Source of the DNA: Dimorphilus gyrociliatus
Taxonomy: Eukaryota > Animalia > Annelida
Length of the DNA stretch: 64,000 bases
Reading direction: 5' to 3'
Assembly: GCA_904063045.1 (NCBI GenBank)
Contig: CAJFCJ010000019.1
Coordinates: 982,570 to 1,046,569 of the forward strand
Shown here: positions 1-64,000 of the stretch, piece after piece
How positions within the stretch are numbered: the first letter of the stretch is position 1
Layout: each line of letters opens with the position of its first letter
The notes under the pieces: generated by a model
What the model saw: the letters and a program-made list of their open reading frames with translations, nothing else
The model's database searches: none
Told to the model about the DNA's origin: nothing
Translations under genes and position numbers: made by a program

Positions 1-2187
1 TGAGTTTACATACGTTACACCTACCTGACCAATTATTAAGAAATTAGCTTAGAAAAGCGCCATCTGTCTTTTCTACAACTTCACAACCTTTAACAAGCTA
101 AAAAGTATCTATAAATACATCAGAATAGCTAATGAGAATTTAAATAAAAGGGTAAACGAAACACTTTTTTCTCCCTCTCTCTCTTTCTCTCTCTCGCAAC
201 CATACTCCTCATTCACCCCTCCTTCTTCTCCTCCCCTAAAAGGGAGATTAAAGGCTACTTAAAGAATGATATGGCAATAGCAATTTATGACTTAGCAATT
301 AAAGGAAACTGATTTTTCTCTTTCCTCTTTTGAGCCCTTCTCCTACAAGGGCTTTAATTTCCATTCATTCTATTAAGATGTGTTAAAGTTTAACGATATC
401 TTTATTTGTTGTATACGTAAACAAGTTCTATTTAAATGATAAATCAATATAATAATATATTGGTTGGACCTAAATTAAGCCAAATACTAATACAAGTAAT
501 AAAAAATACTATTTATATTTATCAATAATACGAATGATAGGTTCATTTTTTCAAAGAAATGTTATTTCCTTCAACCTTCAACCACTACCCTCCTTCCCTC
601 TCTTCCTCGCTTTTCTCTCTCTCTCTCTTTCTCCCTCTCTCTATCAACTCCCTTTCCCCTTTTAAAGATTCATTACTAGGGAAAAAAAGGAAAAAAATTA
701 GTGTTTCTTTATAGAATAATGAATGTAATTATATTAGTTATGAATGACCTATATAAAATAAAATCGAAGAATAACTTATTTCTAATTAAAAATTGACTAT
801 TATCCACCGAATGGTGGCGCAACGACAACTCTTATATATATACAAGCCAAAAGTTTACATTGCAACATTTTTAGCGTCTTCTTCTATCAACACCTTTTAC
901 AAACTGATCCCTTTCCCATCCATCCCCTACCTTCAAGGTTGGTAAGTAGATAATATACATCAAGTATTGTTAATTATTGATATTGAAATTGTTACTTAGC
1001 TGCTTAAATTAACTTGAATAATTAATAATTAGAGAAATTTTTTTCGTTTGTCTTTGAAGAAATTAAAGTGTTTGTATTAGAAAAGCATAAGATAATCTAT
1101 TAGTGTCTTCTTATAACTTTACTAATCTCCTAAGGACAAAAATACATTAAGACATCCTCTATTTTTGCTTTCTTCTTTTGCTATCTGTATTCTGTATTCA
1201 TAGGCTTTAATTGATAAATTTTCACCTAATTCTGGTTGTACCATTTGGAAAATCATCCAAAATTAAACCCATCGAGCCGAAAAATAATAAGTAGGGCAAT
1301 ATAGGCTTGAATTTCCAGACGCTTCATCAATCCTTTGGTAGAGTTAAAGGTTCGATAAGGAAATTTACACTTTACGCTTCGGCAGAGCCAACTTCCGCCG
1401 TACAACTGCCAACGCTTTTCAAGAATACAAGGGACGATTGTAAAAGACCTAACAGCAGGACAATAACTAGCATTTTCCTTAGCAAGACAAATCAGCATGG
1501 AGCTTAACTTTAGTCAAAACTAGTCTCTATATTAGGGGCTTGTAAATTACAGCTATTTATGGGAATTTGAGCATAAGTTCGCTCTTTAATTTCAATTTTA
1601 TTCATACTATAATCAACTTTTTATTCACTTCTTCTTTCCAATATGGACGATATGAAAAATAATGTTTAACTGTATCAGCTTATTCAATAGATAACTTTGA
1701 ATAATAATATAATAGATGAATAAAAACAAAGATTAATATAGATATTATAAACTGGTAACGCTCGCTTGATGCGGTATATTCGTTGAAAGAAAAAAAACCG
1801 ATTAAAGGATTTAAAACAATAATTGATAAGGATATCCGTAATATTCTTTTAATATATGAAACAGAAATAGCTAAATATATATTGTTTTTCTATATAAATA
1901 GAAAGATACTCTATATTTTTAGTATATAAGTTAACTAGTTCTGATATAACGTTAGCCAGTACCAACATTAAGTGCCTTTTATTGTAACGGTTGAGAGTTA
2001 TACTAATGAAATCATAGGCCTTTTAGACAAAATTTTTTACTAAATCGATAAACCATCCTGTTGGGAGGATAGGATGGTTGATCGTTACGTTCTATTTACT
2101 TTTTTTTATGAATAGAGCTGTTACTATAGGTAAACATGGTAAAAAAAGAGTAAGTGTAAAATTTTACAAAAATATACGCGAGCGAAA

Positions 2188-2290
2188 GAGCAAAGAGAGG
2201 AAGGGAGAGAGAGAGAGCGAAATAGATAGAGAGAAAGAAAGATAGAAAGAAAGAGAGAGAAAGAGAAGGAGAGAGAGAGAGAGAGAGAGA
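2188..2290. repeat. Imperfect (GA)n microsatellite
   Basis: Direct inspection. Confidence 0.85.
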
Positions 2291-3252
2291 TGACTCACGA
2301 CGTTAAGTAGAGAGAATAAATGACTATAATGTCTAGTAGTTGTAAAGGTGGAAGAGGCTTGTTTCTGTTATTTTCTTTAATAATTTCTTACTTTGTAAAA
2401 TGTCATTTTGGACAGGTATGGAGGAAGTTTCATCAGTTTTCCTTTTTATACTCATACTGCTTACGTTTAAGAATGTTCTATCAACCTTTTATCTTTATTA
2501 TTATTAATATTATTTTTAAAGGATGTTAATTAAGAACTGCGCTCATAAATATCTTAAGATTTAGGCAAACGTCTTCGTATTTAAATTGTTGTTTGTTTAT
2601 GATTCTGCGCAACAGCTTTATCGATGGGTGAAAGATAAAGTAGTTAGTTAGGCTACAACCGTCTAAATCAAATATCCTCATTCTATTCATGAAGACGCCA
2701 ATAGCTATTTGGGATACTATTTAGGAAACAATATGTTGTACGTTAGAAATACAGTAGTTTCCATAATTAGTGCGAGTCTGTTAATTGGTTTTAAGTGAAT
2801 ATCCTTGAGATAAGCTCTGTCTGTAGGAGATAATTACTAAATATGAGACAATAAATAGTCATCATTTTCAAACGGGCTAGTCGACGTCATACAAAACCTA
2901 ATTCGCGACAACGCATTAGACGTCAAAGCACCAAAGTCCCGGGGAATTTTCCCTTAGCTAGTATACCAAGTATATAGAAGCGACCGGGCGTCTACCAAGT
3001 AAACATAAGCGCGCCAGGGAAAATCATGACCTTTTACGTCTTATTACACAGCGTGACTTTTTTTCTTGCCTCTGTTCTCCGTCCCTCTATCAATCTGCTT
3101 TCTCAATTTATATGCCTGTTTTCTAGCTCTCTCTCTATCTATCTATCTCTCTTTCTTTCTCTCTATCTTTCTCCTTTTTCTTCCTCTTCTTCTTTTTTCC
3201 TCTCTAACAAAATGCTCTTTTTTGTATTAGACAATAGGAGAAACAAAATGAC

Positions 3253-3769
3253 ATGACGAATAGGACGACTACTCCCGCCAGGACGACTACTCTACCGTTT
3301 CTAATCTATGATCCCTGGACTGGAATAAGGACTGCTTTGGCTCTTGGTTCCTTCCTACTTCTAATTACAGGCAAGGATACATCATATTATATACATAGAC
3401 TTTTTAGATCGTGTTCACATAGCGCCTTCTACGATAAGGCTCTTTAAAAATCATCAACTAGAGGGCAGTTTTCACATATCAGAGAAGGTCCTCGTCGTTA
3501 AAAAGAAATTTTCTCGCACTTCCGCAGGTTACATAGCGTATAAGAGCCTAAGGCGGGACGATGACCAACAGGAGGATAAATATTTACAATACTACAGGAG
3601 AAAATATAGAATTGTCGCTCATGCTCAAGCAAAGGCCTTATCAATGCCACTAAGGAAACCGGAAGCGAAAGAGACGACGGTAAACTGGATTAAAAATCAA
3701 TCGGACGCTGCTCCGCGTCGAGCTTGGTCTACTCAACAGGGGCATCCTTCAGAACAAGTTGCTAAATAG
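3253..3769 (+). CDS. Small single-pass membrane protein (119 aa), two exons 3253-3370 and 3528-3769 joined by a GC-AG intron; family not recognised
   Basis: Exon 1 reads MTNRTTTPARTTTLPFLIYDPWTGIRTALALGSFLLLIT, then donor AG|GCAAG (3371) and acceptor ttccgcAG|GT (3527). The phase-1 join gives one hydrophobic segment (ALALGSFLLLITGYIAY) followed by basic KSLRR, and the frame stays open to TAG at 3767-3769. Confidence 0.62.
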
Positions 3770-4280
3770 CCTCCTCATATATTTATTCAAATAGAAAGAG
3801 AAGAAAGTCTTTCATAACATATTTAGAGAGAACAAAATTAATAAGGCTTTCTTACTATTAGCATTTAAAAGTAGAAAGTCGGCTTTAAAACGGGTGTGAG
3901 CCGTATTTCGTAAGCATTATAGGGTAAAATTAGAACACTAGAGGTTCCATTAAGTAGCTTAAATAAGCAAAATAAAGGTCTTTTCGAAAAAGTTCGTGTC
4001 CTACTCGCAGATAGTTTCAAAACGGATATATTCCGTTTCATCTACAGGATATCATTAGTTACAACGGTATCGTTTAACAGAATCTGTTTTATATTATTAA
4101 TAACATAAGTTAATTAGGATTAACAATTAATTTAGGCCTTAGGGATATTTGTTGCGTTTATTAGGTTAACTATAGCTAAGTTTATCATTTCAAGTTGGGA
4201 AACATTTATACTATTTTCCATTGACAATTTAAATATTTTAATCAATTTAACGTTTATTCTCTCTATCTCTCCCACTTTTT

Positions 4281-4397
<117 letters not shown>

Positions 4398-7034
4398 TTA
4401 TTTTTTTCTATTTCTCTTTTCTTCTCCCCTTTTTTTATTACTAAGCAAACTATTTACCAAAAGTAATAACAAAAAAAAGGTAAAAGGAAATAGATTATTG
4501 CGACAGTCTGAAAGATGCCCCACATTCTAGGCGAATTGTCCGTGTCAAAGTAAAACGAGCCCCGGTAAATCGCTGACTGAAAACACCGAAAGCGAAAGCC
4601 AAATATTGCGCTGCATTGACAGTGACGATGAGTTTAAGGTAAACCAACCAGATAACTTGCATAACGTTCTTATACACGAGGAAAAAACGCAAGATGGCGC
4701 TATGAGCCAGGAGGAAGAACTTCAACATTTGTGTTCATTCGGTAGTCCAAGGCGTCAAATAGAAACATTAATATAAGAATTTACAGAAAAGCAAAATGAG
4801 AAAAGACAATAGGTGACTACGGACCAAAGTAGAAGAAAGAAAGATGTACTTTTGTTTTTTATCCTAAGAAGATTAAATGTATAGTTCTTTTTGGGAAGGA
4901 AATTCTAAAGAAGATGATGAAGAAGAAGAGAAATGATAAAAGGAAAAAAAAAACAAACGAAGGAACCTTTTTAAAAATATCAAAAAATCTACAACAAGAA
5001 CAAACATTTTGACTATTTAATAGACATTTTTTCATATTGGGTAGCATAGCGGAAAATCGCTAACAAAAACTGCAATACAAACCGGTTATTATCTGCAACC
5101 ATAGTTGAATAAATAATTTAAATATATTCCGCCAATCAAAAAAAAGATATAGAAATAAGGAAAAATAAAAAAACAGATATATCGATTCAACGACAACCGA
5201 TTTTTCCGGTTAAAAAATTCTTAATTTTTGAGTTAAACGCACGCGTCAAAAAGAGCTAATTGATACACGACTCCCTTTTATCGAACGATTATCGATTTCA
5301 CTTTTTGATCGAATTACTATAAAAGTCTCGTTTAAAGAGTTGAAAGAGTTTAGACGATAACCTAGCTCATACTCCTGGATTTTAAAAGTTAACGGTAGAA
5401 ATTTTTATTATTATTACTATTTATCCTCTTCTCACTTCATCTTCTCTCTACGATAAAGTATAGTATAAAACTTCTGTCAAAGTTGTATACTGTACATTTC
5501 AAAGAGAAATAGAGATAATAACGAAGACAACTGATGATAAGAAGTATATTATATTCGTATTAACAACAACAAAAAAAAAAGTTATGACAGATTAAGTAAA
5601 ATCAGCAGAAAAATATAAATAGGCATTATTTAATAATCTTCATTTTATGATTGAATTTTTAAGTGAACAGACAAGGGAAGAAAGAGTAGTTAAAATTATA
5701 TATGAACAAGACTGAAAGAGTAAACAGTTTACTGTGGGCGGATTAGAAAGAAAGGAGAACTTGGTACGTTACCTTCTCTCTCTCTCTCTCTCTTTCTATT
5801 TCTCTCTTTTACAGTTAAAAGAGAAATATAATCAGTTATAATTACAACACCATTCGTTCTACTAGTATAATCGGAATGGAATTCGAAATTCAATATCAAG
5901 TGAGTAGGTTTTTTCTAGTTTATTCGCCAAAAAAAACCAATTTTATAAAGATCTATAAACTTTATATCATAATGTTAGCTTTTTTAATGAACTGTACGAA
6001 ATGACTTATGTCATATCGAAAAAAGAATTTCAAAACTTTAGTTTTCTTACTTCTTCTTCTCTAGTTTTTTTTTTAAATCTAATGTAGGCCTGATAAAAGA
6101 GAGATAAGACGAACAAATATGTCGATTATACTGAAGCATATGTAAAGATTACCAAGTACTTTCCTTCCCAAAAAAAAAAAAAAATCAATGTATTTCGTAA
6201 TCGGTTGTCTCTTCGTAGTTTACATTTTACCGATTAGTACAAACAGTATTATACCACTTTTTTATTATCTTTCTCTCTCTCTCTCTGTTTTTATTCAGTT
6301 TGATCCAATAAAGAATATTTTTTGTTTTTAATCCTACATGACAACTTATGGTGTTTTCTCTCTTCCCTTTATTTTTCTTTCATTCTTTCTTTCTTTCTCT
6401 TTCTATTTAGGCTTGGTAAATCGTATATTGTATAAGGAACTTATTTATACGTGTGTATCATATATAGTATAAGTATTATTATATTAATTTGATAGTCGAA
6501 TTGAATAGGAGATCGAATATTTACAGTTTTGTTGAGTATGAATATCACCTGGATAATTTCGATACCCAACCGGAACGATATAACGAATGTCGTTTCTTAT
6601 AATTACAACGCAAATTTTGTATATTGAAATATCAACCATTCATAAAGTATTTTCCAGTCAAAGGCGTCTATTGAACGCCTCCAACTAGCACAATAGAAGG
6701 CCAACAACAGGCCTTCTATCGGATCGAAGTAAAACTATATAATATTCCTTTCCTAGTGCAATAGTTTAGTTGGTCTTTTGCAGTTAGCATTTCCGTTTTC
6801 TCGTTATCTGAAGGTGTTGATTGGTTTTCTTGAGATTTCAATTCAATCTCCGCCCCCTTTGGCTAATCTACTTTTCCAAGAGGGCGGTCTCATTGTCATT
6901 AATTCTTCTTTTGTAATGAATGAAGAAATTGGAAAAAAAAAGTGGTTAGCAGTTTGGGATTAGCGTGAGAAAAAGTCTTCTCGCCTTTGATTATTGATCG
7001 AATAAGTTTTATTATCACGTTTATCTATAATAAT

Positions 7035-10000
7035 ATGAAGTACTCGTTCAATAACTCGACTACTTTCGACATGGCTTGTTCGCTAACCGATACGGGTATT
7101 GTGGAGGATATTCATAGTACGAACTCAACTCCTCGTGTTCGACAGGTATCGAAACGGAAAGAAACTGGAATATCCTCCAGCAAATGGACTAATATTGCAA
7201 CTAGCGTCGATGCAAAGACCGTTAAACTACCTAGGATAATTGTTAGGGATGTAAGCGGAAGAATATTGGATACCGAAACATCCTATCAAAAAGCCATCGC
7301 AGAAGCCCGTTATAGGATCAGTGTAGGAGATTGTGTTCCTCCCGATCCCGAACAGTGGAGACTTCCGAATGGACCATTACCAGCCAGACCCGACTACACT
7401 AGGAAATGCCCTCCCCTACTTCGACCACAATGGAGAAATTTTCAAGATTTAAAGAAAAGAGAATTACAATTGTCTTTACCAGACAATTTTAAGGTAACGA
7501 TATTAATTAATTCAAATTGTTCTATAATCCATCATTAATTTTATTAATACGCTAGTCAAGAGCTAATTAATCCGGTTTATACTTTCCTTCTAGCTACAAT
7601 AACAGGTTTTGAATTAGAGGAAGCAATTATTAATGTAGAATATAGGACTAAGATTATTGCTATGTACCAAACCTGATTCATATTACGTTGAATGGATTAA
7701 TCGATTATTGTTTAATTAACAGTGAGGTGATAAGTCGTTTAGATTAAAAATTAAAATCTAATATACGTTGCAAAGTATATGAAGAATTTTATATAAAATT
7801 CTTTTCATTGTATATATCACTAACAACTTCCACGGAAGTCGAATGAATACTCTCTATTTATATAGTATATGAACCTATTTAGTATATATTGTTATTAGTT
7901 TTATATATAGTATAAAGATATATATATTAATATACTGTATATAAACACAAGATTTGACCCTTTATTGTCGTATTATGTTCAACAATACCGTAATTTTTGA
8001 GATTAAGTCAATTGTAAAGAATCAGTTGGTTTTAATATAAATACACTGTATCTAGGTTAAATAATGAAGAGGAGAATAGCGACGAAATATCAAAAAATAC
8101 CTAAAATAGACTATATTTTCATCAATTTAAATAATGAATTCAACGATCAGGTTAATTTTCTATTTATATTCTACAGATTAATTTAAATTAACCAGCTTCG
8201 ATAGTCTCTAAATCCTTTTTGTAAACTTTTAATAGAACAGCGTATTTTGTTCTCTTCCACCATTTTAGTTTTATGTTTTTTTTATTAAAAAAAACACACA
8301 CACACACACACATTCACATAAAAAACGAAAATGATCTGTTCCTAATAATTATTGATTGAATAAACTGATAATTCTATTATCACATAGGAATCTTTAAGGT
8401 CTGATGAATATGAAGATCCTATTATTCAAAGGTACGTTATAGTTTTTGCTTAATCTTTTCTATATTGTTATTAATATTGATATCTCACTATGCTGTTTTT
8501 TAGAATATCTGTGGAGGATGGTGAATCACTTCCAGTTTTAGCTAACATTGAATGGTTAAGAAGATATCTTCGCGATCCTAAGGGACAGGGGCACTATGAT
8601 CCAACATTCCTACCCTTCGTTGGCTTGGCTCCGACGGAAGAGAGATCGTTGCTCGAAACGGAAAGGAGGGAGCCCGATCTACCAATGCCAAAATTCTGTT
8701 ACGGGTGCCGAAGAACAGGTCTTTGTTATGGGTGTGAAAAAGGCTTCCATCCGCAGTAAATGCTTCTTTTATTTTAGATATAATTCAATACCTAATTAAT
8801 TAGTAGGTTAGATAGGTAAAAAGAATAAAGTATTATATCTATATATATTACTCATGAGGGAGAGAGAACTCTTCTCATAAATTTATAAAATATTTCATTC
8901 ACGTTTTCAAAAGCTGTTAATATTTATAGATTTTTTGAGAACAAGGATATTTAAATTTATCATTTAAGAACAATGTAATTATCTATTCTTTTATCTTTTT
9001 CTTTTTAGCGTACACTCTGATCGCCCTGTTCGAACTGGAGGAGGTTTTACATATTTTAAAAGAGACGTTCCTTCATCCGAATTGACTGGAAGGAATCCCC
9101 TCTATTGGAAAGTTGCTTATGGCCCTCCGCCTATGTATGTTTTCTACGACGGTTAGTTGAAAGTTGTTAAATTATTAATAAGTGACATTCTTTATCTATT
9201 CTAAAAATCTAAGAATTTTCTATTGTGTTTTCGCCCCCTCTTCCCTACGTTCAAGATAAGAGAAGAGTACAGGAAAACATCGATGAATTCAATAGTAGAA
9301 TGTCTCTACGAACAAGAAGAATTGAAGAGGAATCACCGCTACTGACAAGATCGGATATGAGGGCTCCAAGTCCTGAAGACTCCTACGAAGAATATACTGA
9401 TAGGGATTCGGGAAAAGGAACAACTCTAGACGAAATTAATAACAAAAGCTTGGATAAGGATAGTAATTCGACATGTAAGTATGATATACAGTCTATATAA
9501 TTGTCCTGTTCAGAAAGTATAACTTGAAGTTAAAGAGCCTATTATTGATATTTTTGTCGATAATAGGAGGAGCTGAGACTTTTCTCTCTTTCTATTTTAT
9601 CGTATAAAGAGATCAATTTATTACTCCTACCTATCCAATCAAACATTCCTTTTTTTCTTGTATGCTTATTTTTAACTAAAAAACATAGACATATCTTTGT
9701 AAATGACACCGTGCAAATATTATATTTATCTTTTGCTTTACTATGTATAAAAAAGAAGAACGAATTTATTAAATTACAATATAAGGTCTTTTAAAAGTAA
9801 TCAAACATAATTAACTAATCCCTTTTTGTAATATTATTATTTACTTTTATGGCTTTTCTATATTCTTTCTTCTTGTTTTTAATCTATCTCCATCTTTTCT
9901 ATTTCTTCGTTTTGTCTATAATTATATATAAATCCATTCACTTTACATTATACGTTGTCTCTTTTTTTTTCACAGTCCGACTAGGCCCAATTTCTCAAGG

Positions 10001-12397
10001 TATTAAAGGTAAAAATCATAAAATAATACGAACAAGGGAATTTATATAATTGTTATACTTTGGCTTTTCACTGCTTTATTAAAATAAAGTGCCAGGCGTT
10101 CACGATGATGCTTCAGAAAGTGGTATTAGCGTCACTTCTCACCATCAAACTTCTCGATTACCGGTCTTGTCCGGTTCGTAATAGAAATTTCTGTTAAACG
10201 CTTGTTTAAATATTGATTATTGATTTTTTTTTCTTTTATTCTTTTAGAAGATAGAACCGAATCCGAAAGTGGTATTGATACAGGAAGGAGCGGAAAACAT
10301 TCTGGATTATACAAAGGTACATGACAAAAAGAGAAGGATAACAGTTAAACATTTAATATAGACAACAAAATTCTATCAATAATCATTTAACATCATTTCT
10401 CTTTTTTAGATATGTAAAGCGTTTTCTCTCTTTTATTATATCTTATTACGTTTCTCCTTTACAGCTCCTAAAGCTTTTACTCCGAAGAGGAATAATAGAA
10501 AGATTACATCGGGTCGTAGTCCATTTTCTGAAGAAAGAGATTTTAATTTCGAATATGGAGATGGTATTAAGATCAAGAAGAGTGATAAGGAAACTACGAA
10601 ATTCTTGGAAATCGACAGGGGTGATGACTCTTGGAATGTTGGTTCTAATTAAATATTTTTTTAATGTTTTCTTGATTTATATATGAAAGAAATGTTTCGT
10701 ATTAAACAGGAACCTAAAAAATTCGAGACTAAAAGTCGAGAATCAACATCAATAAGTACCGGCGAATCAAAACGGAAGAAGGAAGGAAAACATACTCCTC
10801 AAGTAAGCGACGAATCGGAAGACAGATCAAAAAGGTTTGTAAAGATAAAAAAACACCATAGATTAGCAGGATATCTCTTCGCTTTTATAAAGTAGATGGG
10901 GTTACTAGTAGTATTATACTCTAAGACCTAAGTAAAAGCAAAATAATAACAATTTATAATAGCTTCCTTCCAAAAATATTTTATAATAAAACTTTAAAGA
11001 ATAAGGCAAAACAAACTACTTAGAAGTAAAAAAGAGAGAGTTTTATGTGTATCGTATTCCTAAAATAATATTATTCCATATAGAATGAGTTAATTAGATA
11101 TTGAACAGAGTTCTTATAATATTTTCTTATATCTGCTAGAATAAAAAGGGACAGTCAACCATCACCTGTTAAATCGGATAGGCAACACTCAAAAGATGGT
11201 AAGTGATAGATTTTTTTATATATACTGTATATATTAATATATATTATAATTATATAATATTCAGTAATTTATAGATATCCACCTCTTTTATATTCCCTTT
11301 TAATCAATGATTATAATTCATCTTAAGGAAATTCGTTAATTAATCCAATAGTATTATTTTATAATGGTAACGTTCTCGTGTATTTTTATTATTAGTTCTT
11401 TTTTATTTGAAGTTCTTTCCTAAGCATTTTAATGAACATTCCTTGTAAACGTTTAAACTGAGATAATCGATTTTACATTGATTATTGGATAGCGTGCGAG
11501 AAATTCTTTTTTCGTTTTTGCGCCTCTCTTTCTCTTAGTTTTTATGGACGATTCGGACGTCTAATAGTTCAAACATTGTTTAGAAGTGGACAACTATTCG
11601 CGATCGAAGAGTAATCTTTCGCGATCGAGGAGTAGTATTAAGGATACCTCAAGCATTTTAAAACGTTCAAAAAGCGGAAATTCTGAAGATACTTTTATAA
11701 AAACATCTCAGGAAGGACGCCCAAAAAAATCGGGCGGTGATAGTGGTGGTAAAAGCGTTGAATTTCGAGGTGATTTTATTCAGCTGTTGTTTGTACTCTT
11801 TTTTTCCAGTGCTCCGGATTGTTTTTTTTTTCCTCTTCTATATTTTAATTCATTACTCTTTTCATCAATTTTTCCATCTTGAAGTGGCTTTAAAACATTA
11901 TTTTACACTTTAACATTTTTATAATCAAATTTTTGTTCTAAAAAAAGAACGTTCCATTTTCGTAAACGAATCTTAAAAAATTTTCGTAAAAAAAAAAGAA
12001 AAGAAAGCGAGCGATATTAGCAAATTACTATTTTAACTAGAAGTTTGATAATATTTAATGATTATTGTTGATTTTAAGCTTTCTCTCTTTACATTAAAAA
12101 TATTTTAAAATTACTATTAATATTTATTTATTTAAAACAAAATAGAAAGGAAAGAGAAACATAAAGATCTATTTTCATATTAATTTTTAAAGATTACTTT
12201 TAGAAAAAAGCAGAACTTTTCATTTTTAATAACATTATAAAATATTTTTCTTTGTTTTCGGTTTGCTATATAAATGAAAAGAGTTATTATTATTTATGCA
12301 AAAGATTATATGATTTGATGGTGTGGTTGTTTACATTATGATATTACTTCCCTTCTCTTTACGATTAATATTATGACAATTGTTATGGAGACGATTT

Positions 12398-12435
<38 letters not shown>

Positions 12436-15400
12436 AATAAGCTTTAATTTATTCTCTTCCTTTTAATTAATTAATGAAAAAATGTGCTATAATGACAAAT
12501 TTCGATTTGAAATTAGAACTAAAGGAAAAAAGCGGGAAAAAATCGTCACCTATTCATGATTCGGTGACTGGTGATATAACACCAGTGCCATCTGTTGGTA
12601 ACGAAGATCAAGATATTAGGGAAAACAATATTTCAACCCCTAGTTCGATTTCTCTAGAAATTAAAGAGGAAAATGACTTACGTTTGCCCTTAATACAGAA
12701 GGACACGAATCTAGTAACCTCAGGTAGACGGAATGGTGTAATCTCTATCCTCATTTTAATTTTAAAAAAAAAATACTCTTCTCGATTAACCTTCCTCCTA
12801 AAAAGTGTCTATTCACCCATATTCTATTACAACAAAATCCAATATTGTGTGTCTTTTTCTCTTTTATACATATTTGTTTATTCTAACTTCTATTTTATTC
12901 ATAACAAACCAAAACAGAACAACCTAAAAACTTTTGTTGATGTTTATTTTGGCTTATGATGATTTTGAAATTAATTTTTTTGCATAATTTTCTTAAATTT
13001 AGGCAATCAATCTACTTCTTCATCTGACAATCCTGATTCCAATAGCATACTTAATGAAAAGTCTGAATCAAATGATTCAAACCTTGATCATAAACTGGAA
13101 AATATAAACGATACTGATAAGACTATCAATTCTGAAAAAGAAAACGAAGAGAATCAAGATAAAAAGAGTCGGAGAGGTAGTAATAGAAAATTTGAAAAGA
13201 GAGTTAACCAAAGACCTAGACCTCGACCTAAACCGATTTTTGGTAACAAATTGAATAATATGGAATCCGAAGAAGGGGATGATGAAATTGTGGATCATCT
13301 CCCGCCTATACAAACTGAACAGAATGTAGAAAAATCAATAAAGGAAAAACAGCCCAAGTTATCAATAATAAAACGTAGTTATGGTCAAATTCCTAAAGAT
13401 GAAAAGGAAAAGGAAGAAGGTGACCTAAGCACATAAAACCCTACACCTATGTAGTGTATTTTATTAGATCTTCAATTACAAAACTTAGCTTGCACAAAAA
13501 AATTTAAACTAAAAGCATGTGTTTTATTGTTGTTTCAGCACCATAAAATAACTAATAGTCTTGTCACAATCAATCCCTATAAATAGAATTCATCACTCTT
13601 TTATTCCTTTTGTCTACTTCCCTTCCCCTGCTCCTTCCTCCCGTCCATTTTTATATTGTATTTTATTTTTACGCCTTAGCTGCCATAACATATTAACCAA
13701 ATATTCTATTTTTTGCTTCACTTTAACCGCACCGTTTACAGATAAAAATAGAGAAATTGCTAGTATTTATAAACCAAAGGAGGAAATAGAAAGAATTAGC
13801 AAGCGTTTACCTAAAAAAGTTGATAAAGGTAGCTAACGAAACATTACGTAATATCAACTTAAATGGAGTAAACTTGTTGTTAAAATTACACTTGATAAAT
13901 TGGTTTTTTATATGGTTTCTTTATCTATTTGCTTATATTAAAATAAGCAAGAAGGAAAAGAAAAATAAAACCATTTACTAATTTCTCCTCTCACTCTAAA
14001 TCTTCTATCTATATTAAATATTAAAAGTTTGCAGTGTTTTCTTATTTGAATGTGTTTTTGTATCTTTTTTTTTATATTAAAATTATTAATCTTATTGCTG
14101 AAAATTTAATATTTTTAGAAAGTTATTTCTAAAAATATTCCTTTTTTATTAAGGATTATTCACTACCTTTTTATTTCTTTCTATGTATTTCAACAGAGCC
14201 AATAGTCGATCACAATAAAAGCGAAGGTATATACAGCATTTAAATCTTTTTAATCTTCTTCAAACACCTCTTATAGAATTTATAATTACAGTTTGCAAAT
14301 AATAATTTCAGATACTCATAACAAAGTTCGTCCATTATCTAAGAAGGAGCGAAAAGAAGGACAAGTTAAAAGGCCTAAATCTAAAAAGAGGGAAGAATTG
14401 CCTAAAGTTCCTCAACCTGTAAAAGCTAAACCTGTAAGAAAAAGTTATAATCATTTACTTAGTAATCACCATAGGAGTATCAGCATTTATTAAGAATGAG
14501 AATACCCTGAATAGAACTATTCTGTGAATCCGTTAATAGCTTATTGACAAATGTGTCATGTAAAACGATTTGCTAATAGATCTACATTATCAGATAATCG
14601 CTTAATGCATTAACGCTTTTTTAATAACATTTGCTTTTATAAAACAGAAAACACGTGAACCTAGTCCTGTTGAAAGGGAACCTTCTCTGTCTCCAGAGCC
14701 AGATGCACCCGCTTTCGAAAGAGATTGGACCCTGCCTCCTCCTATAAAAAGCGAACCGCCACCCTTGCCTAAGGCATCCCCAATCATACCACCGGCATTA
14801 GAAGACTATGAGGAATTAGATCCCCCCAAAAGGGAGATCTCGAAGACTAAAGACGATCACCCACCACCTCTATTGGAACCCACTTCCTTAAGAGCCGTAG
14901 GTGACGGAACGAAGAAAAAGAAAAGGAGGTATACACTGTACACATTATAATTATTTTTATTGGACATAGAGTTCAATTAGTGAAATAACAAGAAAGGAAT
15001 AGAGTGCCATAAATATAAATAATTGAGCAAAATCTTGGATGTTACTTTCTTCTAGCCCCAAGATAATTGAATAATTTTGTGAAGATATAATTACTATAGT
15101 ATAGAATTTCCTAATTGATCTATTATAATTAAATTGTCAATTCATCAAATTTACATTAAAAACTTTGAAAAATTTCGGGCTGACATCTTTTGATTATTAT
15201 TAATCCTTCACTTTATAAAAATAGTTCGCTTTTATCAGTATATACTATATAAATAATATGTTGTATTTTTAGGGAGAGGAAGAAATTGAAGCCTCCTGCT
15301 TTTAATGTTGCACCAATCGCTAAACCTGATATAAAGGGCGTTGTTGATCCCTTAGATTACCTCTCTAAATATTGCATTATAACGTGAGAAGAATGCATAT

Positions 15401-17400
15401 TTTTAGAAATTAAATCGTTGATTAATTAACTAAAATTTAAACAGTCCCGATAGATTACCTGTTTATGCTCGTGTTTTTGAAGAGACTATTGGCATGCAAT
15501 TATATCCTTATTCTAATGTACCACCTAATCCTGAACACGTTAGAAACTATGATAACTCTGTCTTGTAAGTAAACAAAATTGACAAAAAAAGAGAACGAAA
15601 CTATGTTATTAATGTTTATTCTCTCATTGAATAGCGCCGATGAGCAAATGCCTCAAGCTAAGTGGACTAGGAAGCCTGTTTTATCTGAAAAGGAGAAAAA
15701 TAAGATAGACAATTATATACTAATAGATCAACCTTCGCACAATACAAGTCAAGTTTGTTTCTATTTCATAGCCGTAATTTATTTTCTTAATGGGAGTTTT
15801 GGAAAATCTAGGTTAAATCTGCAAGTGATCAAATGGTTGATAAGATCAACTTTACCAACGATTCTCTTTTAGAGAAGTATGAAAAGTTACAAGGAGAACT
15901 TGAAAAACTGCAAAGTATATAGTTGTATATCTTCTTCGTTTTCTTGTAATAATTTTATTAATTATCCTATAGGACAAAAGATTAAAACTATCCTGCAAAT
16001 AGCAAAACGAGATTATCAGCAAATAACTATGAAGGACTATAAACCGGTGAAAGATAAGAAAAAGAAGAAAAAGGTTAGTTTGCAACATATATCAAATATA
16101 TATGCTATATTTATGGACGAATAGGCTTTTTACAAATTGAAAATGTATATACTGCAAAAATTAACACAGAATAAGAATTCGTCTCCAATACCTACTTTAC
16201 CCAAAAATATCTTCGATCCATCCCCAAACGAAACAGCTCTAGAAAAGAGTGAACGTCTTAATTGGCTTAATTTACACGCGGATGATGACGAAATATACTC
16301 AAGAATTAATCAAAATATGTATTCTACGGTACCGCAATAAATTCTTTTCCTAACAAATTAAACTCAGTCAATAAGTGATTAAAACTAAAAAAAATCATTT
16401 ACAGATTTGCGAAGATGAGGAAATGAAAAGGATTGATTTATTATTAAGGCGAACTACAGATAAGTTAAAACAGGTCGATGATAGAATTGAAGATTTAGAA
16501 GATGAGAAGAAGATGTTGTTGTTAAATAGTCGGGATATCTATGATATAAACATGACCAAAGAAACGAAACCAGACGAATTTAGGCGAAGACAGAGTGTTT
16601 TGTATCAAAATGTCCATCCCGCTGTCGTAAGTATTATAGTTGTTATAGCAACCAATTAATAATACAGACTGACCGATAATATCATTAAAGGACTACGAAA
16701 TGAACTTTTCGGAGTTAGAGGAGGCATTGCAAGACATTAATAACCATCTAATTACAGAGAATGAATTGAAATACATTTATTACGTAGGTTCCCTCTTTAT
16801 TATTTTCTTTTCATTATAGAATTTAATAGGAAAAAACTTAGTAAATATAATTTTTATGGACATAATTAGATATTGGATGTTCCTGGTAAGAGGCGAATAA
16901 ACATGCAATTATTCAGTGTAATAGCTGCCTTAAGCGAAAAAGTAGCCCAAGTTGAGTAAGTATTAGCTATATTATTTCATAAAATTTGCATTCTACCATC
17001 GTAAGATAATCTTCTAAAAAACAGCAATTATCTACCAAATTACCCATTGTACAATTATTTTCTTTAATGTTTATACAGTTCACTTGTTCGAAATTTAATC
17101 AATAAATTTAATTATGAGGCACTTGATATAAAAATGGAAAAGGCTAAAGAATTGTTCTATTTATTGGACGGGGAAAATAATTATGACGTTCCGGAAGGTA
17201 AGGCTGGAGCCAACAATTTATTGGTGGAATTAACTGCTGGTGGATTAACTTCCGAGCATGTTGAATTAGTCGTTCGTAAATTCAATAGGGACCAAACTGG
17301 TATTATTGATTTTCTAGACTTTTTAACATATATTCCATTATTCTTAGAAATTCATTCAAGGATCGTTGATGATCCATTAAATCAAGAAAGAGATTTATAA
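7035..17400 (+). CDS. Uncharacterised multi-exon protein (more than 20 exons): N-terminal region with CxxC-x5-CxxC, long S/E/K/P-rich low-complexity linker, C-terminal EF-hand-like domain. The 5' end is uncertain (ATG 7035 or ATG 8064).
   Basis: Phase-consistent GT-AG exon chain traced by hand from 8064 through the 8.4, 8.5, 9.0, 9.2, 10.0, 10.1, 10.25 and 10.47 kb exons. Later exons encode KPDIKGVVDPLDYLSKYCII and MNFSELEEALQDINNHLITENELKYIYY. The last exon (ORF 17134-17400) has a canonical 12-residue EF loop NRDQTGIIDFLD. How the 7035-7493 exon joins is ambiguous. Confidence 0.65.
12400..12432. repeat. (GT)n microsatellite, intronic
   Basis: Direct inspection. Confidence 0.95.
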
Positions 17401-18444
17401 TAAATAAATAAATAGATAAAAATTATCTATTGATGCATCTTAAAGTATTTTTTCTAAATATTTTTAACAGACTTTTTACCATATCATACCATCCTTCTGA
17501 ATATGAAAGATTTCTTAATTTGTTCCAAAGCGTTAGATGGCGTTACATACATTTAGAATGCAAAAAAAAAATAAAAAATATAACAGAGAGCAACAATATA
17601 CATTAAACATAAGGATTTAGCCGTATTGAAGTCTTTGGTATTTGAATACTCTTAAAAAGGATAAAAGTGAAAAGAGTAGCTAACAGCGCAGTTACCCATT
17701 TATTATTATTCTGTAAAATTTAGATAGACAAATTAAGAGTACTTAAATAACTTCAAAAGAAGGGGTGTGTATAACTGCGAAGAACAACTGTAATGTTACA
17801 TAGCTTATCAATTAGATTTTTTTAACAAAAAAGAGAAAAAAATTAAAGAACATCTCAAGATTTTCTTGTAATCCTATTCTAAAAAATGTCAATCAAGTAT
17901 AAAATTCCGGGAAAGAATTATTAACAAATTAGTTTACCATTTTATTCTTAATTCCTTATAACCTTTCCTCGCTAAACCATTTGCAGTAGCTTACTTAGTA
18001 TTGTCAAATTCAGAATTATTTTAAAATTGTTGTAAAATATTAATAATTATATTTAGCTGATTATAAATTCAATGCAAGGGCTCTTTCTTTAGTATTTATT
18101 CTGCCTTCACCAAATTCAATACAAATTCTTAAAGTATCAGCTTAGGCCTTCGATTTGTTCTCTCTTCCTTTTCTCGCTCGCTCACTAGCCCACTAGCTAT
18201 CTCACTCTCTCTCACTCTCTCACTCTCTCTGCCTTTCTCACTCTGTCTCTTTCCCCCTTATCTATCTCTATATCTATCCATTATCTAACCATCTATCTCT
18301 CTTTCTTTTATTTTCAGTTGCTATATCAATTTAATTCTCCAGTTGTTTAATAATACATATATTAAATGGAAATTTGAGAGAGAAAGAGCATAAGCAGATA
18401 GAGTTACAGAACGATTTTAAATCAAATTGTTTATATATTAACTT

Positions 18445-20161
18445 TTAACTTATTGCTCTCTGAATGTTTTCGAAAGTCCATTCCGATTCTTGAAGTGATT
18501 CGCCAACAGTAAAAGGTCCGTGCATTATTCTCTCAAGCGTTTTAACATGACCACAAGTATTTAAATCTAAAAAATATAGAATGCAAAGAAACATTACTAA
18601 AATTTGATTACTATAAACAAATTAATAAATAAGGAAACATAATAAAGACAACATAGCATGACTACCATTTGCCAAATCTCGAGCAAGACTTCTTACGTAA
18701 AAACCACCTCCACATTCCAAAACTGCAAAATAGATTAATACGTAATTTTGCAACCATCGTAGTTTGTTATCATGAAATAGAGAAGAAAAATACTTAGTGT
18801 AACCAGGGGTGGTTTAAACTCTAAACATTCCGCTGATTTTAATAAAACTTTACGAGGCTTAATAACTGGAAGAGGTTGTCCTTCCATAACTAAATCGGAT
18901 AATCTTTTACCCTTGAATTTTATAGCCGAATATCTATAAGAAAGAGAGAAATTGGTGTTTATTGTATTTATATATAAAGAAAACCTTTTGTTTATAATAT
19001 TTATTCGAGTTTGATTAAGAATATCTTACAACGGTGGTATCTGTTCGGTATATCCGAGTTTATTCTCTATAGACAATTTTAATTCTTCTTTATTGACGTT
19101 TTCTTAAATAAAAAAAAGAAAATTATAAAAAGAAATTCGTGTCTTTGTTACTTTTCTATTGTTAACGAAATAAATAGGATACAGCCGTAATAGTGGGAAA
19201 ACGTGTTGCACATTTACAATCAAAGTTTACCTATAGAAATTTTAGAGGAGCATACAAAAATTCTAAAAAGAAAGAAAATATTTCGCTTATTTTTAAAATA
19301 CAAAACTAAAAAAGAAAAAAAAATTGATAGATAAATCCATACTTAAATATATTTTTAGATATATTCTTTTCTCTATTAATTCTAATAAAACGTTACTATT
19401 TTTAGAAATGTTCGAAGAATTTCGTTCTTTTGTTCTTTTAAAAAGAACGTTCTTAAAAACTAATGTTGACATAGTTTTTGACATCTGATTGTTTTATCTT
19501 TAGTAAATATGTCAAGATTGATATATTTATAAATTTTGCGAATAATAGCTGAGTAGCGTTAATGTTTCAAGTTTGATTTAAAAGAATGATTTAATCGTAG
19601 GAAGTAAAAAGAAGGTAACTAACTATTATTCAAAACTCTGACGACACGACCATCTGCATGTAAAGTATCAGTTTCAACTCCAAATTCTATTGTACATTTA
19701 TAAATCTGTGTGTGGTTTATATCAAAGTAATAATTAATCGTTTTTTTATAGTAAAAATAAGGGAAAAAAGTAGATTTTAAGTTTCTTTTTACGAAATTTT
19801 TATAACCTTTGTTCCATGTAATAAAGCTGATAATTGTTTACATCCATCTCCTACGCCTACTGCCAAAACGCCTGAAGCTTGATAATCTAATGTTCCGCCG
19901 TGTCCAACCTTCGGATCTAAAAAATCCATATCAATTACTGAAGATAAAAATTAATAGTAGTGTAGTACGAAATCGTATTTGCTACTTATGCAAATTAGTA
20001 TGATGTTGCATTCTTTTATTTAAAAAAAAAAGAAGCAAAAAATTAGGTCAATTACATTTTGCGTACGTTTCGTTGAGAACATTCTTTATTCTCTTACAAA
20101 CTTGTGCACTAGTAATTCCAGTAGGCTTTATTACAGAAAATACTCCGTTTAGTTTATTCAT
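18445..20161 (-). CDS. TRUB1: tRNA pseudouridine-55 synthase, TruB family (7 exons, about 230 aa)
   Basis: Hand-translated minus-strand exons: [42 protein letters not shown] (catalytic Asp motif), [63 protein letters not shown]...[11 protein letters not shown]. All exons are too short to appear in the ORF track. Confidence 0.92.
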
Positions 20162-20373
20162 TCGTATTGAACCGAGCGATAATTGACATATTTTGAAAGT
20201 ACTCTGAAATGTTTATTTCAAGGGTAAAAGTTCTCTAAGTTTTACCCTCTTCTCTAGTCGCTAATTCTCTATGCAAAGTAAAGGCTTCCTGTTCTTATCC
20301 GGTAAGGATTTAGCTACAAAAAACACATGGATAGATACAAAATTTCTAATTTAAGAAATAAGGGAATCGTGCT

Positions 20374-20381
20374 ACTTCCGG
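20374..20381. promoter_or_regulatory. ETS/GABP-like motif ACTTCCGG in the TRUB1/RalGAP-alpha head-to-head interval
   Basis: Single motif in a 580-nt divergent interval; a similar CGGAAGTG lies at 55504-55511 upstream of SmD2. Confidence 0.3.
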
Positions 20382-20740
20382 TTTGAGCTAGGACTAATCT
20401 CAGCAAGAAAATTTTGAGATATATATATTCAACAAGGTGTCACGATATAGATAGTCTATTTACATAACTAACATTGAGTTTAATAAAGATATATAAAAAT
20501 AAATAAGAGAAACAAACTAAATGGCATAGGAGTGTTATTGAAATAAAATAAAAAAAAAAGATTACGCAATAGAAGAGAAAAGTTATCAGTAATCAGAAAA
20601 AATTTGTTATAAAGAATTTAGGCCGAGAGAAAATAACCGGCCAATTGCGTGTTTATGTGTGTCTTGATGCCACCTGAAACTCGGGCGCTTCTCATTTATT
20701 GCCTATACGTTGCACGCTTAGCAACACTGTAGCCAATTTG

Positions 20741-23700
20741 ATGGCTAACAATGATAAAACTACTTCAACTATGAACGAAAAGTTAAACTTTCCTACTAGA
20801 AGGAGAAGTTTACTAGAAAGGCTTATACCAAATCGTAAGAGAAGTTTGAGGGCGCAAACATCAAAGAGTTGCGATAATGTTTTCGAGGAAGCTAATCGTG
20901 AAATTTCACAGAACAAAGTAAAACAGAGAAGAGCTACTTCGGATTCGGTTGAAAATCTTCACGTTCAGCCTCGCCCCAGCAGAAAAAGTAGCATCTTTCG
21001 TCATTTTCAGCGTAATGATCATATGGATGTTCACCAAGATATGAACGCTATTCACAGACATTCAGTTACAGTAAGTATTTACTTATGGAAATCTCTCTTT
21101 TTAAATAGAGCGCGTAAAACCCTTACCTGTTTCCCTGAAATGTTGGGTTCCTGTTCCGTTTTCTCAATTGCAGTACGCAAGTCGTACCTGTACACCATAT
21201 CATGCCATACTATCTTACAAAATGGCCGAAAATGTTTATAAAATCGGTCGATTTTCGTTGAGACATCACTTCAAAACGTTTAAAACAACAAATGTAGTTA
21301 GGCGATAGACGGAGATAATTCTCAACTGTTAATCAAAGGTTCATACGCTTCTTTTCAGTACGTCATTTCTTAATAAATTATCCTACGTACCACCCAGTAT
21401 CACTCTATTCTAGCAAGTCACAAATTTCGCCCTAATTTTTCAGATGACCAGCATGTTTGGTACAAAGAAACACGCCGATCTGAAGAAACTTATCACTAAG
21501 CTTAAAGATAGCAGCAAAGGAATATTCGGAAGAATCAAGAGTTTAAGAAACGCCCTATGTTTGTATTTAAACAACTAATACAATTTGTTTAATTAATAGA
21601 TGATCACTTCAGGTGAAGCTGCAGAAGCTGAAGCAAGTGAATTTCTGCGAGAAAATTATTACTTAGTATTTTACTTGATCTCAGATGCTTTTGAACATTT
21701 GGAAAATATCAGTACGAAGACCCACAAGAAAGGAGATGAAGTCGATGTTACAATCGAAATGTTAGAAAGATTAATTATGGAAAATCCTGATCCAATATCA
21801 ATAGGGTGGCAACAAAACGGTATGGGTAGACTAATTAAACGCTTACTTCATCCTAACAATTTGAAGGAAAAAAGAGAAATAGGAATAAAATTATTCCTAG
21901 AGTGGTACTGCATAATGAGAGATTCTTCCTCAAATTTTTGTGATCAAACCTTCCAAGATCTGATTCCCTCCGATTTTAATAACCACAGCCTTAACTTACA
22001 ACATGACTTTATATTTACACCTGGCGAATTTGCTCTAAAAATATCTCCTGCTCCTTTTAATCCCATAGTTGTTAAAAGTCCGAATGAATATTGCGAATCT
22101 CGCGAGTTAATGCGAAAAATGCTGGATTTGATCATCCTAAGTCCGGATTCCATTCGTTGGCCTGAAGCCTCGCATAAATTGAAAGCTCTTAATTTTTTGA
22201 TGAATCGCCTGAAGAAAGTTTACGTAGGGAAACTATTTAAAAATTCGCCATTATGTAGTATTTATAACACAAATCCACCCCCTCACCCAGACAAATCAAC
22301 AATGGTCAATGATCCTATTGACGGGGTACGTGAAGAATTATTACTGTGGTTAGCAAAATACGTGTGTAGGTCTCAAGATATGGCTATAAGCAACGTGAAT
22401 GAAGATCTGATACACCAAGTAATTTTTTCATCTCGTCATTCAGTTGATGTAGTACTCGATCTATTCCGGTATGCCCTCTTATTACCTGCATCATGCTACT
22501 CTATCAAAAAGCAAATTCTATATGTCTACACTAGTTGGTTTTTGACACATCCAAATGGTTCACAGGCTATGCCGCCCATCTTCTTTAATCGTTCTGAAGT
22601 TGAAAAGACTCAAAAAATGTTTGAAAGCCTCCCGTTAGAACCCAATGTAAATAACAAAGATGAGAGAGATTCGTACGTGCCCTTCCAAAGGGCTCTAACT
22701 TGGTACATAATTCATATCGCCGGTATTTTACAACCGTATAAATGCTATTCGGATCTTGAGCAAGAACGACATTTGGAATTGTGTTCATTAGTCATTAATA
22801 ATTATAAACGATTGTCGCAAGAAGTTCGTCTGGAGAGAGAAACATGGCATGAATTGTTATTAGTTTTATTAAGAAGTACTGACATCTTAATGGTGAAAAG
22901 AGATGCGTTCACAAACAACCTTGCTAAACAGCTATTTAGCGTAAGTTCGTTATAATATATTTTATACACGTACTATTACATATTAAAAAAGTAGATGTCA
23001 ACTCCCACTAGTCTGGAGAATACTATATTAAACTTTATTAGTTATAGATTATATCTAATAAATATTCAGTGGGCTCCAAAATAAGATTAAGATAAAGCCA
23101 ACAATTACGTCTAAAGTATTCGCGTAATATGTGCCAAATATTTTACAGATTTATATTATTTATTACAGACACTTTTAACTATTTGGTTAAAAGCTGCTCA
23201 AACTGTCGAGATAGAGAAGGGGCTGTGGAATAGTTTACTCTCGTCCTTAAAGTCCTTAACCAGGTGGAAAGAATTAATTGATGAATGGTCATCTCGTCTA
23301 TTTGACTTGACAAAGGATTTAGCTGTGAAAGTCTACGGAGTAGAACTTCCTGATGGAGACAAGACCAAACACTCTGACAGGATAGCAAGTCGTCAAAATA
23401 ATTCCTTAATAAGTCGAGTAAACACAGAAATTGAAGGCAGAAGCGGATTACCTCCTCAAGAATTTTCGCCACAAAAGGTTAAAGCACAAAAGCTCCTTCA
23501 AAAAGAAAAGCGACAAATATCTGGTGAAGCCACACCTGGTAGTAAATTATCCTTAGACGATGAAGAACCACAGCTATCTAAGTGGCGATCCGATAGTGAC
23601 TTAACAGCTGCAGATGATAATTGTGAAACATTACCTAGGGTAGCTAGCCATACAAGTGTATACGAAGCAGCAAATGCATCTCCTGCCAAAGAAATTCGTG

Positions 23701-26700
23701 CAATAAAATCTCAGGACACAGAATATAGTACTAGTATTATTGGAGGTGAAGGGTTAGAAGGGGCAGTCGTCTTGTGGAGACGATTCGTTGGTATTCTTGG
23801 AAATGTAAATGAAATTGAAGAACCCTATTCGTATGGGGAGATAGTAAGGCAAATTGAGAGAATTATTGGTAAACTTGAATACGTGAGGGATAATATGAAA
23901 TTTGATTGTGACGTCTATCCCCCAATTGCTTGGTTTTCATCTTGGTTGTTTGCTGCTCTTCGTTTGGATGATAGTTATCAAAAGGGTAAACTGACAGCCA
24001 TAAAACTACTCTGTAAATTATTATTGGACGACCCCAAAGCCCGTCATTCTTTATCGTTTATAAGCCGTTTTATTCACACTATTCACACCGTCCTTCATTC
24101 GGGCAATGATGAATTACGTAACATAATTGTCAAAGAATGTTCTTCCAAGATATTGAGTGCCGACGTTGCTGGTGTTTCATTACTATTCTCTCACTTGGCT
24201 CATGCATCTTACTCAGTCTTAGAGAGTAAAGATTTAAACCAACCACGTAAAGAAGCAGTTTCACTTTTATTTGGTCTTCTAAATGTGCATGATGATTCCC
24301 TACCATCTTTAGATCCACGTTGCCTAAGTCCTGCTTTAGTCGAATGCAAAAACCTAAAAGAGGATATTATACAGAAGTTAATTTATTATTCTAAAACTGA
24401 GCAGTCTGAGGATGCAAGAATTGTCGCATTGAACTCAATTTCATCGTTCACTTATAAAGAACTTAGTATTTGTTCACAGGATCGCTTTCCTCATCCAGTT
24501 GTGAAAGATAACATACACGTCCTACTAGCAACCGTTCACTCTGAAAAGCTGAAACAAAAATCCATTAGTAGGGTGGCATGTGACCTTCTGGTTATGCTGG
24601 CCGAAAAAGTAGATAAAATCTTAACGTTTGTTGCGGACATTCCTGGAAGAGTGATTGAAAGTCTCGTTCATACTCTTTGCACTCTACTAAGTAAACCTGA
24701 TGAGAAGTTGACCGTGGGGGTGATGTTAACTTGCTTAGAATGGGTCATGAGATGCCCTTTACCACTGTTATTAGATAACGGAGCGGGAGCCTATAAGTGC
24801 TTCTTACAAAAGGTATTCAGTGCCTTGGAGCAGGCCTCTTCTGGAGATATTCAACCAAGACCAGATGAGCCATCTATCGTTTATGAAACCATTGAAGATG
24901 TATACAGTAGCACGAAGTTTAACGATGATAATCAATTTAGCATTAAACTCGCCGCTGATGCCGTAATAAACAGCTTAATAAATCTTCTTGGCGTTTGGCC
25001 TATGGGTGGTGGAGCTGCCCTTTTGCACAGTCATGTAAACGAGGCTCATGATAACGTTAGTGATCTGAGCGGTGAATTTACCTCATCTATCTTAAATGCA
25101 AGCAACCTTCAATGGCTGGTCTCTAATGGAGGGTCTGTAATATCTGCAATTCAATTGCCACAACATTTGTCAAACGGTGGTGGGACAGGGGGATTAGTTA
25201 GGGCAGAAAATCAAGCGAGATTCTTAATTAGAAATTTTATTGGAAAGTATTGCTGGGACGCAACATTCGTTTACGGAATGGGCAACTGTCGTTCGGGGTC
25301 ATATACCTATTCGAATGAAGATGTGAAGCCATTGTCTAATAAGGCGCTAACTTATCTGACAAAAAGTGATGCCTTTGCAAACAAGTTCAATGAACTGGAT
25401 TCTTTTTTATTGTATATTGAAGAATCTAGTCCGGAATGTAGGCTAAAACCGGGCCAACCCCTTGATTCTCCATATCCCTTGCCCTCGTACTTCGGAAGCG
25501 AAGCAATTGCTAACGCTACGAAAAGTTTGACTAGTCAGCAAGCAGCAGAGAATGAACGTACATGGACTAACAGAAACAATCCAAGTGTAGTGGCTAAAAG
25601 AGCCGACGCCCAAGAAGTAGGACCAAGAACAAAATTTGAAGTCGAATGGCCTTTTTGTATAACAAGATTATTCCTCTGGCATTTGGGTTTGGGACCGATT
25701 GAAAAAAGGCAAAGTCTCGATATCCTTGAACAAGGCGACCCCTTAATAAGACATTTGAAAAACATCGATAAGCAGTTGTGCAGGGAAACACATAAGGTTG
25801 GATTACTTTATGCAGCCTCTGGCCAAAAGACCAAAGCGGAAATGCTCGACAATGATGCAGGTTCAAGATTATTTGAAGATACTGTCTCAGGCCTTGGTTG
25901 GGATGTTGAATTATCATCTCATCCTGGCTTTACAGGAGGACTTTCACGTAACAAGTGTACAACAACTTATTATGCCTCTTCTTGGCAAGAATTAGTCTGG
26001 CATGTTAGTACGCGGATGGAGAGCGGCAGTGATGAAAAACGCCATCTAAAATTAAAACATCTAGGAAATGACGAAGTACTTGTCGTGTTTGTCGAAAAGG
26101 GAGCAAATTTTTCCAGGAGCACCCTAAGAACGGATTTTGCTGACGTTCTAATTATCATAAAACCGGCTCCGTCAACCAGACTTTCGACAAAAGCTGTCTC
26201 TGTTACTATCGACACAAAAAAGAGTAACATGCATGTTGGTCCCTTATATAATGGGGCCATTGTAGAGATTAGATGCTTGCCTCAGCTCTTAAGAGCAACC
26301 GTCCTTAACGCTTCTAGGAAGCTTCGATTTTTACTGCCTCATTTTAAGCAATTCTATGAGGAAAGATCTCACTACGTGAAGATGCTTGTTGAAGAGAAAA
26401 GACGAAGGTGCACTTTTGAAGATTTTGCGGAAGCGCTTTTTGCTCCGGTCTTGCCTTCTAGTCAGTTTTATTATTGATAATCAAACTCTTTTATAATCAA
26501 TAGTCAATAACGTAATTCTCCTTCAATTGTTTACAGTATCAGTGCCATACCTGCATAAGCGTAACAGTCCTGCAGTAGAAAATAGCGACCACAATGCTGA
26601 GAGTGAGTTGTGTATTGATCATTTTTGATTTTAAAGTAAATTCTAATTGCTTTCACAAAGGTCGAGAGACTATGTTTACTTGGCATGGTCAAAACCTAAG

Positions 26701-27199
26701 TCAGTTTAGAAAAAAACTGACGTCTAGCGACGTTTAGCGCAAAAGGTTACATTTTATAGATAAATTTAGGAAATGGGTCATCTATATAAGCATGCCTGTA
26801 ATGCAGTTAAATTTTGTCGGGCCTTAATAACGCTTAATTACAACCTTGTCATTTGTTGTATAACCGCTAATTAGACAAACTAAATTATTGATATATAATG
26901 GATGATGGTAGAGGAAATAGTAATAATTTCGTTCAAGCTCCCTTTTAAAAAGAATGCATGATTTATAACAACAATCGTTGTTCAAAGGTCTGACCTGAGT
27001 AATTCTAACTTTTAAAGCAACTGCTTATTTATCAGATAACGAACCCGGGGTCGATAAGGGAGAGGATAACTTAAGCGTCGATAGTATAACGAGCGCGGAG
27101 AGCGGTAACGCCAGTTCGTCCTCAGGAGTGGGAAACATGCTGGCACGTTTCGCCACTTCGGCTGTTCGGCGCAGTAATCACAGACAGATTAACAGTTGA
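20741..27199 (+). CDS. RALGAPA: Ral GTPase-activating protein catalytic alpha subunit; exons 20741-21070, 21444-21558, 21613-22940, 23169-26460, 26537-26602, 27036-27199 (1764 aa if all are used)
   Basis: The N-terminus MFGTKKHADLKKLITKLKD matches the recalled RalGAP-alpha start. The C-terminal Rap-GAP domain has RETHKVGLLY, FTGGL, HVSTRM and KLKHLGNDEV (Asn-thumb motif). All five introns are GT-AG and phase-consistent, 5295 nt in total. Confidence 0.92.
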
Positions 27200-27338
27200 T
27201 TTTTATCAACGCTTTACGTTTTCTTTTTTTTTTTTTGCACATTCGTTTATGCTTTTATTTATACAAAATTGCATGACGTTATCCATTTGTAAAATCGCGT
27301 GGTGATTGAATGAATACAAAAATGAAAGAAATCAAAAT

Positions 27339-30300
27339 TCATAAATGATCAAATATACTAGGCGATTTATGTAAACTTGGATTAGTGGTAGTCATATGGT
27401 TTTTCGCTTTTTTCGCTGGGGGTGTTGGTAAATCACCTCGCTTAGTCTTCGTAGAAGATGGTGAAGTGGCTGTAAAAATAAATCTATTCGATTTTCTTGC
27501 ACTATTTTTCTCAGAAGGAGCTTTAGAATTTTCTCCTATTTTCGCTAAATCTTGGCGACGCCTAGAGAGCAATGATCCAAATGTACTTAGTGACGGCGAT
27601 GGTAAAATTTTTGATTTCTTATCCCGTTTGACAGCTTCCATACCCAATTTCAAAAATTGACTTTCTTGTTCCTCTTCCCCTTCTTTTTCTTTAAGATCTT
27701 CAATTATTTTTTCTCTTTCTAATCGCTCTTTTAACATTTTTAAATCTTCTGGTGGATTGATTAGATCATTATTTGTTGCATCGTTTTCGTCACCTTCTTC
27801 GTCTCCAACGTCATCCTCTTTTCCTGCCCAATCTTCTAATCCCTTCCAACGAAATTTCCTTTTTCGTTTTGAATCGGAGTGCAGGTCTCCATCGGGTAGC
27901 AACAACTCTTGGTAAAGTTTGATGTTCCTATCGTCTTCGTCTAGCATGTTTTTTCTGGTTGAGTAAATAGCAAATACGTAAGAGTGTAATACTTAAAAGG
28001 TAGTAGTAATTCACTTACAAGTGAGCTCTTCCTACTTGATTTCGTAGCTCTTCCTCGTCGACATCTTGAAGATCCTTATCACCTTCTTCTTCAATTAACT
28101 CATCATCCTCTTCGGGATCTTCCTCCTCATCCGAACCAAAGTCTGAACCAGATAATTCCGCTTCTTTCTCAAAGAATTGTTCGACCTTCTCCCTAAACCA
28201 TACCAAAAGCAATTTTAGTATAAACTAGTTAGTCTTAAAGAAATTAAATATAATACATACCGCTTAGAAGAGATCAACCCGTGATATTGATTGACGAGCT
28301 CCTCTTCATTATCACTGAATTCATCATTATCTCCGTCTTGCTCTTCGTCGTCATCATCAGCTTGTAATTGTTTTCCCGGAAACCTTTTCCGATCATCCTC
28401 ATCATCGCTATCCAAGATAAACGCCTTTTTTACACGTCGTCGATCTCTGTTGAAGAACCAATAATTTTATTTACGCTCAAGAAATAAAGTATAATACTCG
28501 CGTTTCTATATCCGATTCATCGCTATCGCAGTTTACTTTTTCCATTTCTTCTTTTTCATCTTCTTTTTCATCATCTTTCTTGACATCTGAATTGACGGGA
28601 AACATTCCAGAGCAAATTTCGAGAACTTCGTCAGTTTCTTTCTGCTGTATCAATGAATTACCAAACGTTCCGGAACATAAACCCAATAATTCTTCTCCAT
28701 CATTTTTATCAAACTTATCGATCGGTAAATCCGATACAGTTACGCCCTTCTTCCTTGGCTTATCCTTCAGCAAACTAATTGGAGATAAGCAATTAAAGCG
28801 GGTCAAAAAAGACAAGAATATATATATATTTAAGTTAACAAACCCGTCTTCATCTAGCAGAAAAGAATGTTCACTTCGAGAATCATCGTGTCTCAATTTT
28901 GGCGTTGAATCAGTTCGTCTTTGAGTTGGTAGGTCAGTTATGAGAGTATCCTGAGAATCGCCGCAAACACTCAATTTCGAACGACTCCTGCTACCTAATT
29001 TTGGTGTCGAATGGCTTATCGTCTGTGCGGCTGGGATTAGCGTTGCGTCAAAGCTCGAGTCAAGGCCGTCTGCTTTCAAAAAATTTGTAATTTTTCTAAG
29101 TGATACTCTAAACTGGATAAATTAGATTTGTACACTTTACCAATCTCCTTAGATGATAATTGAGAAAATGGTCTCTCGCTAACTTTACATTCTATTTGTA
29201 ATACAATAAAAAAAATTGTTACTAATCCCTTTTTTTTTGTCTCTTAATGGTAATAAAACGTATTATGTAATTGAAAACCAACTCGTTACGACGTCGTCAT
29301 TGGATCCAACTGTAGAAGGAGTAGACACTGCGTCATCAAACAGTCCTAAGGGTTCGCGTACGTTTTTCTTTTTAACTTTTGGACTTTGACTAGATTCATC
29401 ATCAGTCTCGACAAGCATCAAGTCATTATCCTCTTCCACTTCGTCATCAATTAATTGGTTCTTGACCGATGATTCCTTAAAGGCCAGAATAATAATAACA
29501 ACAACAAGAATAAAAGATTAGATAAAGAGAAAATCTTCATATGCTTAACGCAATCTGGTATACCTCATCTTCAAGTTCATCCTCATCTATTTCCTCATCC
29601 TCCTCAAATTCCTCGATATCAGTGTCGCTTTGATCTGTTAATTCTAATTCGTCCTCCTCCACGTCCTAGATGTAGAATGTTAAACATAATTAGAAAACAA
29701 ATGCCCAAACTGTAATAGTAACGTACATCTTGCGTTACATCTTCATTATCAAGGGCGTATACTTGATGCTTCTGTTTTCTAAGGGCAGAACGTTTCTTTT
29801 TCATCTCTTCCTTTAACTTTTCCTGAATTTTCGCATATTGTATCCCTTTAAAAAGAGAGAAAAATCCTTCTCCTTATACCGTTCATTGGTTATTAACAGT
29901 ATTTTTTATAATTAAGCCTATAAGCCAGCAAAGAGCCTATTAATTTTAAAAATTAACCTACTAGAATTGGTTTTATCTTCGTCAGAGACGTTCAACCTCA
30001 ATGGAACTTTTTCCGCCGTTAATTCTATCCGGCCATTAACCTCTTTCTTCTCTATTGTACTGTTTTTTGTTGTTGTTTTTAAATTGAAAACGAAAATACG
30101 AATTAATAAAATAGAACAAAATTGTTTTAGAACACTGCATATTTACTTTAGATGGTAAACATCTTTCTTGTTAGTTTGCGATGGCTGAACGTGCTTAGCA
30201 GCACGTGTTTGAAGGTCAACTAATCCAGTATTCTCTTCTTCCTCATCTAAATCAATAATGGATCCTGAGCCGATGGATAAAGAAGGTTTACAGGATAAGT

Positions 30301-31965
30301 TTATCGAAGAGAGTTTCGGGGTTAATTTGGTCGTATTCTGAGTGAGAGTAGAAGATACTGGCGTTTTAGCCCTATTCAGACTTTCATCTCCGTCAATATC
30401 AGGTAAAACTGGATCCATATAAGGCAAACTAACATCCCCATCTTCATCGCATTCGAATAATTTCCTATGTATATCAATATTTTCTTTAACTGTAAAAATC
30501 CTTTCCTCCTTGTTTAATTTGTCGCAATTATTATGGCAATTATCGTCTGCAAACTTCTTTAAAGTTGGACTATTCCCCTGAGTAGAACTAAAAATAAACC
30601 GTAATGAATTTACTTTATTCGACCTTATAAGGGAGGAAGAAAGAGAAAGAGCGAGGGAGAGAAAGAGAGAAAAAAGAAATGTTTTTTACTTAAAATTTGC
30701 GTCCAAATCCTTTTTGAGGAGGGATGATCGTTTCTGTTGAGATCTTTGTAGGAATTCTTGTAATTTAGTAGTAGATGGTTTGTGATAAGGGATATTAATA
30801 TCGGATTCTATAAAAAGAAGAGGAAGAGAAAAGAAAGGATGAAAGGAATGAGTTAATAATTATTTTAATTAGATTATTCCAATTTAATAAATAAACTTAA
30901 AAAAAAAGGAATTTTTAATTAAGAAATAAACCTCTAATTAATCTTTGCGTTTCACTCTGTAAATTCGTCTCCTTCGATTTCTTATTTACATCCGATTTAA
31001 GCTTTCTCTGACGATTTCCGCTCTTAGATTTTTTCGATGCGCCCTGCAGCCGAAATACTACTTAAAAACAAATTTCAAATCTGGAGGAAAAGATATCTAT
31101 CACCTGAGCTAATCGCCTCCTTAGGCTCTCACTGATTGCATGTTCGTTTTCATCTTCGTTACTATCGCCTCCGTCTTCTTCATTATCACTACTAGAGGTC
31201 ATTCCATTGTCATAAATCTTTGAGCATTTCTGAAAGAAATAAGAAAAAGAGTTAATTTGATAAAAAAAACAAGAAAAAAAAGCACAGCAAAAAGGCTCTG
31301 GAGGGATTCGAACCCTCGATCTCCTGTTTACTAGACAGGCGCTTTAACCAACTAAGCCACAGAGCCACTACGCTTTTACGCCAATTTTTATAGTATAAAT
31401 ATAGAAACTATATATACACATATGAGCATAGAGCAAAGCGTTTTCGTGTAATTGAAATTATTAAGCCATTCTACATGTGTTAACGTAAAAAAAAGAGGTT
31501 TCATTAAAAAATTCGCATTACTTTACTATTAGTTGGAGAAGTTTCCTCATCAGAAAAATAGGTAGATTTTTTTACTTTAGAAATTTCTTCATCTGAATTA
31601 TCGTCGCTAAATTTATCGTTACAAGTTGTCTCTAGTTTTAAAGTCTCTATTTCGTGTTGTTCTTTAATTTCTTCTGACTCAGAATCTGAATCCTTTATGT
31701 AGGATGCCTGCCACAATTCGTTGTAAATTATTTACTATATTTTATGGTAAACAAACTGATTATTTATCAAAACAAACCTTGGTACGTTTTCTCACGAAGG
31801 ATAATTTCAAATCGTCCTCATCGGATGATACTTGATCGTTATTATCCTTGGAAGAAGATTCATTTACCGGCGATTGAATTATATCCTATAAACGCAATAT
31901 ATAGTCAAAATTATGCTAAAATTTCCCTCTTCTTTTCTTACCTGGGTTCGTTCCGTATCCGTCAT
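27339..31965 (-). CDS. CLSPN: Claspin (Chk1 adaptor), multi-exon
   Basis: Two Chk1-binding repeats (EELLGLCSGTF, DEVLEICSGMF). Conserved C-terminal block FFEKEAELSGSD...EELRNQVGRAHL...LDEDDRNIKLYQELLLPDGDLHSD...RKFRWK. Acidic composition. First exon ATG...CAG|GTAAG at 31965-31942. Confidence 0.9.
31293..31366 (-). tRNA. tRNA-Thr (anticodon AGT)
   Basis: Reverse complement is GGCTCTGTGGCTTAGTTGGTTAAAGCGCCTGTCTAGTAAACAGGAGATCGAGGGTTCGAATCCCTCCAGAGCCT. All four stems pair, A and B boxes are intact, and an oligo-T terminator follows. Confidence 0.97.
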
Positions 31966-32028
31966 TATCATATTAAAACTTTCAACTAGATAATGTAATT
32001 AGATTACACCATTGTATACATATTAAAG

Positions 32029-32069
32029 TTGGCGCAAATTTTCAAGTTATTGTACTCTACGCATGCGCA
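32029..32069. promoter_or_regulatory. E2F-like (TTGGCGC) and NRF1-like (ACGCATGCGCA) motifs upstream of Claspin
   Basis: Motifs lie 64-104 nt upstream of the Claspin ATG. Claspin is an established E2F target in mammals; function here is inferred. Confidence 0.35.
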
Positions 32070-33525
32070 ACAATTTGCCCGTGGTTACGAGTTCCGATCA
32101 ATTTCTTTAAGGTATACTCCATTACGGAATACATGACAACTAATTGAAATATTGTATTCGAAAAGAGAAAAGAAAGCAAAGACCAAACGAAAACTCAGCT
32201 TGAAAGATTAATTATATGTAATAATGGATAATTTATAAGCAAAATATGAGATTTTCTTTAATGATCATATTTCAAGCTATTTTTATATTGAAAATTTGGC
32301 GAAGGTGCCTGGAAAGAGAACTAAATTAGCTAGAATGTTTTCATCCGTAAGAAAAAAAATACCATTAAAGTAAATCCACTTCGTTAGACAGTATAGAAAG
32401 ATAACACCAAAATAAGACGGGTAAGCTTTGGAATGGGAAAAGAACTTTTTGTTGGAAATCATTGAAGCTCAACCTTATTTAATCATATCATACTCAGAAA
32501 TAGAAGGGAAGAGATTGAAAATATCCTTCGATAGGAAAAACAAGCTAAATTCTAAGACGTACCAATTCTATACGAAAGAGGGTAGACTGTAAAGGCGCCC
32601 AAATATTCTAAAAGGAGCTCTTAAATCGCGCTTAGTACTTTTATCGAACAATAATGCTGTAAAGATCTGATTGTTCCAGAAAGTATACAAACTTACGGAA
32701 CGTAATGGAATCAAAGTATTACTGTTAATGTGTTATTATCTAAAATGCATGTATCACGAAAAGCTGCTGGCAGGTTAGTTCATTACATTAAGAAAAAAGG
32801 AAATGGTATAATTTCCCTGTCTCTACAGATGTCCTTTACAATTAATTGTTAAGTATGGAGAAATCTATTGGGCTTTCGGATAATATTGTTCAAGGTTAAA
32901 ATTTAATTGAATAGGGCACATTTTAAGAAAATGCAAAAGATAAGGAAAAGCTTGTTAGCCAGAATACATCAAATAGGGAAAACAAGCATTTGAGCGTAAA
33001 AGCTTAGAGAATTAATTATGTTAATTATTTTTTAAAGAAATAACCAAAATCGTCTAAGAAGAATAATGTGAAAAGAAATTTATTTATAAGATGAAAGCTT
33101 CAAGACTGAAAAATTTCTGGAAGCAAAAGACGACGTTTCTTTCTACTTTGCTTTATATTTACAATAAAGAGCGTGTCTGTAGCATCTTTCCTTTGGATTA
33201 CTTTTTTCTCACTGTTAATGATGATATACTTACTGAATTATCTTTGTAGTTTTATGCTTTGAAATTTTCTTTCGTTTTGTTTTTTGCCCAGTGTTTTTTT
33301 TGTTACTATGCATAATATTAATTCGTGTAAATTGCACATATGTTCTCCCAAGGTGAAATGTTTGAAGAAAACTAATTTCAAATTTTACGCGGGCTTCTCA
33401 AGTATTTACTGGGATACGAACTCCTCGTATTAATAATGACACCAGGTGAAATAGATCAAACGGTCGCCTGTTTTCTCACATTTACTAAGTTATCTAAGTT
33501 CAAGTTCACACATACTATAAAAGAA

Positions 33526-34612
33526 ATGCTCTTTCTTCTCTTCCTTGCCGGTTTCATCGCCTTTCTTGCAGTTTTTCTATTTGCAGATGCCGATTTGTTG
33601 ACTCTATATTATGAGAGATTTGGATTAAAAGCTGGTAAGGGAATAGGGTCTTGTTTACGTATTGTGCTCTTTAATTGATTTCATTCTGAAATTTATTTAT
33701 TATTTAGACTCATTAAGGGGAAAGGTCATTTGGATAACTGGAGCATCGAGTGGAATAGGGGAATATACTGCTTATGAGTTATCCAAAGTGAATTGTTCAC
33801 TTATCTTATCTGCACGTCGAAAGAGCGAATTGGAAAGAGTAGCGTCAAAATGTAGAACTCTCGGCCCAGTGGATGTTGTAGTGCTACCGTTGGACGTGAC
33901 CGATGCAACGAGTCAGAAGAATTGCTTCGATAAAATTATCGAACAATTCGGGCGAATAGATGTACTATATAATAACGCGGGCCGTTCCCAGCAAGCCGAC
34001 GCCCTTAAAACTGAGTTAAAAGCCGATCACGACATTTTCGACATTAATTTTATATATTGCATAAGTCTCGCTAAAATTGTTCTTAATCACATGAAGGAAA
34101 TCGGTAGCGGTCAAGTTGCCTTTACTTCCAGTATTGCGGGTAAATTAGGTTCGCCCCGTCAAGCCATGTATTGCGCCACTAAACACGCATTGCACGGTTG
34201 GGTAGCTGCCACCCGTTTCGAATTAGGTGAAACAGATATTATACTCCAGCTACTATGTCCTGGACCAGTTGTCTCTGATATAAGAAAATGTTCCTTTACG
34301 GAAGTTTCGGGAAAAGAATTTGGTGGGGAAGATCCCAACGCTAAAAAGAAGATGTCCACTGAAAGATGTGCTAAGCTAATGGTAGTGGCAGTTGCAAATA
34401 AAATAGGCGAGAGTTGGATAACAAAACAACCAATCCTCCTAGTGACTTATATTGGACAGTATATACCAGTCCTTTTCGCATGGTAGCAGCCCTTAATTAA
34501 GTCTTTAAGTTTCCTCTTTTTAAACCTTCCTCTTTTTTTTCCTTAATGCAGGATGGCAAGAACGCTGTCGGGTAAAGTTGTGCAAAGGTTACGTTACGGT
34601 AAAAAGGACTAA
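33526..34612 (+). CDS. DHRS7: Short-chain dehydrogenase/reductase, DHRS7-like; exons 33526-33634, 33708-34482, 34552-34612
   Basis: N-terminal hydrophobic anchor followed by ADADLLTL, TGASSGIG cofactor motif, NNAG, catalytic YCATK, CPGPV; introns are phase-consistent. Confidence 0.85.
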
Positions 34613-35759
34613 GACGATTAACCTTTCTATCTTATACTTTTACTACGAACAATGAAAGTTATTAGACATGAAAGGTAAAAAAAAGCAAAATTGATATAAA
34701 ACTACCCTTTCAGTTGATGGAGAGGGAAATAAATGAAATTATTCCACTTGTAAAAGTTATTATGATTACTCAGAGAAGAGAAACGGGGAGAAGAATGCTA
34801 GAAAACATATTTTGTTTAATATTCATAGCAAATCGCTATTGGAAAATGATTCTGAAATGAAACAATTCCGTCTTAAGAAAAAACAAACATTCTTTTTCCA
34901 CAAAAGTGAATCCCCGTCAATCGGTAGTTTTGTCTAATATATATATAATCACCTGTTTCTCTATTATCAAAATTCTTTTTATCCTCTTTACTCCTTTCCC
35001 CTGTTAGTTCTAACATAAGCTTTAACGGTGTCCAGAAAAATCAGCCTATGATGACGTAATATAAAATTTTCTTTAGCATTACTAATCTACTTCGCATTCG
35101 TTAAATTATTATCTAGAAATAAAATAATCTTCAGTTTTTTCTCATTCTTTTCGAAGGTAAACAAAAGATTTTTTTTTCTTTATGTCTAATCAAACTAGTT
35201 TACTTATCTATAAGATTGCATGGTTGTTACCTATATTCGACAAAATCAAAATATTAACTTTAGTCCCAAATATAGGCTGACTATGACTAAGAACAATACA
35301 GATTAGTCATACTTTCTTACGCAATAATTAGGTGTAGAGTCGCAGATTAGAAAGTGTATGAGATACTTAAAAAATCTTGAATAGAATAAAGGTAAAAAAT
35401 AGAAAAAAAAGAAAAAAGAAAAAACGATGATAGATTTAAGTTGTTAGCGGTAATTTGCTAATAGCTTCGTAAATACCCTGGAAACGGTACCGTATACGCT
35501 TCATTAAATTCGGTAGAAGTTCTTTGTAAAAAATCTATCCATTCAAGTGACTCGCGTGATGACGAGATTTTTTTTTATCTCGGATTACCTTACAACATAA
35601 TAACCCGCAGTCAATAATATAATTCTATAATAAGTGGAGCGTTAAGACTAAAGACGGAAGAGGGAGGAAGAAAGAATGGAAGTTGGGGAACATGCGCAAA
35701 ATTTATATTGTACATTTCGCGGGTAATGTTTGATAAAAAAAAACTAGACACGATTGCTG

Positions 35760-35794
35760 ATTGGCTGCTGTCAATACAAAACGGTCATATAAAA
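35760..35794 (+). promoter_or_regulatory. Candidate core promoter of the 72-aa ORF: inverted CCAAT (35760-35764) and TATAAAA (35788-35794)
   Basis: Both motifs are visible about 110-150 nt upstream of ATG 35907, which has A at -3. Function is inferred. Confidence 0.45.
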
Positions 35795-35906
35795 GCCCAA
35801 TCAGGTCGAGTTATATAGCAAATTAGTTAGTGTCGATATATTTTCACCTTCGTTCAAAAAATAAACTTTTTATATATTTATCATACTCAAAAAATAAAGC
35901 AAGAGA

Positions 35907-36125
35907 ATGAATAACGCTGACGACCGAATATACCACGCTGTAATAATCAAAAAGGACGAGGAACTCGTTAAAGTTGCCGCCAGTTTAAGGGGCATTGCCG
36001 ATACCTTTGAAGAGCAATTTAAGAGGAGGAGGACGTCGGCCACAACCTCTGCCACTGCCTTGTGCGTAATAGGTAGAATGATCCCCCTAATCTACCGTTT
36101 TTACCAGGATTATCTTCTCAGCTGA
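35907..36125 (+). CDS. Putative BH3-only pro-apoptotic microprotein (72 aa, single coding exon)
   Basis: VAASLRGIADTFEEQFKRRR fits the BH3 consensus (hydrophobic-x3-L-x2-hydrophobic-[G/A]-D-x-hydrophobic). It aligns without gaps to the recalled PUMA BH3 IGAQLRRMADDLNAQYERRR. Hydrophobic C-terminal tail and upstream TATA box. Confidence 0.6.
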   Translation: MNNADDRIYHAVIIKKDEELVKVAASLRGIADTFEEQFKRRRTSATTSATALCVIGRMIPLIYRFYQDYLLS

Positions 36126-36692
36126 TCAGCCTTTACATGAAGTATTCCTTAATGTATAATAAGACAGCAGTTATTTTTTTTTCAAGGTGAGATTGTTTTT
36201 AACGTTCTTTGTTCTTTTTTTTATTTATATATTCGAATATGATTATTATTTTCAAAACCTAGAGAATAATTAGGTTACTGCTTATCTGTCTTTAATTTTC
36301 TCAGTTCATTAATTAAATTTCAGATCTCAAAACGCTTTAAGAAACAATCAACTTTTGAGCTGATGATTCTGTTGTGTACATTACACACATGCGCATAAAC
36401 AGTACACGGTTGATGATTAGATCATCATGTATACATATATATACATGATATACTTATATATATATACATATATATATATCTTTTATTTTTATTATTCATT
36501 AAATATTTTAATAAGATATTATTAATTATTTATTTTATATATATCAACATGCAATTATACATTTGTATAAGTAATCGCTTAAAAATGACTGCTTTCTCAC
36601 CATTTTTTTATATCTTTTTTTCTTAACTTGTTAATTGTTTTTTTTCTAAAGAATGTTTTGTATATTTTGCTTTTGTATATTTCTTTTATTAT

Positions 36693-37606
36693 NNNNNNNN
36701 NNNNNNNNNNNNNNNNNNNNNNNNNNNNNNNNNNNNNNNNNNNNNNNNNNNNNNNNNNNNNNNNNNNNNNNNNNNNNNNNNNNNNNNNNNNNNNNNNNNN
36801 NNNNNNNNNNNNNNNNNNNNNNNNNNNNNNNNNNNNNNNNNNNNNNNNNNNNNNNNNNNNNNNNNNNNNNNNNNNNNNNNNNNNNNNNNNNNNNNNNNNN
36901 NNNNNNNNNNNNNNNNNNNNNNNNNNNNNNNNNNNNNNNNNNNNNNNNNNNNNNNNNNNNNNNNNNNNNNNNNNNNNNNNNNNNNNNNNNNNNNNNNNNN
37001 NNNNNNNNNNNNNNNNNNNNNNNNNNNNNNNNNNNNNNNNNNNNNNNNNNNNNNNNNNNNNNNNNNNNNNNNNNNNNNNNNNNNNNNNNNNNNNNNNNNN
37101 NNNNNNNNNNNNNNNNNNNNNNNNNNNNNNNNNNNNNNNNNNNNNNNNNNNNNNNNNNNNNNNNNNNNNNNNNNNNNNNNNNNNNNNNNNNNNNNNNNNN
37201 NNNNNNNNNNNNNNNNNNNNNNNNNNNNNNNNNNNNNNNNNNNNNNNNNNNNNNNNNNNNNNNNNNNNNNNNNNNNNNNNNNNNNNNNNNNNNNNNNNNN
37301 NNNNNNNNNNNNNNNNNNNNNNNNNNNNNNNNNNNNNNNNNNNNNNNNNNNNNNNNNNNNNNNNNNNNNNNNNNNNNNNNNNNNNNNNNNNNNNNNNNNN
37401 NNNNNNNNNNNNNNNNNNNNNNNNNNNNNNNNNNNNNNNNNNNNNNNNNNNNNNNNNNNNNNNNNNNNNNNNNNNNNNNNNNNNNNNNNNNNNNNNNNNN
37501 NNNNNNNNNNNNNNNNNNNNNNNNNNNNNNNNNNNNNNNNNNNNNNNNNNNNNNNNNNNNNNNNNNNNNNNNNNNNNNNNNNNNNNNNNNNNNNNNNNNN
37601 NNNNNN
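36693..37606. other. Assembly gap (914 N)
   Basis: Run of N; the ORFs spanning it are artefacts. Confidence 0.99.
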
Positions 37607-37773
37607 ACATACTTTATAATAAAAAAAAAGAATAGTTTTCATCTTCACAGCAAACCTTTGTTTGTTTGTTTTCAATAGTAAACAATAGAATCGTTCGTTG
37701 TTAAATGTTCGATTTTTTCTTTTTTTTGTTTTTTATCTTTAAAAAGAAAATCATAATTAAAAATAGTTTTTCT

Positions 37774-39139
37774 TCAAATGTGCTTGAGTAGTTCGACTGC
37801 AAGACTGCAACTTAAGCCTGTTCCATCCGATTCAACTAGCAGCTTTTTTACAACACCATCTTGGATATACATTGCGTAGCGCTTAGATCGAACGTTTCCA
37901 AGCACGTTCGTCAGATCCAATTGCATATCAATCGCCTTCGTAAACTCTCCATCCGCATCGGCGAACATCCTTATCTAACGACGGGTAAAGAATAAGATTT
38001 ATATAAACCGTTTTTACGTTAAAATTAAATGCAGAACAATAATTTTTTTTTTTCTATAAAAGATGTTTGTCTCACTCACAAACTTACCTTACCATCGGCT
38101 CCTTGGTGTTTACCCCAAGCATCCATGACAAAAGCATCGTTTACGGATAAGCAGGCGATAGTCGTGATTCCTTTCTCTATAAATTTAGAGTAATTTTCGA
38201 CATAACCGGGTAAGTGTTTCTGCAAAGGTTGATGGGAAGTTAGTATTTAGAATTAATATCTTATTTTGAAATACTAGCGCTAATAATAATAAGAAATCTT
38301 TTATAGATTAAGGAATCGGAAGCTACAAAATTAACATTTAACCCGGTGAATAAAAAAAAAAAAAACAAAGGGAGAAAATGCTTCATATCTCTTTTTGATT
38401 GTTGTTTTTTTTAAAAAGAAATCTGAGCTGCCCAAAAAAAAAGCATTGGAAAATACAAGCGATCGAATAGGCGAGATTAGAAGTATATATTATTATCACA
38501 TTGAATAATATGAATATTATAAATAAATATATATATATCAATAAGAATTGTATGTTATTTTTTTTCTTTACTTTAAATAAAAGCTATTATTATTTTTTTA
38601 ATAATAATTCTTAACTATCGATTTTATTGTTTACCTCCGGTGAGATGGAATGAGATAAGAATTTACGTCTCTGAAATTAGTAAGTACTTTGTGCTATAAT
38701 AAAACGAACTAAAAGGAAATTCTATAATTCATATTTTTTTTTCTATTTTTATTATATTATTAATAAATCAGGTTAAATAACTTTTGTCTAATCAAATAAA
38801 AATGATAATGAAATTTTTACTATATAAAAATTATTTATTGTTTTCATACTAATATTTCTTTATAAAGATTAAAAAGTAATATTTTTTTTTTTTTTAAAAA
38901 TCTCTATATATATTAAATATTTACTGTATTACAGTAGTCTATTAAATAGGCTGTATTTATAAATATAGTTGAGTACTCACCTTATCGCATCCAGGCGTAA
39001 AGGCACCTGGGACGGCAAATAGGACGCCCTTTCCTTTTGCAAATACCTCACCAATATAAAATTTCGAGCCCGGTTCGCCTTCAGACACTTCTAAATTGGG
39101 TAGTTTATCACCTTCCTGTAACGTTTGTTGTTTTTGCAT
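37774..39139 (-). CDS. PRDX5: Peroxiredoxin-5 (atypical 2-Cys); core exons 39139-38981, about 38220-38089, and about 37974-37774
   Basis: VPGAFTPGC (peroxidatic Cys), KHLPGYV, ACLSVNDAFVMDAWG, RSKRYAM, DGTGLSCSLA (resolving Cys); phase-0 GT-AG introns. Confidence 0.95.
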
Positions 39140-40314
39140 TATTTATTTCGATACGTATTTATATATAGTAATAGTAAATTTATACAACTATTTATATCAA
39201 ATGGCTATAATAATTCATATACGCAATATTAAAAGAAATAAAGTTAATTAATGATAGTTGACAAATTCGATAGTTAATTTTCCGCATAAGGAATAAGATT
39301 GAAACGTTTATATAAAAAATCAGACAGCAAACCTTCAGATATGAAGCTTGTTTTTAATATTTATTATTATTTAAAAAACAACTATCATATTTAGTCAGTT
39401 ATCTTTGACGTAAATGAACTTTTCGCTTTGTAATTTATCAATCAGAACTGACAATATAAGCATTTGGATAATTACTGTTATAGTGTTTAAAGAAATCAAA
39501 AGAGATAATAAAAAAAAGGATTTGAGAAATTATAAGATATAGAAGAGTAACGAGGTATCAGAAAAGAGATTCTGAAAGAGATTTTAGTTGTACTAATATA
39601 GGAAAAACTTGTTTTCGGCGAGGGGGAGAGAGGGAGAGAAAGCGGGAGAAAGCAACAGCATCAACAAATTTATTTTGCAATAAAAATTGTCTTGCGCGAA
39701 ATTTCCCATAAAGAAACGTTAAATTGGATCAATAAATTTCTTTATGAATATATTAATAAAATATTCAAGCAATATGCTATTTGCTTTGAATAATTATAAC
39801 TATTTGACGACATGTGTATACGACCGATTTTCACAACAGGACGCACGATTTCGTTTCAAAGACGTGATGCGGAATATGTTCTATCGAATTATCAACAAAT
39901 TTTAAATGATATACCCTTAATAAAACATTTAAGGTGCTTCCAAGTCTATAGTGGCGTCGAATCACTTTTTGAGCAATCCTTGTACAGCCGTTTAAAAGAC
40001 CCATAACAGCGTTTCTCACCGTGTACTTTTTGACATTGGGATATCCTCCGGTGAGTAGGACAATCCGAGCTACGTCATTCAGGTTCCAAAACAAAGTCGA
40101 AGAAAGGCATCCCTGTCGATGCACGAAATAGGCCAAAATTTATCCCTTCCGATTTTCCGAACTCTAGTTTCGGAGGGATCTCGTAATTCGTTCAAGTAAG
40201 AAAACAGTGCCGGCCCTGTAAAGTGTTGTAACCTTCATATCGGATTTTCAGTAATCTAGCCAGCTTTGAAGCGGTATAAAATTCCCGAGTAAATTTTAAT
40301 TATATTAAAGGAAG

Positions 40315-42123
40315 ATGACTGAAATTCGAGCAATCCCACTGGGAGCAGGGCAGGATGTAGGTAGATCATGCATCCTAATCGAAATTGGGGGAAAAAATAT
40401 CATGCTTGATTGCGGCATGCATATGGGCTATAACGATGATCGCCGATTTCCAGATTTTTCGTTTATTCGAAAATCTGGCGATCTAACTCCTTATTTAGAT
40501 TGCGTTATTATCAGTCACTTTCACCTCGATCATTGCGGTGCTTTACCCTACATGACTGAAATGGTCGGGTACAACGGACCTATTTATATGACTCATCCAA
40601 CCAAAGCCGTCTGTCCTATTCTTCTTGAAGACTACAGAAAGCTAACAGTGGAAAAAAAGGGCGAACAAAACTTTTTTACATCTGAAATGATAAAAAAGTG
40701 TATGTCGAAATGCGTCGCCGTTAATCTTCATCAGACGATTCAGGTAGATAGTGAACTAAGAATAAAACCCTATTACGCCGGTCACGTTCTGGGTGCTGCA
40801 ATGTTCCATGTTGAAGTGAAAAATCAATCGCTCGTCTACACGGGCGATTATAATATGACGCCGGATAGACATTTGGGAGCCGCCAGTATCGATAAATGCC
40901 GTCCGGATTTACTTATTACTGAGTCGACTTATGCTACAACTATTCGAGATTCTAAACGATGTAGGGAAAGGGATTTTCTCCAAAAGGTCCACGAATGCGT
41001 GGAGAGAGACGGAAAAGTTCTAATTCCAGTTTTTGCGCTTGGAAGAGCTCAGGAGTTATGCATATTACTTGAAACTTATTGGGAGAGAATGAATTTAAAA
41101 GTTCCTATATATTTTGCGGTTGGTCTCACGGAAAAAGCCAATAACTATTATAAAATGTTTATAACTTGGACTAATCAAAAGATTAAGCAGACATTTCTCG
41201 AAAGGAATATGTTCGAATTCAAACATATCCGTGCTTTTGATCGAAGTTTTATAGAAAATCCTGGATCTATGGTGGTGCTAGCTACGCCTGGTATGTTACA
41301 TAGTGGATTGTCGTTACAAATCTTTAAAAAATGGGCCCCTTTCGAAAAGAATATGGTCATTATGCCTGGATACTGTGTCCAAGGTACTGTTGGATTTAAA
41401 ATATTGAGTGGTCAGAGAAAATTAGATATAGACGGCCATCCTTTAGAAGTAAAAATGTCGGTTCAATATATGTCCTTCAGTGCGCACGCCGATGCCAAAG
41501 GTATAATGCAACTAATTGGGATGTGCGAGCCAAAAAACGTTATGCTAGTTCACGGAGAGGGTGGAAAAATGCAGTTTCTCAAAGCCAAGATCGAAAGAGA
41601 ATATGGTACGTCTTGTTATATGCCAGCCAATGGGGAGATGGCAATTATCGACACAAAGACTAATATGGAAGCTAATATTTCTATACCTCTTTTGAAACGA
41701 ACATTGGCTGTTGGAAATACAAAAAATGACATTCCTGAACCTAAAAAATGCAGGACATTACATGCAGCTGTCGTAATGAATAATAATAAATTAACTATTG
41801 TGGACACTGACGAAACGGTGAATAATGTATTAAATAAAAATCTCCATCATATTCAGTATTCTACCTGCCTGCCTATCCCAGCGAAAGAAAGTGCAAAAAG
41901 CCTGTTTGATTTATTAACGGACGTGCTACAAGATGTAGTTGTTACCCACTCTGCTGACGGTACAATAAGCGTCGACGATGTTGACATTCATATAGAGCAA
42001 GAGGATGAAAGTTGTAAAAAAGCAATGATCAGTTGGCAACACGAAGATGAACAATTAGGTAGTTTTGTATGTAAACTTATTAAACAACACTGCAAAAGCA
42101 TAACAAATGAGGAAGAAAACTAA
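40315..42123 (+). CDS. INTS11: Integrator complex subunit 11 (CPSF3L), MBL/beta-CASP endonuclease, intronless
   Basis: [29 protein letters not shown] metal motif, [23 protein letters not shown] and SFSAHAD; these match INTS11 rather than CPSF73 as recalled. Confidence 0.96.
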
Positions 42124-42734
42124 ACTTTAAACTGATAAATAACATTTCTGACACATGTACTCTGTACAGTGCTTCTGTAACAGTTTATATCAGCCTTTTT
42201 TTCTAAAATATAATATTCAAATTCTCTTACGATAACTAAAAGATTACTCGTACATACGAAGTGTTTGAGAGTACTGGCGTCCTTAATTTAAAAGTTCGTA
42301 TGTTCTCACTTTCAGAGATAAGAATATAGTTTTAAAGAGCGTATCTACAGGCATATTTTCTCTTGATGCTATTTCGTTACTACGTTTATAAACTAACCAA
42401 ATAGACTAGTTTAGTTTTCGCTAAGAGGTAAAAGAAACGTAACTGTTGTAGGATTGATATGCTATAAAAAATACTTGCCCCATTTTCTAACGATTTATTA
42501 ATATAAATGAAAATACTAGAGTCGCGCCTTTCCTCCCTACTGATTATTCAAAATACTTGAATCATCAGATGACAAAGAACGCGTTTTTGATAACAGATGT
42601 AATCAGCGTTATACGTGCGACTCAGAAATATCAGAAATAATCTGAAACTATATAAGAAAAATTAAGGTAGTGTAAATATTCAGTCTTTAAGAAGAAAGTT
42701 AAAGAGAACGATAGTTTATTTTATTAATTAAATT

Positions 42735-43697
42735 ATGGCTGGCGAGACGAGAAACCTTTATTTGTCATCTGTTGAACAGAAAACTGACAGCTTTAATAGT
42801 AGTTTCTATTCGGATAAAGATTGGAGAATTCTACAACCTATATGGGACTTACGTTTTGGCTATGAGAATGTCTTGTCATCGCCTGTATTTCCTCCGATAC
42901 TTTGCACATTATTCTATGTTATTTATTGTAGCATTTATACAATAATTGATCTCTACTTCGTAAACTTTAAAATCATCAAACGCTATAAAATTCAACCGGA
43001 TAGGGCTCCAAACGCTAAAGGTATTGAAAGAGCTGTATTGTTGACGCTATGGAATAATATGGTATGGACCTTACCAATTACAATGGCTCAGTGGGCTTTT
43101 ACGCCGAACGAAGTTCTGCCGAAAGTTGCTCCAACTCTATTCGAATTTATATGGCAGCATTTTGCCGCCTTGGCTATGTTCGATTTCTTCTACTTTACTT
43201 GGCACTCAATTCATCACAAAGTTCGCTTTCTGTACAAGCATTGCCACGCAGTTCATCACGAATATTACGTGTGCAACTCCTGGGTTACTCAATATCTACA
43301 CCCCTGGGAGCTGATATGCGTCGGATTTTTCACCTATTCTTCCGTTATGATCTTTAATCCGCATCCTATGACAAAATGGTCTTATCTACTGTTTTCAGAA
43401 ATAATCTCTATAGATGAGCATTCGGGTTATGATTTTCCGTTTATGCTAAGCAACATCTTTAAGATAATGGGAGGAGCCGTAAAACACGATATGCATCATA
43501 TGAGACCTCTGACAAATTATGCTCCATTCTATCTCTATTGGGATTGGATCTTCGGCACAAATTGTCCTGGAGTAAGGGCAGGAGGTTATAGGGATCAGGC
43601 AATGTTAGAATACGAGAGGAAACGAAAGGAACGGATTTCAAATATGAAAGGAAAACAGAAGCATAAATTCTCCTGGTGGTACAAATATATTAACTAG
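42735..43697 (+). CDS. Fatty acid hydroxylase/sterol desaturase family protein, cholesterol 25-hydroxylase-like, intronless
   Basis: Three His boxes (HSIHH, HAVHH, HDMHH), DEHSGYDFP, NYAPFYLYWDWIFGT, TQYLHPWEL. Confidence 0.82.
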   Translation: MAGETRNLYLSSVEQKTDSFNSSFYSDKDWRILQPIWDLRFGYENVLSSPVFPPILCTLFYVIYCSIYTIIDLYFVNFKIIKRYKIQPDRAPNAKGIERAVLLTLWNNMVWTLPITMAQWAFTPNEVLPKVAPTLFEFIWQHFAALAMFDFFYFTWHSIHHKVRFLYKHCHAVHHEYYVCNSWVTQYLHPWELICVGFFTYSSVMIFNPHPMTKWSYLLFSEIISIDEHSGYDFPFMLSNIFKIMGGAVKHDMHHMRPLTNYAPFYLYWDWIFGTNCPGVRAGGYRDQAMLEYERKRKERISNMKGKQKHKFSWWYKYIN

Positions 43698-45847
43698 AAA
43701 GACAAGATCATATATCCCGAAGAAAGACATTTCCTAATCTATTGATAAAGGAAGAAACTGTTTTTATGAATATTTATTGTCAAAAATGACCAAAACATTT
43801 TTAATTTTGTGACATGTTATAGTAAGCCTGATAATGAAACGTGGCAAATTCATATCCTTATAAAACATTCTTCATTTCCGCCACGCTGAAAGTCAGGTGC
43901 ACTACTCGTACACAAGTACTTGACGCATATACTTGATAATATATAAAAAAATTTCTTTTATGTAATAGTCTGTTTTCAAAGCGACTTTCGTAATTGATTT
44001 GCCTAAAGACAACGGGAGAATTTCTTTGTAACACAGCTTAGCAATTAACGATGGGAGGCTGGAATAAAAAAAAAACCCGGCAATTTTATCTTCATATGTT
44101 CCTCTTCCTTCTTATATTCTTTATCCTACTTTCTTTTCTTATGCTTTGCTATCATAAACACTTTTTTATTTACCGAAAACAAATAATAAGATATTTTGGC
44201 GTATGTGACGTAATTAATATTGGATTTCTTATATAGGTCATGTAAAAGTTTATCAGCTTAGAGGATACTAATATTTTAATCTATATATATCAACATACGC
44301 TGGGCATAAATCTACATTAATGAATTTTTATATAGCTATACATATATAAATAAATAAATATCTATATATATATTTATACATGTATATATAATATATATAT
44401 ATATCTCATAAATAGATATATAGATATAAAGCTAAGGGGACCGAAAAGATTCCCAAAGCAAACAGTCAATCAGAAAATAACGTCGGCTGATGACGCTCGA
44501 ACTCGTTTCATTTCAGACGTTATCTTTCATTTCGCCTCGATCAAACGACTTCCCCTATTTTTTTTACGCTCAGTTTTCTATCCCTTCACCAAAACCCATT
44601 TTAATTAAGGAGTGCTAAACGATCTCTTTTTATGAAATATCCAACTCTTATAAATTATTCTTATTTCAAATTAACAACATTTACCGTCTTTACTATTTGC
44701 AGATTGGATGAACTGATGAGTTGTTTTTCCTTTGAAATTAAATAGAGAAAAGGTATGAAAAAAGTTACGTTGATAGTCAAAGACAGGCAGGCTAAAGTAT
44801 TCACACGCCGCTAGATTCGCTTCCCTCAACCTGTCATACATGATATATCACATGTTCGATATGTAGTTTATAATTTTGCTTTCTCTTTACTTCAACTACA
44901 CCTTTCTTCTTTTTCTCTTTCTGTCTTTTCTCTATCCACTTTTCGTTTTCCATCTATAATCCATCTTTCTTTAGCCTCCTCCCTACCCAATCCTCTTCCT
45001 ATTACCCTTCATCTCTCCCTTTTCGCCCTCTCTCTCTCTCTATCTATCTATCCTTCTTTTTTTCAGATTTCATCAATCTTCGAATTGAGAAATATTCTAG
45101 TGTTTTATTCATACCTTCCAGTCTACTAATTCAAATTAAGTGTAAAAGAAGGAGCAATGGAACGCGATAAAAACGCGAGCGTCAATAATATGTCTAAGCT
45201 AGGGAAGATTTTCTTATAAAACATATATTAGGTGAGATCAGTAAAGAAACGATGATTCAAGTTGTTTGACGCCTAAGTAAACTTTAAGAGTTAGGACAAA
45301 GGAAGGAACTGGAAGAGCAGACATGAGTAAATGGAGATTAGTGAGTCGACTCACGGACGTGTTCATTAGCTAAAGATAATTAAGAACAAGTCAGCCGTCG
45401 CAAACAACGACATATAATACTCGCTAAAACCTTTTCGATCCTCTGGAGGCGCGATCTTTTCAAATTCTTTAGCGTTCCTATATCGAACAGAAGTATGTAT
45501 TCAGAAGAAATCAATCAAAAAATGCAACAAGTAAAGTCATACAATGCACAAGGCCTATTGTTGCTAATGTTGAAAGACAAAACAATAAAATATTTCCATA
45601 GGAAGTTGTCTAATGGCTGTCTGTCTATAGATTGCTGTTGACTTTCGATGCTCGTCTTTATTACTGGTGCCAACGACAATAAATTAGCTAATATTTTTTT
45701 TCGTACGGAGTTCAACAAGCGCTATATTGTCTTTGACACGAAACGTCGTTTCTGTCATTAGGCGTACAGATCACCTGACCCGTAAGGGGGTAAAGGGGGA
45801 GGGAATAGTGCTGACTGGAACGACACCTAGCGCGCTAGCTGCAAAAC

Positions 45848-48800
45848 ATGCAGTATGAACGGAGGTGGTTGGGCGGGATGAAGTCCGCCCTCCTCGTCTT
45901 CGATTATCAAACTTTCTTTGTTTTTATTTTATTATTAATGATTTTGGCTGCCGCCAAGGCTAATGAAGACCGTCCAGCTGATGATCAGGAAACAGGCAGC
46001 AGTGGAGATATTGGTGATGAGCCAACTCAAGGTAACGCCACGTTGTTGGATAGGGTCGACAAGTTTCTTCGCATAGTCGAGCAATACGAAAGAAACAGGG
46101 GTAATTGTACTGCCGGGGTGGGAACAATTCTTGGAAAAGGAGTCGTCGTCCAGTATGGAAGAAGAAGATTTCGCAAGCAGGCAGAAGTAGCCGTTCACAG
46201 AGCTAATCTTTTAACAAGACTGTGGCGTTTTATGAAACAGGAAGAAATCCAATCAGAAGTTTTACTGTACACTTTAGTACATTCAATGGTTGCTAGCGAC
46301 AAAGATATTTTTGCAGCCGGAAACTGTTATGATAAGGATCAATTCAAAAACTATACCTTATTCTGCCCCTATGCTCATAGACTTCGTAACTCTTCAACAG
46401 AGATAACGGTCAAGGATCTCAGTGTCGCTTACAAATATTTGAATAATGGATCCGAATTTTTCAGAGAGCCTAAGACGAAAGCCCAGAGAAAGCTGAATAG
46501 TTCGTACGCCTTAAGCGTCGGTAGGTCTTTATTTATTTATAAAGTTCCGTATCGCCATTTTAATTCGGTGCGACGTAATGACATCGGAGCGGAAAAAGTA
46601 AGAGTGAAACAAACAAGTCATCGCTGATTAGTAGCTACGTAATTATAGAACGGACTGGCATATGTATATGAAGGTTTCGCCCTAAACTTTTTTCGGCTTC
46701 GACAATTGACGAGCAATGATAGAAATTCTTTCTTATTCAATTAAGAATAAGAGTCAGAGGGAGAAAGGCTGAGCGGAGAAAAAAAGGAAAGGGGACAAAA
46801 GGGGCGGATGAAAATTTAGGTTAAACATCTTCATTAATTTGTTTTGTTTCATCTCTCCAAGGGGAGGAGGAAATTGTAAAAAGGGGTGGTAGGGGGCGGA
46901 GAAGAAAAGGGGAAAAGAGAGAGAAAAAAAAGCTATTCGCTTTTTAGTCGTCGCGGTCACGAAACGGAAACAAATTTGCCACCTCGTTTATTCCTATGTT
47001 GACAAACGTTATATCGCGGTGACGACAGACTAAAAATATTAAACGCCGATCGATATCCGCCCTATCCGAAAATCGCGTTGACTTAATTTGTTGCGCTAAC
47101 AAACGGCGACGATGTCTCTACTACCTGCAAGCGTCTCTCTCTCTCGCTCACTCACTCGCTCGCTCTCTACTTTTATTCCTATATTGCCAGTATATTTATC
47201 TATTCTAGATGGAACATAAATCAGGGCATATTTTTCTATCGTATCCTTCGTTCCTACATTCCCTCTCTCTCTATCTCACTTACTCATTCACTCACTCACT
47301 CACTCATTCATTCATCCTCTCCCGCTTTCTCTCGCTCTCTCTTTCCGTCACGTCTCTATCTGTGAAGTTGACCGTGAGAATCGGAGCGTTTAAAGCAGAC
47401 GTAATAAATCACGAGCGTTTTCAGGCCTCGCGGTCCGATAATAATCCTATATTTTACAATTTTATTTCCATTAACACTGGCACACGCATATATACATGGA
47501 GAGGCATTCATACATAATATTTTTTATGTTTTTTCCTTTTTAACAGGACTGTTCCAGTATCGCTATAATGAATCAGAGCATAAGCCTACGGTAGATTTAG
47601 AGAGTATTCAAATCGATTATGATGATGGGCATTGGGGTCTACCTTATTTTGATTGTGGAGGTGGTGACATATGGATGATGACTTACACTGTACCATTCTT
47701 TGGTTACGACCAAGAAAACCGTCGCTATTATTTCAAGTAAGTCTTGATTGGAGACGTCTCTAGCCTTCCGGCTTGTAATTCAAATTGCGCTCTGCTGATA
47801 CTTTGTTTGTAGTCCATTCAGAACCGTAAGAGAACAAGAAAGCTTGATGAGATGCGTATAGTATTACAAAAGGCACTTTTATTGCATTTTCTGTTCGATA
47901 ATCTTGATATCGTCGTTACATAGATGAGAAATTGTATAAAAATTGTAGAAATTGTACGAAACGGAAAACGTAAAAAACATCACTCGTAACCTAATCCGGT
48001 TTTCGAAAGAATACATTCAAGTGCCCTCGAAAGCCCGTAACGCCGCTCCTAAGTGGTGAAGAGAAATTTTCGGCCGTTTTGTACGGAATTACACACTCGT
48101 TTTGTCAATTTGTAACGCATAATAGAACGCTACGCTATAGGATTATCTTAATTTGACAATTTCAAGATTAGTTTATAAGTACATTTTTAAGACTGTGTAA
48201 AGCGCCTAAGCATTTTCCATAGACCAGTCAAGCTTCCCTTCCGTCCGCTATCGCCTTGACCCTTTCCCTTCCCTTCCTATTCCTTTCACTCCATTAGGTT
48301 TTTAATATATTGCTCTCTTATATTCCTTTTTTTTTCGTTTCCTAGAGGAACGAGCGGTATCGACATAGATCTGCAAAAAGTCGACATTGACCAGTGTCCG
48401 CAAAAGGAAGGGAAGGAGTATAATCATTTCGCTGGAACACACAAGTGCAAGCTGGAAACAACTAAGGTAATGAGGGGGGAGGTTTAAGCTAGTGGGATTA
48501 ATATCATTGTTAGAAAGATTTCAAAAGAGGATTTAATCATCGTTTATATATCTTTTTATGCCAAGTTTTATCTGCATCAATAACATAAAAATATTTTTTT
48601 CATTTTTAGTGTGTTCCAGTTCCTGGCCTTGGCTTTTCCAGAGGGTCTTATCATTGCGTATGCAAGGAAGGTTACTACTTCCCTAATACGGACATTCCGG
48701 TCGAGAAGCGCTATTACGATGGTTCTGATGTCGAAAGAGCATTTGAATTAGAAACGAGAGGATCGGCTAGTGACTACCAAACAAATTTTACTTGCTTGCC

Positions 48801-50022
48801 ATGCGCTAAAGGCTGTAAAACGTGTCTGGATAAAACTCCGTGCCTATTGCAGTTAAACTGGGTACATCGGTCAGTGTTGCTTGGTATCAGCTGCGTCCTA
48901 ATGGCAGCTATTCCACTCCTCGTCGTTTTTACATACAAGTATAGCGACGTAAAAGTAAGTCGATTCATTTCGTTCAATAAATAGATACATATTGCTCTTT
49001 TTTCTCATCACTTATTTTATACATATTTATATGCAATATGTTTGCGTCCATATATTTTTTCTCTCTTTTATTTAATACATAATCCATATGTCGTTACAGG
49101 TGCTGAAAGCTGCCAGTCCAGTTCTTTTAAGAATTATTCTCCTTGGTGCCTTTCTCCTATATTGCCCGGTATATATCTCTTGAGAAATCAACCAAAATCT
49201 TAACCACTCTTTCATGTTCCTTATTATCATTACCGTAATCGGTTTCTTCTTCAATCAATTTCTACTTTCCGTAACCTCATTTGGTTTCCTAAACCTCTGG
49301 TTTATCGGTTAATCGGTCTTTATCTTTCAATTGGAAACATTGATTCGAGCACAATTCGCTATCATTCAAAAAATCTATTTATCCTCTATCTCTATCTTTA
49401 TCAAGCCATATCAATCTCTCTCATTCTCCCTGCCTCTCGCTCTCTTATTTTTTTTTTCTTACCAATCTTTTTTATTCTCAAATGTTTTTTTTTCATTATA
49501 CTAATGGTCTGTTATTCAACAGATGATAGTGCAATACTTTGAACCTACCCAAGTGTCCTGCTGCCTGCGCGTTTGGATGAGAGAAATAGGTTTCTCAATA
49601 TCCTACGGAGCACTTCTGCTAAAAACCTGGAGGATTTCAGTCGTCTTTCGCGTTCGTTCCGCTCAACGGGTGAAGATTAGCGATACGGATTTAATCAAAC
49701 GCCTATTATTTATAGTCCTACTCTTTTCGGTTTATCTAACCGTACGAATGGTAATTGGCCGGCCCAAGGTTATGAAAGGTATGTCCCATCATACTTTTAT
49801 GTTCGTCAATCGTGATGTCATGTTGATTAATCGAACGTGATGGTTTTCGGTTAGTGGTACAACTACAAACGAAATGAAAGAGCTTTGTATTCTTCCCTTA
49901 TTATCTGTGAATCTAATTACTCTTAAATATCTCAGCATTAAACCCTCTCGCCTCATCGTTTATTTATAGTTTTCTCTATTGCCAATAGTTTTTGCGCCGG
50001 CTTCTTAATGTACGCGTATGAA

Positions 50023-50062
<40 letters not shown>

Positions 50063-50881
50063 CTTTATACTGCAAATATATGTAATATCTTCTCGATTTC
50101 AGCTACTCATTCCAGTAAGAAACACGCTTACCAATGCTCTTGGGATACTTGGGATTATTGCGCGGCAGTAGCCGAATTGTGCTTATTGTTGTGGGGAATA
50201 AGATTGTGTATAGTTGTAAGGAAAGCTCCATCGGAATTTAACGAAAGTCGCTTTATCAGTTGGGCGATCTATAATGAAACCTTACTGTCTCTCTTCCTCA
50301 ATATTACCATGTTCTTCCTGCAAAGTATAGCTAATCCGGACTTATTGTACTTAGTCTTATTTATACATACGCAATTGACAACTACAGTCTTACTTGGTTT
50401 CCTTTTTGGAAGTAAAGCTTATCTTGTTTATAAATATCGAGGCAAATCAGAACAAGCTGCTACAACCATTAATCGAGGATCAAAGTATGTCGCCGCACCA
50501 AAATCAAACTATAGCGTTCAAATGACGTCAGTTGCAACTTCGGGTAACGTGTCAAATATGACGGGAACGGCCGAAGGGGAAATGCAGGAAGAGGATATAC
50601 AATGCACACCTAGGTCACCTGAGAGCGTTTTACAAACTTCAATGAGTGGCGGAGGTGGAAACGGGGGGACGTTGGCGAAAGACATAGAAGAAGAGTTCAA
50701 GAGACTCTACACTCAATTAGAGACACTAAAGCAAAAGAATATGAAGTTGGGAAATCCACACTTGTCTGTTAAATTGTCTGCAATGACGGAAGCAGCCTGC
50801 AGTTGTCCTCCCAGTCCATCGGAAAATGGGAGGAAAGTTATAATCAGCTTAGATAAAATTGAAGAAAGCACTCATTTGTGA
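45848..50881 (+). CDS. GPR158: Class C GPCR, GPR158/GPR179-like (Cache ectodomain, Cys-rich/EGF-like linker, 7TM, C-terminal coiled coil); 7 exons starting at about 45848, 47547, 48346, 48610, 49101, 49523 and 50103
   Basis: WGLPYFDCGGGDIWMMTYTVPFFG, GTSGIDIDLQKVDIDQC, GLGFSRGSYHCVCKEGYYFP, LLLKTWRI, APSEFNESRFISWAIYNE, EEFKRLYTQLETLKQKNMKLGNPHL. Confidence 0.88.
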
Positions 50882-51786
50882 TTTTCTTTACAGATATATA
50901 TATATATCTAGTAGTATCATAACTTCAAATATAAAAACAATGCGTATGCAGTGAGTATATATTTTATTTTATGTACAAAACTTTGTATGTTATTGTCGAA
51001 TTACAATTATTGTTATTATTATTATTATTATTATGGTTATTATTATTACTTAAAAGTATTGTTTTATAATGCCAAATAACGTTTAATATTGCCTAATATA
51101 ATTTTCATGAGCAGATCGTACATGCTGAAAAAAAAGGAAAAGTTGCGTAATTTATGCGTGTCGAAAGTGTTAAAGTTGTTTTAAAACGAAAAGAAAATAA
51201 TAAAATTGATAAAGTTTTGTCTATATTGTCTACTTTATAGAAAATAATAACATTATATATGTATACATTTCAGAAACAAACAAATAAAACACAACATACA
51301 AACATACATAGAGTAATTGAATTTTGTTTTCTTTCCCTTTACAAACTTATGCAACAAAGTTAAAAGAAAGAAAGAAAAAAAGAAGAAGATATAGAGATAG
51401 AGAGAGAGAAAGAAAGATAGATAGAAAAAAGGAATGAAGAATTGACTTAAAAAAACATGAAAAAAAAAATAAGAGAAGGATATTTAGATATAGATTTATT
51501 TTGTTGTTTTTTTTTTTTATTGTAGAATATTTCTTATTAAAAATCTATATACGACAAGCTTAATTTCGATCGTTATGTTGCTTCGTCCTCAATTTACGCA
51601 TTCTCTTATTAGTAGAAAAATTGCAATCAAATATTTTTATTATCCTCCGTTTCTTTGCTTTTTAGTAGTTTTGTTGGTTGTTTTTTATTGTCCATTCTAT
51701 ACTATTATGTGTTTATAAACTACTTCTTTTTCCTTCTTTTTCTCTTCTCCCATACGTATACAGCATATATATATATGTTACAATCC

Positions 51787-51797
51787 TTCTCTCCCTC

Positions 51798-51830
<33 letters not shown>
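51787..51830. repeat. (CT)n microsatellite
   Basis: Direct inspection. Confidence 0.85.
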
Positions 51831-51833
<3 letters not shown>

Positions 51834-52826
51834 ACTACCACCCACCACCCCTCTCTATCTCTCCACTCTCTTTAGAACTTCAATATCCTATTCATTTCTT
51901 TGAGATAAGCCTACCACATTTACCCTTAAGTGATATCGACTCTAACTGACTCTTTTCACTTTTCTACGTCCCATTCCCGTTTACAACCACCAACCGTCTA
52001 CAACCGAGTTTTTACTCGATAATTTATTTTTATATCAACCTTTCTCTCGAAAAGAAACAGGCGGATTTGTTTAGACAAAAGTAGCCGTACCGGACTGACG
52101 CCGTTAACCTTACCATATTGCTGCTGTCTGACGGATAAACGCGCGCCCGCCTGTATAGGCCTGTAAAGACCGCAACGGTGGGCCTATAATTTGCTGTGTA
52201 CTCGCCACTTAGGTGAGTCTCAAACGTGATTAATGCGCTTTCAATGAAAAACCCTTCTTAACCACCGTCTAGTTTGCCTTGTTCGAAACAGACGGCGCGA
52301 GAGTGGGGAAAAAAAATCAATGTCCTTTTCTCCGGATTCACTCTCATCCCAACAAAAAAAGAGAACGAAAAAAAATTTGATTGACAAAGCTCGACATCCG
52401 AAGAGGAGAGGAATAAGCACGTTTCTACAATTTGTAATTACAAATCTATATTATTCTTGTTAAGATGATCCCTCGTCAGTGAATTTGTTTAAGGTTCGAA
52501 AGATTTAGGGGAAGCAGGTGGTTGAAGTTTGTAGGAAATTTTTTTATTTTCCTTTTTAGACCAGCATCTGCTTCCCACTAGTATCCTAATAGATTTCTAA
52601 GTGGCTTTTAATTAGTGGAAAATTATCATGGCACGTTTCTCTCAACGGTGCGTGTAAAGCCAAAACGTACACACACAATTCGCACAACATCAATCATTTC
52701 AGCCAATGCTGAAAGATTAGCAAACGCCACGATTTTATATAATATATCTATATATATTTGTATTTAAATATATATAGATGTGCTCTATATATGCTGTATA
52801 TACATGATGTATAGATAGACAGTATA

Positions 52827-52859
<33 letters not shown>

Positions 52860-53684
52860 ACATGTATTAGTATATTTAAATATAGGAACATAGTTATATT
52901 TAACTCGGAGTATACGTTATATCAGATGAATATTTTGGGAAAATAAACTGTAGATGTAAAGGCTATATTGTTCCTATTTATTTATATTTCAAACAACTTG
53001 ATGTACTATTGAATAGCACATTACCGTGATGTTTATCGTAACTTGTCCCATTAATAGTTTTATGGACATTAATCTATAAACTATACATGCTAAATATATA
53101 GATACGTATATATCATATTTGGGGTCTCAAACCACAAAACTTATTTGTAAAGATAGGAAAACGCCCTATAGATATATGTTTGAAATAATTGTTGTAGCAG
53201 CTAGAGACTCACCCCTACTAAAGAAAATGAGCTTTCTGCTTTAGCATAATACAAAACGCTCGAGGACCTAAGTTATAATATCGAAAGCGAGCTCTGTAAT
53301 CTATATACACAAACACACGTCTAGTAATATATACTCCTTAATATATAAAACTATATTTTTATACCTATCGCCCATACAAATAAACATTGGAAAGAGAGTG
53401 AAAGTAAGAGGAAAGGAGAGGCAAGAGAGAGAGAGAGAGACAGAGAGAGAGAGACAGAAGAGAAACTTTCTATCTGCATAGCACGAGGATAATGTGATAT
53501 GAAATGTATTATATTTACGGTATATTACCTATTATTGTTTTAAAATAAGAATAGGAATATTCACATCTAGCGCTATTCTGATTTCCCAGTTTTCTTTTGA
53601 TATTATATTCAAATAATGACGTATATAAAATATTCAAACGTTATATAAATATTCTTAAAGATTTCGATTAGTCATTTTACATTT

Positions 53685-54661
53685 ATGAATTACATTAAAC
53701 TGTTAGGAGATCGTATAAACAAGCTTGAGGAGAGATTAGTTAAAGCTCGGTCCGAATTTGATCAGCTAAATAGAATTTCCATTCAAAATTCGTACGTCGA
53801 TGAATTCCTTCGCTCGATTAGACAATATAAATATATATATATATATATATATACATATAATTATTAATAAAAATACGGTTATAAAATACTTATAAAGATA
53901 ATAAAAGTCTGGTATAGGACGACAACGACGGCGGGGGCGACCACCAAAGTTGTAAACTGAAAAATTCGCTCCACAAGTGAATAATTCGTTATTTTTTTTT
54001 CTTCTTCATGCAACAGGTCGTCGAAGCATGTGAGAAAACAGACAAATTATTGCAGGATACTTGGAGAAATCGCTTTTCAGTTAGATAGACGAATTCTAGA
54101 TCACGTTCTGCGCGGTGGATGTAAAGAAAACGAAAAGCTTCGCTTCTACGGTCAAAACCATTTTTGCCCTTTTCTATAGACGCTCCGTTAAATGCAGCGG
54201 AAAAAAAAACACCATTTATATAACAGCGAATTCTGTTTATATTCATTAGTCTCAAATTGACTTACTGTCCGTAAATCTCCTAAACAGGTTACACAGTCTG
54301 CAATATTTACGATCGAATCCTTCACCTTACTCAATCACAAAATGATAAGGGAAAAGACTGTATTGTTGATAACGCTAAACGTGAAAAACTAATGAGCCGT
54401 TGGCACAATGTTAAGTACAAACTAAGTTCGTTAGGTTTCATCGTTGACAAACACTCGGATTTGTGTATAGATCTCATCAACGCATTCGGCCTTTTACGTA
54501 TTTCCGATGAGAAACTTTATCGTCATTTTGACAATCCTCGTTGTCTACGCCATCTAGTATGCAAGATTTCGCCGAAAGCTCAAAGAAATGATGTTCTGAT
54601 TTTGCTTGATTGTTTAGAGGCGTTAGCCAGAATTGATGGCAGACCTTTGCTATTATGGTAA
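53685..54661 (+). CDS. Speriolin-domain protein (SPATC1/SPATC1L-like): short coiled coil plus Speriolin C-terminal domain; exons about 53685-53791, 54017-54150, 54288-54661 (5' end uncertain)
   Basis: ILGEIAFQLDRRILDHV, RFYG|YTVCNI, LSSLGF, LINAFGLL and the terminal LILLDCLEALARIDGRPLLLW* match recalled speriolin motifs (GEIAFQLDRRIL; LLLLSCLSQLAHDDGKPMFIW). Splice phases are consistent. Confidence 0.75.
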
Positions 54662-54776
54662 ATGTTACATAGATAATGGAGGCACGATATAATATCTTTA
54701 ATATAAATTTTTATACGTCAACTTTTTAATAAATGTGGAAAAAGCGTCACTATAAAAACATCTAAAGTCGTTTAAT

Positions 54777-55450
54777 TCATTTTTGTTGTACTAAAGGATT
54801 CCGTAATACGAGTATAACAGAATCTCCGCGAAGAAATAATTTAGAAATATATCGATCCTTGTTTACTGGTTTAGCCTTCTTTTTTCCTTTACCGGTTCGC
54901 GGAGTTTCCGTCCACATCTCCTTAACGCTTTCTAATACCATGTTGCAGTGTCTATCGAAGGCCTTCACACGACCCAAGAGTTTTCTGTTGTTGCGGCAGT
55001 TAATTAGTACTTGCGTATTATTCTTGACGGATTGAGTGAGGACTGATAGAGGGCCTGTATTAAACTCTTCTTGCTCCCTTTGCTGGAGTTCCTCCTGGGT
55101 CATTTCACTCTTCGGTTTATTTAATAGAGAACTGAATGGAATAACAAATAGTTAATTTCTTTTTGGGGATTGTACACTTCGTATCTGTCTTTCACGCTCT
55201 AATTTGGCAACGTCAAACTAGTCAAAAGCATATTCACTTTAAGTTGGATTTATGAAAATAACAAGATAACTTTATCTCAATTTTGTATCGATCCAACTAG
55301 AACGACCTAATCGCTCCACCTGAGCGTTTACCCCCAATCGGTAATATTTCATTTCCTCCGCCACCTTTCACCCTAAAAGTCTAATAGGGTCTCAGATAAC
55401 GCTTACTTATTTTAGACTTTATCATCTAAAAGAATGGTAACTTACGTCAT
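54777..55450 (-). CDS. SNRPD2: Small nuclear ribonucleoprotein Sm D2; exon 1 is ATG AC (55450-55446), exon 2 is 55131-54777
   Basis: [33 protein letters not shown]...RHCNMVLE...LFLRGDSVI; donor ATGAC|GTAAGT and acceptor CAG|T are in phase. Confidence 0.97.
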
Positions 55451-56487
55451 TTTCCTAGTTAAATCAATTAAATTTGCCCTGTGTTTAATTTTCCGGCAGG
55501 AAACGGAAGTGAATTTTATCACGTGACAACTTTAACATGGTTCCAAACAATCATTAAAACCTTTTGAATTGTTTTTATATATTTTTTATATATTTTTTTA
55601 AACTTACAATAATCGACTAATCAAAAAGAATAAAAGATAATTCTAACAATAATACTTAAAATGCATAAATAATGCGTTTTCTTAGAAGTAAACCCCTATA
55701 GATACTTTTTTCCATTTTTACGGATCTCATAATCCTCTTGAGATTAAAGCAATGAACAAGTTGGACATTCTATAAAATGAAGCGGTAGAAATCCCGTTTT
55801 CTAGTAATAAAGTAGGCAATTACAGCCAAAGGCCATTCTTTTATTTATTGCTAATCTCAATAGAAGCTAATAAATAAAGAAAATAAAGACTATGTATGAA
55901 AGTTTCCTTAGATGTAGCAAAAGAAAAAGAAGAAGGGAAAGAAGAAAAATGGGCCTCTCAGATAGTAGAGTAATGTAAGAATAATAAGATTAATAATTAG
56001 TCACTCTCACGTACACTGCGTCATTTTTTATTTAGTTGAAGCAACTTTCTTTCACGTATTCAGAAAATTAAATACTTTATACAGAGCTTTTAGAAGTTCT
56101 TTATTCTTTACATTAGACTCCATTACTAATTTAATAATGAAAGTAAATAGCAATAAGGTTTGTAGTCTCTCTTGTAGCGACTTACATGATTACAGTTGTA
56201 TATTAGAATATGGATTTACGGATCTGTCGAAGTCTTCTGCAAACCTCAGCTTTGAAGTCAACAGCGGTCCCATTCCACCATATTCATTTTCATTTTCATT
56301 TTTTTTTCTTTTCCTTTTCTCTTCTTTAGGTAGGAAATTATTCAAAGAACGTTATGCATGGAATTCTTGATGAAAGTGGATTTCTGTCATTTTTTTAAGA
56401 TCCCTCTCTCTCTCTGCGCGAAACGTAAAAAAAATCGAATTCAAAAAAATAAAAGAAAAAGAGTGACGAGAGGTTTTAGAAGAAAAT

Positions 56488-59400
56488 ATGAAGTTACTTG
56501 ATAAAATATTCGATTTCCTTGCCATTAACAAAGCCAATAGTCAGTTATCGTTATGGCAGAGTAAGCTAGAGGGTCGGGCGTCTGAAGGACGCTTAGCCAG
56601 TTCATTGGGGGGTTCGTTGGTTGGTTGGTCAACTGTAGGAGGGGAGGAATTAGTTATACAAAACTTTGAGAAGGCTTTATCCGATGCTTACGATTTATTG
56701 CAAGAGAAAAACTATTTTGCAGTATATAGTTATTTAAATGGCGATGACGCAGAAGAAGAAGAAAAAGGAAAGATTTCGGAGATTAGCGATGAACAATCGA
56801 TCTTCGGTCTATCATCTAAGAAGGCATTTACCGATAAGGAAGATCGCAATCAGAACAACGCATTCGACTTAAATTTACTGGAGGATAAAGAAAAATCTTT
56901 GAAAGAGGAAGATCGGGTTAATCGTTTAGAAGTCTACGATAGAAAGAACGATAGAATTTGTAATGCTGTATTGCACTCGAAGGGACAACAAAACAACTAC
57001 AATCGCCTTAAAAGCCATGAAAGTCTAGCCAATTGTTCTTATCAACAGCGTAGAATATTCAATGAACTTTCTGAAGTATCGGCAAACCTTAATTATGCGC
57101 ATCAAACCGGAACTACACTTAGTTATAACACGAATAATTCCCGAATAATTGAAGGAAACAGCAAGAAAGTTAGCACAGTAGATAAAAATAGCTCTGAACC
57201 CAAAACTAAAGCGAATGTTAAAGGAAACTCTAGTATTCTGTTGAATAGATCGCAGATCGTCCCTGACGAAAAGCTAACTAAATTAAATGATAAAGTGGAT
57301 GATGAATGGCAGAAGTCGTTTATTTTTAACAAAACTACGAAAAGACATAATTTATTCGATGAGAAATTTTTCAAAAAAACAGAAGAGAGAAGAGAATTGA
57401 GCGGTAAGGAAGGTCTAGACTGGTATGACGGATTTATAGACGAGGAACGTAGGTTACAAATAAATAGATTAGAAAAGACTCGCAGCCGTAGGGAAAGAGA
57501 GACAAGAAGAGTCCAAACTAGGTTGGAGGAAGCGGTTGAGAAGTTATACGCTTTTTATTACAAGAAGCACCCTTTTAATTGTACGTCTGTTTTATATTAT
57601 ATACGAAATTTTCGCCCAACCAAGCAGAAAAGACCGTTTTCACCCAAGAATCACAACGTGGAGAGGCAACTAAAAGTCTTGCCAGGGGCGTGATTCAGTT
57701 AAATATTCTCCCCCTTCCCCTTCGCTCCCGCCCCTCGACATCCCGACAAACAAATGAAAGAATCGATATATTATGGCAATATTATACATAAAGATAAAAT
57801 ATAAAAAACTATTTAATAAGGAAAGGGAGGATAGAGGGAGGCTGAATTGTAATTCTGGATCATGCCCCAAATCTATTCCCATCGCCCATTAATAGATTAT
57901 TATCCATGGGTTACAACGATCCTACCGATTGTCCAAATTATCTTGTTTATATGCCAGATTTCGTTTCATGGCTTTGCACCGACTGGCTTGGAACCAATTC
58001 CGGCCGGCGTCCACCTGTCGAAAACGATCAACGGCTATGAGTCGTTTCAGTTAAGAAGGAGCACGAATATTTGGATAGGACCGCCGTTGAGTAGTTTATT
58101 AGTTTGGGGAGCGGTGTATGCGCCTTGTCTAAGACCATTGAGAAAGAATATTGCTAACTTAACTACGTATTTCGATAGTATGCACGAGAAATTAGGATGC
58201 TGCGAATCTAGGGATATGGCAGGAACAATGACAGAGAAGGAGTGCACTAGGGGGCATAGTAAATCGGTCTGGCACGATGGGTTGTTTTGTAGGTAAGATT
58301 AAAATTGTCAATTTTGTCTCGTGATTTTTGTATTTGCTTAGAGGTTTGCCTATTCCTGAACGTATTTATCTACATGATTATCTCTAAAAAATTTCCGTTA
58401 TTCTCTAATATATAAAAATTCGATAATCAATCGATAATCCACCTCGTAATAATTCCTTAAAATTTTCATTTTTTCCCCCTGTAGCATACCCATTTCCTCT
58501 CTCTCTCTCGTTATCTCTTTCTTTTCCGCACTCCATCATCAATAAAAGATTTTTAATATACAATTTAATTCATAAATTTGTTTTCACTCAAAAGCAAACG
58601 TTACCGTCTACCAACACCTATGATTAGGCATAATGTTAAACCCTGCTGTATTGGTTACTTGTAAGTTTCACATCCAATCATTAATCAACCGTTGTTCGTT
58701 TCCTAAATATTAATATTTCATAACAAAAAAATACCAAAAAAATGCATTAATTTAGAGGAGAATGTCGAATGATAACTAAGGAACATTGCATAAACTTAAA
58801 TGGTAGTTTTGTCGATGATAATAACGCTGAGCATTGTAGATATGTTGATTGCCTTGCTAGAGCTTGTTATGGAAAATATAAAGTATAATTAATTAAATAG
58901 TTTTATAGTATTTTCTCTTATAACAAATAGTAATTAAATGTTTTATATTTACATTTGTTTAGATTTCTTCCCAACCTCTTATTTCTCAACCTACATATAG
59001 GCAGTGGTGGAGGATATTTGTAGCTCCACTCATTCATCAAGGAATACTTCATCTAATCATGGTTATTTTTGTACAGGTAGCTAATTGATCTGGAAATTTT
59101 TTTCCATTCTCTACACTAAAGATCTTATATTGACTATTTATTAGACAATAATAGGAAGAACAATTGAAAGTATAGCCGGAAGCATTCGCCTAACCATTAT
59201 ATTCCTTTCCAGCAGTACTGTTGGATTAATGTTAGCTAGCGCCTTCGATCCATTTACGCCACAAGTAATTATAAACGTAGATAATAGTAATAATAATAAT
59301 AATAACAGTGATAATAGACGTGAAAGAAGGTAAAGAAAGTAGTCAATTTCATTATGAGAATTTTCTCGTTTCGGCAAAGTTACCCATAACTGATAAATAA

Positions 59401-60599
59401 AATAAATGTCTAGTAATCAGTATATCTCTTTCCCTTCCCAGAAGATAATTATATGTAATAAAGAAGGTACATAAATTTTCTTGTCTTCTTTGCCCCATTT
59501 ACAGGCGGGTTGTGATGGAGCAGCAGCTGGACTATTGGCCGTTGCTTTTGTAGAACTTTTTCAAGGTTGGAAGATGGTTAAACGGGCTTACAGTTCCTTA
59601 TTCAAATTATTAATAGTCCTTATGTTATATTTACTATCCGGTAAGATTATTAATATTTAATATCCCATACTCTTATCTTGAAAAGAAGCGTACTAAAAAT
59701 TTCCTTTTCTCTTAAAGGTACATTACCATTCCTTAATAATTTCCGACTTTTAGGTGGCTTCCTAACTGGTATTTTAACTGGTATGATAGTACTACCTTAT
59801 ATTACCTTTGGAAGGTGGCATATAATTTCAAAGAGGATTTACGTTTCTGCTTCGTTATTAATATTTATTCTTAATTTCCTTGCCGTTGCCTGGTTATTTT
59901 GGTAAGAAAATATATTCCATTTTTTTATCAATAAATAATATATAATATAAACTATTATACTATATAAATGCCACGAATAAGTTGTAACTTATGTTAGGCC
60001 ATTTTGAGAAAATAAGCATTATCATGTGATAAAGTCTCTTCCAACTCTCGCTCTCTTCTTTTCTGTTTAAAATATAGTTTTTATCTCTAGAATTCTTTTC
60101 CGCTATGTTGATTTTAATATGCGTGTAAGAATATATAGATATATATAGTATTTGAAGAAACGGCTGAGTTTCTCTTCATCCAAAAAGAGAGGGCCTTAGG
60201 AAAAGCTCGAGGCTTTCTCTTAATTCTTAATAAAAATGAAAACTTTTCACTTCGACTAATATAAGCTTTACATTTAAGTTTATTTATTCCCCGCTCACTT
60301 TCCCTCTTTCCTGTTTTTGCTTTGTTTTGCATCTTTTTTATTGTTTGTCAAAAGAAAAAAAAGAAAGAGGTTTTCGTAACTTTGTGTCTATGTCTAAATC
60401 TGTATTTGTATGCTTATGCATGTGTGTATGTGTGTGTGGTTCTTTCTGTCTACAAACCAATTACGTTCTCAATTTGCTATTTTGTCTTTTTTTTTTTAGC
60501 ACAGATTACGACATTAAAGAAAAGTGTGGGAAAGCCTGTCGGAATTTCACATGCATAAATTACACTCCGTCAACTTGTATAAATATATTAATTGATTGA
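56488..60599 (+). CDS. Inactive rhomboid (iRhom/RHBDF-like) pseudoprotease with a long cytoplasmic N-terminus and a Cys-rich luminal domain
   Basis: NIWIGP, WGAVYAPCLR, KPCCIG, GECRMITKEHC, QWWRIFVAPLIHQGILHL, ESIAGSIRL, LPYITFG and C-terminal CGKACRNFTCINYTPSTC. The 56488 exon joins at 57580|57896 in phase 1; this join is less certain. Confidence 0.75.
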
Positions 60600-60863
60600 T
60601 AAATCCGTGTTCTATTATTGGACTTGTTTTTTCGTTTTCTTTTTTTAAATATACAATACCCAACTTAAAAATTTTACCTTTTCTATTAATAAATAAATAG
60701 AAATATAATAATATATAAAGAATACACAATATATATATATTTATACAGTATATATCTATATATTTATGTAAACAGTATATTTGCAGTATATTAATAGTAT
60801 TAACTTAAATACTGCAATTTTTTTTTTAAGCAAAGTTATTATATTTTCTTTTCCTTTCCCTTT

Positions 60864-60908
60864 CCCCACTTCTCTCTTTCTCTCTTTCTTTCTCTTTCTC
60901 TCTCTCTC

Positions 60909-60950
<42 letters not shown>
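60864..60950. repeat. Imperfect (CT)n/(CTAT) microsatellite
   Basis: Direct inspection. Confidence 0.85.
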
Positions 60951-63900
60951 AGCTTTTTATTTTCCCACTTTTTTATTTTTTTTTTGTTGAATTAGCTATG
61001 CGTGTAGATTGATTACAGTAAAATTCTATTGATATACACATATATATATATATATATATAGTATATATACAGTATATATATATATTATTTGACCAAATTA
61101 ACTCAAACTCAATTTTCTTAATAAGAATATTAATTAGAGAATATTTTAAAAACTACAGTAAATGATCAGCAGGATAATTTAGATAGAAAATATTGCAGGA
61201 AATATGTCATTTAAAGCCAATTTCAGACGAAAGGATACTTAACAACACTTACAGTTAATAACGTATAATTAATAAAGCTTTTTTATGAGCCAGCTTTTAA
61301 TTATTATTGATACAAATTGACGAGAGGTAACGCCATCTTCAGTAAAATTTTAACGTATTTTTCAAACGTTATGTCCACTAACAACGTTCGTTTATGCATT
61401 CTTTTTGTCCCTTTCGAGTATATTAATAAAAAAGCAAAAACTAGGAAGATTGGGATAAAGGGGGAGGGAGCCGTCGTAAACACAATAGGAAAATGACATG
61501 TGATAAAAGGAGGATGGGAAATATTAGTATTCTTTGTTTACAAGGCGAAAACTCTTTGTTAAATAGTTGGGTAGGAGAAACAGTGGGTGGTAAGGGAACC
61601 GCGTACACATCCGTAATGAATTACGTCTCTTCTGCGATAGGAATTTTACCACGACGAGCGTTACATAATTGGGTGGAGCTGGTTTATTCTTTGCGCGTGT
61701 GAAAGCAAATTATTATCCTTCATATAACGTCTATTAACCGTAAATCTAGCCTTGTAATATTTTTGAACTCAAATTTGCTATTATGCAATAATTTACGTGC
61801 TCTGTTTGAAGTAAACTTGACAGGAGTGGACTGTTTACACTCTGATAAGAAGTGTAGAAAATTTAGATGACATCCAGCAACTAAGTCATATAATTGACCT
61901 TGTTTATAAATACTAATTGAAATCAATCGCCTACACAGATTATAAGATATAGTATTGGTATTATTCAAAGACATATCATCCGTCCCGTATTACGGGCAAA
62001 TGTCTTATATTCTTTATAGCCATCAATCAATTCTCTGGTAATAAAAAGTGGCAATTATTGGAAACCTTATTGCAAAAGCCGGAATTTTCTTCAGATTAAA
62101 AAACGGTCAGAAAAGAAAGGGGTGCTAGTGCTGTGAGAGCGTGAAAGCTAGAGAAAAAGCGGGTAGCTGTAGCTACAGAAAGACAGGCAGACACACTGAG
62201 TGGGTGAGGGAGAGAGGGAGGAGAGAGAGAGAATAGAAAGGGAAAGAGAATGAATAAAAAAGGTGTGGATAGAAAGAAGAGGGAAAAAGAGAAAAAAAAT
62301 GGAAAGTGGAAAAAGGAAGTGGAAGAGAGAAAGAGAAAAAAAACGAATATCGACTGATCTGAAAAACGATCGATTAAGGAACTATTTCTCCTTTACGTCT
62401 TACCCTTGTCCCCTTTCGCTTGTTCATTCTCTTGAACGTGATGATGAATACAAAGAAAACAACGATTATAAAAATCCCAGATTCTGGGCGTAACTTATTG
62501 TTGTGGGATGAATGAATCTGATTGACTAAGAGTATTGGATCAAAAGATTTAACAGTTTACTCTTTCTCGGTTAAATACCCCTAATCATCTTAATCTTTTC
62601 CAGTGACTCTTCCGGAAAAGGATATTGTTAGTTGAAACAAAAAGAAATCCCCTATTTTATATTTATAAATGACCAATACAGCTTTAAGTGATAAATAAAC
62701 GTCTCTTCCATCATCTTTTTCCTTTGGTCATTCATCAAGCGTCCTACAACTAGCCTTAGAGCTTTTGCATCGCAATCAATGCGATTACCACGACTTCTCT
62801 CTTGAGGTTGAACATCGTCGCTTTTGTGTCTGATCATTATACAGAATATTTTTACAACCGATTTTCCTCTCTCGTTCCGCTTTGTGCATATAAATCGAAA
62901 GAAGAGGGAATGAAATCGACTTCAAGTTGCCCCTCTCTTTCTCTCTCTTGCTCTCCGAAAACGTGCTCACAATGAAAATTTTCTCTATCTAATTCGTTCG
63001 AGTAGCCTAAACTCATTTTATTCCAAATGCTCTCTTAAATACATCGTGAGTTTATTCTTAATATGCTTAAAAATATTCTAATCATTGTTGAAGCGTCTAT
63101 TGCAGGCGAAACGTAACATTCTACACAATTGGCGAAAGTGGAATGTACAAGTGTACTAACCGAGCTCGTAATCGGCGGGCGTTATGCGACTAAGTACCGC
63201 AAATAAAGGTTTAAGAAGAACTATTGCGCAGAAAAATTGCCACCGCCGTTCATTAATTCTCCCAAGTGTATTTGACGAGAGCAACTGCCTTCAAAGTCGC
63301 CTATTTGGCAGTACAAGGAATTCTTCCATCTAGAAGCCTTACGACCCATCGACAACTGTACGCCTTCATAGGCCAGATGGTATTTTTCACGAAATTCACG
63401 TGGGATTCAACTCAAATATCTAAAACGAGAGGGTCGATCGAAGATCACTCTGCTTCATTCATATAAAAATAGCTCATAGTTATCTTTTACTTTATAATCC
63501 ATACTTTTTATTGCCTTTTAATGCGTATTTTTTTCAATTCGATTTCCTCTTTGTTCCATTCAGAAAGAAAGGCCAACTTATTACAAAATCTTTTTATTAT
63601 GTTTGTATAACTATAAAATGGTTTAATATATATATATATATAGATATAGATATATACATATGCTGCATGTACTCTCTTCTTTCGACCACTTCTCTTTCTC
63701 TCTCTCTCTCTCTCTCCTTCTTTTCCACTCTTCTCCATTAAACTAAGCAATTTTGTAACAGTTCGCTGCTTACTGAATCCAATTGTTTATGAATATCTTC
63801 AGTTTCTTTCACCTTTCTCTCTAATTCATCTTTCTCCCTGTGGAAAAAAAAACAAATTTTGCTCCTCAATTTCTATTAAAGTAATGAGATTTATTACCGT

Positions 63901-64000
63901 TTTAACGCATCTTCCAATGATTTCTTCTTGTCATTTAGAGCGCTAATTTCGAAAGCATTCAAATCTATCCGACTATGGTTAAGTGGTCTAATTCAAAAAA

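What the first reader, a model, noticed from the sequence alone, without database searches (positions are those of the whole stretch)
35907..36125. Unannotated-looking 72-aa BH3-only (PUMA/Noxa/EGL-1-like) microprotein
Seen: an intact single-exon ORF with A at -3. Residues 23-42 (35973-36032, VAASLRGIADTFEEQFKRRR) align without gaps to the recalled human PUMA BH3 (IGAQLRRMADDLNAQYERRR), 9 of 20 identical. The invariant Leu and Asp are kept, hydrophobic residues occupy h1-h4, and an aromatic residue precedes the RRR run. A hydrophobic tail (ALCVIGRMIPLIYRFY) follows, and CCAAT/TATA motifs lie upstream. Established: BH3-only proteins are short, share little beyond this motif, often carry C-terminal membrane-targeting tails, and are easily missed by homology-based annotation. 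Inference: this is a lineage-specific apoptosis trigger in an invertebrate group where BH3-only sensors are poorly catalogued.
Basis: partly seen in the sequence, partly recalled or inferred. Interest (0 to 1): 0.8.

Follow-up and report, generated by a model that had tools for sequence, protein, structure and literature searches.

The report
Unannotated worm BH3-only-like microprotein gene
The miniature marine worm Dimorphilus gyrociliatus has a real, transcribed and conserved but unannotated 72-residue gene whose best-conserved part looks like the short "death helix" (BH3 motif) that triggers cell suicide in other animals, though its killing function has not been tested.

Summary
The 72-codon ORF at 35907-36125 (+) is intact and carries a textbook BH3 pattern (V23, L27, I30, A31-D32, F34).

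The genome is the annelid Dimorphilus gyrociliatus: the neighbouring DHRS7 exon is 100% identical to DgyrCDS11517.

The ORF is a real gene.
- RNA-derived contigs from three runs, at least two of them different species, cover it.
- They show two GT..AG introns, both outside the coding sequence.
- An in-frame stop in the upstream exon excludes a longer protein.
- A diverged relative (DHRS7 dS about 1.1) keeps the 72-aa ORF at 88% identity.
- dN/dS is 0.12 in this frame and 0.28-3.8 in the other five.
- Constraint sits in the BH3 helix (0 non-synonymous, 6 synonymous changes) and the C-terminal helix.

No protein with this sequence is on record, and an exhaustive HMMER search of 1.84 billion representatives found only that relative.

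Support for a BH3 reading is motif-level only:
- PUMA and Bim BH3 peptides are three of the top four PDB hits, in register (E 0.7-1.1).
- The nearest protein-language-model neighbours are BH3 peptide and BH3-only clusters, at sub-threshold scores.
- No Pfam BH3-only family matches.

Binding and killing are untested.

Verdict: a new, lineage-restricted candidate BH3-only protein, with moderate interest. The scan has noted a different BH3-only candidate elsewhere in this genome.

The parts
35428..35486 (+). Putative non-coding 5' exon. The start is approximate, and a possible 6-codon uORF begins at 35427.
   Evidence: The X3 metatranscriptome contig joins 35467-35485/6 directly to 35899/35900. 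RNA contigs and the conserved block both begin at about 35425-35428. The in-frame TAA at 35470-35472 closes the reading frame upstream.
35487..35899 (+). Intron 1 (GT..AG, 413 nt), retained or bypassed in some contigs. It is highly conserved and contains a promoter-like CCAAT/TATA cluster.
   Evidence: The joint is in the X3 contig with a 19-20 nt anchor. GT at 35487-88 and AG at 35898-99 are both conserved in L002. Nucleotide identity is 85-94%, against 26-70% in flanking intergenic DNA. The genome's median intron is 66 bp, and regulatory introns are larger (PMC7854359).
35760..35801 (+). Inverted CCAAT (35760-35764), TATAAAAG (35788-35795) and CCAAT (35797-35801): a candidate proximal promoter 106-147 nt upstream of the ATG.
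   Evidence: Read directly from the sequence. All three motifs lie in stretches identical in the relative. Use as a promoter is not shown, because contigs cannot give transcript starts.
35900..36184 (+). Exon 2, carrying the whole coding sequence.
   Evidence: The X9 contig covers 35428-36184 and is joined to 36322. The X4 contig covers 35909-36179 with a spliced loose end. The X3 contig covers 35899-36057.
35907..36125 (+). Coding sequence of the 72-aa protein, including the TGA stop.
   Evidence: dN/dS is 0.12 in this frame against 0.28-3.8 in the other five. Fisher p is 1e-7 for excess synonymous change.
35973..36008 (+). BH3 core, V23-F34 (HP1 V23, HP2 L27, HP3 I30, A31, D32, HP4 F34).
   Evidence: using the hotspot definition in PMC9171138. 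It aligns in register with PUMA and Bim BH3 peptides.
35955..36041 (+). Residues 17-45, the invariant block around the BH3 helix, including the basic R40-R42 run and T43-S44.
   Evidence: There are 0 non-synonymous and 6 synonymous differences from the relative, Fisher p 5e-5. AlphaFold2 predicts a helix at residues 3-40, with its highest pLDDT over 21-40. The hydrophobic moment peaks at residues 22-39.
36039..36113 (+). Second predicted helix, residues 45-69. Its hydrophobic, amphipathic core is A51-Y66 (36057-36104).
   Evidence: AlphaFold2 predicts a helix at 45-69. The hydrophobic moment is 0.5-0.57 and the Kyte-Doolittle 19-residue mean is 1.31. Over residues 51-72 there are 6 synonymous and 1 non-synonymous change, p 3e-4.
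36185..36321 (+). Intron 2 (GT..AG, 137 nt) in the 3' untranslated region, starting 59 nt after the stop codon.
   Evidence: The joint 36184>36322 is in the X9 contig. The same junction appears as a loose end in X4, a different species. Donor and acceptor are conserved in the relative.
36322..36409 (+). Exon 3, 3' untranslated region. The end is not determined.
   Evidence: The X9 contig reaches 36409. Conservation continues to about 36420.

Best explanation
This is a real, unannotated three-exon gene of the annelid Dimorphilus gyrociliatus. Its middle exon encodes a 72-residue protein built of two conserved helices.

The first is an amphipathic helix carrying a complete canonical BH3 motif: V23, L27, I30, A31-D32 and F34, followed by F38 and an RRR-T-S run. 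The second is a C-terminal amphipathic, hydrophobic helix.

The most likely mechanism is that of a small Noxa-, PUMA- or Bim-type BH3-only protein. The C-terminal helix would hold it at an organelle membrane, probably the mitochondrial outer membrane. The BH3 helix would insert its four hydrophobic residues into the groove of a Bcl-2-fold protein, and D32 would pair with the conserved BH1 arginine. This would neutralise pro-survival Bcl-2 proteins or activate Bax/Bak-type proteins.

Shown here: the gene, its transcription and splicing, purifying selection focused on the two helices, and the motif. Inferred: translation (from dN/dS), membrane association, Bcl-2 binding and pro-death activity.
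For: Organism: the DHRS7 exon is 100% identical to DgyrCDS11517 of D. gyrociliatus.

Transcription and gene model:
- RNA-derived contigs cover the ORF. X9 is shown to be RNA because the two DHRS7 introns are removed in it.
- Two GT..AG introns set the strand.
- The in-frame upstream stop and the stop inside exon 2 rule out a longer protein.

Conservation:
- A relative with DHRS7 dS 1.10 and 80% amino-acid identity keeps this ORF at 72 aa and 88% identity.
- dN/dS is 0.12, comparable to DHRS7 (0.107) and PRDX5 (0.14), and it is frame-specific.
- Residues 17-45 show 0 non-synonymous against 6 synonymous changes (p 5e-5). The tail shows 1 against 6 (p 3e-4). The N-terminus is not distinguishable from neutral.

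BH3 reading:
- The motif fits the HP1-HP4 plus acidic hotspot definition (PMC9171138).
- The regex expectation is 1.7e-4 per 72-aa protein.
- PUMA (2roc_B, 2vof_B) and Bim (1pq1_B) BH3 peptides are three of the top four PDB hits for residues 17-45, gapless and in register.
- The nearest ESM-Atlas neighbours of the whole protein include PXT1, Noxa, Bim, BMF and BIK clusters. For residues 15-45 the top hit is a cluster of 26-aa BH3 peptides (0.82), and 8 of the 10 best named hits share its family or clan.
- AlphaFold2 predicts two helices, at 3-40 and 45-69.
- The motif resembles the Hydra HyBH3-only-2 peptide, which binds HyBcl-2-4 (PMC7489894).
- Annelids are reported to have BAX, BAK, BOK and several anti-apoptotic BCL-2-like genes (bioRxiv 10.1101/2023.12.11.571055).
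Against: - No Pfam BH3-only family matches at E up to 1.
- The PDB hits have E 0.7-1.1. The single best PDB hit is not a BH3 peptide but the calmodulin-binding NR1 C1 peptide (E 0.27).
- Atlas scores are 0.76-0.85, below the tool's 0.9 lead threshold.
- All the BH3 evidence derives from the same roughly 20 residues. The literature warns that BH3 patterns have little predictive value (PMC9171138).
- The tail falls short of a classical transmembrane segment.
- No p53 response element was found.
- There are no homologues beyond one close relative, so there is no deep conservation of the motif.
- Bcl-2 partners in this genome were not verified here.
- There is no ribosome-profiling, proteomic or induction evidence.
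Confidence: 0.55

Rival explanations
1. It is a real, conserved microprotein with a different function. One possibility is a membrane-associated helix-linker-helix regulator whose basic amphipathic helix binds another partner such as calmodulin, or carries an RXR-type retention signal switched by phosphorylation. On this reading the BH3-like pattern is a coincidence of amphipathic-helix composition.
For: The best PDB hit for residues 17-45 is the calmodulin-binding NMDA-receptor NR1 C1 peptide, which shares the F..(S/Q)FKRRR(S/T)S stretch (E 0.27). No BH3-only Pfam family matches. BH3-like motifs are known to give many false positives (PMC9171138). AlphaFold2 predicts two helices that could pack as a hairpin.
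Against: The full five-hotspot BH3 pattern with correct spacing is expected in only 1.7e-4 of 72-aa proteins. Three of the top four PDB hits and most named Atlas neighbours are BH3 ligands. The NR1 hit is itself non-significant and lacks the Leu-x4-Asp pair. Small size plus a C-terminal hydrophobic helix is the typical architecture of Noxa, Bim and Hrk (Wilfling 2012, as cited in PMC9171138).
Confidence: 0.36
2. The transcript is non-coding or regulatory. On this reading the ORF is not translated and its conservation reflects DNA- or RNA-level constraint on a strongly conserved promoter or UTR block.
For: The whole block 35425-36130 is unusually conserved (85-94%), including about 480 nt of non-coding sequence upstream. 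Synonymous divergence in the ORF (dS 0.49) is lower than in DHRS7 (1.10). There is no ribosome or peptide evidence.
Against: Substitutions inside the ORF fall overwhelmingly on synonymous sites of this one frame: 17.5 synonymous against 9.5 non-synonymous, ratio 0.12, p 1e-7. Four of the other five frames give ratios of 1.0-3.8. The fifth, the antisense frame that shares third-codon positions with the ORF, gives 0.28. ORF length and both ends are preserved exactly. Rfam finds nothing.
Confidence: 0.06
3. The ORF is one exon of a larger, unrelated protein.
For: An upstream exon is spliced to a site only 7 nt before the ATG, with no stop between that acceptor and the ATG.
Against: Reading the spliced form upstream meets TAA at 35470-35472 with no ATG in between. 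The TGA stop lies 59 nt before the next donor, inside exon 2. The exhaustive search, which has no length limit, found no longer protein containing this sequence.
Confidence: 0.02

Closest known systems
PUMA/BBC3 BH3 region (peptides in PDB 2roc_B and 2vof_B)
   Same: It aligns without gaps over 21 residues in BH3 register. Shared positions are Leu at HP2, Ile at HP3, the Ala-Asp pair, Gln, and the Arg-Arg after an aromatic residue.
   Different: E is only 0.7-1.1 and the Pfam PUMA model does not hit. By my recollection PUMA is about 190 residues and largely disordered, and has homologues across vertebrates. This protein is 72 residues and is found in one annelid lineage only.
Noxa/PMAIP1 and Bim/BCL2L11
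   Same: All are small proteins built of a BH3 helix plus a C-terminal hydrophobic or basic membrane-targeting segment. They are among the nearest named Atlas clusters, and the Bim peptide 1pq1_B aligns in register.
   Different: There is no detectable homology. The tail here has two Arg and a Pro and is weakly hydrophobic. Neither the dynein-light-chain motif of Bim nor a p53-type promoter element was seen.
Hydra vulgaris HyBH3-only-2
   Same: It is an invertebrate BH3-only protein whose 26-mer peptide binds HyBcl-2-4 with nanomolar affinity. Its core, I-G-A-C-L-R-A-I-G-D-D-I, shares 5 of 12 residues and all hotspot classes with V-A-A-S-L-R-G-I-A-D-T-F (PMC7489894).
   Different: It comes from a different phylum, shows no similarity outside the motif, and has been functionally validated, which this ORF has not.
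BAD/BIM-like BH3-only candidate of the same genome (scan note s1-080352)
   Same: It is a second small, apparently unannotated BH3-only candidate on the same scaffold, about 1.5 Mb away.
   Different: It is described as a three-coding-exon gene of a family shared with molluscs, nemerteans and hemichordates. The present ORF has no relatives outside its own lineage. I did not see that gene's sequence.
NMDA receptor NR1 C1 calmodulin-binding peptide (PDB 2hqw_B)
   Same: It is the best single PDB hit (E 0.27): a basic amphipathic helix ending in FKRRR followed by Ser/Thr.
   Different: The hit is non-significant, the peptide lacks the Leu-x4-Asp BH3 pair, and it is a segment of a large receptor rather than a microprotein.

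Membership tests
BH3-only proteins (functional class, polyphyletic) | BH3 motif: four hydrophobic hotspots HP1-HP4 on one helix face, with an acidic residue between HP3 and HP4 preceded by a small residue (PMC9171138) | tested here: met
   V23, L27, I30, A31-D32 and F34 have canonical spacing. The hydrophobic residues fall at 220-340 degrees on the helical wheel, and the hydrophobic moment peaks at residues 22-39.
BH3-only proteins (functional class, polyphyletic) | No other BH motifs and no Bcl-2 fold | tested here: met
   The protein has 72 residues, no Pfam hit including Bcl-2, and only two helices in the AlphaFold2 model.
BH3-only proteins (functional class, polyphyletic) | BH3-dependent binding to the groove of a Bcl-2-fold protein | not testable with these tools
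   No multimer prediction or binding assay is available. Bcl-2 partners in this genome are known to me only from a scan note (s1-080695) and from the annelid literature.
BH3-only proteins (functional class, polyphyletic) | Pro-apoptotic activity abolished by mutating the HP2 Leu or the Asp | not testable with these tools
   This needs an experiment.
BH3-only proteins (functional class, polyphyletic) | C-terminal membrane anchor (present in many members, not all) | tested here: inconclusive
   A conserved helix is predicted at residues 45-69. However, the Kyte-Doolittle 19-residue mean is 1.31, below the usual 1.6, and the helix is amphipathic with R57, P60 and R64.
Named BH3-only families (PUMA PF15826, Noxa PF15150, Bim PF06773/PF08945, BMF PF15185, BIK PF12201, and BAD and EGL-1, whose Pfam accessions I did not look up) | Significant sequence match to the family profile | tested here: not met
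   hmmscan against all of Pfam-A gave no family at E up to 1. Exhaustive phmmer found only the close relative P0001. PDB peptide hits have E 0.7-1.1.
Protein-coding gene | Transcribed, spliced and under frame-specific purifying selection | tested here: met

The most novel reading that the evidence does not exclude
The gene is a young, Dinophiliformia-restricted BH3-only killer. It would have arisen de novo or by convergence, not by descent from any vertebrate BH3-only family. That would be a clean example of how BH3 ligands are repeatedly invented as microproteins. It would also give an inducible trigger for the Bcl-2 pathway in an animal group reported to lack APAF-1.

A less likely variant is that it is a drastically shortened descendant of an ancestral BAD-like gene linked to PRDX5. 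BAD and PRDX5 share a locus in human (PMC6283835). The 'D-x-F-x-x-x-F-K-basic' stretch recalls BAD, but that comparison rests on my memory only.
Probability: 0.2. Interest if true: 0.7.

Novelty: new member of a known kind. Interest (0 to 1): 0.5.

Why it matters
BH3-only proteins set off mitochondrial cell death, but they are short and share almost nothing beyond one motif. They are therefore poorly catalogued outside vertebrates, C. elegans, schistosomes and Hydra.

Reviews state that they are only "potentially present" in Lophotrochozoa (PMC8998228). The authors of the Acropora apoptosis study called characterising the BH3-only repertoire important but challenging (PMC4715348).

This is a concrete, expressed, selectively constrained 72-residue candidate in a tractable annelid with a 74-Mb genome. 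It makes the question directly testable: synthesise one peptide and measure its binding to the worm's Bcl-2 proteins. It also shows that genuine small genes are missing from the published annotation.

Tried and rejected
- Cnidarian origin. Run labels said 'coral metagenome', but the DHRS7 exon is 100% identical to a D. gyrociliatus protein. The coral metatranscriptomes presumably contain the worm as a co-inhabitant.
- Pfam scan: nothing for the ORF.
- Word-based and exhaustive protein searches. Only the relative P0001 is a real hit. P0002 (5,185 aa, 16 stretches) and P0003 (242 aa, 3 stretches) are internal-repeat proteins whose scores add up from repeated weak matches. BLASTP gives E 0.004 or no alignment, so I rejected them as homologues.
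- Whole-ORF PDB search: only chance hits to fucoxanthin-chlorophyll proteins through the tail (E 0.26).
- Exact-sequence look-ups of the ORF, an 860-aa neighbouring ORF and DgyrCDS11517: none on record.
- p53 response element scan of 35300-36420 and of the relative: no full site, and one half-site with one mismatch at 35688.
- Rfam on 34500-36690: nothing credible.
- Synteny in other annelids. Downstream of DHRS7 lies a PP1-inhibitor gene in Capitella and a Kunitz gene in Owenia. Neither locus has a BH3-motif ORF or a tblastn match.
- Microsynteny with human 11q13. Apart from PRDX5, the window's neighbours are RALGAPB-like, INTS11, a fatty-acid hydroxylase and a class C GPCR, none of which appears in the human BAD-PRDX5 locus gene list (PMC6283835).
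- Supplement of PMC8998228: it holds no BH3-only candidate sequences.
- Fold search: not run, because a two-helix model at pLDDT 66 would give meaningless matches.

Full report
**Observation**

Positions 35907-36125 on the + strand encode 72 residues, with an A at -3. Residues 23-34 read V-A-A-S-L-R-G-I-A-D-T-F.

That is the canonical BH3 arrangement: four hydrophobic hotspots (V23, L27, I30, F34), and a small residue plus an acidic residue (A31-D32) between the third and fourth. This matches the definition in PMC9171138.

The quoted tail (A51-Y66) and the upstream CCAAT and TATA motifs (35760-35764, 35788-35795, 35797-35801) are also present.

ORF length alone is weak evidence, since 40 ATG-ORFs of 72 aa or more occur in this 33.5% GC window.

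**Organism**

Run labels suggested a coral, but the adjacent DHRS7 exon is 100% identical to DgyrCDS11517 of the annelid Dimorphilus gyrociliatus. Earlier scan notes say the same. The short DHRS7 introns (73 and 69 nt) fit that genome's 66-bp median (PMC7854359).

**Is it a gene?**

Contigs from public runs were laid on 33000-36690. Run X9 matches the window perfectly. It is RNA-derived, because both DHRS7 introns are cleanly removed in it.

- The X9 contig covers 35428-36184 and then jumps to 36322-36409. This removes a GT..AG intron of 137 nt that starts 59 nt after the stop codon.
- Run X4 is 90-95% alike, so a different species. It has a contig over 35909-36179 whose loose end reads straight into the sequence at 36322, which is the same splice.
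- A coral metatranscriptome contig (X3) is 99% or more alike. It joins 35467-35485/6 directly to 35899/35900, which implies a second GT..AG intron (35487-35899) ending 7 nt before the ATG.

Both introns fix the transcript to the + strand. Read through that splice, the frame meets TAA at 35470-35472 with no ATG in between. The protein therefore starts at 35907 in either isoform and ends inside exon 2. The 'exon of a larger protein' alternative is excluded.

Contigs cannot give transcript starts. I therefore cannot say whether the conserved TATA/CCAAT cluster inside intron 1 is a second promoter.

**Conservation**

A Logan contig (L001) and a 7.5-kb contig (L002) come from another species. L002 spans DHRS7, the ORF and PRDX5 in the same order. 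This species is well diverged:

| Segment | Amino-acid identity | dS | dN/dS |
|---|---|---|---|
| DHRS7 exon | 80% | 1.10 | 0.107 |
| PRDX5 last exon | 91% | 0.34 | 0.14 |
| The ORF | 88% | 0.49 | 0.12 |

Neighbouring intergenic DNA is only 26-70% alignable.

The ORF keeps its exact length and both ends. It shows 17.5 synonymous against 9.5 non-synonymous differences (Fisher p 1e-7). Four of the other five reading frames of the same alignment give ratios of 1.0-3.8. The fifth, the antisense frame that shares third-codon positions with the ORF, gives 0.28.

The constraint is modular:

| Region | Synonymous | Non-synonymous | Fisher p |
|---|---|---|---|
| Residues 17-45 (BH3 helix and basic run) | 6 | 0 | 5e-5 |
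| Residues 51-72 (tail) | 6 | 1 | 3e-4 |
| Residues 1-16 | 2.5 | 4.5 | 0.6, not distinguishable from neutral |

Residues 46-50, the linker between the two helices, show 3 synonymous and 4 non-synonymous changes and were not tested separately. This is the signature of a translated protein whose function lies in two helices.

**Annotation status and relatives**

No protein with this sequence is in the 5.8-billion-cluster collection, although other D. gyrociliatus proteins are. No gene call with this product is on record.

An exhaustive HMMER pass over 1.84 billion representatives found only the close relative. The two other 'hits' are internal-repeat proteins with summed weak matches, and I reject them.

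Capitella and Owenia have different genes next to DHRS7 and no similar ORF. The gene therefore looks restricted to the Dimorphilus lineage. Small ORFs are often not called, so absence elsewhere is not proven.

**Is it a BH3-only protein?**

For:
- The motif is complete.
- A medium-strict pattern is expected in 1.7e-4 of 72-aa proteins. It hits nowhere else in the window's six frames.
- With residues 17-45 as query against all PDB chains, three of the four best hits are BH3 peptides solved in complex with Bcl-2 proteins. These are PUMA (2roc_B, 2vof_B) and Bim (1pq1_B), gapless and in register.
- Protein-language-model neighbours of the whole protein include PXT1, Noxa, Bim, BMF and BIK clusters. 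For residues 15-45 alone the top neighbour is a cluster of 26-aa BH3 peptides, and 8 of the 10 best named hits share its family or clan.
- AlphaFold2 predicts two helices, at 3-40 and 45-69, with mean pLDDT 66.
- The first helix has its hydrophobic residues on one face.
- The core resembles the validated Hydra HyBH3-only-2 peptide (PMC7489894).

Against:
- All of this comes from the same roughly 20 residues.
- The individual E-values (0.7-1.1) and Atlas scores (0.76-0.85) are sub-threshold.
- The top PDB hit is a calmodulin-binding peptide (E 0.27).
- No Pfam BH3-only model matches.
- The tail is amphipathic and not clearly membrane-spanning.
- No p53 element was found.
- The field itself warns that BH3 patterns predict poorly.
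- I could not verify the worm's Bcl-2 partners myself. I have only a scan note of a CARD-Bcl-2 fusion and a preprint reporting that annelids have BAX, BAK, BOK and several anti-apoptotic BCL-2-like genes.

**Verdict**

The gene is real with about 0.93 confidence. It has the architecture and motif of a small Noxa-, PUMA- or Bim-style BH3-only protein, and I put BH3-type function at about 0.55. The main rival, at about 0.36, is a conserved microprotein with another partner.

It is not a member of any named BH3-only family by homology. It would be a new, lineage-restricted member of the polyphyletic BH3-only class. The scan has already noted a different, BAD/BIM-like candidate 1.5 Mb away on the same scaffold, so this would be a second BH3-only candidate in the genome.

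Interest is moderate. The claim is cheaply testable and bears on whether annelids use the three-part Bcl-2 switch, but for now it rests on a motif.

Noticed in passing
window 35425-35900: About 480 nt of non-coding sequence upstream of the ATG is 85-94% identical to the relative species. That is more conserved than the DHRS7 coding exon (79%), and neighbouring intergenic DNA is only 26-70% alignable. The block covers the 5' exon and the 413-nt first intron. It holds CCAAT and TATA motifs, a TTTCGCGGG element that looks E2F-like, and TGACTCGCGTGATGACGAG. It is probably a dense regulatory region.
   Followed up: partly
window 35427-35447: A six-codon upstream ORF (ATG ... TAG) lies at the start of the conserved 5' exon and is identical in the relative. 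Whether the transcript start lies upstream of it is unknown, because contigs break at the A-rich repeat 35393-35427.
   Followed up: no
window 34551-35344: In the relative species (run X1) the DHRS7 transcript contig runs on to about 35344. This implies a 3' UTR of roughly 750 nt that ends about 80 nt before the start of the microprotein gene's conserved block.
   Followed up: no
window 36693-37606: A 914-N assembly gap lies between the microprotein gene and the last PRDX5 exon. Contig L002 from the relative spans the equivalent interval (L002 4671-6755) and holds only AT-rich, low-complexity sequence with no convincing ORF.
   Followed up: partly
window 36024-36038 (R40-S44): The invariant R-R-R-T-S run directly after the BH3 helix fits a basophilic-kinase (R-R-x-S/T) site. 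It resembles the RRR-S-S retention and phosphorylation switch of the NMDA receptor NR1 C1 peptide, the best PDB hit (E 0.27). It is a possible phospho-regulation site, which is inference only.
   Followed up: no
window 36125-36184: The stop codon lies 59 nt upstream of a spliced exon junction. In some animals this arrangement marks an mRNA for nonsense-mediated decay, which could keep basal levels low. This is speculative.
   Followed up: no
window 37777-39139 (-) and human 11q13: The ORF sits next to PRDX5. In human, BAD and PRDX5 are listed in one locus (PMC6283835). A BAD-like candidate is noted 1.5 Mb away on this scaffold. The other neighbours here (RALGAPB-like 21600-26477, INTS11 40315-42123, a fatty-acid hydroxylase 42735-43697, a class C GPCR 50018-50881) do not support microsynteny.
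   Followed up: partly
runs X3, X5-X8: Coral metatranscriptome runs contain near-identical D. gyrociliatus transcripts (99% or more in X3). The worm evidently lives on or among sampled corals or in their aquaria.
   Followed up: no
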